A DNA stretch of 40,712 nucleotides from a virus (taxonomy: Duplodnaviria; Caudoviricetes), in IMG/VR virus record IMGVR_UViG_3300013738_000002, positions 1-40,712 of that record. One strand, written 5' to 3'. Shown here in pieces: positions 1-40,712 of the stretch (the stretch's first letter is position 1; every line of letters begins with the position of its first letter). Position numbers and translations under genes: made by a program. The notes under the pieces are model-generated. The model had not been told where the DNA came from and did not search any database. It was given only the letters and a program-made list of their open reading frames with translations.

Positions 1-127
1 CACCGTCTCGTAATCGACTGAAGCGCCTGGCGTTGCCGTCAGGTAACCCTGCTGCTCCCACACGTCATAGGGCGCGCGGTCACGCAGCGCCCGGTCTTTC
101 AGGCCGACCAGCGGCGCAAAGAACTCG
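1..127. repeat. 127-bp terminal direct repeat, left copy (circular-assembly overlap)
   Basis: 1-127 is identical to 40586-40712; it lies inside terL, whose frame continues across the join. Confidence 0.97.
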
Positions 128-1137
128 GCCTGCACGTGCCATTTCCGTTCCTCGTCGACGGCCGCGACGACCAGCGCCGTCAAGTCGTTTCGTGCCGACA
201 AGTCCAGCCCGATATAGCATCGCCCGTAGGCAATGGAGGCGAAATCCGGCTCCGCGCTGTTCTTCACCCAGATGGCGCGCGGGATAAACGGGCTGGTCTG
301 GCTGATCCGCTGGTTCAGGATCAGATTTCGGTAATTCGCCTCGCGCGATGGCATACGGCGCGCGGATTCGGCCTGGCTGCGCACTTCCTCCTTGTTCATG
401 AAGGCGTCGAAGTGCGGATTCGCCGCCTTGATGGCCTTCTCTGAGAACGGATCCAGCTCAAGTGGCGCGGTGTATAGCGCAATCTTGACCCGAGGATCCG
501 CCCCAGTCAGCGCATCGTCGATCAGCACCGACAGCAAGTCGGCATCGGTAGGCGCCTGGGTGCTGATGATGATCGAAAGCGGGTTCTCGTGGGCCGCCGA
601 GGCGGTTTCCAGCGCTTCGTAAAGCTCGTCGCGCGGCCCTTTCACCTGGCCGAGCTCGTCGTGCACCACGAATGCCGGCGATAGGCCGTAGGCCGTCGAT
701 GCATCCGCCGAGAGCGCACGGTATAGGGTGCCCAACTCGGGGCAAAACAACTGCTTTGCCGTGTCGCGCACCACAACGTACTGCGACAGGTCCGGCGACA
801 TGCGCGCCACCTTGGAGGCATAGCCGAACAAGATCGCAGCTTGCTCCCGCGACCGCGCTGCGCTATACAACTGACTGTTCGGAACCGCCTCCGGCCCGCA
901 CAGATGGAGTAGCAGCAGGAACGCCGAGAGCGCCGTCTTCGCGTTCTTCCGCGCCATGGACAGAATGAAGCGGCGCGTCGGCGAGTCGTAGATCTGCTTG
1001 ACCCATCTTCGCTGCTCGCGGGTCAGTACCACAGGCTTCCCGACCAGCTTGCCCTCGGGGATCCTGCAATGTGCCTCGATCCACGCGATATTGCGGGCGC
1101 CGCGGCTCGCTACCCTTTTGCGAGGGGCAGTTCCCAC
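1..1137 (-). CDS. terL: Terminase large subunit, N-terminal part (continues at 40585..40181; about 513 aa in total)
   Basis: Manual translation from GTG 1137: ...NIAWIEAHCRIPEGKLVGKP...FILSMARKNAKT (Walker A)...VVHDELG (Walker B); in frame with ORF 40181..40648; missed by the ORF track because of the window edge. Confidence 0.93.
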   Translation of the reverse strand, partial: MGTAPRKRVASRGARNIAWIEAHCRIPEGKLVGKPVVLTREQRRWVKQIYDSPTRRFILSMARKNAKTALSAFLLLLHLCGPEAVPNSQLYSAARSREQAAILFGYASKVARMSPDLSQYVVVRDTAKQLFCPELGTLYRALSADASTAYGLSPAFVVHDELGQVKGPRDELYEALETASAAHENPLSIIISTQAPTDADLLSVLIDDALTGADPRVKIALYTAPLELDPFSEKAIKAANPHFDAFMNKEEVRSQAESARRMPSREANYRNLILNQRISQTSPFIPRAIWVKNSAEPDFASIAYGRCYIGLDLSARNDLTALVVAAVDEERKWHVQAEFFAPLVGLKDRALRDRAPYDVWEQQGYLTATPGASVDYETV

Positions 1138-1562
1138 GGTTTTCTCGCCTTTGCCTGGCTCGCCAACTTGCGGCCGACCGTGGTCGGGTGCTCGACAGCC
1201 TGGCGCGTGATGCGCAGGCGCGTCGCCAGTGACGATGCCGCCCGGCTTTCGCGCTCAGCCATTGCCAACAGCCGGTCGTACCGCTTCAGGCCATCATCGT
1301 CGGCCAGCCAGGCACGATCGAAGTTCGCCATTTCGTCGGCGAGGATGCGAGCCTGAACGACGTGCCGGCAGTACAGCTCGAGCAACGGCGCGTGCGTCGC
1401 GCTGAAAACGCCGGCGGGCTGGTCATTCACCACCTCGAGCCAAACGCACCGCTCGGCATCGCTGATATGCAGAGGCGGCGCTAGGCGCTGTTCCGCCTCG
1501 ATGGGCGCAACGAGGGCCGCGACAGCCTGGGAAGCCGCCGATTTTCTGCCTCGCTGCGCCAT
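1110..1562 (-). CDS. terS: Terminase small subunit (P27/HK97-like)
   Basis: MAQRGRKS...PPLHIS...W...LLELYC...LATRLRITRQ; immediately upstream of terL. Confidence 0.88.
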   Translation of the reverse strand: MAQRGRKSAASQAVAALVAPIEAEQRLAPPLHISDAERCVWLEVVNDQPAGVFSATHAPLLELYCRHVVQARILADEMANFDRAWLADDDGLKRYDRLLAMAERESRAASSLATRLRITRQAVEHPTTVGRKLASQAKARKPWELPLAKG

Positions 1563-1599
1563 TTTTTGCCTCGCTTTGCCCTTTTTTGTCCACGTTTAT

Positions 1600-1665
1600 G
1601 GTTTCAAGGGAGACCGGTCGGTGTCCCGCGCCGCACCATCAGAGATGTGACGCCCCCTACCCTTT
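1600..1665 (-). other. Probable cos/packaging-initiation region
   Basis: Non-coding gap between HNH and terS with GGGTAGGGGGCGTCACATCTCTG, the G-run motif typical of HK97-like cos regions. Confidence 0.55.
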
Positions 1666-1702
1666 ACGCCTGTCTCGGCACGCCGCACGCGCCGAATGTG
1701 GC

Positions 1703-2002
1703 TCAATCTGCATTCCAATAGTGCGTCGGGCTGGTCGGTAGGCCGCTTGCATCACACCCGGACCGCTCGCGATAGCCCAAGTCACGCCGAGTCTTCTCGG
1801 TATGGCAGTCATCGCACAGGCCTTGCCTATTGGCCAGGTCATCGGCGCCGCCATTCACCAGCGCGACCACGTGATCGACCTCAGTAGCCGGCGTCACGAC
1901 GCCGCGCTTCTGGCACTTGACGCAAAGCGGATTCGCGGTCAGCGTGATCGCGTTCATCTCTTTGCGCTTTCGGCCGCGGATACGCTTGACGGGCTCGCGC
2001 AC
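1703..2002 (-). CDS. HNH endonuclease (terminase-associated, HK97 gp74-like)
   Basis: PLCVKC...ATEVDHVVALVNGGAD...NRQGLCDDCHTEKT; position upstream of cos/terS; GTG start overlaps the upstream stop. Confidence 0.9.
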   Translation of the reverse strand: MREPVKRIRGRKRKEMNAITLTANPLCVKCQKRGVVTPATEVDHVVALVNGGADDLANRQGLCDDCHTEKTRRDLGYRERSGCDASGLPTSPTHYWNAD

Positions 2003-2160
2003 TACTCGACCTTGATGCGCATCGCACGCTTGATGACGCGCTCGAGCTTGGCCTGATCTGGGACGCGGTTGGACAGCACAGCACAAAGCACCAAGATCGC
2101 CAGATATGGCTTGAGCCACCAAGCCACCTCTACTTTGAGCTGGACGTCGTACTTAGGCAT
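2002..2160 (-). CDS. Small hypothetical protein (52 aa) with a hydrophobic segment
   Basis: MPKYDVQLKVEVAWWLKPYLAILVLCAVL...; overlaps both neighbours. Confidence 0.65.
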   Translation of the reverse strand: MPKYDVQLKVEVAWWLKPYLAILVLCAVLSNRVPDQAKLERVIKRAMRIKVE

Positions 2161-2248
2161 ACGTCGCGCGCGCGCTTGGGCGCACGCCAAAGCAGGCGGC
2201 GACAGCAATGCCAGCGACAATGGAACAAAGGATCCAGATGTACATCAT
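2153..2248 (-). CDS. 31-aa hydrophobic peptide, first ORF of the late operon
   Basis: GAGGTG RBS then MMYIWILCSIVAGIAVAACFGVRPSARATYA*; overlaps the next start; below the ORF-track cutoff. Confidence 0.5.
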   Translation of the reverse strand: MMYIWILCSIVAGIAVAACFGVRPSARATYA

Positions 2249-2264
2249 CGTCGCCACCTCAAAT

Positions 2265-2322
2265 AGAAAAAGCCCGCGGGGTTAATGCGGGCAAAGGCCA
2301 GGCGGGGGCCTGGAGGAGACAC
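2265..2322 (-). ncRNA. Candidate anti-Shine-Dalgarno sRNA (resembles Betaproteobacteria toxic sRNAs), including its terminator
   Basis: GTGTCTCCTCCA + hairpin CCAGGC-CCCC-GCCTGG + terminator GCCCGC..GCGGGC-TTTTT. Confidence 0.5.
2267..2292 (-). terminator. Rho-independent terminator
   Basis: GCCCGC-ATTAACCCC-GCGGGC followed by TTTTT. Confidence 0.8.
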
Positions 2323-2395
2323 TGGTTGCGGCACCTGGAGTCGTCACCAGGAACCTCGGGCAGAAGCCCGCGCGCTACTGTTGCGCCATGCCGCA
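2323..2395 (-). ncRNA. tRNA-like RNA or pseudo-tRNA with a 4-nt anticodon loop
   Basis: TGCGGCA/TGCCGCA acceptor stem + A-CCA; D stem GCGC/GCGC; stem CGGGC-TTCT-GCCCG; variable loop AGGTT; T stem CCTGG-TGACGACT-CCAGG. Confidence 0.8.
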
Positions 2396-2402
2396 GAAAT
2401 GC

Positions 2403-2425
2403 AAAAAGCCCGCATGTGCGGGCTT
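2403..2425 (-). terminator. Rho-independent terminator just after the late promoter (tR'-like)
   Basis: AAGCCCGC-ACAT-GCGGGC-TTTTT. Confidence 0.85.
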
Positions 2426-2460
2426 AGGGCGAACTTCGGTACGGTATCGAATTGACGCGT

Positions 2461-2489
2461 ATTTTAGGCATGTTTTGCACAGAGGTCAA
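2461..2489 (-). promoter_or_regulatory. Late promoter (pR'-like, sigma70)
   Basis: TTGACC-N17-TAAAAT directly downstream of the Q-like gene and upstream of a terminator. Confidence 0.8.
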
Positions 2490-2504
2490 AAAGTTGACAG
2501 TTGC

Positions 2505-3080
2505 CTATGCAATCGCGCCCTCGGCAAGGATCATTCCGCGCTCGTCGACGGCCACGTCGAACGCTTCGAAAGCCCTGTGTTCCAAGCCCTTGAGCACTTT
2601 CACGATGGCCTGATTGTGCGCGCTGACCGTGTTGCGATTGACGCCACAGGATTCCGCAAGCTCGGTCAGTTTTACCTTTGCGCCGAAGAATCGCTGGACG
2701 CATCCGCTTCGCACCCGGTAGTGCGACAGTGTTCCACTGAGCGCCACGATTACATGCTCGGTCAGTTCGCTAATGGCTTCGCGCCAATCCGGGTTGGCTC
2801 GATAGCCGGCGCAGCACGGAGATCTGCATTCGCAGCGCAACACGCGCGGCGCGCATCTCGCAACCAGCACGGCGCGCTCGATCGGGGTGAGTTTCTGCAG
2901 CTCGGCCAGAACCATCCCGGCCTGCGCGGCACCGTCTAGGCCGACCAAGCCTCGGCCGCTGCCGACGCCACTGCCTTTGACCATCTTGGCCATCGGCGAT
3001 AGCGCGTATTGCTGGATGGAATAGTTCAGCGAGAACACCAGCGCCTCGCGCGAGTGCTTGAAAATCCCCGGTTCTTTCAC
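2505..3080 (-). CDS. Late transcription regulator / antiterminator (Q-like)
   Basis: Last gene of the early operon before promoter+terminator; Cys cluster CECRSPCC and C-terminal HTH (LTELAESCGVNRNTVS). Confidence 0.7.
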   Translation of the reverse strand: MKEPGIFKHSREALVFSLNYSIQQYALSPMAKMVKGSGVGSGRGLVGLDGAAQAGMVLAELQKLTPIERAVLVARCAPRVLRCECRSPCCAGYRANPDWREAISELTEHVIVALSGTLSHYRVRSGCVQRFFGAKVKLTELAESCGVNRNTVSAHNQAIVKVLKGLEHRAFEAFDVAVDERGMILAEGAIA

Positions 3081-3382
3081 AGTCGTCCCCCGTTAAGCAG
3101 CGCGATCGCCGCGTCAAGCAGATCCAGTTCCGTCATTTTTAGGATCCGCAAATAAGTCTTTTCCCCATGAACCCCGTTTCTGCCTTGGTGGCAGTCATCG
3201 TGGCAAAGCGGCAGCACCAGATAGTTGCCCGCCCGCTGCTGGCCGCCCTGCCCTTCGCGGATGTGGTGCACATCGGTAACAGATTCCTGGCTTCGGCCGA
3301 GTAGCGTGCAGCAGATGCAGGCCATTTCCTTGACCCGGCCCATGTAGGCAAATTCGGCCTTGGTCGGCGCCTTCTTGCTCAA
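3077..3382 (-). CDS. Ref/DUF968-like Zn-binding HNH-fold nuclease
   Basis: ACICC...DVHHIREGQG...VLPLCHDDCHQG. Confidence 0.7.
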   Translation of the reverse strand: MSKKAPTKAEFAYMGRVKEMACICCTLLGRSQESVTDVHHIREGQGGQQRAGNYLVLPLCHDDCHQGRNGVHGEKTYLRILKMTELDLLDAAIALLNGGRL

Positions 3383-3816
3383 GTCGTCTCCCCCGAGATC
3401 AAACCCGGCTGCTGCGGATCCAAAGGTTCCACCACGATCTCGGCTCGTGGATTGGCGCGATCGATGCCGTGATAGACGTGCTTTTCCCGCACCTGGCGAT
3501 CATTGGCATAGACGCCGCGCTGCACGAGCCGGCGCAGATCGCCCTTTCCGGCGTATTGAGCCTGCAGGACGTCCAGCAGCACCGATTCATCCAGGTCCGG
3601 GCGCTCGGTGGCATAGAACAGGCGCATGGTCACCCGCACCGGGCCCTCGAGCATCTGGCGCGCCGCCGGCGGGATCTGGCGCATTGCGTCGCGGGCGAAC
3701 TTCCGGGCCTTTTCCGACTTGATGCTGGCCGGTCTCCCATTGAGAGTGACGATCTTCCGGCTGTTGGCCTTGCTGGCGGCTTCGCCCAAGATGGTGAAGG
3801 CGATCTGGGTCGTCAT
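3379..3816 (-). CDS. rusA: RusA-family Holliday junction resolvase
   Basis: SKANSR...RPDLDES..LDVLQ...YANDRQV...NPRAEIVV; ATGA-coupled start at 3816. Confidence 0.8.
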   Translation of the reverse strand: MTTQIAFTILGEAASKANSRKIVTLNGRPASIKSEKARKFARDAMRQIPPAARQMLEGPVRVTMRLFYATERPDLDESVLLDVLQAQYAGKGDLRRLVQRGVYANDRQVREKHVYHGIDRANPRAEIVVEPLDPQQPGLISGETT

Positions 3817-4079
3817 GCCGCATGCCTCCGCCGTGCAGCAAACCATCCGCACCGCGCGCTCTTTTCGTCCATCCACTGGCAAGGCGCGACATCGGTCGGC
3901 CAGGTCGGCGTGCGCCACCAGGTCTCAAAGGCCTGCCAAGCCTCGGCCCGGCGGGCGGCCTCACCAGCAATGGCCCAGTCGCACTTTCTCGCCTCGAGGC
4001 GCCGGACGCCGTCGTCATCGCCGCAGTCGTTCAGGCAGTCACAGTTTCGCGGTTGCCTTGGCGCGGTCTGGCAGGTCAT
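3813..4079 (-). CDS. Cys-rich hypothetical protein
   Basis: 88 aa, ATGA coupling on both sides. Confidence 0.7.
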   Translation of the reverse strand: MTCQTAPRQPRNCDCLNDCGDDDGVRRLEARKCDWAIAGEAARRAEAWQAFETWWRTPTWPTDVAPCQWMDEKSARCGWFAARRRHAA

Positions 4080-4447
4080 GCGACCACCTCAGCAATCTCC
4101 GCAGCAGCACGCACGATGGCTCGACGCACAGCCTCCGCCCTGCCGGCATCGCCCTTGCCGGCTACCTTCTCGCTTGCGCCGTCAAGCCCTTGGGCTCCGC
4201 TGTACCAGCGTCCGACAGCCATCTGGCCGTCGACGAAGAAGATGCACAGACCCAGCCTTACCGCCAGCCGCAGTGCGTCGCCGTCATCCGTAAGGGGCCC
4301 ATACTGGCGCCATTGGCCGCCCTGCTCTCGGACGTGGATCACGACCAGGTCACGGGCGCGGTACCGGCGAACCTCAAACCCGGCAGCACGAGCGGCCTTT
4401 TCCGTGAGATCGAGATCCCCGGCGGATGGGATGGTCGGCCCGGTCAT
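4076..4447 (-). CDS. Hypothetical protein (123 aa)
   Basis: MTGPTIPS...GPLTDDGDALRLAVRLGL...RRAIVRAAAEI, a common phage motif; ATGA-coupled. Confidence 0.75.
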   Translation of the reverse strand: MTGPTIPSAGDLDLTEKAARAAGFEVRRYRARDLVVIHVREQGGQWRQYGPLTDDGDALRLAVRLGLCIFFVDGQMAVGRWYSGAQGLDGASEKVAGKGDAGRAEAVRRAIVRAAAEIAEVVA

Positions 4448-4719
4448 ATGCCACCTTCCTTGCTGGCTCGCCGCGTGCGCAGAATCTCGACCAAGCCGGC
4501 CCGGTCTATCTCGACGGCGCCGAACCTGAGCGCGAGCGCCCGCTTGCTCTTTGCGATGTCGAAGTGTTCGTGGTGCGTGCCGGCCTTCTGTATCCACTTC
4601 CGCTGCACGCCGATCTTGTCAGCCATGACCAGCAGTTCCTCAGTGGAGTCGGCGAGCATGTGGCACATCACCATGCGGCCGAAGCTGGCTTCCATGTCGT
4701 CAACGTAGACCGCCATCAC
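4444..4719 (-). CDS. DUF4031 family protein
   Basis: VYVDD...MCHMLADSTEEL...A.KIG...WIQ...HFDI..SKR..AL..GA. Confidence 0.85.
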   Translation of the reverse strand: MMAVYVDDMEASFGRMVMCHMLADSTEELLVMADKIGVQRKWIQKAGTHHEHFDIAKSKRALALRFGAVEIDRAGLVEILRTRRASKEGGI

Positions 4720-5729
4720 TCCCCCTTCTCTGCGTTGGGCGCCTCCGCACGCGGGGACGAGGCTCTGGAGAGGATGGTATTTGCAAACCGCGTGATGTAA
4801 TGCGTTGCGGCGGAATCGCTGTAGTCAGTTACCCGATTCCAGATGTCTGTCGCCTCAGCAAACGACATGGAAATCCGCGTCGCTGATGCTGCATACGATA
4901 GGGCCGCTTTCCATGCCGCAAGAGCGACACCCTCATCATGTTGGGTGAATCCGCTTGTGTCGTCTAGCCACTGTTCAAATGCCTTTCGCTCCGACAGCGC
5001 GCCTTGCTGCCGGGATGGCGCAGGCTCTGCCGGGGTGGCGGATTGCTCGGCTAGTACGGACTGCAATCGGTCGATTTCTGCGGCTGCATCACGTGGGTTC
5101 TCGTAGCACCACGTCCAGTCGGTTTCCGCCTGCGCTTCGGGGTTTCGGAATCCTTCGGACAGCATCGCAAAGCGTGTGTCGCGCCTAGCGTCCGCATATC
5201 CACGCTCATAGTCGGAAGATTCCCCCGTCGCAGCAGGTGGCGGCGCAGGGTCTGCGGGCTTATCGTCAAAACTGACCGGCCCAGGCTCCTTGCTGCCGCC
5301 GTAATACACCATTGTCTCTGCGGGCTGGGCGGCGAGTAGGCGAAGATCGTTGGCGATGCACTCTACCTTGGCATCCGTGACGTGCGCCATGTAAGAGCGC
5401 AGGATTTGACCCACCGATTCATTGCTCAGCGCGGCAGGCGATGCCGGCGCAGGAGCGGCGATCAGCCTATCCCGCGCAGCCGACAACTCCACCGTCAGAT
5501 GCGCGATCACCTGCGACGGCGTATAGCCTGCCACCTCGGGGCATACGGTCGCGGCGATGGCGATCTCGCGCCGGGTGGAGGCGGATTGGTTGGTGCTAAC
5601 GCAATCAGCAAAGCGCCCAAGCGCTGCATCCCATGCGTTCGTGCCAGGCGTAGCACCCATCAGGCCGCAGTCGCGCGCTAGGTTCCAGTCTTCGTCCCGG
5701 CACTGCGCCGGGGTGGTCGATTCGCTCAT
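4716..5729 (-). CDS. Hypothetical mosaic nin-region protein (337 aa)
   Basis: Long ORF, coupled on both sides, Ala/Pro linkers. Confidence 0.75.
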   Translation of the reverse strand: MSESTTPAQCRDEDWNLARDCGLMGATPGTNAWDAALGRFADCVSTNQSASTRREIAIAATVCPEVAGYTPSQVIAHLTVELSAARDRLIAAPAPASPAALSNESVGQILRSYMAHVTDAKVECIANDLRLLAAQPAETMVYYGGSKEPGPVSFDDKPADPAPPPAATGESSDYERGYADARRDTRFAMLSEGFRNPEAQAETDWTWCYENPRDAAAEIDRLQSVLAEQSATPAEPAPSRQQGALSERKAFEQWLDDTSGFTQHDEGVALAAWKAALSYAASATRISMSFAEATDIWNRVTDYSDSAATHYITRFANTILSRASSPRAEAPNAEKGE

Positions 5730-6004
5730 GCCATTACCTCGTCGAGCTGCTCGTCATGAACCGGCACGCCGCTGATGGGGCGCAAGAGGCTGTCCTTGAT
5801 GCAGGCCTCGCCGCTCACAAGCACGTCCTTGTCGCTGTACGCGTCCCTCACCAGCCTGGAGCCGGTGAATTCGATGTTCCAGCACGGCTCGCCGACGATC
5901 TCGGTCCAGCGCCTCGCCGGCTCCACTACGCGCACGACGAGACCGATTTCCGACGGGGTGAGCGAGCGCACGACGTACGCCAAGTCTCCGGGCTTGCAGT
6001 TCAT
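5726..6004 (-). CDS. Conserved phage hypothetical protein (MNCKPGDLA family)
   Basis: MNCKPGDLAYVV...DSLLRPI; ATGA-coupled. Confidence 0.8.
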   Translation of the reverse strand: MNCKPGDLAYVVRSLTPSEIGLVVRVVEPARRWTEIVGEPCWNIEFTGSRLVRDAYSDKDVLVSGEACIKDSLLRPISGVPVHDEQLDEVMA

Positions 6005-6303
6005 GATCCAACCACCTCCTCAGTGCCGTCCCACAGGAACTGGCCGACCGGGAAGTGGGCGTTGCAGGCACAGCAGAACGTGCCGCCGTAGAACTTCGGA
6101 TCACGAGCGTAGGTCTCGGCAAGCGCAAGGCCCATCCGCGTCACGGTGCCGCAAGTCTCGTGCAAGTATGTCTGCCGCACCGGGCGAACAAAGCCCCTGG
6201 CGCGCTCCTCTTCCGACAGCACCAGATAGGTCTTCTGCTGTCCCGGCTCGCCAAAGGCTTTGTGGTCTAGGTTCGGGTCGTTGGGATCGGTGGTCAGGCT
6301 CAT
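6001..6303 (-). CDS. Putative Zn-binding hypothetical protein
   Basis: HETCG...TFCCAC; coupled to neighbours. Confidence 0.8.
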   Translation of the reverse strand: MSLTTDPNDPNLDHKAFGEPGQQKTYLVLSEEERARGFVRPVRQTYLHETCGTVTRMGLALAETYARDPKFYGGTFCCACNAHFPVGQFLWDGTEEVVGS

Positions 6304-6563
6304 TGCGGCAATCCTCCCTGCTGGCGGGCCAGGCGCACGGCTTGGCGTCCGGAAATGATGGTCAACTCGAGGCCGCGCTCGGTTTCCTGCACGACGATGG
6401 TCGGGCCGCCTTCATTCGCGAAAAGGTCAGTCATCCCGCCGACGTCGCGCGCGGTGATCACTGCATGGCCCGCGGCGAACTTGTGGAGTAGGAGCGCGCA
6501 GAGCTTGTGCCAGTGGTCATGGACGGCGGCGGTCACCGGGTGGTTGGGGTTGAGTTCACTCAT
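6300..6563 (-). CDS. Hypothetical protein (87 aa)
   Basis: MSELNPNHPVT...WHKLCALLL; 3' part of ORF 6300..7001, RBS AGGAG. Confidence 0.7.
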   Translation of the reverse strand: MSELNPNHPVTAAVHDHWHKLCALLLHKFAAGHAVITARDVGGMTDLFANEGGPTIVVQETERGLELTIISGRQAVRLARQQGGLPQ

Positions 6564-6739
6564 GCGTGGCTCCTGAGCTTCTTGGCCTTGCGCTCGCGCT
6601 TGGCCGCGGCAGCGGCAATGGCGTCGTGGTCGGCCTGGGTTAGACGGCCCGGCTTGCGGGTCTCGGGTTGCAGCCGGCGCGCGGTGAGCGGCATGCCGAG
6701 GGCGGCGGCCAGCGCCGCGAAGATGGGAAGCGATTTCAT
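6560..6739 (-). CDS. Small basic hypothetical protein (59 aa)
   Basis: MKSLPIFAALAAALG...AAAAKRERKAKKL; ATGA coupling fills the gap exactly. Confidence 0.65.
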   Translation of the reverse strand: MKSLPIFAALAAALGMPLTARRLQPETRKPGRLTQADHDAIAAAAAKRERKAKKLRSHA

Positions 6740-7080
6740 GCGGGTACCTGGTCGGAACGGAAATGGCGGCGGGCCGGTAGGTCGATCTGCGCCGGGCGGA
6801 TGCGGAAGAAGGCGAGCAGCCGCGCGACCGGGGCAGTGATCTCGCGTCCTTGTGGCCGGGGCTGGGCCGGCTCCCGCTCGGCGAGCTCGGGCAGCGCGTC
6901 CGGATCCACCAACACCCAGACGCCGTACTCCAGCCGCCCGATCGCCCCACTCTGCTCAAGCGCGGACAGGCATTGGTGCACTGCCTGCCGCGAGACGCCA
7001 ATCTGCTTGCCGAAGCGGTGCGCGATGACCTCCTCGCCCCGGCGGAAGGCCTCGATGAGGTGTTGCCGGGTCGTTTTCAT
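6736..7080 (-). CDS. Winged-helix DNA-binding protein
   Basis: FGKQIGVSRQAVHQCLSALEQSGAI. Confidence 0.75.
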   Translation of the reverse strand: MKTTRQHLIEAFRRGEEVIAHRFGKQIGVSRQAVHQCLSALEQSGAIGRLEYGVWVLVDPDALPELAEREPAQPRPQGREITAPVARLLAFFRIRPAQIDLPARRHFRSDQVPA

Positions 7081-7448
7081 GCCGTGACTCCCTCGGGTTC
7101 GTCGTAGCAGACGTGCCTGAGGCTGGGCAGCTTGAGCTTTGGCGCCTTGAGCGGCATTCCCCAGGCCTCGAGCAGAGGCGCCATGTCGGCCTTGGTCCGG
7201 ACATGCTGGCCGGGCGGGCGCGGCTGATATCCGGCCAGCCCTTCCCTGTCGGCGGCGGTCCAGATCTTGATGTAGAAGTTGGCCCGCTTTTCCTTCCTCG
7301 CCTTGACCAAACCCAGGATGGCAAGCTTCCCCATCACGTCCGTCACGCCGCCTGGCGTGCAGCCGGCGGTCCTTGCGAACTCCGGGGCGATGATCTCGTC
7401 GCCGCGCAGCAAGGCTGCCACGACCAGTTCTCGTACGGTCACGGTCAT
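7077..7448 (-). CDS. Winged-helix DNA-binding protein (paralog of 6736..7080)
   Basis: FARTAGCTPGGVTDVMGKLAILGLV; shares N- and C-terminal motifs with its neighbour. Confidence 0.7.
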   Translation of the reverse strand: MTVTVRELVVAALLRGDEIIAPEFARTAGCTPGGVTDVMGKLAILGLVKARKEKRANFYIKIWTAADREGLAGYQPRPPGQHVRTKADMAPLLEAWGMPLKAPKLKLPSLRHVCYDEPEGVTA

Positions 7449-7455
7449 GGCGGCC

Positions 7456-7641
7456 TCAGTCGGAGATGATGGAAGTGCCGCACAGGCCGAAAGAGCCGGC
7501 GTCAGCAGCGATGCCCTCCTCGCTGCACGATTCCAGCAGCATGGTCACGCCGAGCGCTGTCGCGCCGTCTGCAGCCGAGGACAACATCACCGGCAAGCGC
7601 AGCAGGCGCGCGATCAGGTTGAGAATGACTTTCATCTCCAC
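7456..7641 (-). CDS. Small hypothetical protein
   Basis: GAGGAGGGAG RBS; 61 aa. Confidence 0.55.
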   Translation of the reverse strand: MEMKVILNLIARLLRLPVMLSSAADGATALGVTMLLESCSEEGIAADAGSFGLCGTSIISD

Positions 7642-7668
7642 TCCCTCCTCAGCTGGTCAACGGTTCCG

Positions 7669-8373
7669 CTACAGACCCAGACTTGTCCGGGCCATCCTCA
7701 GCACGCCAAGTGCGATCTTCTCGCCGGCCTTGTCGCGCGCCACAATCCGCTCTGCCCACCGCTTGTTGCCGGGCTCTTTCCGAGTTGCGCGCACCTCGCG
7801 CATGGCCGCCTCGACCCGTTCCGGGCTGGCACTGCCTTTCCCTGGCGCCGGCAGCGCGGGGCGATCGCGCTCCGGTACCTTCGGGATCTGGTCCTGTGCC
7901 AGCACAGTGTCGAGCGCCGCGCTGAAGCGCTTGAGCAGTGCGGCGTGCGACAGGTTCAGCATCTCGAACTCGCCCACCATCAGGGCTGCCCAGTAGATCG
8001 CCGGGTTGCTCCACTCGTCTTTGCCCTCAGCGCGCAGGCGCAGCTGCTGGGTGGCTTCGTACAGGGCTGCGTCCACGTTGATGCCCGGCCGGCAGAGCGC
8101 CACGAACTCGGGCAACGTGGGCGGGTATGGGCGGCCCATGAGCGCGTCACTGCCGCGGCGCAGCTCGTCACGCGACAGGGTCGCCAGCTTCTTCCCCCAG
8201 AGACGGCGCACCGCTGCGAGGTCCGTGCCGCGCCACAGGTCGGCGAACTTCGAGCCGTACGTGCCGGACATGAGCGCGAACAGGCTGTCCACCCATGACT
8301 CAGGGACGGCGTCTGTCGGCCAGTCAGCCGACGACGCGGGCTTCAACGTCGAACGTTTCTGCGGTGCATTCAT
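7669..8373 (-). CDS. Replication protein P-like (helicase loader)
   Basis: WVDSLF..MSGTYGSKFADLW...PYPPTLPEFVALCRP...WSNPAIYWAA; follows the initiator. Confidence 0.75.
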   Translation of the reverse strand: MNAPQKRSTLKPASSADWPTDAVPESWVDSLFALMSGTYGSKFADLWRGTDLAAVRRLWGKKLATLSRDELRRGSDALMGRPYPPTLPEFVALCRPGINVDAALYEATQQLRLRAEGKDEWSNPAIYWAALMVGEFEMLNLSHAALLKRFSAALDTVLAQDQIPKVPERDRPALPAPGKGSASPERVEAAMREVRATRKEPGNKRWAERIVARDKAGEKIALGVLRMARTSLGL

Positions 8374-9268
8374 GGCTCGGTTTTCTCCCGGTCAGGGTGG
8401 CGTGGACATCGGCGCGCTCTTGCGCTCGCGTGTCGGTGGTGGTGGGCGCCTGCGACGCGATCACGCGATCGACGTAGGCAGGCAGGAAGGCAATCGGCTC
8501 CTTGGCCTCCTTGATCGCGTGGGCGACGGCAGCGTCGACGTGCTCGAGCGTCAGCCCCGCGTTGACCCACCCCGCAAAGATCGGCCAGGCCTTCTTGCGG
8601 TCGTGGATGCTGCAGACGTCGATCTCGACGCCGTGGCGCTCGCGGAAGTGCGATGCCCAATGCGCTTCAGCGGTCGGAGGGTTGGGAATCGTCGGCCCCG
8701 CCTTCGCGCGCGAACCACTGACGATTGATTCACCACTATCCTTTCCCTTCCTTTCCCTTCCCTTCCCTTCCGTCAGTGAGCCCTCCGTGATAGCTCCGTG
8801 ATGGCTCAGTGAGTCCTCAGTGAGTACTCCGTGAGTGGTCACTGAATCATGGCCTTCCTGACCAGCCCCATTCACTGAGCCGGATTGGATTTCACCAGCC
8901 TCATTCAGTGAATTGGAGGCTTCGGAAGGCTTGCTTTCAGTGAGTACGGGCGGCAGCGGGATGGCGGATTTGGACTTGCGATTGATGACCTGGTGCCTCT
9001 CGAAGCCCACGATGTGCAGGTAGGAATCGTCATTCACTGAGTACTCAGTGAGCAGACCGAGGGCCAGTAGCCGCTGGATGATGGGCTCGCAATCGACGGA
9101 GTCGGCCGGAAAGATCTGCATTTTCAGCTTGCGAGCCGAGCGCTGCAGGTTGCCGTTGTCGTCGGCAAAGTTCCAGGTGCCAATGAAGAATAGGCGTGCC
9201 TCAAAGAGCAGTTCGACGATCTTCTCGTCTGTCCAGAAATCCGGCTTGATGGTGCGAATGCGGGCCAT
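8324..9268 (-). CDS. Phage replication initiator (O-like)
   Basis: MARIRTIKPDFWTDEK...NFADDNG...FERHQVINR; internal iterons. Confidence 0.88.
   Translation of the reverse strand: MARIRTIKPDFWTDEKIVELLFEARLFFIGTWNFADDNGNLQRSARKLKMQIFPADSVDCEPIIQRLLALGLLTEYSVNDDSYLHIVGFERHQVINRKSKSAIPLPPVLTESKPSEASNSLNEAGEIQSGSVNGAGQEGHDSVTTHGVLTEDSLSHHGAITEGSLTEGKGRERKGKDSGESIVSGSRAKAGPTIPNPPTAEAHWASHFRERHGVEIDVCSIHDRKKAWPIFAGWVNAGLTLEHVDAAVAHAIKEAKEPIAFLPAYVDRVIASQAPTTTDTRAQERADVHATLTGRKPSHECTAETFDVEARVVG
8740..9051. repeat. Replication origin iterons
   Basis: TC(A/C)(G/C)TGA cores at 8773, 8784, 8795, 8806, 8817, 8828, 8839 (11-bp period), plus 8872, 8905, 8937 and palindrome TCACTGAGTACTCAGTGA at 9034-9051; pyrimidine/purine-asymmetric tract at 8740-8770. 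Confidence 0.8.
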
Positions 9269-9279
9269 GGTTAAAACCT

Positions 9280-9474
9280 TCAGCGACGACGCCGGCTCTC
9301 ACGTGAGAGCACAGGGTTCGCGGGGTTGTATTGCTCGTCCTTGTAGCCCGCGAGCCATTCAAGGTGCGAATCAGAGCCGGGCATGTGCGGGTTCTCGTCG
9401 TCCGGCCTGCCGCGGCGGAAGGCCTCGGCGCCGGCCGCGCGCACCTGCGCCCGGGGTGTAAGTTCGTGAATCAC
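9280..9474 (-). CDS. Small Rmf/CrpP-like-fold hypothetical protein
   Basis: GAEAFRRG...NPH...WLAGY; GGAGA RBS before GTG 9474. Confidence 0.65.
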   Translation of the reverse strand: MIHELTPRAQVRAAGAEAFRRGRPDDENPHMPGSDSHLEWLAGYKDEQYNPANPVLSRESRRRR

Positions 9475-9583
9475 TGTCTCTCCAGAGTTGTTCTGGGGCA
9501 TTGAAGGCAAAAAGCGGGCAATAATCAGGGGCGACTTTGGGGTCAATTCACACCCCTTTCACACCCCAATTCACGCCCTTTTC

Positions 9584-9829
9584 TCACCCCTTTCTCGCCA
9601 CGACGCCGATTCGCTTGGCGTATATGCTCTTCATGAAGTCCTCGCCATGAGCGCTGACCATCAGCAGCTCGCGCACGAACTCGGAGAGCGACATGCCCAC
9701 CTCTGTAGCCCTGGCTTCCAATGTCTCGCGCGTTTCCCATGGCACCTTCACCTTGGGAATCTCGGCCGCCATCTTTCCGAAGAGGTTGCTACGTCCGCTG
9801 CGCGCCATGGCGTCGTCCCGGTCTGTCAT
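9584..9829 (-). CDS. Ribbon-helix-helix regulator at the cII position
   Basis: PKVKVPWETRETLEARATEVGMSLSEFVRELL. Confidence 0.75.
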   Translation of the reverse strand: MTDRDDAMARSGRSNLFGKMAAEIPKVKVPWETRETLEARATEVGMSLSEFVRELLMVSAHGEDFMKSIYAKRIGVVARKG

Positions 9830-9959
9830 CCCGAAGTCCCCGTTGGTAACCCAAACCCGTTGCCCGCTTGTCTGTCTCGCGAGCTCTCTTCAATGCAATG
9901 GGAGGCGCCGTGTCGGCGCTCTTCCCGGCGGCCGCTAATGCGCGCGGCTGTTGTAGTCG

Positions 9960-10166
9960 TTATGCGGGCGCAGTGGCCTGGTCTTCGATCGCCGGCGCGG
10001 TCGAGCCCTTGAAAAGATCGGGGCGCACAACCTTGAGATACATGAGCCGTGCTGGCGGAATCCCGGTGTGGCGCCACTCGGAGACCGAACCCGGCTTGAT
10101 GTTGAAGAGCTGCGCCACTGCGCTGGTGCCGCCGAGTTCGTCGATGATCGCGTTCGGGTCGTGCAT
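9960..10166 (-). CDS. cro: Cro-like repressor
   Basis: IIDELGGTSAVAQLFNIKPGSVSEWRHTGIPPAR; divergent from cI. Confidence 0.88.
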   Translation of the reverse strand: MHDPNAIIDELGGTSAVAQLFNIKPGSVSEWRHTGIPPARLMYLKVVRPDLFKGSTAPAIEDQATAPA

Positions 10167-10195
10167 GTCGGTCTCAGTAGATGAATCGCACTTTC

Positions 10196-10225
10196 ATCTT
10201 AGGCATTCCTTCATTTCAAAGTCAA
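10196..10225 (-). promoter_or_regulatory. pR-like early promoter
   Basis: TTGACT-N18-TAAGAT upstream of cro. Confidence 0.75.
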
Positions 10226-10261
10226 GGAATTCCTTAGTCTCGTTCGTTTAGGATTACCGAA
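10199..10261. promoter_or_regulatory. Three OR-like operators and the pRM -10 box
   Basis: TTAGGCATTCCTTC (10199), CAAGGAATTCCTTA (10223), TTAGGATTACCGAA (10248); consensus TTAGG-N4-CCTAA; TAGGAT at 10249-10254 lies 6 nt before the cI ATG. Confidence 0.75.
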
Positions 10262-10752
10262 TGACCGATTTCGCTGAACGACTGAAACAGGCAATGGCCG
10301 GGCCACCGGAGGTGAAGCCGGCCGACCTTGCGCGCGCCTGCGGCATCAAGCAGCCGTCCGTGAGCGATTGGCTGAGCCGCCGCACGAAGCAAATCAACGG
10401 CGCCAACCTCCTGGCGGCGGCCGAACTGCTGAACGTGAATCCGTGGTGGCTGGCAACTGGCGCCGGCCCGATGCGCTCCGCCATCCCACAGCGCGAGCTG
10501 AACGAGATCGTCTCCCTGCTCCAGTCGATGGACGAAGACGTTCGCCGAACCGCGATTGCGCAAATTAAAGCGCTCGCAGATCTGAATTCAGAAAGGCTTA
10601 ATTCAGCACCCGCAGAAAAGGTCGGGAACCGTGATACTGTCTCTACCAGCACTTACAGCAACAATGTCTCCGAACAAAGACAAATGCTGAAGAGCGCGCT
10701 CAGGGGTGGGGTCAGCCGTGCCGACAAACGTAACAAGTCTGGTGGTGGATAG
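10261..10752 (+). CDS. cI: CI-like XRE repressor (no S24 peptidase domain)
   Basis: FAERLKQAM...PADLARACGIKQPSVSDWL...LNVNPWWLATGAG. Confidence 0.88.
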   Translation: MTDFAERLKQAMAGPPEVKPADLARACGIKQPSVSDWLSRRTKQINGANLLAAAELLNVNPWWLATGAGPMRSAIPQRELNEIVSLLQSMDEDVRRTAIAQIKALADLNSERLNSAPAEKVGNRDTVSTSTYSNNVSEQRQMLKSALRGGVSRADKRNKSGGG

Positions 10753-10954
10753 GGAAGCCATTGAGATAGCTCAGGAGCTTCTTCAGCGTGCTATTGCCGG
10801 CGAATTCTGTGGCCTGGCCCTTGTTGCTCGCACCGTGCGGCGGGATTACGAGATAGTGCTAACGGGCGCGTTCAAGACAAACCCCTTGGAAGCTGCAGGA
10901 GCGTCGGGGCTCCTCCGGACGGTTGCCGAGCAACGCGCAATCGAGAACATGTGA
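10718..10954 (+). CDS. Hypothetical protein (78 aa) overlapping the cI 3' end
   Basis: MPTNVTSL...ELLQRAIAGEFCGLALV...GAFKTNPLEAAGA; G-rich RBS. Confidence 0.7.
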   Translation: MPTNVTSLVVDREAIEIAQELLQRAIAGEFCGLALVARTVRRDYEIVLTGAFKTNPLEAAGASGLLRTVAEQRAIENM

Positions 10955-11007
10955 TGCCAGCGGGGCAGCACCCGTTGTGCCGTCACCATACCCCGCACGA
11001 GGGGTAC

Positions 11008-11811
11008 TCAACTGCGGACGTCAAATATTGAGGTCGCAACAGTAACGAATAGCCCCACAAGAATGAGGACGAGGAGCACCCTCACGGCGAGCCAGCTCAC
11101 CCAGCTTTCGTCCTTCTGCGGGGGCGGCTGGGGTTGCCACGGGGGCGTTGACCATCGAATCTCCCCAGCATCCGACAGCGGTGGTGTCGGCTCCCATGGG
11201 GATGCTGACCACCTAATCTTCTCGGCATCTGACGGCGGCGGGGGCGGCTCCGCTGGGGTGGCCTCGGCGTATGGGAAATGATTGTTCTGGGCCAGCATCG
11301 CGCCCATGTATGTCCTTGATCTGTCTGTCTTGCCGGTGCGTTGGAATAGCGCGGCTGACAACGCCAAGCAATCGTCCAGTGCATTGTGCGGGCTTGGCCG
11401 GGCGATCCCGAATTGCTCGCAGATCGTATCCAGCTTCTGGTTTGAGGTAGGCCATGCCAGCTGACGGACCGAACATAGCCAGGGCCTGCGATCGGCCAAG
11501 CCCACGGCTCGGAGCATCCTGGCATCGAACTCGGCATAGTGAGCGACTAGGACATCGGCGGCACCGAGAATCTCGCGGATGATCCCCGTCTCGAACTGCT
11601 TACCTCGCAGCTGATCCATAGTCAAACCATGAACGCGCGCAGCGCCGGGATTGATAGGAACGGTTGGCTCCCGCAGGCCATAGTATCGGGTGACTTCTCG
11701 CACCAGGTCACCCTTAGGCGGGATGACCTCGAGCAGGAGCAACCCAATGCTGATGGGTTGATCTGACGGGCCGAGGCCCGTCGTTTCCGTGTCTACGATC
11801 GCGACAAGCAT
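11008..11811 (-). CDS. DEDDh (DnaQ-like) 3'-5' exonuclease with Pro-rich linker and C-terminal transmembrane helix
   Basis: ExoI VDTETTG, ExoII AHYAEFD, ExoIII HNALDD; C-terminus WLAVRVLLVLILVGLFVTVATSIF. Confidence 0.9.
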   Translation of the reverse strand: MLVAIVDTETTGLGPSDQPISIGLLLLEVIPPKGDLVREVTRYYGLREPTVPINPGAARVHGLTMDQLRGKQFETGIIREILGAADVLVAHYAEFDARMLRAVGLADRRPWLCSVRQLAWPTSNQKLDTICEQFGIARPSPHNALDDCLALSAALFQRTGKTDRSRTYMGAMLAQNNHFPYAEATPAEPPPPPSDAEKIRWSASPWEPTPPLSDAGEIRWSTPPWQPQPPPQKDESWVSWLAVRVLLVLILVGLFVTVATSIFDVRS

Positions 11812-11829
11812 CGAGGCCTACCCGAATTC

Positions 11830-12378
11830 CTAATGGCTTGAGTGGCACGCCGTGCCGGCGCAAGCGTATTCCCGCGTCATCCCGCCCATGCAGTTCACGC
11901 GGTAGGTGTCGCCGGCCTGACCAGTGCCCGTCATTACCGCACGCCCCACCGGCATGCACATGTCCCGGCTGGCCAGCGCCTCCACCGTGCTCGAGTACTG
12001 GCCGGGTCGGGGCGTGACGGCAGCCTGGGCAGGCGCCGGCGCGGCCGCCGTCGGCTGGGTCATGCACCCGCGCTGGGCGCTCAGGGAGTTCAGCGCCGAC
12101 ATACGCGTCGCCGCACTCTCGACCGCGGCGCTTTGCTCCATGGTGTTCCCAATGCCGAAGTCGCCCAGGAATGACAGGACTGATCGCCCGTCAAACTGGC
12201 TTTCCTTGTCTACCTGCTGCAGGAAGCCGCTCACCTTGGCTTGCTCGAGCGAGATTTCCCGACAGGTCATGGTCTGCCTCTCGAAGTCCGTCACTGCTCC
12301 CATCCGCCCATAGTTCTTCGTCGCGCAGCCCTGGACCGCCAGCAGGCAAAGCCCAACCACCAGAATTGACCGTTTCAT
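11830..12378 (-). CDS. Predicted lipoprotein (182 aa)
   Basis: GGAGG RBS; MKRSILVVGLCLLAVQG-C lipobox, +2 Ala; C-terminal 4-Cys domain after an Ala/Pro linker. Confidence 0.85.
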   Translation of the reverse strand: MKRSILVVGLCLLAVQGCATKNYGRMGAVTDFERQTMTCREISLEQAKVSGFLQQVDKESQFDGRSVLSFLGDFGIGNTMEQSAAVESAATRMSALNSLSAQRGCMTQPTAAAPAPAQAAVTPRPGQYSSTVEALASRDMCMPVGRAVMTGTGQAGDTYRVNCMGGMTREYACAGTACHSSH

Positions 12379-12487
12379 GAGGACCTCCCGTCTCTTGTTG
12401 CCCTGCAAGAGTAGCCCCGTGCGCGGTCCGCGCCATATCCACCGAAAGTATGTTTCAGCGGCGCATCGCGCATGCAGCCACAAAAAT

Positions 12488-12529
12488 TTAGGAATTCCTA
12501 TTGCATTTTGACTTAGGCACTCCTAAGAT
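12488..12529 (+). promoter_or_regulatory. pL-like promoter with two OL-like operators
   Basis: TTGCAT-N17-TAAGAT (12501-12529); operators TTAGGAATTCCTAT (12488) and TTAGGCACTCCTAA (12513). Confidence 0.8.
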
Positions 12530-12565
12530 GAACTCGAACAGCGCACCACATAGAAGGAGTTCAGC

Positions 12566-12697
12566 ATGCGACCCAGCACCCTATTCCTAAGCTGCATCAC
12601 CGCGATCCTCGTGGTCGGCGCGGTCGCCCTGGTGGTCCTGCCGACCATGGCGGAACTGCAGCGCGTCCTGACCGCCGCCCTTTCCGTTGCTCACTAA
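12566..12697 (+). CDS. 43-aa membrane peptide, first gene of the pL operon
   Basis: AAGGAG RBS; MRPSTLFLSCITAILVVGAVALVVLPTMAELQRVLTAALSVAH. Confidence 0.7.
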   Translation: MRPSTLFLSCITAILVVGAVALVVLPTMAELQRVLTAALSVAH

Positions 12698-12707
12698 GGA
12701 GCCGGCC

Positions 12708-12845
12708 ATGGCCACCCCTGCCTACTCCGTCGTCTACACGATGCTCGGCTGCCGCTGCGTCACGCGCTTCGACAAGCTGACCGACGCCCTCACCTTCGCC
12801 GTGCGCGCCGAGCTCGACGGCTGCACCGACATTTCCGTGCACTGA
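12708..12845 (+). CDS. 45-aa hypothetical protein
   Basis: AAGGAG RBS; MATPAYSVVYTMLGCRCVTRFDKLTDALTFAVRAELDGCTDISVH. Confidence 0.65.
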   Translation: MATPAYSVVYTMLGCRCVTRFDKLTDALTFAVRAELDGCTDISVH

Positions 12846-12855
12846 GGTCCCCGCC

Positions 12856-13221
12856 ATGAACCACCAACAAGCCAGAGAGGCCATCGCCGGTCAGCTCGCC
12901 ATGGGTGAGGTCGAGTCCTTCTGCGCCAGCACTGATGCCATCGGCCACCTGGGCAAGCTTTTCAAAGTGCGGAATACCAAGCGCTACGCCGGCGAGTCCG
13001 ATGCAGCGTATGCGCATCGGATCGGCGTGATTCTGACGGACATGCTCGATGCCATCGGCGCCGTGCTGGTGAGCGCAAACGTGAAGCACGTCCTGGCCGA
13101 TGCAGCAGACCTGGTGCCCGACCGGCCGGTGATCTGCCGCACCCGTGAGGCCTCCCTCCTGGCGATCAGCCGGCAAGTGAAGCGCGATCGCGACCTGGCG
13201 CTGGCGCGCGGCGTGGCCTGA
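12856..13221 (+). CDS. Hypothetical protein
   Basis: GAGGT RBS; 121 aa in operon. Confidence 0.7.
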   Translation: MNHQQAREAIAGQLAMGEVESFCASTDAIGHLGKLFKVRNTKRYAGESDAAYAHRIGVILTDMLDAIGAVLVSANVKHVLADAADLVPDRPVICRTREASLLAISRQVKRDRDLALARGVA

Positions 13222-13231
13222 GGAGACGGCC

Positions 13232-13699
13232 ATGCATTTGTTCTTCTTCTCCAGGTTCATTCCCAGCGTGGATGCCGGGGTCGTCATAGACGATTTCGGC
13301 GACGAGCACCGCCTGATCACTGGCGGCGGGTTCGGCCTGGACTCCGCTTATTGGGCTGCCATTAAGTTCAAGTGGGACGCCGAATGGGATCCCGATTTTT
13401 GGCACGTCCTGGCATGCGAGCCTCTCCCGTTCCGCATTCGGGAAGACATCAAGCTCACGGGCCCTTTTGGCATTGAGCTGGATGCCACGTTAGGCGTGGA
13501 CTTCACGCACGTCCCTGCGTGGGATTGGGACCGCGCTGTTCCCCTGCATGACGCGGCAGACGGAGCTCGCATCGATATCGAGCGCGCATACCTCGAAGTC
13601 GACGGCGGCTCCTGGGATGAGCGGGTCTCGGTCGACCCCGCGAGCATCTCGGCCATCTGCTGGGCCCACGTTGCCAAAGAGCGGGAGCAGCTCAAATGA
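13232..13699 (+). CDS. Acidic Trp-rich hypothetical protein
   Basis: GAGGAG RBS; 155 aa. Confidence 0.75.
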   Translation: MHLFFFSRFIPSVDAGVVIDDFGDEHRLITGGGFGLDSAYWAAIKFKWDAEWDPDFWHVLACEPLPFRIREDIKLTGPFGIELDATLGVDFTHVPAWDWDRAVPLHDAADGARIDIERAYLEVDGGSWDERVSVDPASISAICWAHVAKEREQLK

Positions 13700-13851
13700 G
13701 CCCGGACCGGAAGAAATGGGTGCGCGGCTGGTGGATCGGCTTCGCCCTAGCCATTGTCTGGTGCGCCGTAGTGATGCTCGCGACCGCCATGGATGACGCC
13801 GAGAGCGAGGCCTCCGGCCCTGCCCAGGTCTATTTCGGGAGGTCGGCATGA
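13696..13851 (+). CDS. 51-aa single-TM protein
   Basis: MSPDRKKWVRGWWIGFALAIVWCAVVMLATAM...; ATGA-coupled on both sides. Confidence 0.65.
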   Translation: MSPDRKKWVRGWWIGFALAIVWCAVVMLATAMDDAESEASGPAQVYFGRSA

Positions 13852-14081
13852 GCCTCCCCGATCGCCTCGCCCGCACGCTGGCCAATAACCGTACAGCCGC
13901 TAAGCGTGCACGCCTGACTGTCTCGAAGCTGCCGGAGGGATTGCCGTCGCCGCTCGAGATGGTCAAGGCCATCGACGCCGTGCTCGATCACGGCAACTTC
14001 TACACGCAGGCTGCGCAAGACGCTGTCGCAGGGCTGATTGTCGCCCGTGACCGCTTCGCAGCCGCCATCGGTAAGACCTGA
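13848..14081 (+). CDS. Hypothetical protein
   Basis: GGAGG RBS; 77 aa. Confidence 0.7.
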   Translation: MSLPDRLARTLANNRTAAKRARLTVSKLPEGLPSPLEMVKAIDAVLDHGNFYTQAAQDAVAGLIVARDRFAAAIGKT

Positions 14082-14135
14082 GTTTGCGCTACGCCATCCA
14101 GCGCACTCGAGGATGGCACCAATAGGGAGGATTCC

Positions 14136-14480
14136 GTGTCCGCCAGACCCATCACCGACACCCTGCGCCATATCGGCGGCGGTGTCTTTATCGACCTCGC
14201 CAGCGACAAGATGAGTGAACTCGTCGCTGCCGTGGATGCCTCCGGCAAGGGCGGCAAGCTGACGCTCGAAGTGAGCGTGAAGAAGGCCACCCGCGGCGGC
14301 ACCATGCACATCACCGGCAAGGTCACGCTCAAGAAGCCGGCGGAAGACGCGCTCGAAGCGATGCTCTTCGCCACCCCAGAGGGCAACTTGGTGGCGGACG
14401 ACCCCCGCCAGCAGAAGCTGGATCTTAAGAGCGTCGCCGCCGCGGATGATGCGGCGCCCGCCAACCTGAAAACGGCTTAA
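14136..14480 (+). CDS. YfdP-like conserved phage protein (usual partner of DUF2303)
   Basis: L..I.GG...LV.AV...GK.GKLTL...F.T.EGNL...DPRQ..L. Confidence 0.75.
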   Translation: MSARPITDTLRHIGGGVFIDLASDKMSELVAAVDASGKGGKLTLEVSVKKATRGGTMHITGKVTLKKPAEDALEAMLFATPEGNLVADDPRQQKLDLKSVAAADDAAPANLKTA

Positions 14481-14516
14481 CTAGGCCGCCCACCCACACC
14501 AAGGACCAATCAGCCC

Positions 14517-15368
14517 ATGGAACAGAACACGAATCTGGCCGAAACCCTGGCCAAGGAAATGAAGTCGCCCGTCGAGATTCTGACAGGCTCGCCCGGCAGC
14601 ATCCGCCGCGTTGCACTGCCGCCCGACTGGGAACTGAAGGAGTGCGACGACGAGAGTCGCCTGCCCGCGCCGCTGCGCAAGCGCGCCAAGGTTCGCCTGC
14701 TCGATGCCGACAGCTTCATCGACTATGTGAAGCGCCATGGCTCGCTGGTTGACAGCACCATCTGGGGAAAGGCCGATTACCAGGCCGGCAAGGTCGAGTT
14801 CGTCAGCATCATCAACGACCATGGCGAAGATGACACCAAGCCGCAGTGGCGTGACCATACCGCGCGCTTCAGTCCCGAATTCAGCGAGGAATGGCGCCGC
14901 TGGTTCGGCGGGAACCGCAAGCCCGTGAGCCAGGCCGAGTTCGCCGCGTTCATCGAGGAGAACCTCAAGGACATCGCCAGCCCCGACGGCGCAGGCCTGC
15001 CCACCGGCGCGCAAATGCTGGAGATGGCGCTCGCCTTCGAGGCCAGCCAGGACATGCGTTTCAAGAGCTCCATCCGTCTTTCGAACGGCGGCGTGCAAAT
15101 GTCCTTCACACAGGACGATGACGACCAGACCCTGCAGAAGATGCAGTTGTTTGAACGCTTCGCGATCGGCATCCCGGTGTTCTGGAATGGCGACGCCTAC
15201 CGCGTCGATGCGCGCCTGCGCTACCGCGTTCGCGAGGGCAAGCTGACGTTTTGGTACGAGCTCATCCGCCAGGACAAGACGCTTGAAGCGGCCACCACCA
15301 CGCTGATCACCAAGATCCGCGAGCAGACCGGCACGCCCTTCTTCTTCGGTGACCCCTTCGTTCAATAA
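14517..15368 (+). CDS. DUF2303 (YfdQ) family protein
   Basis: DADSFIDYVKRH...W.DH.A...SQAEFAAFIEEN...F.I.IPVF.NG...ARLRYR. Confidence 0.85.
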   Translation: MEQNTNLAETLAKEMKSPVEILTGSPGSIRRVALPPDWELKECDDESRLPAPLRKRAKVRLLDADSFIDYVKRHGSLVDSTIWGKADYQAGKVEFVSIINDHGEDDTKPQWRDHTARFSPEFSEEWRRWFGGNRKPVSQAEFAAFIEENLKDIASPDGAGLPTGAQMLEMALAFEASQDMRFKSSIRLSNGGVQMSFTQDDDDQTLQKMQLFERFAIGIPVFWNGDAYRVDARLRYRVREGKLTFWYELIRQDKTLEAATTTLITKIREQTGTPFFFGDPFVQ

Positions 15369-15418
15369 ACCTCGCGCGCCCGCAGCACGCGGGCGCAGCG
15401 TCAGATTGAGGCCAATGA

Positions 15419-15535
15419 ATGACCTGGCAAGCCGCCGCCTGCTTCCTGGCAGCGTCCATGACTCTGATGGCACTGGGCGCCTACGCCAACTACCGATTCA
15501 TCAAGCGGATTGCAGAGAGGGAGGACTCGCAATGA
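15419..15535 (+). CDS. 38-aa single-TM peptide
   Basis: MTWQAAACFLAASMTLMALGAYANYRFIKRIAEREDSQ; ATGA-coupled to the next gene. Confidence 0.5.
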   Translation: MTWQAAACFLAASMTLMALGAYANYRFIKRIAEREDSQ

Positions 15536-15720
15536 AGCTGGTCAGCACCACCACCATGATCAAGCGCCTGGAAGGCCTGCTTGGCACCCGCGACCTCAGC
15601 GACTGGGAGCAAGACTTTGTCCGGAAGCTCGCCGAGCTGGCGGCTGCCGGCCACGTTACCGGCCTCACTGGCGCCCAGATCGACAAACTCGACGAACTGC
15701 ACGGGAGGCACTTCGCATGA
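15532..15720 (+). CDS. Hypothetical protein (62 aa)
   Basis: GGAGG RBS; LSDWEQDFV...LT..Q...L. Confidence 0.75.
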   Translation: MKLVSTTTMIKRLEGLLGTRDLSDWEQDFVRKLAELAAAGHVTGLTGAQIDKLDELHGRHFA

Positions 15721-17360
15721 TCCGCGACCAGTTCCTGCTCGACATCAGCGAAGAGCTGATCGTGGACAACTTCGCAGGCGGCGGCGGCGCGAGCTGCGGC
15801 ATTGAACTGGCGCTCGGCCGACACGTCGACATCGCCATCAACCACGATCCGGAAGCGGTGGCCATGCATGCCATGAACCACCCGCAGACGGAGCATCACT
15901 GCGAAAGCGTGTGGGACGTTGACCCGCTGGCGCTGGCGAAGGGTCGGCCCGTCGGCCTCGCCTGGTTCAGCCCGGACTGCAAGCACTTCAGCAAGGCCAA
16001 GGGCGGCAAGCCGCGCGACAAGAAGATCCGCGGCCTCGCTTGGGTCGCGATGCGCTGGGCAGCGTTGGTGCGGCCGCGCGTGATCCTCCTGGAGAACGTC
16101 GAGGAGTTCCAGACGTGGGGCCCGGTGCTGGCTGACGGCCAGCCGTGCGCGAAGCGCAAGGGCGACACCTTCCGCTCGTTCGTGCGCCAGCTGCAGGAGA
16201 AGGGCTACGCGGTCGAATGGCGCGAGCTGCGCGCTTGCGACTACGGCGCCCCCACCATCCGCAAACGGCTGTTCCTGATCGCCCGTTGCGACGGCAAGCC
16301 CATCGTCTGGCCGGAGCCGACGCATGGCGCGCCCGACAGCGCCGCAGTTAGGGCTAAGAAGCGCAAGTCGTGGCGCACCGCGGCCGAGTGCATCGACTGG
16401 TCGATCCCTTGCCCGTCAATCTTCGAGCGCACCCGACCGCTGGCTGAGGCGACGCAGCGCCGCATCGCACGCGGCCTGCGCCGGTATGTGATCGACGCTG
16501 CCGAGCCGTTCGTGGTGAATCTGCCGGCCATGACGATGGCACCTATCGTGACCGAGTGCGCCAACGCGTCTGGTCAGCGCTCATTTCGCGCGGATGAGCC
16601 GTTGCGGACGCAATGCGCCGAGGTCAAAGGCGGTCACTTCGCACTGGCCTCCGCGACACTAGTTCAGACGGGCTATGGGGAGCGGCCCGGCCAAGCGCCG
16701 CGCGCGCCGGGGCTGGACAAGCCGCTAGGGACCGCTGTCGCCGGCGGCGTTAAGCATGCGCTGGTCGCCGCCTTCCTCGCCAAACACTATGGCGGCAACT
16801 ACGACGGCCCTGGCGTTGGCTTGAATGAACCGACAAGCACTATCACCACGGCCGACCACCATGCCCTGGTGTCCGCTCAATTGGTCGGCTGCGGCGGTCG
16901 CGCTGGACAGAGCCGCCCGCGCGACATCAGCGAGCCGATGCAGACGATCACGTCCAAGGGCGACACGGCCATTGCCACATCACACCTGGTGAAAGTACAC
17001 GCATTCCTGCAGAAGTATTACGGGAATGAGAAGGACGGCGTGGAGGTGCGAGAGCCGATGCACACGATTCCCTGCGTCGATCGCTTTGGCCTAGTCATGG
17101 TTCACGGCGAGCCGCATTACATCGCTGATATTGGCATGCGCATGCTGAAGCCGCACGAACTCTATGCGGCCCAAGGCTTCCCCACCACCTACGTAATTGC
17201 GCCGCTCATCAACGGACGCAGGCTGACCGAGCGCGCTCAGGTGCGCATGTGCGGCAACAGCGTCAGCCCGCCAATGGCAGCGGCACTGGTGCGCGCGAAT
17301 GTGCCGGAGATGGCGAGCTGGTCCGCGAAGGAATCGAAGGCAGTCAAGGAGGCCGCATGA
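15717..17360 (+). CDS. DNA cytosine-C5 methyltransferase (orphan)
   Basis: Motif I DNFAGGGG, catalytic SPDCKHFS, ENVEEF, R.RLF, C-terminal CGNSVSP. Confidence 0.93.
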   Translation: MIRDQFLLDISEELIVDNFAGGGGASCGIELALGRHVDIAINHDPEAVAMHAMNHPQTEHHCESVWDVDPLALAKGRPVGLAWFSPDCKHFSKAKGGKPRDKKIRGLAWVAMRWAALVRPRVILLENVEEFQTWGPVLADGQPCAKRKGDTFRSFVRQLQEKGYAVEWRELRACDYGAPTIRKRLFLIARCDGKPIVWPEPTHGAPDSAAVRAKKRKSWRTAAECIDWSIPCPSIFERTRPLAEATQRRIARGLRRYVIDAAEPFVVNLPAMTMAPIVTECANASGQRSFRADEPLRTQCAEVKGGHFALASATLVQTGYGERPGQAPRAPGLDKPLGTAVAGGVKHALVAAFLAKHYGGNYDGPGVGLNEPTSTITTADHHALVSAQLVGCGGRAGQSRPRDISEPMQTITSKGDTAIATSHLVKVHAFLQKYYGNEKDGVEVREPMHTIPCVDRFGLVMVHGEPHYIADIGMRMLKPHELYAAQGFPTTYVIAPLINGRRLTERAQVRMCGNSVSPPMAAALVRANVPEMASWSAKESKAVKEAA

Positions 17361-18301
17361 GCGAGAACAGCAAGATCGAGTGGACCGACCACACTTTCAA
17401 TCCTTGGGAGGGCTGCCAGAAGGTCGGCCCGGGCTGCGACCACTGCTACGCCGAGGCACGCAATGCGCGCTTCAGTGGCGGTACCGCGATCAACTGGGGC
17501 CCGGGCGCGCCGCGGCGCCGCACCTCGTCTGCAAACTGGCGCAAGCCGCTGGGTTGGAATGCCAACCATGCCACGTTTTTCGCCGAGCACGGGCGCCGGC
17601 AGCGCGTGTTCTGCGCCAGTCTGGCGGATGTGTTCGACAATGCTGTGCCCGAAGAGTGGCGAAACGACCTATGGCGGCTGATCGAAGCCACACCCAATCT
17701 CGACTGGCTGCTGTTGACCAAGCGCATAGGCAACGCGGGCAACATGCTGCCGGTGCCGTTCGATTTCGACCGCCAGTACCCGAACGTCTGGCTGGGAGCG
17801 ACGATCGTCAACCAGGCGGAAGCAGACCGCGACATCCCTAAGCTGCTCGAGGTGCCTGCGCGCGTCCGCTTCCTCTCCATGGAGCCGCTGCTCGGGCCGG
17901 TGGACTTGGGCCGGCACCTCTGGAAATGCTGCGGCCAGCCGGTACCCGGTCATCCCGGCGACGGCTGGATGCAACCGCCCGACCCGCCGGAATGCTGCGG
18001 CGATCTTGAGCCGGCAGACAAACTCCACTGGGTAATCGTCGGCGGCGAGAGCGGCCCGGGCGCGCGGCCTATGCATCCGGACTGGGCCCGCAGTCTGCGC
18101 GACCAGTGCGCGGCGGCTGGCGTGCCGTTCTTGTTCAAGCAGTGGGGAGAGTGGGCGCCGTATGACCGGGGCGCCGTCGATTCGAGCGCCCTCGCGCAGC
18201 CCGGCGCGCTGGATGAGCCGATGGGGAGGTACGGCAAGAAAGCCGCAGGCCGCCGCCTCGACGGCGCGCAGCACGACGGCTATCCGAGGATGCAGCCATG
18301 A
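17357..18301 (+). CDS. Phage Gp37/Gp68 (DUF5131) family protein, three-Cys motif
   Basis: SKIEWTDHTFNPWEGCQKVGPGCDHCYAE...LLTKR...WVIVGGESG...FKQWG. Confidence 0.92.
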   Translation: MSENSKIEWTDHTFNPWEGCQKVGPGCDHCYAEARNARFSGGTAINWGPGAPRRRTSSANWRKPLGWNANHATFFAEHGRRQRVFCASLADVFDNAVPEEWRNDLWRLIEATPNLDWLLLTKRIGNAGNMLPVPFDFDRQYPNVWLGATIVNQAEADRDIPKLLEVPARVRFLSMEPLLGPVDLGRHLWKCCGQPVPGHPGDGWMQPPDPPECCGDLEPADKLHWVIVGGESGPGARPMHPDWARSLRDQCAAAGVPFLFKQWGEWAPYDRGAVDSSALAQPGALDEPMGRYGKKAAGRRLDGAQHDGYPRMQP

Positions 18302-18516
18302 GCCAAGGCCTGATCTCTGAAGCGGAAATGGTCGAAATCACGGGCCTTAAAAGGCACAATTCGCAGGCTGCTTGGTTCCAGCGCGTTTTCGGCTTTGAGC
18401 CCGCCCGCCGGCACTGCGGGCGGCTCATCCTGACTTGGGAAGCCTTCAATGCGCTCCAAAAGAAGAGGTGCGGCGTGCTCGAAGCCGAGCAGGACCGCCC
18501 TGAACTGTGTCTGTGA
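18298..18516 (+). CDS. xis: Excisionase-like (DUF4224-type)
   Basis: ISEAEMVEITGLKR...QAAW; directly before int. Confidence 0.7.
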   Translation: MSQGLISEAEMVEITGLKRHNSQAAWFQRVFGFEPARRHCGRLILTWEAFNALQKKRCGVLEAEQDRPELCL

Positions 18517-18523
18517 GGTCAGT

Positions 18524-19615
18524 ATGAATGCAAGGCGCCGGCGGGAAGTGCCGGAGTGGATGCGGCGCGTCTATGAGAGCGATGGCAGCTGGTACTTCGT
18601 GCCGCGCAGGGGAAAGTGGATCCGCCTCTGCCGTGTTTCTGACGGCGAATCCAAACTGCTCGAGCGACTGCGGGAGGAGAAGGGCAAGCTCGCCGCGGTC
18701 GAGGGAACAGGAAACATGCCGCGCCTGGTGGCCGAATACGTGGAAGCCCACAAGGCCGAGCACAAGGAGAAGGCTTGGCCGAAGTATGGCGACTACGTGA
18801 AGCCGCCGTTCCGGAACCTCAACGCCAACCAGGTCGATGCCGCCCACATCGGCAAGTTTCTGACCACCAAGTACAAAAACAAGCTGCACATGCAGCGGGT
18901 GATGCGCGCCTTCCTGTCGGGCTTCTTCCAATGGGCCATTCAGGAGCGCCATGCCAAAACAAACCCGTGCCGCGACGTGAAGCTCAAGAAGCCGGCCGCG
19001 CGCACCGCCTACATCACCGACGACGATTTCGCCGCCATCCGCGGCCACATGCTACGGGACAAGAACGGGCACAAGCTACCGGGCGGGGAGATGATGCAAT
19101 GCTTCGTCGACCTATGCTATCTGACTGCCCAGCGGTCCACCGACATCCGCGAGCTGCGCTGGCGGCAGGACCCGGCCGCGCCCGCGGCCTGTAGTTGGGT
19201 CGACCAGGACGCCGGCGTGATCCACTTCAAGCCCACCAAGACGATCAAGTCCAGCGGTGTGGCCGTCGACTGGCCCATCACGCCGGAGATCGCCGCCGTG
19301 CTCGAGCGCGTCAAGGGCATCGGGAAGATCAAGGGCGTGCACGTCATCCACACCCTGCTGGGCAAGCCGTTCGGTGCCACCGGCGCGCGCAGCGCCTGGG
19401 ATCGCGCCTGCGAGCGAGCCAGCCTGGACGGCTACACGGTTAAGGACATCCGCGCCAAGGCACTCACTGATGCCAAAAAGGCGGGCTACGACATCGAGCA
19501 GATCATGGTGGCCGCCGCCCACTCGAACGCCAAGACCACCGAGGTCTACATCAAGGATCGGGAGACGCCGGTCAGTGGCGTCCGCCTCACAGTCCCGACC
19601 GGCAAGCGTCCCTAA
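18524..19615 (+). CDS. int: Tyrosine recombinase (integrase)
   Basis: LTAQR..DI, K (KPTKT), KDIRAK, AHS....T..Y; adjacent to attP. Confidence 0.93.
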   Translation: MNARRRREVPEWMRRVYESDGSWYFVPRRGKWIRLCRVSDGESKLLERLREEKGKLAAVEGTGNMPRLVAEYVEAHKAEHKEKAWPKYGDYVKPPFRNLNANQVDAAHIGKFLTTKYKNKLHMQRVMRAFLSGFFQWAIQERHAKTNPCRDVKLKKPAARTAYITDDDFAAIRGHMLRDKNGHKLPGGEMMQCFVDLCYLTAQRSTDIRELRWRQDPAAPAACSWVDQDAGVIHFKPTKTIKSSGVAVDWPITPEIAAVLERVKGIGKIKGVHVIHTLLGKPFGATGARSAWDRACERASLDGYTVKDIRAKALTDAKKAGYDIEQIMVAAAHSNAKTTEVYIKDRETPVSGVRLTVPTGKRP

Positions 19616-19733
19616 TAAGTTCTCCCCCGCTCCCCGCAAACCCGCATGCTGCCGTGGGCTGAAAAGCGAGATTGAGTTAGGGGAGGAAGCACGGAAAGGC
19701 GCTCCCGATAAGGCACAGCGGGATATGACGGCC

Positions 19734-19782
19734 CTGATTTGGGATCAGAGGGTCGCATGTTCGAATCATGTCGCCCCGACCA
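19734..19782 (+). mobile_element. attP core: 3' half of tRNA-Pro(TGG)
   Basis: CTGA-TTTGGGA-TCAG anticodon arm, GCATG-TTCGAAT-CATGT T arm, CGCCCCG-ACCA; 5' half absent. Confidence 0.9.
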
Positions 19783-19800
19783 GAAAAACCCAATGAAAAC

Positions 19801-19839
19801 AGCGGCTTAGTTGGTAACGACTAAGCCGCTTTTTCTTTT
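19801..19839 (+). terminator. Rho-independent terminator (replacement tRNA terminator, probably bidirectional)
   Basis: AGCGGCTTAGT-TGGTAACG-ACTAAGCCGCT-TTTTCTTTT. Confidence 0.88.
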
Positions 19840-19899
19840 CCCAAATAGCTTCCCTAATAACTTTTTGGGCCGTCCCTAAAATACAGTGGTCATCCAGTG

Positions 19900-19915
19900 C
19901 TGTACGAATATACAG
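19900..19915. promoter_or_regulatory. LexA (SOS) box
   Basis: CTGT-ACGAATAT-ACAG matches CTGT-N8-ACAG; the palindrome extends to TGCTGTA..TACAGCA. Confidence 0.7.
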
Positions 19916-19924
19916 CATAGGCTG

Positions 19925-20176
19925 CTAGTCCGGCACTGTCGCGTTCGCGCCGTCGTCAGGATTGATCGAGCGCGCGCAGTGCCCGGGCGGCTGTCCGAAC
20001 CATCCAATCACGGTATCGATGGCGCGGCACAGGACACACGCCCAGCGCGAGCCCTTCATCTGCGCCTTGCCGGCGCGTGAACTAAGCATCTCATTTGCAT
20101 CGCCGCCACTTGCGACGTTGAGACCCTCGTCGAACCAGCGCAGCCAGTTCATCAGATAGCGGCCGATGATGTTCAT
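19925..20176 (-). CDS. Conserved lysis-cassette hypothetical protein (83 aa)
   Basis: D...N...GG...E..SSRAG...W...LC..ID......HC motif; coupled to the upstream gene. Confidence 0.75.
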   Translation of the reverse strand: MNIIGRYLMNWLRWFDEGLNVASGGDANEMLSSRAGKAQMKGSRWACVLCRAIDTVIGWFGQPPGHCARSINPDDGANATVPD

Positions 20177-20793
20177 TGCGCCTTCCTCCCTGATGCGTCG
20201 GTGGTTACCGTTCCTGGTGTGACCGCGAAATTGGTGATGGCCTGGGTCTGCGCCGAGCCGTCCTTGGTCATGCCGAAGTAGAAGCCGAGCACCGATTTCG
20301 ACTCGCTGAACAGGTAGCCCAGCACGGTGCCGACGGTGAGCGCGGCCGTTGTGTCCTTGATGACGCTGTCGGCGTAACCCATGATGATCAGGATCGAGAC
20401 CGCGATGGTCGCCGAGACAATGCCCAGTCCGAGGACTGGGCGCATGAAGTCGTTCGGCTGCTTGGCCGCCAGGTCCCGGGCGTTCGCCCGGTCGCCGGCC
20501 TCTGCCGCATAGATCGCCTGCTCGTAGTTCATCTGCGCCTGTTCGCGCTGCGCCGCGATCTGGGCGAGCTGCGTCTGCTGGTCGAGGAGCGCTTTCTGGA
20601 ATTGCAGCGCCAGGTTGGGATCGGCCTGGATGGCCGCTAAGCTAGCGTCCGCGGTCGGCTGCCCGGTGACGGCCTTTGCCACGTCGACAACCTTGGTGGC
20701 CACATCGGCCGCCTTGGGACCTCCGAGCCAGCCGGCGATGGTTGGCGCCAGCGCGCCCGCCATCTGCGCGAGCGTAAGTGCAATAGCGATCAT
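20173..20793 (-). CDS. Holin-like membrane protein (3-TM holin type)
   Basis: N-terminal amphipathic segment, coiled coil, DR..AR, two C-terminal TMs, FYFG. Confidence 0.7.
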   Translation of the reverse strand: MIAIALTLAQMAGALAPTIAGWLGGPKAADVATKVVDVAKAVTGQPTADASLAAIQADPNLALQFQKALLDQQTQLAQIAAQREQAQMNYEQAIYAAEAGDRANARDLAAKQPNDFMRPVLGLGIVSATIAVSILIIMGYADSVIKDTTAALTVGTVLGYLFSESKSVLGFYFGMTKDGSAQTQAITNFAVTPGTVTTDASGRKAQ

Positions 20794-20794
20794 G

Positions 20795-21277
20795 TCAGCG
20801 TGCTCCTGCGAGAAGGTTGTTGCCGATTCGATTGGCCCAGCCCTTGCCAAAGTCCAGCCACGTTCTCAGGCTGGTGTAATAGAAGACCCGGTAGGCCAGG
20901 AACTTCATCTGGAAGATCCAAGGATTTGCGGCCTTGACCGCGGTCACGGTATTTGGCCCGATGAGGCCGTCCACCTTGGCGCCGGCCGCGGCCTGCATCC
21001 AGATCACTGGATGGCCGCCGTTGTAGTTCGCGTCGAACACCTGGAAGGCGATGCGCTCGTCGAACTCGTCGAGATGCAGGGGCTTCCAGTAGGTGGCGTA
21101 GGCGATCTGCTTTGCCATATCACGCGGAAGGTCATGCATCGGGCCCGTATAGCCGTGCGCGCGCGCCACCCGGGCGGTGACTCCCCACATGGTTTCACCG
21201 CCTGGATCCTTTGGGTTGTTCGAGTAACCGCCCTCGTTGCCGACCAACCGATCAAAGGAGGCATCGAAAGCGGTCAT
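20795..21277 (-). CDS. Endolysin, glycoside hydrolase family 108
   Basis: NEGGYSNNPKDPGGETMWGVT...DGLIGPNT...FGKGWANR. Confidence 0.93.
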   Translation of the reverse strand: MTAFDASFDRLVGNEGGYSNNPKDPGGETMWGVTARVARAHGYTGPMHDLPRDMAKQIAYATYWKPLHLDEFDERIAFQVFDANYNGGHPVIWMQAAAGAKVDGLIGPNTVTAVKAANPWIFQMKFLAYRVFYYTSLRTWLDFGKGWANRIGNNLLAGAR

Positions 21278-21525
21278 TTCCAAAGCCCCTTGACTCTCGA
21301 CCAGGCCAGAGCAATGCCAGCGACGGCCGTCGCGATATAGCCGATGGGCCGAACAACCTTGCCAAGCCATTCCAGCGTCTTGAAGGCACCGGACGCGGCG
21401 TCGAATGCCGCCACGATGTCGGTGGTGTTCGCCTCGACTCGGGCGGTGGCCTCACTGTTCCGTTTCAGCTCGGCCTCGAGCGTATCGACCCTCGTGACCA
21501 ACTCCTGAAAATTTGCATCGCCCAT
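21274..21525 (-). CDS. Putative holin or antiholin (coiled coil + C-terminal TM)
   Basis: 83 aa, directly upstream of the endolysin, GGAGG RBS. Confidence 0.6.
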   Translation of the reverse strand: MGDANFQELVTRVDTLEAELKRNSEATARVEANTTDIVAAFDAASGAFKTLEWLGKVVRPIGYIATAVAGIALAWSRVKGLWK

Positions 21526-21542
21526 CCTGCCCTCCTCAAAAG

Positions 21543-21561
21543 AAAAGCCGCCAGATGGCGG
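21543..21561 (-). terminator. Rho-independent terminator after the tail fibre gene
   Basis: GCCGCC-ATCT-GGCGGC-TTTTCTTT. Confidence 0.75.
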
Positions 21562-21579
21562 CGCGCCTACAGAGAAGAT

Positions 21580-22872
21580 TCATCCAGCAATGACCATCAC
21601 AATGCGCCGCTTCGCGCTACCACCGCCGCCGCCGCTACCCAACGTGAAGACAAGCGACGCCGCCATAACAGCCGCGCTGTTGCTGTTCGTTGCCGTGTAA
21701 GTGCCGGTTGGGTTAGATGCCGGCACATTCCACGCAAAAATCATTGAAGGGCCGACGCCTTCCACGACTTCGAGGGTTATGCCGGTCGGTTGCCCCGTCC
21801 AGGTCGTCGCACTGGTAGCGTTATTCGCCCAAAAGCAGGCGAGGAAATCATAGCTCGTGCTTGGCGTCAGACTAGGCGCGGTCGCCGTGCCGGTGCCGGT
21901 CGCTTCGCTGCTGGTGGCGCAACTGATGCTTCCCGCGCCCGCCGCCGTGCAGCGGAGAATGCAAGCAATGGTCCATGTGTAAGCGTTTGCCCCTAACGTA
22001 AAGGTGAGGCTCGTCGCATCGCCCGTGTGCCATACCTTCGTGTAGACAAACCCGTATGTCGTGCTCTGCTGTAACGTGTAGCCAGACGGCGGCGTAATCG
22101 TGTTGCCATTGGTATCTATGGCAATGCAAACCATGTCGCCGTCTTTCACCAGCAAGCGGGCTAGGTCCACGGTGACGGTGCTTCCAAACCCTTGTGGGAT
22201 TGACCACAGCGCGCCGAATTCCGGCCGCTTTGCGTCAAGGGTCGCGGCACTCGCGCCCGATGCCTTTAGCGCAATCTGGCAACCGAATTGCAATTGCGCA
22301 CCGTCGCTGGCGCCGGTTGCGTCTAGGTTTCCCGTCGCGGTGCCGTTCGTCAGCGCCTTATCGCCAATTGCGAGCGTCGGGCCGGTCGTCGTGGATACCC
22401 GCGACGTAACCCCTGAAGGCATCGTGAATGCGCCCCCCCCGCCATCGTTGCGGCGCGCGTAGACGCACACAAGCTGACTACTATTCCAATTCGGATTGAG
22501 CGACGGCGCGCGAAAAATGGTGTCGCTATATTGATTGTGAATCCTCGCGCACCAATTCGAATTGTCAATCGGGGTCGTCGTATCGCAACCGGAATATGAA
22601 ATCGCGAGGCTTTCGAACCATGCCGAGCCCGACGAGGTAACCGTTACGGATGACGGGTCGCCGCTTTGAAAGACGCGATAGCAAACGCAGACGGCCGGGC
22701 CGGCGACGATGGTCGTCCAGCCGGACGGCGCGGAAAGCGTATTTGAGTCCGCCCCCTGGCATGCCGCAATAATCGTGACATCCCCGACCGTCGTTCCGGT
22801 CGGTAGACTAATCGTCGTGCTCGTGCTGTTATTGCTTGGGCCGACAGACGTAGCGCGAAGAGCGATAGCCAT
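21580..22872 (-). CDS. Putative receptor-binding / tail fibre protein (Ser/Thr/Gly-rich, internally duplicated)
   Basis: Last tail gene; two similar beta-rich halves. Confidence 0.65.
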   Translation of the reverse strand: MAIALRATSVGPSNNSTSTTISLPTGTTVGDVTIIAACQGADSNTLSAPSGWTTIVAGPAVCVCYRVFQSGDPSSVTVTSSGSAWFESLAISYSGCDTTTPIDNSNWCARIHNQYSDTIFRAPSLNPNWNSSQLVCVYARRNDGGGGAFTMPSGVTSRVSTTTGPTLAIGDKALTNGTATGNLDATGASDGAQLQFGCQIALKASGASAATLDAKRPEFGALWSIPQGFGSTVTVDLARLLVKDGDMVCIAIDTNGNTITPPSGYTLQQSTTYGFVYTKVWHTGDATSLTFTLGANAYTWTIACILRCTAAGAGSISCATSSEATGTGTATAPSLTPSTSYDFLACFWANNATSATTWTGQPTGITLEVVEGVGPSMIFAWNVPASNPTGTYTATNSNSAAVMAASLVFTLGSGGGGGSAKRRIVMVIAG

Positions 22873-23588
22873 TAGTACGACCCTTTGAACGTAAAGGCAA
22901 TATCGGCGAGCGTCGTGTCTGCGGTGGTAGGCGCGTCAATTTCGAACGTATCGCCTGCGGCAAACGTGACGGCGCCTGTAAAGCTGACGGTCGGAACCGT
23001 GCCCGCCGCCGCGAACGTAAGGCTGCCGATAGTGGTCCCGTTCTGCTTGAGCGTGAAAGCCGTACTAGCCGTCGCGGCCGTGCCGGCATCGAAATATGAG
23101 CCGGTCAGGCTGGCCGGCAGCGTCACGGCGCGGTCTACCTTGATGCGGATTTTTTCGCCGTTCGTCGTCACGCCGACAAAGTTGACAATGAAGTCATAGG
23201 CGCGGGCGCCGACGAGCGCTGACGGCTGATAGCTTCGGTTATCCGTGTAGCTCGTGACCGTCGCCGTGCCCGTGACGATGGAATACAGCGGAATCGAGCC
23301 AGCAGGAAAGCCCGTCGTATTGACGGATACTGCGCCGGTCGTCGCGTTCGCGTAGACATAGTTTGTCGTGCTCGCCGTGAGCGCAACCGTGCCGTTAGCA
23401 ATCGCGTTCGCCGTGCTTCCATACATGAATGTACCGCCGTAGTACCCCCAAGTAAGGCCGTTGCATGCGCTCGCGTGCCGACCCCAAAGCATGCTAGGAC
23501 TGGCGGCATCCATGAGGGCGTTAAAAACAACCTCTTTGCTCGCCTGATTCGCTGCAATGGTATCGAGTAGCGTCGTGCTGTTCGACAT
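22872..23588 (-). CDS. Tail fibre / tip-associated protein
   Basis: MSNSTTLLDTI...Q..KEV..N.L.DA N-terminus typical of fibre genes following GTA-like tips. Confidence 0.7.
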   Translation of the reverse strand: MSNSTTLLDTIAANQASKEVVFNALMDAASPSMLWGRHASACNGLTWGYYGGTFMYGSTANAIANGTVALTASTTNYVYANATTGAVSVNTTGFPAGSIPLYSIVTGTATVTSYTDNRSYQPSALVGARAYDFIVNFVGVTTNGEKIRIKVDRAVTLPASLTGSYFDAGTAATASTAFTLKQNGTTIGSLTFAAAGTVPTVSFTGAVTFAAGDTFEIDAPTTADTTLADIAFTFKGSY

Positions 23589-23592
23589 GGGG

Positions 23593-26500
23593 TTACCTCA
23601 CAATTGAAGTAGTAGCGGCGCGCCCGATCACGCCTAAATCAGAGTTTTGCGCGACGCTGAAATTGATGGTGTTGCCCGTGGTGAAGCCGTCAGCGGTGAT
23701 GTTCGCCGCCGTGTACACGTATGATTGCGCAGCAGTAACGGTCACGGTGCGCACGATGACGCCGGCCGCCGTGCTGATAGTCAGTTGATACGATTCCGTC
23801 TGCTGGTCGAGCGGAACGTCGGCGCCATTGTTCCAGGCGGCATAGACGCGGGCGCGGCGAATCCACGAAAGCGAAATGTCGGTGGTGCTGCTTGCCGAAC
23901 CCGGCAGCGCCTTAAACAGAACCGGCGCGAGCGGTTGAACCCTCGCAATGACCGGCGTCAATGATTGCGGCAAGCCAGGATGCCCGCCGTTCAGGTTCGC
24001 AAGCCGCGCCTCAAATGACAGTTTCGTGCCCACGTCGCGAATACTCAGCCCGACAATAGACAGTTTGGACGGGTCAAGGAAAACGAATTTCTCGCCGGCC
24101 GAGTGCATGCCGATGGCCCAATCCGTACCGGCGACGCCGCGCACGAAGCCGGTAAGCTGGTAGGTATTGGCCGAAATCAGCGACGCATTGCGGAAGTACA
24201 CGATTTCGCCGCCGACGTAGGCCGCGTTGGTGCCCGCAAGAAAGTTCGCATAGGAAACGGACGACAGCGAGCCATTAGCAAGGCTAACGGTCATTGCGCT
24301 AAGTTCGTCGGGCTGATTGCCGCCAGCGAACGCGCTTAGGGGCGCGGTGACGGTGCCGAGCGTGGACGCCTGCGCAATCGCAATCAAGTCCGTATAGCTA
24401 ACCCCGTCGCGCGAAATTTCGACAATGCACCCCGGCCACGCGGGCGAATACCCCGCCGCCGCCATGTAGAGCCCAACGGTCGTATCCGTGTCGCGCAGCG
24501 GCGGAACGTCGAGAATATCGAGCAACGTCGGGCCGCCGTATGCGACGCTTTGCTGCGCAAAGCCCGAAGGCGCACCGCCCGCCGCCGTGGACGTGTACAC
24601 GGCCGGCAATTCGCCAACGGCCGTCCACTTAAGCACGCCTTGCGCGTCGTACTTGCAATTCGTCAGGCGCACGGTATAGCTCACGCCGTTGCCTTGCAGG
24701 GTCACAACATCGTTCGGTTCGTACTTGAGATACGCGAGCGTCGTGCAAAAGGAAAACTGTTCGCGCGAAAGCCATGCAGACCACAAGTTGGACTGCGCTT
24801 TCTGCAATGCCACGTCGTCAGTCATCACGACGGCAAGCTGCGCGGCGCTTTCCTTGTTCGAAGAGGTCGCGGTTCGGAACGCGGTCTGCGTCACCTGGGC
24901 GTAGTCGTTATGAGCGCCGATGTAGGTAAGGGCTAGGCTCTTGGGTAGGTCGCTTTCTTGCGAGCGGGAAATCTCTATCGGCGTTTCATTCTGCGGGTCG
25001 CCAACGCTGTTTGATGCCCCAAGGTCGGCATATGCAAAGCTGCCGGCGACGGCGCCCCCGCGCTTGACGAACTTGAGTTTGCCGTCTGAGTCGGTCGCGT
25101 CGAACATGTATGCCGACATGAGCGGCACCAGGGCGTCGCGCGGCGCGGAGTTCTGCGTTATGGCATAGCCCAGGACGGGGCCGGTAAGTTGGGACACGTC
25201 GTATTGCGAGGGCGAAAGGCCGGCGCGCGTGCAAATATCCGCGACGACCGTCGAAAGCGGAATGGAAACGTCGCCCGTGGTCGGAAACGCAAGTTGAAGA
25301 AAGGTAAGGCTCCCGCCCGTATTGCCGGCCGTGCCAAGCACGATATATCCGGGCGAGATGACTTGCATGGTCGTGGGCGATGAGGCGAAGCCCGACCCCA
25401 AGAGCGTTAGCACGCCCGCAACGGCGTCGAAAACGGCTAACCGGCCGCTCGCATAAAGATAAATGTGCCGGTCGTCTATCGCCTGCCCGGTCATGATGCC
25501 GCCTAGCCATCCGACCCCGAGCGAAGACGAAGCCCAATAGCCCGTCTGCGAAAGCGTGTTAGCGTCGAATTGGTAAATATCCCCCGTGCTGCCGTCGATG
25601 GCATAGACGTACGCCGACGTGAGGCCGACGAGCATAAAAGGCTTAGTGACTGTGGACGTTGCCAGCAGCGCGCCCGTTTGCTGAAATGGTTGTCCGCTAG
25701 GTACTAGCGTGCATTTCTGAATTGCATTGTTCCCGCCCCCATAGTTGCAAGTGGCATAAAGCGTATAGCCGGATTTAATGAAGCTGCGCCCGACCCCCCC
25801 CACGCCCGAAGGCAAGCCGGCGACGCCATAAAGCCAAGTGCCGTCGGGCTTGTACCATGTCCATACGCCGTATGTGGCATCGGGGCAAAGAATGCCGGGC
25901 TCGTCGGACCATCCGACCGCGCCGCCCACCCATCCCGGCGTGTCGGTCGGAAGAAAGTTAGCGCTTGGGCCGTATGGATTGGTGAAGGTGCTTCCGTAGG
26001 GCGTCAACTGGCTAACGTTCAGGCCGTTGTAATGGCCGAGGTAGCCAATGCCCATCATTGTTGCCCCCTGCGCTGACAGGCCGCCTATCTGCGTCATGTC
26101 TTGGCTTGGCGAAAACGAATAGTTCGCCATTTGCGCTTCGACGTACGAAGGCGCCACGCCGGTCACGACTTCGAAGCTAAACGACGGGAGGTAATTGCCC
26201 CACGGCGACAGGTCAAGGCTATTGAAGACCACGTAGGCCAAGCCCCGATGTGCCGGCACGTTGCCGATGCCTAGCGCGGCTTCCATGGTCGGGTCGGGTA
26301 GCTGGTTCTCGTCGCCGTTGTAGACTTTGAAATTCGTAACCATCTGATTGCTTCCGCTGATTTGCTGGAAGTTCGATGGATTCGAAATGTCATAGACAAG
26401 CTTGCCGTTAGCCCATATGCGGCGAATGCCATTGATCGGCCCTTCGCATAGCGCGACGGCGAAACTCATATTCACGGTAATTTGCCCTGGGCCTTTGCCG

Positions 26501-26781
26501 CCGCCCTTGCCGCTTTGCGTGTGCGTCTGAGGCTGGCCGGCCCAGATGACGTTGCCGGCGACGCGATACATGCCGTAGACGCGCGGAATGACGGCCCCGT
26601 ACCCGGAGTCTTGGACACGGATGTCCCCCAGCTTCGGTGCGGGCGGTTTGTCAGGGAATAGCAGCGCGCCGGCAAGGCTACCGGCGAGCGCGCCAATCTG
26701 CGCGCCCAGGGCCGCGCCGACGCCCGGAATGAGTACCGCGCCGGCAACCGCGCCGACAACGGTCAATGCGAGACGCGCCAT
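23593..26781 (-). CDS. Tail tip / host-specificity protein (GTA-like phage tail protein)
   Basis: SGYGAVIPRVYG..RVAGNVIW...VPAHRGLAYVVF...GNYLPSFSFEV; 1062 aa. Confidence 0.88.
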   Translation of the reverse strand: MARLALTVVGAVAGAVLIPGVGAALGAQIGALAGSLAGALLFPDKPPAPKLGDIRVQDSGYGAVIPRVYGMYRVAGNVIWAGQPQTHTQSGKGGGKGPGQITVNMSFAVALCEGPINGIRRIWANGKLVYDISNPSNFQQISGSNQMVTNFKVYNGDENQLPDPTMEAALGIGNVPAHRGLAYVVFNSLDLSPWGNYLPSFSFEVVTGVAPSYVEAQMANYSFSPSQDMTQIGGLSAQGATMMGIGYLGHYNGLNVSQLTPYGSTFTNPYGPSANFLPTDTPGWVGGAVGWSDEPGILCPDATYGVWTWYKPDGTWLYGVAGLPSGVGGVGRSFIKSGYTLYATCNYGGGNNAIQKCTLVPSGQPFQQTGALLATSTVTKPFMLVGLTSAYVYAIDGSTGDIYQFDANTLSQTGYWASSSLGVGWLGGIMTGQAIDDRHIYLYASGRLAVFDAVAGVLTLLGSGFASSPTTMQVISPGYIVLGTAGNTGGSLTFLQLAFPTTGDVSIPLSTVVADICTRAGLSPSQYDVSQLTGPVLGYAITQNSAPRDALVPLMSAYMFDATDSDGKLKFVKRGGAVAGSFAYADLGASNSVGDPQNETPIEISRSQESDLPKSLALTYIGAHNDYAQVTQTAFRTATSSNKESAAQLAVVMTDDVALQKAQSNLWSAWLSREQFSFCTTLAYLKYEPNDVVTLQGNGVSYTVRLTNCKYDAQGVLKWTAVGELPAVYTSTAAGGAPSGFAQQSVAYGGPTLLDILDVPPLRDTDTTVGLYMAAAGYSPAWPGCIVEISRDGVSYTDLIAIAQASTLGTVTAPLSAFAGGNQPDELSAMTVSLANGSLSSVSYANFLAGTNAAYVGGEIVYFRNASLISANTYQLTGFVRGVAGTDWAIGMHSAGEKFVFLDPSKLSIVGLSIRDVGTKLSFEARLANLNGGHPGLPQSLTPVIARVQPLAPVLFKALPGSASSTTDISLSWIRRARVYAAWNNGADVPLDQQTESYQLTISTAAGVIVRTVTVTAAQSYVYTAANITADGFTTGNTINFSVAQNSDLGVIGRAATTSIVR

Positions 26782-27194
26782 TATTCAATCCCCGGAATGT
26801 GAAACGCGGCGGCAATCTGCGCGCGCCAACGCTCGTCGATGCGATGTTCTACGACCTTTCGGTTGATCGCGTACGCGTGAATGATCGTTTCCGCGCCGGT
26901 CATGATTGCCAAGTGGACGGGGCTGTTATTCCAGGCGAAGAGCAAGACGTCGCCCGCTTGCGCCTGGGGGACGGGAATCGAGCGCATCAACCGCTCGCAT
27001 TCCGTGCGCAAGCTGCCGTCGGGCCGGCGCTCATAATTCACGAAGTTGTAGTCGATGAGCCCCAGGGCGCGCGAGGTTTCCAAGACAAGCCCCACACAAT
27101 CGCACGCAAGCCCCTTAAAACGGCCCTGGTGCGCCCAGGGCGTGCCGAGCCATGTCCTAGCCTCAGTCACGAAAATTTCGCGCGTAGCGGTCAT
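26781..27194 (-). CDS. NlpC/P60 tail-associated peptidase
   Basis: ARTWLGTPWAHQGR..G..CDCVGL...HLAI...IIHA. Confidence 0.9.
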   Translation of the reverse strand: MTATREIFVTEARTWLGTPWAHQGRFKGLACDCVGLVLETSRALGLIDYNFVNYERRPDGSLRTECERLMRSIPVPQAQAGDVLLFAWNNSPVHLAIMTGAETIIHAYAINRKVVEHRIDERWRAQIAAAFHIPGIE

Positions 27195-27196
27195 TT

Positions 27197-28279
27197 TTAC
27201 GATTGCGGACGAAGGATAGTGTCGGGGCCGGGCACGTATGGCTCGCCCCGGAAATTTACGACGTTGTTAAAGCGGGTCTTGCAGGTCGAAAGCAGGCGGT
27301 CGCACCCGGCGTAAATCGTGTACGTGTCGCCTGGGGCAACGGGGAAGGGGAAGGGCAACGCCACAGTAACGACGCCCGGCGCAAAGCTTTTCACTTCGGT
27401 GCTATAGCCGGCGTTCGCGCCCGTCAGGAACGTGACTTTGCCGTAGGCGAAGTAGCCGATTGAATAGCTGTAATTGAAGAACAGGAACTTCGTCGCGTCG
27501 GCCGCGTTGAACGTATAGGTGCCATCGCTCGCGACGCTGTACTGCCCGCTTGCAGGCGAGACGGCAATCTGCGTCCAGGCCGTGCCCGCGCCATCGACAA
27601 CGCTGACGTTGGAAACGAAGGCGCCGCCCGTTGGCGGCACGACCTTCACGGTATAGGGGCCGGTCGACGGAATCTTTTGCCCGCGCGTGTCGGTATAGCC
27701 AACGGTCGGCCCCGTCTGCGTGAGGCTCGCGTCGGCCCAGGTAAAAACGTCGGTCACGCTGACAACGGTGCCGCTCGCGGAAGTTGCGGCGACCTTGCAG
27801 CGAGAATCCCCCAACGTGGCGCGACAGGTGGGGCCGTAGACTTCGCCGGACGGTTGCTGCATGAGTTGGGCTAGGCCACGGATTTCGGCCTTGTATTGCC
27901 CGTTTAGAAGCGTCACGGCGCCGAGTTTCCCCGACGTGAGAATTACGGCGCCTTGCGTGAGGTCGGCGTAGTTGATGAGCGAGATAGAGACCGTGGCGAA
28001 ATCCCACAGGCCGGCTTCAATGTCGACCTGTTGAATCGCGCTCGAATCGAACACTGCCTGCACTTCGCTGTTGGCCGTCGACATGTCGTCGCTAACCTCA
28101 ATCTGCGAGCCCGAGTACCCGCCCGCCGATGCGTATAGCTGGCCGTTAAACGTCACGTCACGGTCTAGGTCGGTGAATCCGAAGACCTGGGCGTCTTTGC
28201 GCGTGACGGTCCAGAGCGTGCAAATCGTCTGCACGTCGCCCTGCAGGTGGGCGAGCAATTGCGAGGATATGGAGCGCAT
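27197..28279 (-). CDS. DUF2163 family tail hub protein (GTA-like)
   Basis: FGFTDLDRD...CRATLGDSRC...GCDR...C...FNN..NFRGEP. Confidence 0.9.
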   Translation of the reverse strand: MRSISSQLLAHLQGDVQTICTLWTVTRKDAQVFGFTDLDRDVTFNGQLYASAGGYSGSQIEVSDDMSTANSEVQAVFDSSAIQQVDIEAGLWDFATVSISLINYADLTQGAVILTSGKLGAVTLLNGQYKAEIRGLAQLMQQPSGEVYGPTCRATLGDSRCKVAATSASGTVVSVTDVFTWADASLTQTGPTVGYTDTRGQKIPSTGPYTVKVVPPTGGAFVSNVSVVDGAGTAWTQIAVSPASGQYSVASDGTYTFNAADATKFLFFNYSYSIGYFAYGKVTFLTGANAGYSTEVKSFAPGVVTVALPFPFPVAPGDTYTIYAGCDRLLSTCKTRFNNVVNFRGEPYVPGPDTILRPQS

Positions 28280-28280
28280 A

Positions 28281-29153
28281 TCAAACCCGGATTTCGATGA
28301 TCGGGATGGAGCCCCAATCCACCAGCAGATCGCCCGTGGTGCCGCTCCGATCGACAATCTGCTTCTTCATGTCGTCGACGTCGAATCGCACAGGCACGTC
28401 GAACTGACCCGCCCAGGTCAGAACGTCAGAGCTCTGCGGATACAGTGAGGCAGTGCCACCGCTTCCCGTATTGCCAGTCGTGTTCGCCGCAATGGTGATC
28501 TGATTTGTTCCCACGGCGGTGATCTGCCAGGTCTTCCCGTTCAAGGTCGTGCCGAGAGTCCCGGATACGCCACTGATGCCAACGTACTTGCCAACGGCAG
28601 CGCCGGTCAGTGCGGAGCCAAAGTTAAGCACGGTGCTCGCACCGGGCGTATTCCCGGTGACCGCCTGGGAGGCGTCCGCGACGAAGGTCACGAGGCCGGT
28701 CGTCGTATCGAGCGAGCACTGCCCTGCCCCCGAACCGGCGGAGACAGGCGCCGCATTGCGATATAACTGCACGGTACCCACGACCGGCTTGGCGATGTTT
28801 CTTGTCTCGGAGAGCGCACCGGTGATATATGTCTTCGCCAACTGGAAGACACCAGGCGCCGCAGTGGCAACGAGGACGCCGTTTGCGGTCGTGGCGAGGA
28901 AGTCCGTCCAGTCCTTGATACGGAAGCCGTATGCTCGCCCCTTCACCGCCCGGAAGAAAGCATCGAGCGTCGCGGTATCCGACGCGTTCATCGCGCGCCG
29001 GCCCACGTCGAACTTGCAGCGCCCCTGGCTCCAGGCCGCAATGCGCCCTTCCCTGCCTGAATATACAGGTGCGACGACCGTCAGATAGGAGGGGCCCGCC
29101 GTCGCCCCAAAGGCAATGTTGTCGGGGAACCGCGGGGATTCGAGAAAGGTCAT
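28281..29153 (-). CDS. DUF2460 family distal tail protein (GTA-like)
   Basis: F.E.RFP...G.E.R...W...FF....GRAYGFR.KDW.D...FDVPVRFD. Confidence 0.9.
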   Translation of the reverse strand: MTFLESPRFPDNIAFGATAGPSYLTVVAPVYSGREGRIAAWSQGRCKFDVGRRAMNASDTATLDAFFRAVKGRAYGFRIKDWTDFLATTANGVLVATAAPGVFQLAKTYITGALSETRNIAKPVVGTVQLYRNAAPVSAGSGAGQCSLDTTTGLVTFVADASQAVTGNTPGASTVLNFGSALTGAAVGKYVGISGVSGTLGTTLNGKTWQITAVGTNQITIAANTTGNTGSGGTASLYPQSSDVLTWAGQFDVPVRFDVDDMKKQIVDRSGTTGDLLVDWGSIPIIEIRV

Positions 29154-31861
29154 CCGTTCCTCGCCATTGCGATCTGTGCATGCCGCATGATCTCCGTGGC
29201 CTGCTGCGACGCAGTGGCCCGGGACGTGCCGGCCGGCACCGAGATGTCCATGTAGAAGTTGCTGGTGCGGCTAGGTTGCTGACCGCCGCCGCCTGCGCCA
29301 TCCATGCCGCGAAGCGCATGATTTGGCACGATATTTCCCGAAGAATTGGGTACAAACAGCTCCGGCCCCCGTTCGCCGACCAGGTACGGGCCGCCGCCTG
29401 TGACCGGACCGCCATCGGCGCGCGCACCGAAGATTCCGGTAACACCGGTGCCACTGGCCATAGAGACTGACCCGGCCGTGCCGAAGTAGTCGCCGGCCAG
29501 GGGCGTTGCCATGGATGACGACGCGCCGCTCACCGCGGTGGCGGCACCTCCAAACGACCCGGCGCCGCCCAGGTCGAAGGCTCCCCCAATAAAAGAGCCG
29601 ATCATGTCGAAAAGCTTCGCTTCCATCGCTTTGACCGCCATCCGGTTGATCTCGACGAGGATGAAGTCCGACAGGCTCTTGAAATTCACCTTTCCGGTGG
29701 AGACGAAGTTGGTTATGGCGTCCTCCATGCCCTTGGCAAAGCCGCTCACCACGGACTGAGTCTGCGCCGCCATGTTGCGCGCGGCGTCGGAATAGTTGGC
29801 AATGGCCTCCGTCGCGCCATTGGTCCAGTCGGCTTGGCGCGCCTTCAGCGCCTCGTAGTAGTTGGTATAATCCTGCAGGGATTGCTGAAGGCCGGCCCGA
29901 ATCTTCGCCTGTTCGGCGAGATAGTCCTTGCCGCCGATCAGATCCTTCGGCGTGGCCTTGTCCAGCTCGGCCTGCATCCGCTGGTACTCAGCGTAAATCG
30001 ACTTCACCGCCTGGGCGTTCTTCTGCGCGTCAGAGCCCATCCCGAAGGCGTCAAGCTGCCGCCCATACTGCTCGCGCTGGCTATTCTGGTAGCTGGCGAT
30101 CTGAGCATTGATCTGTGCGGACCGTTCCTCGAGCTTCTGAATCTCCTGCTTGAGATGGAGTTTCTTCTCGTCGGCCACGTTCTGGGCGAGCTGCGCCTTG
30201 ATTTGGTCCTGCGCCGCGAGCAGACTCTTCTCGTCGGCCGTCAGGATCTTCCGCTCCTTCAAGTCGGCAATCTTTTGCAGGAACTCGGCCTGCTGCTTCT
30301 CGGCACCGGTCAGCTTTTCGCTCGAAGTTAGCTGCGCCTGTACCGCCGCATCCTGGTCCCGCAACTGCTGGATGAAGCGCGTCGCTGCATCGTCGTGGTA
30401 GGCCTTCGGTTTTGGCCCCTTCTTGTCTTTGTACTTCTCATTGATGTCGGCGACCATGCGCTCATAATCCGCATCTGAGAACTTGCCACCGTCCTTGAGG
30501 ATCGCCGCGCGGTCCTTTGCAAGCTGCGTCAGTTCCTTTTCCCGGCGCTCCGCATTCGTCATGACCTGCTCGCGCACGGCTTCAACCCGCTTAGCCGCGT
30601 CGATGCCATCCTGATGGAGGCGCGCGATCCTTGCCTGGGACTCAGCGGTTCGCTGCTCCAAGCGCTGCTGCTCCTGCAGCAGAGCGATCTGCCGGTCAAT
30701 TTCCGCGACGCGGCCCGTGGCAAGCGAATTGCCCTGGATATCCTTGCGTTCGCCCAGCAGGGTGTCGATGCGGTTCTGCAGCGTCGGCCCGGTGCTGAGC
30801 CCCTGCTTCAGGTTCGCCCAGAACTCCTGCACGCCGTCGCTGAGGTCCTTCCACGCCTTTGCTGCAGTCGACAGGTTCTTGGTGGACGATTCGGCGACCT
30901 GCCTCGTGGCAGCATCAATGACCGCCTGCACGGCCTTGTGCTTGTCGCCAGCCTCCTCCAACGCCCGGATGTGCTGGTATGTCGCCGTGTCCATGAAGTG
31001 CATGGACTGGTTGTGCTCATACGCCCACTTTGCCGGGTCTTCAGCGAGCTTCGCGTATTCCTTGCTGACATCCTCCAGCGACTGGCCGGAGATTTTGGCC
31101 GTGCGAATGATGACGTTCGAGAGCCCTTCCATCTCGGTCGCCGTGTACCTGCCGCTCTGCGCCAGATCCAGCAGGACCTCCGTCGCCTTCCCGAGCGACC
31201 CGCCGGACGTTCCCGCTACGCGCTGCTCCATCTCGTGCAGGGATTGCGCTGTCAAGCCGGCATAGTTGCCGGTCAGGACCAACGCAGCGTTGAATTTCTT
31301 CGCTTCCTCCGCGCCCTTGATGGCCGCCACGGCCACGGCGGCGATGGCGGCCGCCAAAATAGCCGCGGATATGCCAGCCGCACTGAATACCATACTCAGT
31401 GCGTCAGTGCGCTCGCCAAGCACCATCAGGGAGCCACCAAAGCGCGACCAATTGCCCTGGCTTGCCTCGTGCGCCAGCACAAGCAGCTCACGTCGTGCAC
31501 CAGCCGTCTTCAGATTGAATTCCTCGGTGTGGTGCGACGCCTGGGCGATCTTGTCGATAAAGGATTGCGCAGAATCGGACACGCCGAGCGCGGCCGCCTT
31601 CATCTGCAGCATCTCAGCGCGCGTCTTGCCGGCTGCCTCGGCCTGCTTGGCAAGCGTCTGAATGAACGAATTGACCGCGCGCTTGCTGGCCTCGCTTCCG
31701 TTGGTGGTCGCTTCCTCGATCGCCTTCTGTGCTGCGGCGGTTCGCGCAGCGGCGGCCTCCTGCGAGGCAAGGAAGTCCTGGGCGCTCTTCTTGGCCCGCT
31801 CCATCCCCGCGGCATAGCCGGTCGCGTCAGCCGTTACGCGGACAACTGTCTCATTTGCCAT
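29150..31861 (-). CDS. Tail tape measure protein (lambda family)
   Basis: 903-aa Ala-rich helical protein; FNAALVLTGNYAG; C-terminal ADGGPV...YLVGERGPELFVP. Confidence 0.93.
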   Translation of the reverse strand: MANETVVRVTADATGYAAGMERAKKSAQDFLASQEAAAARTAAAQKAIEEATTNGSEASKRAVNSFIQTLAKQAEAAGKTRAEMLQMKAAALGVSDSAQSFIDKIAQASHHTEEFNLKTAGARRELLVLAHEASQGNWSRFGGSLMVLGERTDALSMVFSAAGISAAILAAAIAAVAVAAIKGAEEAKKFNAALVLTGNYAGLTAQSLHEMEQRVAGTSGGSLGKATEVLLDLAQSGRYTATEMEGLSNVIIRTAKISGQSLEDVSKEYAKLAEDPAKWAYEHNQSMHFMDTATYQHIRALEEAGDKHKAVQAVIDAATRQVAESSTKNLSTAAKAWKDLSDGVQEFWANLKQGLSTGPTLQNRIDTLLGERKDIQGNSLATGRVAEIDRQIALLQEQQRLEQRTAESQARIARLHQDGIDAAKRVEAVREQVMTNAERREKELTQLAKDRAAILKDGGKFSDADYERMVADINEKYKDKKGPKPKAYHDDAATRFIQQLRDQDAAVQAQLTSSEKLTGAEKQQAEFLQKIADLKERKILTADEKSLLAAQDQIKAQLAQNVADEKKLHLKQEIQKLEERSAQINAQIASYQNSQREQYGRQLDAFGMGSDAQKNAQAVKSIYAEYQRMQAELDKATPKDLIGGKDYLAEQAKIRAGLQQSLQDYTNYYEALKARQADWTNGATEAIANYSDAARNMAAQTQSVVSGFAKGMEDAITNFVSTGKVNFKSLSDFILVEINRMAVKAMEAKLFDMIGSFIGGAFDLGGAGSFGGAATAVSGASSSMATPLAGDYFGTAGSVSMASGTGVTGIFGARADGGPVTGGGPYLVGERGPELFVPNSSGNIVPNHALRGMDGAGGGGQQPSRTSNFYMDISVPAGTSRATASQQATEIMRHAQIAMARNG

Positions 31862-32288
31862 TCGTCAATTCCGCTGCTTTGGTCTGGATCACGTCATCGA
31901 CGGCCGCCGCCGCCGCCTGCTTCTTCGCCTCAAAGGCTGGCCGCAGGAACGGGCGCGCTGCCATTTTCGAGGTCCCGAATTCGAGGAAGCGGCCATAGAA
32001 GGCGTCTTTGCTCCATGTCACGACGTACGAAGCCAGCTTGCCCTCGACTGACTCCTCCTTGTCGAAGGCGATCAGGAGTGCGTCACGCAGGAACCCTGGA
32101 TAGTGCTTCTGCTTTTCCGATTCCCACGTCTTGTGGCCCACAGGAACGCGCACCTTCACCTCAGAGAAGATGACGCGCGCGCCGGCCACTGCCGCTTGGC
32201 GCAATACCGATTCGCTCGCCACGTTGTCGAGCGCCCGCAGCGCATCAGTGAGCCCCTGCGGGTTCTCGACGGTGAAGTTCTTGGCCAT
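31851..32288 (-). CDS. HK97 gp10-like tail completion protein
   Basis: FYGRFLEFGTSKMAARPFLRPAF. Confidence 0.9.
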   Translation of the reverse strand: MAKNFTVENPQGLTDALRALDNVASESVLRQAAVAGARVIFSEVKVRVPVGHKTWESEKQKHYPGFLRDALLIAFDKEESVEGKLASYVVTWSKDAFYGRFLEFGTSKMAARPFLRPAFEAKKQAAAAAVDDVIQTKAAELTNGK

Positions 32289-32647
32289 TATTTGAGCTGC
32301 GGGAACATCTTGGAAAGGATGAGCTCGGACTGCGCTTCCGGGTCTTCGAGCAGAATAGGCTCGGCCTCATCGCGCGCCTTGGCATGTTCGTTCCATGGAA
32401 CGAAGTCCAGGGCGCCAAAGGGCTGCCGCCGCACCTTTTCGTTCCGGTGAACGTTGGCAATCATCGAGGCGATGGTGCCAGCGCGGAGATCATCGTAGTG
32501 CGGGCCCCGGCAGTCGATCTGGTAAAGGGCCATGTATTCGACGAACTCCGCGCTGCTGATGCGCGCCTGCAGCTCCCTTACTGGGATGCCGAAGTCGAGG
32601 GAGAGCTGGAGCCAGAATCGCCGCTCGGGGCGGCGTCGGAGTTTTTT
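32288..32647 (-). CDS. Tail assembly chaperone GT, C-terminal extension (-1 frameshift product)
   Basis: -1 frame from slippery A AAA AAC (32647-32641): KLRRRPERRFWLQL...ISSAEFVEYMA...DLRAG.IAS...N. Confidence 0.82.
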   Translation of the reverse strand, partial: KKLRRRPERRFWLQLSLDFGIPVRELQARISSAEFVEYMALYQIDCRGPHYDDLRAGTIASMIANVHRNEKVRRQPFGALDFVPWNEHAKARDEAEPILLEDPEAQSELILSKMFPQLK

Positions 32648-32982
32648 CCAGCTTCCTCGACCGCCTGGACTTCCATCTTGTTGATGCGCACAGCGACGTC
32701 GGTCAGGCGGTCCAATACCGCTTTGCTCTTGGCGCGGAGCGCATCGATGTCCTCCACCGTAAAGAGCGGCTGGCCGGCCTCGTCCACGGCGGTGACCACG
32801 ATGATGCGGGCCTGGAACTGGCTGTACGTCTGCTTGCCACCCTCCTGCATGGCGATGAAGTTGTCGCGGGCCAGCCCGGACATGACGGCTACCCGGACGG
32901 TACCGCCCCACTCCGGCACATCCACATCCTCGGTTTGAATATCGCGCGCGCCGAGGATCGCATCTTTGCTGAGGATCGTCAT
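32578..32982 (-). CDS. Tail assembly chaperone G
   Basis: LSKDAIL...VDVPEWGGTVRV...VDEAGQPLFT...EEAGKN. Confidence 0.88.
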   Translation of the reverse strand: MTILSKDAILGARDIQTEDVDVPEWGGTVRVAVMSGLARDNFIAMQEGGKQTYSQFQARIIVVTAVDEAGQPLFTVEDIDALRAKSKAVLDRLTDVAVRINKMEVQAVEEAGKNSDAAPSGDSGSSSPSTSASQ

Positions 32983-32984
32983 GG

Positions 32985-33626
32985 TTATGCCACCGTCACA
33001 GGGCCACTGATGCGGATCGATACGCCTGTCGTCTTGAGGAGCTGATCCACCGCGCCATCAAGCGGCGAGTTCTTCACGAACCCGGTAAAGGTCGCCACCT
33101 TTCCGTTCGGGAGCGCCAGCTGGAACGACTTCGCGGAACCGGCCTGCTTCGCCGCGTCCATCGCTTGCTGGCCGACGTCCGAATAGTCCCGGAACACGTC
33201 GAAGGTGAAGTGGCCGAAGTCCTGCAGGCCCAGCATGAATTCCTTGGCCGTGCTCGACAGCGTGGTCGAGTCCAGTTCGTTGGCTTGACCGTCGAAGCCC
33301 TTGAAGTTGATGAGGTTACCGATGGTCAGCCAGGTCACCGGAGTCAGCGTGCCGCCCGACGTGTAGGCCGTCATTGCCGATGCATCGACGCCCGAGAGTG
33401 CCACCGTGTTTGCGGTGACATACTCCACGACAGCGGTAAGACCGTTCAGCTGAGTGGTGCCCACGACGCCGGCGATCGACACAACATCGCCCTTGTTCAA
33501 ACCGTGGGCGGTGGACGTGATCACCACCGGATTCGTGAGCTGCACCCCGGAGATATTCTTGGCCGCGCCCGTGGCGCCCGAGATCTTCAGGACGGTGCCT
33601 TGCGCGGAAATTGCGGTACTTGTCAT
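32985..33626 (-). CDS. Major tail tube protein with inserted E1-FCCH-like beta domain
   Basis: STAISAQGT...ELDSTTLSSTAKEFMLGLQDFG; insert NPVVITSTAHGL..GDVV.I.GV.G. Confidence 0.88.
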   Translation of the reverse strand: MTSTAISAQGTVLKISGATGAAKNISGVQLTNPVVITSTAHGLNKGDVVSIAGVVGTTQLNGLTAVVEYVTANTVALSGVDASAMTAYTSGGTLTPVTWLTIGNLINFKGFDGQANELDSTTLSSTAKEFMLGLQDFGHFTFDVFRDYSDVGQQAMDAAKQAGSAKSFQLALPNGKVATFTGFVKNSPLDGAVDQLLKTTGVSIRISGPVTVA

Positions 33627-33644
33627 TTCGGAACCTCACATAGA

Positions 33645-33666
33645 AGAAAGCCCGCGCAAGGCGGGC
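33645..33666 (-). terminator. Rho-independent terminator / hairpin before the major tail gene
   Basis: GCCCGC-CTTGC-GCGGGC-TTTCTT. Confidence 0.65.
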
Positions 33667-33701
33667 ACGATGAAAAACTCGGCACTTCTCCTGAATTGGC
33701 G

Positions 33702-34073
33702 CTACGGCGTGTACCAAATCGAAAAATCTTGGCGAGAGCCATATAGCCGCGTATCAAGCTCGAATGTGCTCACCGGAGCACCAAGCGAAACCCCTTGGTA
33801 TGTCGCATTGGTCAGGATCGCCGCGACGCTCTGCATCAGGCTCGAAGCATCGAGACGGTTGTCGGCCCAGACATTGATTTGAACCCGGGCGTTCTGCTGT
33901 GCGATCACGTCGTTGAGGATGTTCGGTGACTGGCCACTCACCTGCTGATAGGTGATGTAGGGTCGCACGACGTTGGCAGGACCGACATCCGGATAGCAAC
34001 GAAATGTTCCGTCGCCGTTGTTGACCAAGCCCTTCAGCGCTCCGAAAACGATAGTCTCGATGGGGTTAGCCAT
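33702..34073 (-). CDS. Tail terminator (DUF3168)
   Basis: YP......PYITYQQVSG...RVQINVWA...DF.IW. Confidence 0.85.
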   Translation of the reverse strand: MANPIETIVFGALKGLVNNGDGTFRCYPDVGPANVVRPYITYQQVSGQSPNILNDVIAQQNARVQINVWADNRLDASSLMQSVAAILTNATYQGVSLGAPVSTFELDTRLYGSRQDFSIWYTP

Positions 34074-34431
34074 TGTTCATGCCTTCGCTCACCATCAGCG
34101 TCATCAAGCGATTGCGCTCGCCCTCATTCATGGACGCCGCGATGTTGAAGATGCGCGTGCCGTAAAGAATGCGCATTGCGGCGACGACCTTCGGTACCGC
34201 CAGTTCCGAGCGATAGCGCACTGTCACCGTATGCGTCACCTCGGACTGCACTGCCTGCGCCGCGAGCAGCTCGCGCCCTGAAATAGGCTCAATCTCGCCC
34301 CACGCGGTGAAGGCTGCCACCCAGGTGTTTACCTGCTGGCCGGACGCGTCCTGCGTCGCCTGGCGGGTCTGGAATGTGATGCGCTTGCGCAGCGTACCGC
34401 TGCGGACCACGAAGCTGTTTGCCCCCGGCAT
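34066..34431 (-). CDS. Head closure protein (SPP1 gp16-like)
   Basis: G.LR.RITFQ...W..IEPISGRE...T..VRYR...MRI. Confidence 0.9.
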   Translation of the reverse strand: MPGANSFVVRSGTLRKRITFQTRQATQDASGQQVNTWVAAFTAWGEIEPISGRELLAAQAVQSEVTHTVTVRYRSELAVPKVVAAMRILYGTRIFNIAASMNEGERNRLMTLMVSEGMNNG

Positions 34432-34432
34432 A

Positions 34433-35281
34433 TCAGAACCAGAAGGTCTTGAACGGGTCGAGCAGCCGGTCGACGTAAGGCAATGGCTCGATCTTCCCGC
34501 GGTTCATGATCGCTACCTCCTCCCTGTTCTCGTAGATGGTCGAAAGTCGGATCTTCAGCCAGGCCTTGATGCCCTCTGGGATCACCCCCATAAAGCTCTG
34601 GCCGGTACCGGTATTCGTCAAGGCAATGGCCGCGCCACCGGCGGAGGCGGCGAGCGTGTACACCCCCGGGGAAACGATGCCCTGCACGTAGTAGTCGGTC
34701 ATCGGCTGCAGCGGCGCCGGCAGCGCTCCACCGGCGTTGGACAGACGGACCACGTCACCCACATTAAGCGCCTTCCAGCCACTGACCGTCAGATTGTTAC
34801 CGCTGGCTGCGAAGGGCGCAGCATAACCGGCGTCGAACGTCACCCACACCGCGCCGATCTGCGGCAGCGGAATAGGCCAGATCTTGCCGAACACTGGCGT
34901 GATGCGCACGGGGTCGGCGGAGTAGTCCACCGTGTAATCCGTCGGCGGCATCGTCTGGACGTTGCCTGCCATGTCCAAGTACTGGATCGACACGACCTGC
35001 ACCACTGGCCCGCGTTCGAGGTAGATCGCATGCCCGGGGAGCGTGAAGGGACGCCCATACGGAATGCCGATCAGCGACGGTCCCGGAAAGCTGTCGAGCA
35101 CCTGCTTCCAGCGCGCCACGCACAGCTGTTTGCGCGTCTCGCCCTCGGCGTAGTCGCGCGCGGCGGAAATCAGGGCCCCGATCAGCGTGTCGTCGTCGGT
35201 AATGTCGACGCGCGCCCAAGCTTTCGCCTCGGCCAGCTGCACCGGTTCGACGGTGGGCGGGGTGATGAGTTGCAGTGGCAT
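34433..35281 (-). CDS. Head-tail connector (HK97 gp6-like) with an inserted domain
   Basis: EPVQLAEAK...DDD.LI..LI.AAR..AE...IP..IK......YENRE. Confidence 0.88.
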   Translation of the reverse strand: MPLQLITPPTVEPVQLAEAKAWARVDITDDDTLIGALISAARDYAEGETRKQLCVARWKQVLDSFPGPSLIGIPYGRPFTLPGHAIYLERGPVVQVVSIQYLDMAGNVQTMPPTDYTVDYSADPVRITPVFGKIWPIPLPQIGAVWVTFDAGYAAPFAASGNNLTVSGWKALNVGDVVRLSNAGGALPAPLQPMTDYYVQGIVSPGVYTLAASAGGAAIALTNTGTGQSFMGVIPEGIKAWLKIRLSTIYENREEVAIMNRGKIEPLPYVDRLLDPFKTFWF

Positions 35282-35294
35282 GCTCTACGTGGCC

Positions 35295-35561
35295 TCAGAT
35301 GGGTCGGAAAGCCACCGTAACGACGCCGAGGTCACCCGCTGATCCGAGCGAGTACTCCGCCCGATCTACCTGGCCCGGTATCGCAAATGCGCCGCTCACG
35401 CCTGGGCCTTTGGTGATCACAGTGTTGCCATCACCATCCAGAATGGTCATTGTCCCGACCAACGGCGCGGTAATGGCTACAACCACGTTCGTGATCGACG
35501 TTGCATCGGTAATGAGACCGTTTTGCTGCGCATCCAGCAGCACGCTTTCGCCTATCGTCAT
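35295..35561 (-). CDS. Hypothetical virion protein (88 aa)
   Basis: GGAGG RBS; located between head genes. Confidence 0.7.
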   Translation of the reverse strand: MTIGESVLLDAQQNGLITDATSITNVVVAITAPLVGTMTILDGDGNTVITKGPGVSGAFAIPGQVDRAEYSLGSAGDLGVVTVAFRPI

Positions 35562-35628
35562 GGTGTCCTCCAAAGAAGAGGCCGCAAAAGCGTGAAGCCT
35601 CTGCGGCCGTCCCTCGCGGTGCGCCGGT

Positions 35629-36078
35629 TTAGCCGACGATCTGCTTTACAGAGGTGGCGTTCCAGTCGGACGCCGGGGCGAAGCGCGGCGTGAAGCCCAG
35701 CAGCGTGGCCGCCGTCAGACTGGCCGCCGTGCCGACGGTGACAGACAGCTGGATGTAGCCGAAACCATTGGCGACGTCGAGCTGCTGCGGATCGAGGTTG
35801 ATCTCGGCCTGCACGTTGTCACCGGTGGCCTTGACGATCTGCGTGATCGCCGCGCCGGTGACGTCCTTGGCGCCGGTGCCTGAGCTGTCCTGCGCCTGCT
35901 GGATCTTGGAATCGACCGTGGCCGAAGCACCCAGCACGCCAGTCTGGATCAGCGCGAGGAACTTGTTGAAGTTGGCGGCCGATACCCAGGCAGTCGTCAA
36001 TGCGCCGGCTGCCTGGCTCGAGGGCGAAATCTCGCCCAATACCGCCGCCTGTTCGGTGGCTTTCACATTCGGGAACAT
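35629..36078 (-). CDS. Putative head decoration protein
   Basis: 149 aa, beta-rich, directly after the capsid gene, GAGG RBS. Confidence 0.65.
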   Translation of the reverse strand: MFPNVKATEQAAVLGEISPSSQAAGALTTAWVSAANFNKFLALIQTGVLGASATVDSKIQQAQDSSGTGAKDVTGAAITQIVKATGDNVQAEINLDPQQLDVANGFGYIQLSVTVGTAASLTAATLLGFTPRFAPASDWNATSVKQIVG

Positions 36079-36144
36079 GGTGGTTTCCTCAAAAAGGTGG
36101 GGAGAGGGAGGCCGGCGCGGCGGCCGGCCTGCTCACGTCAGCGG

Positions 36145-37434
36145 TTAGCGGGCGCCGAGTTGGATGAACGGCGAGAGCGTGTTGCTGCCCTTGGCCTGGG
36201 CGATCGGGTTGACGATCTTCGGCTGGCCATCGACCCGGAAGGTGGCGCGGAAAGCAGTCGCATCGGCATCGAAATACAGATGCATCGAGCTTGCCATCTG
36301 AACACCACCGGCCTTGGTGATGGTGCGGTAGTAATTCAGGTCGATCAGGTCGATGTCCCCCTGCGAGCTGAAGGCGGCTGCATGCTGGCTGACCATGATC
36401 GGACGCCCCATCAGCGTGCCATACGGTGAGCCCTGTGCACCGGCCGAGACCGGCAGGTAAATCGGGTAGTTACCCAGCGTCAGGCCGAACAGCGCCGGCA
36501 GCGCATCCGGGGTGATCAGCCAGATGGAGCGGGGGAACGAACCGGGAGGAAGGCGAGCGATCATCTTGGTGATGTTCGCGAGCTGCACGGTCTGCGTGGC
36601 CTGGCCGGATTCCTTTGCAACCACCACTCCTGCCTGGCCGTTGAACGCACCGAGCGGCTGGCCGGCGCCGGTACCGAACAGAATGGCCTCGTTCGTCTTC
36701 CAGCGGATCGAGCGAGCCATCAGGCCCGGCAAGTACGATTCCAACGCGTTGGAATCGGCCAGCAATTCGTCGGTGACCGGCGTCAGGGCCATGAGCTTGT
36801 GCAGCCGCAGCGTGGTCACGCCCAGCTTCGGCTTCGTCGCGTTGGCGGCGGAGGCCTCGGCCTGCCAATAAGCGCGAACGCCGTCGGTCCCCCACGGGGT
36901 GGTTTCATCCTTGGGGAACACCATGCCATTACTGCCGACCTCGACGTCATCGGTCATCGGCAGGAGCGCGTCGTCCTCGAGGGAAAGCGTGAAGATCTCG
37001 GCCGAGAACGCGGGCGGGATCAGGAAACCTCCGTCGACGCCGCCCGCTTCGTTGCCATACGTGGTCGGGGCGGCGGCGCCGATCACCAGGCGCTGATCGA
37101 TCGCTGCCGGCTGCACTGCGGCGGAGCGGATGGCCTGGGCGAACTCGCCGAACGACTTGAAGCCGCGGCTGGGGTCATTCTCGACGTTCTCGGACACCGA
37201 GATGCGCGCACCGGCGGGGATCTCGACGCCGATCGAGCGCTCCTGGTCGGCAAGCGCCTGCTCGCGCTCGATCGCGGCGTTGGTGCGCTCGAGCGCGGCC
37301 CTTTCCGCATCAAAGGCAGCGGCTTCTTCGTCCGACAGGTCGCGGCCTTCGGCGGCCGCCTTATCGGTAATGGCGCGCATGGCGGCCACATGCTTGGACT
37401 TGCGAGCCAGCAGCTCGCGCATTTGCTTAGACAT
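36145..37434 (-). CDS. Major capsid protein (HK97 fold, N-terminal delta domain)
   Basis: Coiled-coil N-terminus; DGGFLIP...W..E...VTDELL.DS...G.G.GQP.G...L.GRP. Confidence 0.93.
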   Translation of the reverse strand: MSKQMRELLARKSKHVAAMRAITDKAAAEGRDLSDEEAAAFDAERAALERTNAAIEREQALADQERSIGVEIPAGARISVSENVENDPSRGFKSFGEFAQAIRSAAVQPAAIDQRLVIGAAAPTTYGNEAGGVDGGFLIPPAFSAEIFTLSLEDDALLPMTDDVEVGSNGMVFPKDETTPWGTDGVRAYWQAEASAANATKPKLGVTTLRLHKLMALTPVTDELLADSNALESYLPGLMARSIRWKTNEAILFGTGAGQPLGAFNGQAGVVVAKESGQATQTVQLANITKMIARLPPGSFPRSIWLITPDALPALFGLTLGNYPIYLPVSAGAQGSPYGTLMGRPIMVSQHAAAFSSQGDIDLIDLNYYRTITKAGGVQMASSMHLYFDADATAFRATFRVDGQPKIVNPIAQAKGSNTLSPFIQLGAR

Positions 37435-37451
37435 ATTGGGCTCCGAAAATG

Positions 37452-37474
37452 ACAAAACCCGCTCGAGGCGGGTC
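37452..37474 (-). terminator. Hairpin / terminator before the capsid gene
   Basis: ACCCGC-CTCGA-GCGGGT-TTTGT. Confidence 0.6.
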
Positions 37475-37546
37475 AGAATGGTGGATTGCGCTTCAGTCGA
37501 TGGACTGCTCTCCGACGCCGATGGGCGCCGGTGATCGGGCCTAGCG

Positions 37547-38455
37547 CTAGCCCAGAATCGAAATCTCGCGTTGCGCGCGGGCCAGCCGGCTGGCGCCAGC
37601 CGGTTTCGAGGCGCGGATGTTCTTCTGCATGCGGGCGACGACATCGTCAAAGGTGGCGATGCCGTCGACCATCCTCTCGGAAAGCGCCTGGTCGGCGCCG
37701 AGCACGCGCCCCTGCCCCATGCCCTGCCGCACCTGGTCGACGCCTACCTTGCGGCCCTTGGCGACGCCGCGCGTGAATGCTGCATAGTAGTCGTCGACCC
37801 GCGACTGCATGAATGCCTGCGCGTCGTCATCGAGGGGCTGGTACGGGTTGCCCTCGACCTTGAACTTGCCGGCAGAGATGAGCGTCGTCTTGACGCCGGC
37901 CTCGTCGAGCGCCTTGCTCCAGTCCTGGTGCGCCATCCAGACACCGATTGAGCCGACCTCACCGCCCGGCGTCACATAGAACTCGCCGGCAGCGCTGCCG
38001 ATCCAGAAGGCGGCGCTGGCCGCAAGGCTGTTGGCCACGGCCACGACCGGCTTCTTGGCCTGGGCGATCTCCGCGGCCAGCTCCTGCACGCCATAGACAG
38101 ATCCCCCCGGACTGTCGATATCCAGCAGGATCTGTGCGACAGTGTTGTCGGCCATGGCATCCGCCAGTGCGCCGCTGATCTGCTGCGTGCTGGTACCGCC
38201 CTCGCAAATGTCGATCTGGCTGGCACGCTGGACGATCGTACCGTAGACCGGAATCACGGCGATGGCTCCGGAGGGACGGTTTCCACCGCGCTGGCGTGGT
38301 CCAGCGCTCGGGGCGTCATCATCCGGGTTATGCGTGAAGCCGGCCGCCGGCGCGCCGTACTTGCGCGCCAGCACCGCAGCATACGCTGCCATGCGCTCAG
38401 GCATGAGCGCCCAGGGCGTGGCCAAACACCACGCAATGAATCGTTCGTGTTTCAT
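37547..38455 (-). CDS. Prohead protease, S49 family
   Basis: LDIDSPGG...AASAAFW...VGSIGV...AGKFK. Confidence 0.92.
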   Translation of the reverse strand: MKHERFIAWCLATPWALMPERMAAYAAVLARKYGAPAAGFTHNPDDDAPSAGPRQRGGNRPSGAIAVIPVYGTIVQRASQIDICEGGTSTQQISGALADAMADNTVAQILLDIDSPGGSVYGVQELAAEIAQAKKPVVAVANSLAASAAFWIGSAAGEFYVTPGGEVGSIGVWMAHQDWSKALDEAGVKTTLISAGKFKVEGNPYQPLDDDAQAFMQSRVDDYYAAFTRGVAKGRKVGVDQVRQGMGQGRVLGADQALSERMVDGIATFDDVVARMQKNIRASKPAGASRLARAQREISILG

Positions 38456-40008
38456 AGTTTCCCCCACAAAGCCAGTCGTTCAAGACGGCTCAGTGCCGTC
38501 GCCTCGATGGCGTCAAGCTCCTGATTCTGGTCGAGAAAGGCCTGCTGCGCGGCGCAATATCGGTCGGCGTCATCCTGGGATACGCCAAGAGCCGCCGCCA
38601 CGAACACTGCATGCTTTTCGTACAGCGCCGGTGTGCGCTCACGCCAGCTGAGCCCTATAGCAGCCTGCAGCATGGCCATTTCCTTTCGGGCTACCCGTTC
38701 GGCAGCCGCCGAGGCCAGCGCCGTCAGCCGCGCATCGGCGCTTTCGTCCTTGTCGGGGTCCGCCGGCACGCCGTCGACCTGTCCGGGCGGCTGCGCCTGG
38801 TCGGGCTGAGCTTCTTGCTCCTCAGCGTCGGATTCCTCGACCATGTTGAGCGGCCGCAGCGGCTCATCGAGGCCGTCGATCGGCTCCAGGTTCTCGGACG
38901 CGCGCGCCTCATTGCGCGTCATCCAGCCGTCGAGGATGCCGTTGTGGTAGTACTGCGAGCGGGCCTCCTGGTCACCGCGTAGCAGGCCGCCGAAATCGAA
39001 TTCGACCTCAAGGTCGGCGTCATCCTCGAGGAGGAGATTCGTCTCGATCGACGATTCCCACCGTTCGGCCCAGGGCGTCATGGTGTAGATGACGAAATCG
39101 AGCGACTGCTGTTCGATATTGCTGAATGTGGCCTTCGACAGGTCTCCGACCAAGTGTGGCGGGATCCGGAACATGCGCGCGATGTCGCCGACTTGGTATT
39201 GCCTGGCTTCCAGGAACTGACTGTCCTTATTCGTCAGGCCTAGCTCGTGAAACTTCATGCCGTACTCGAGCACAGCAATCTTCCCACGGTTCAGGCCGGT
39301 CTGAGCGGCCTGGAACGATTCGCGGAAGGTGTCCCGTGCCGTCTTGTCCTTGAAATTCCCCGGGAACTCGATCCATCCGCCGCCCGGCTTGGCGTCGTTC
39401 TGGAAAAACCGAGCGCCGTAGTCCTGCGCGGCGAGGCCAAGACCAACCGCCTCGCGCGCAAGCTCAATCGGATTCATGCCAACGATGCCGTCGCCGGACA
39501 GCCCGCGAATGTGCCAGAGTTCGCCGCGTGTGAAGATTTGCACGTTGCCGAACCGATCGGTGTAACGGTACCGGTAGTCGTACTCGTTGCCGTCGTTCAG
39601 CAGTTCGATCGTGACCCGGTCCGGATGCAGAGGGATCAGGTCGGTGATGTTGCCGCGGCGGTCCGCTACGATCTGATTGAAGGCATTCCCGCGCATCGCC
39701 AGGTGGCCTTGCATCATCTCGCGCCACTCAAACGGCGTCTGCCACTGATTCGGTCGGCGGCACAGCAGGTCATATAGCCAATGCTTCTCGACGGGCCTCT
39801 TGTTTTTCCCCTTGCCACGATAGAGGCGCATCGGCAGCACGCCGAACGACTCGGCCAGCACGCGCACGCAGGCTAATACCACCGGCAGTTGCAGCGCCCG
39901 GTCAGGCGACACCCGCATCCCGGAGGCCGTGCGGGTCGAGACCGGCTCGAACCAAAACGAGCCCCACGGCGAGCGGTCCCCGTCGGCCTTAATGCGGGAG
40001 ATAAACAT
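38452..40008 (-). CDS. Portal protein (HK97 family)
   Basis: V.ACV..LAE...PN.WQT...GNA...DSQFLE.R......IAR.F.IPP...FSNIEQQ. Confidence 0.95.
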   Translation of the reverse strand: MFISRIKADGDRSPWGSFWFEPVSTRTASGMRVSPDRALQLPVVLACVRVLAESFGVLPMRLYRGKGKNKRPVEKHWLYDLLCRRPNQWQTPFEWREMMQGHLAMRGNAFNQIVADRRGNITDLIPLHPDRVTIELLNDGNEYDYRYRYTDRFGNVQIFTRGELWHIRGLSGDGIVGMNPIELAREAVGLGLAAQDYGARFFQNDAKPGGGWIEFPGNFKDKTARDTFRESFQAAQTGLNRGKIAVLEYGMKFHELGLTNKDSQFLEARQYQVGDIARMFRIPPHLVGDLSKATFSNIEQQSLDFVIYTMTPWAERWESSIETNLLLEDDADLEVEFDFGGLLRGDQEARSQYYHNGILDGWMTRNEARASENLEPIDGLDEPLRPLNMVEESDAEEQEAQPDQAQPPGQVDGVPADPDKDESADARLTALASAAAERVARKEMAMLQAAIGLSWRERTPALYEKHAVFVAAALGVSQDDADRYCAAQQAFLDQNQELDAIEATALSRLERLALWGKL

Positions 40009-40184
40009 TAGTCAGCGTCCTTTTTCGGGACATACACGCCCGCCACACGCGCAACCACGAAGACGAGTGCCAGAAGAAGCAGGCCGCCCCCGACCAGGCC
40101 GGCGCCGACATTGAGCATGCAGCCACCGGCGAGCACCAGGAGCCAGCCAACGAGCAGGCAGGCATTGAAAAGGTGTGCGTTCAT
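40008..40184 (-). CDS. 58-aa two-TM protein between terL and portal
   Basis: MNAHLFNACLLVGWLLVLAGG...; coupled to the terL stop and portal start, as in HK97-like head operons. Confidence 0.7.
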   Translation of the reverse strand: MNAHLFNACLLVGWLLVLAGGCMLNVGAGLVGGGLLLLALVFVVARVAGVYVPKKDAD

Positions 40185-40712
40185 ACCGTCATGAGTTCGT
40201 AATCGCCGCCGATGACAGCTGGCTGCTCTTCCTGCGCCACGTTAGAGGCGCCCATGGCCATCACCATCGCAATTAGCCCGTCGATGCGCCCGGTCGCTTT
40301 CGATTTATCGAGCTTGCGGTTGCCGGCCGGGTCACGCGTGGCGATTGCATTGGATGCGCACCACGTCAAGATTGGGTTGTTGCCGTGCCGGACATTTCCG
40401 TTCATCAACTCAGCCTCAACCATGTCCAGTGCCGGTGACATATCCTTGAATCCTTGGCCGAACGGCACGAGAGGCAGCTCTCGACCGAGCCGTCTCAGCT
40501 CTGCCTGCAGGACATCGATGCGCCAGCGGTCAAAAGCGACCTGCACGACGTCATAGTCGTCGCAGAGCGAGCACAACCGCATGGCCACCGTCTCGTAATC
40601 GACTGAAGCGCCTGGCGTTGCCGTCAGGTAACCCTGCTGCTCCCACACGTCATAGGGCGCGCGGTCACGCAGCGCCCGGTCTTTCAGGCCGACCAGCGGC
40701 GCAAAGAACTCG
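40181..40712 (-). CDS. terL: Terminase large subunit, C-terminal nuclease part
   Basis: AFDRW...QGFKDMSP...HGNNP...DK.K...RIDG..A. Confidence 0.93.
   Translation of the reverse strand, partial: EFFAPLVGLKDRALRDRAPYDVWEQQGYLTATPGASVDYETVAMRLCSLCDDYDVVQVAFDRWRIDVLQAELRRLGRELPLVPFGQGFKDMSPALDMVEAELMNGNVRHGNNPILTWCASNAIATRDPAGNRKLDKSKATGRIDGLIAMVMAMGASNVAQEEQPAVIGGDYELMTV
40586..40712. repeat. 127-bp terminal direct repeat, right copy
   Basis: Identical to 1-127. Confidence 0.97.

Follow-up and report, generated by a model that had tools for sequence, protein, structure and literature searches.

A tRNA-Met-derived cloverleaf without an anticodon in the late leader of a lambdoid siphophage, and its possible role as a processing mark for a predicted double-hairpin RNA

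Why should a phage carry, at the head of its late genes, an RNA gene with the four stems and the encoded CCA end of a tRNA and no anticodon? The element in question occupies nt 2323–2395 on the minus strand of IMG/VR record IMGVR_UViG_3300013738_000002, which was analysed over its whole length of 40,712 bases (the window). The record is that of a lambdoid siphophage, with terminase, portal, capsid, tail, endolysin, integrase and O/P-like replication genes, and homologs of the integrase and antiterminator point to a host within the Burkholderiales. Read along the minus strand, the late leader begins with a 191 aa gene, followed by a promoter, a terminator, the cloverleaf, a double-hairpin element (the module), small ORFs, and then the HNH and terminase genes:

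2505..3080, minus strand: predicted AlpA/Q-like processive antiterminator gene, 191 aa (profile and AF2/Foldseek matches)
2461..2489, minus strand: sigma-70-type late promoter, pR'-like (10/12 consensus match)
2396..2425, minus strand: first intrinsic terminator, tR'-like, stem 2425–2406 and U-tract (8 bp stem and T-run)
2323..2395, minus strand: tRNA-Met-derived cloverleaf, 73 nt (fold, descriptor search, comparison with intact relatives)
2264..2321, minus strand: RF02278-like double-hairpin RNA (cmscan and fold)
2153..2248, minus strand: first late ORF, 31 aa, hydrophobic (sequence), followed by a 52 aa ORF and the HNH and terminase genes (downstream genes via PHROGs)

The late promoter is the only such match within nt 1–5000 (chance expectation 0.8), and we infer a late transcript start site at about nt 2454. 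The promoter-leader-terminator arrangement is alike in many AlpA-family relatives, where the tR' hairpin is again found 3' of the antiterminator gene. The original prediction had the cloverleaf bracketed by two terminators; the first of these is borne out by its 8 bp stem and T-run, while the second is the 3' hairpin of the RF02278-like RNA. The first late ORF gave no Pfam match, and a similar ORF also lies 3' of the module in the closest relatives (L443/L444). Two further features were observed across AlpA-family phages, a TGTGCA-type near-palindrome in the promoter spacer (nt 2489–2440, minus strand; many of loci L001–L080) and a conserved TTCGATA-like motif in the first transcribed bases. 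They are candidates for an antiterminator binding element and a pause signal.

The product of the 191 aa gene (nt 3080–2505) is likely to have a Q-like role, because its fold and profile resemble those of AlpA of Pseudomonas aeruginosa, a processive antiterminator that binds between the −35 and −10 elements (PMC7969949). A profile of 67 sequences matched AlpA (7xya) with E = 3.6e-4, and the AF2 model (pLDDT 88.7) returned 7xyb/7xya as the top Foldseek matches (probability 1.00, TM 0.55–0.66, E = 1.8e-3). A match to sigma70_r4 was weak and below the cut-off, and the PHROG search gave no match. A promoter closely trailed by terminators is also common to the two systems, whereas the proteins share 13–15% identity and their likeness is known here from sequence and model. 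Since the upstream gene is AlpA-like, it is plausible, as first proposed, that the cloverleaf RNA is made only under antitermination. In the cultured phages Bcep176, PHB09 and CF418P1, which carry an antiterminator homolog, no module was present in the ~250 bases read 3' of the gene.

The sequence, coordinates, 7+4+5+5 stems and encoded CCA of the cloverleaf are as originally described. The minimum-energy and centroid folds of nt 2395–2323 are both this cloverleaf (−35.5 kcal/mol, z = −2.08), and 7 of 200 shuffled sequences folded as stably. Its parts are as follows:

2395–2389/2333–2327, minus strand: acceptor stem, 7 bp
2386–2372, minus strand: D arm, G18 changed to A at 2379
2370–2357, minus strand: shortened anticodon arm, 4 nt loop, no CAU
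2351–2334, minus strand: T arm, 8 nt loop, U55 changed to G at 2345
2326–2323, minus strand: encoded ACCA end (sequence)

Descriptor searches, strict or relaxed, returned it as the sole CCA-ended cloverleaf in the 40.7 kb genome, and 60 dinucleotide shuffles of the genome gave none by the strict and seven by the relaxed descriptor. A contig from run X1 (depth ~102, possibly the same source) is identical at all 73 bases, which rules out an assembly artefact, and has two differences elsewhere across 1.2 kb. The cloverleaf is confirmed as real. The X1 differences are at nt 2277 and 2180; the one at 2277 removes one of the 6 pairs of the second terminator stem, leaving 5.

A pseudo or undetermined tRNA call had been expected, and this was the outcome: at default settings ARAGORN made no tRNA call at nt 2323–2395, at a lowered threshold it labelled the element 'tRNA-???', and the Rfam tRNA model (RF00005) gave no match to it at E ≤ 1. 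Among canonical tRNA features, the 7/4/5/5 bp stems and CCA end are present, and the 7 nt anticodon loop with its anticodon, the complete G18G19 and U54U55C56 motifs, the Rfam gathering score and the default ARAGORN call are absent. Initiator tRNA-fMet is marked by a CAU anticodon, an unpaired 1:72, A11:U24 and three G-C pairs in the anticodon stem; the cloverleaf has the anticodon-stem G-C run only, with U-A at 1:72, C-G at 11:24 and no CAU. A tRNA remnant at attP is ruled out, the cloverleaf being whole-length and 16 kb from the integrase. A tRNA 3' half (anticodon TGG, read as Pro, with T arm and CCA) was seen at about nt 19,735–19,782 on the plus strand, directly 3' of the integrase gene and followed by a two-way terminator-like hairpin, and is likely to be attP.

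Comparison of the bases with those of related phages shows that the cloverleaf descends from a phage tRNA-Met(CAU). In the intact relative L126, the acceptor, D and T stems are identical to those of the cloverleaf, with no differences over 32 stem bases. Counted against the nearest of 30 intact copies, there are at least one edit in the D loop, six in the anticodon arm and three in the T loop, and the 4 nt anticodon loop is at least three edits from every loop in these relatives. Seventeen intact copies of 75 nt have 40 positions conserved at 90% or more, of which the cloverleaf keeps 35; it lacks G18, U55 and three bases of the anticodon loop. G18 and U55 are the partners of one contact (18-55), changed on both sides, and neither A18 nor G55 occurs in any of 32 relatives. 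Apart from 18-55, the other ten tertiary contacts or positions scored occur in intact relatives. G19, U54, C56 and A58 are kept, and the states of 8-14-21, 9-12-23, 10-25-45, 13-22-46, 15-48, 26-44, 19-56, 54-58 and 53-61 are all seen in intact copies, T-loop positions being counted from the 3' end with one base taken as inserted. The elbow features, which were thought to be lost, are thus half kept, since 18-55 is the only elbow contact changed: G18·U55 is gone, but G19-C56, U54-A58, G53-C61 and the core triples remain.

Simple decay would, according to the original prediction, be reflected in homologs that are mostly normal tRNAs with random stem mismatches. The homologs are mostly normal, 32 distinct CAU tRNAs having been parsed from all fetched loci (anticodon and TTC were required by the parse and so are present by construction), but stem decay is rare: 19 have no stem mismatch, 12 have one and a single tRNA has four, so that 1 of 32 in a set parsed for an intact anticodon exceeds one mismatch. 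Several other anticodon-less remnants share the slot of the cloverleaf. The chance that four to seven random events would spare all 32 acceptor, D and T stem bases is 0.11–0.02, a rough, after-the-fact figure. These odds are suggestive of selection, for a feature that was picked for its perfect stems and is known from few events and a single copy. The claim that shape was kept rather than translation therefore holds as a description of the pattern (35 of 40 positions, stems as in L126), but as a statement about selection it draws on few events in one copy, judged post hoc.

Altered anticodon loops (U32, C38, in place of the common C32/A38) were seen in 9 of the 30 intact phage tRNA-Met copies, for example L083, L118, L125 and L126. 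They are possibly an escape from anticodon nucleases, as is known for anticodon-loop changes in phage tRNAs (PMC10264068). Such escape tRNAs keep decoding whereas the cloverleaf does not, and the suggestion that it is itself a decoy for anticodon nucleases is unlikely, as the loop that these nucleases need is lost.

The RNA that borders the cloverleaf offers another approach to its role. The encoded CCA ends at nt 2323 and, 2 nt away, an RF02278-like RNA starts at nt 2321. The cmscan match (nt 2321–2264, minus strand) covers the full model (1–64) with 30.9 bits and E = 0.0028, below the gathering score of 50, and homologous modules in relatives reach 38.6 bits (the best among 16 loci scanned). 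The 5' CU-rich anti-RBS run, two hairpins and U-tail of an RF02278-type small RNA are all present, as a single-stranded anti-Shine-Dalgarno (anti-SD) run at 2321–2312, hairpin 1 at 2313–2298 and a terminator hairpin at 2292–2272 before the U-tail. Double-hairpin RNAs of Burkholderia cenocepacia are predicted to cover ribosome-binding sites (PMC5688073, PMC4603805, PMC7011215), and one of them, the chromosomal ncS27, is processed at its 5' end to a short form and slows growth when overexpressed (PMC5688073). A literature search of open-access full text returned no account of double-hairpin RNAs carried by phages, nor of tRNA remnants placed before such RNAs.

Within the phage, the anti-SD seed is predicted to pair best with the ribosome-binding sites of a 101 aa nuclease gene (−18.8 kcal/mol), rusA (−16.2 kcal/mol) and the antiterminator gene (−14.1 kcal/mol), the last ranking fourth as a target, behind ORF 32982. 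Self-targeting feedback as a conserved feature was considered and rejected, as the pairing of relatives' ribosome-binding sites gives it no support. Pairing at the antiterminator site is equal in loci with and without the module (20 versus 41 loci, p = 0.87), and the nuclease site of the closest relatives pairs with the seed at −11.4 only.

Among the three roles first proposed for the cloverleaf (a processing signal, a decoy for defences that target tRNAs, and a synthetase or EF-Tu sponge), a processing signal fares best and gains in the RF02278-like RNA a likely cargo that had been missed; we give it slightly less than an even chance. The cloverleaf would be a tRNA-shaped cutting mark that releases the adjacent predicted anti-SD small RNA from the late transcript, a reading we hold tentatively, as one that is about as apt to fail as to stand. 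It was adopted because what decoding and MetRS require is gone from the cloverleaf, while the features read by RNase P are retained. The bacterial enzyme measures the 12 bp acceptor/T helix, base-pairs with RCCA and stacks on the T-stem-loop, and interference is seen at G19, G53 and A58; hairpin substrates without D and anticodon arms are cut as well, and tetraloops that replace the T loop lower and shift cleavage (PMC11143913). The 12 bp acceptor/T helix, RCCA and G19/G53/A58 are all kept in the cloverleaf. Since tetraloops in this position reduce and shift cleavage, its altered T loop could weaken the mark. RNase P prefers G+1. At the predicted site N-1 is C and N+1 is U, as in the intact relatives, and a preference for U-1 has been described, as has the processing of phage regulatory RNAs by this enzyme (PMC4919922).

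The proposed sequence of events would start with the AlpA-like protein, or leak through tR', taking RNA polymerase beyond the first terminator. The 5' end of the cloverleaf would then be cleaved by RNase P, and the cut just 3' of the CCA would probably be made by RNase E, the usual endonuclease for that step in proteobacteria. These cuts would free an RNA of ~60 nt whose 5' CU-rich run would pair with ribosome-binding sites, probably those of host mRNAs, and so damp translation; the freed cloverleaf would be an uncharged by-product. Leaky transcription in lysogens or partial termination upon induction may each be the source of the small RNA. With the leader removed, folding predictions give 0.90 rather than 0.52 for the acceptor helix and 0.75 rather than 0.48 for the accessibility of the seed. 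A more general version, which we consider rather unlikely as it stands, is that Burkholderiales temperate phages use a tRNA-Met gene and its stripped-down descendants as a launcher, host tRNA-processing enzymes cutting the tRNA shape and thereby freeing a phage-borne double-hairpin anti-SD RNA at the onset of late transcription; the window element would be an intermediate with decoding removed and only the cutting handle kept. Elsewhere in the window, an 88 aa early ORF (nt 9546–9280, minus strand) gave a sub-threshold Pfam match to the ribosome modulation factor RMF (E = 2.9e-5, 24.5 bits against a cut-off of 27.9), and is possibly a second handle on host translation.

Among the observations that count against a processing mark are that the variant is known from a single copy and that the closest relatives have lost most of the cloverleaf. 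The tRNA mark is also dispensable in general for the module, since 26 of the 28 distinct double-hairpin modules in AlpA-family loci (n = 80) have no tRNA directly upstream, one having an intact tRNA-Met and one a remnant. By a loose motif test, 21 of 30 intact tRNA-Met relatives adjoin a module. Phage records, IMG/VR, metagenomes, genomes and family samples were searched for a second copy of the window's variant, and none of them yielded one. Among 50,697 phage records, blastn returned short chance or terminator matches only. An acceptor-family pattern in IMG/VR gave ten matches, all intact tRNAs, and a narrower pattern gave none; a shortened-spacing pattern in metagenomes gave 28 matches and no cloverleaf; the 13 matches of a genome scan comprised one intact tRNA, one remnant and 11 chance matches. 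Family samples gave matches in 5 of 401 and 2 of 301 genomes (three intact, one near-intact, the known remnant and two by chance), and a broad scan for ACCA plus module added nothing among 117 of ~900 stretches listed.

In relatives the slot between tR' and the module holds an intact tRNA-Met (in most), another remnant, or nothing. The search patterns were anchored on the acceptor 3' strand and the module, so that the 3' acceptor strand of remnants was required by the pattern, and they returned mostly intact tRNA-Met and chance matches, plus the other remnants. In L033/L312, directly after tR' of an AlpA-family phage, the anticodon arm is deleted while GG and TTC are kept. L318/L381/L333 have a 75 nt span, a 7 bp acceptor and a D-stem-like hairpin, with a compensatory acceptor change (G7:C66 to A7:U66) in L318/L333. 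L427/L428/L435 have a 7 bp acceptor and a stacked 5 bp T-like stem under three different loops of 8–10 nt, and may form one lineage with the L318 group, as leader features are common to both. L313/L316/L339/L349 retain a 28 nt acceptor-like hairpin with one mismatch; this group includes the closest relatives found, G703 and G704 (82–87% identical in the replication region), and in it the antiterminator gene is gone, as are pR', tR' and the greater part of the cloverleaf. Only a tRNA 3' half is left in L287, and short acceptor-like hairpins follow tR' in L004, L013, L023–L026 and L035. The L033/L312, L427/L428/L435, L318/L333 and L313/L316/L339/L349 remnants each end in the acceptor 3' strand and ACC, and remnant ends are mostly ACCU or ACCG, not CCA. 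A stacked T-like stem is rare by chance, being present in 2 of 51 control clusters, one of them a real tRNA, whereas chance often supplies a 5' acceptor partner strand, which 13 of the 51 controls and 3 of 5 remnant lineages have (Fisher p = 0.13; the module/control split was curated by hand). When 120 nt of upstream sequence is included, the predicted probability of the acceptor helix is 0.0 in L318, L427, L428 and L435 and 0.30 in the window.

Some of these loci have further features of their own. In the G703/G704 proviruses (L443, L444) the AlpA-like gene is deleted after ~8 codons, and the packaging module differs from that of the window. L428 carries, ~100–200 bases upstream of its module, a further tRNA-like domain with a D arm and a canonical T arm, in which a long hairpin replaces the anticodon arm. 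This domain sits in a long closing stem whose 3' strand doubles as the 5' acceptor strand of the next element, possibly a two-state leader common to L427, L435 and L318. Directly after tR' in L075, and before a tRNA-Gly, lies a long and unusual tRNA-like sequence, whose D region is enlarged and whose variable arm is long.

The series of remnants bears directly on the main rival, in which the cloverleaf is a tRNA-Met pseudogene of recent origin that no selection currently maintains. It would be one stage in an erosion that has recurred in the optional tRNA lying between tR' and the double-hairpin RNA, and its stems would be intact only for want of further events. This is quite possible, and nearly as likely as a processing mark; the singleton status, the fact that the tRNA is optional, and the erosion series are accounted for equally well. 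The variant is a single copy, erosion in the slot extends down to short acceptor-like hairpins and to nothing, the closest relatives have deleted the cloverleaf almost wholly, and odds of 0.11–0.02 of sparing the stems would often be met by a genome-wide scan that selects perfect stems. Less easily accommodated is that changes in three separate regions have spared every stem base, core triple and CCA base, that both partners of a single tertiary pair are altered, that a 5 bp arm with normal spacers was regenerated after a net loss of 3 nt, and that the L318/L333 remnants carry a compensatory acceptor change.

It is improbable that the uncut cloverleaf acts in cis as a folding insulator or stabiliser, preventing pairing between leader and anti-SD seed, or shielding the 5' end of the late transcript. 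Many remnants are a plain hairpin before the seed, and CCA is often altered to CCU or CCG, as would suit such a role; however, the predicted full-length transcript exposes the seed less (0.48) than does the transcript freed of its leader (0.75), and a plain hairpin needs no tertiary core, yet the core is kept here. Still less probable is a decoy role against host defences whose targets are the tails or acceptor stems of tRNAs. For Cas12a3, which cleaves CCA tails, an acceptor stem, a T arm and CCA suffice and the loops are not required (PMC12851939). The cloverleaf keeps all three and would be made in lytic growth, but one gene copy would face the entire host tRNA pool, and most of the other remnants in this slot are without CCA. 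It is very unlikely that the cloverleaf is a sponge for methionyl-tRNA synthetase, EF-Tu or IF2: the tRNA-Met acceptor stem, A73 and the three anticodon-stem G-C pairs are kept, but G3·U70 is absent, as is the CAU anticodon on which MetRS identity mainly rests, and EF-Tu and IF2 bind charged tRNA. A trigger of the stringent response is ruled out by inference, as RelA requires codon pairing in the A site.

If the processing reading is true, a phage tRNA gene would have turned from a part of translation into a signal by which a regulatory RNA is matured, and the forms that range from intact tRNA to a 28 nt hairpin would be its natural intermediates. The 'toxic' double-hairpin RNAs of RF02278 would also gain a phage context, look-alikes being found at the head of the late operon in many AlpA-family prophages. 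The natural A18/G55 pair, with G19-C56 kept, is a ready-made probe of the elbow contacts that RNase P needs. Should the cloverleaf be a pseudogene only, the phage-borne double-hairpin module would be the more interesting part.

Set beside known systems, the cloverleaf is by its features not a canonical tRNA and, on the reading that we favour, would work like a tRNA-like processing signal, a class defined by cleavage. It has in common with the phage tRNA-Met(CAU) of betaproteobacterial temperate phages (RF00005; L126, L118, L112, L284) the acceptor, D and T stems (identical in L126), the core tertiary bases and the CCA end, and differs in having no anticodon (4 nt loop), G18 changed to A and an 8 nt T loop without UUC. 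Plant mitochondrial t-elements and mascRNA/menRNA are tRNA-like processing signals. As in these and in the hairpin substrates of RNase P (PMC11143913), a non-decoding tRNA shape borders another RNA and the features read by RNase P are kept, the fold here abutting the end of the RF02278-like RNA (CCA end at nt 2323, RNA start at nt 2321). It departs from the t-element or mascRNA type as an almost complete cloverleaf that stands 5' of a small RNA in the late leader of a phage, with cleavage that is so far a prediction. The module shares the 5' CU-rich anti-RBS run, two hairpins and U-tail (nt 2321–2264) with the toxic small RNAs or 'double-hairpin RNAs' of Betaproteobacteria (RF02278; PMC4603805, PMC5688073), and the 5' processing by which ncS27 is matured (PMC5688073) is proposed for it as well. 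RF02278 RNAs are intergenic chromosomal genes with their own start site, whereas the module is phage-borne, lies within a late operon and scores 30.9 bits against the cut-off of 50. A regulatory small RNA cut from an antiterminated late-promoter transcript, as proposed for the window module, has a precedent in StxS of Stx phages (PMC7547250). StxS, however, lies before tR', is made in lysogens and is excised by RNase E without a tRNA-like handle (PMC7547250), whereas the module of the window lies after tR', directly behind its cloverleaf.
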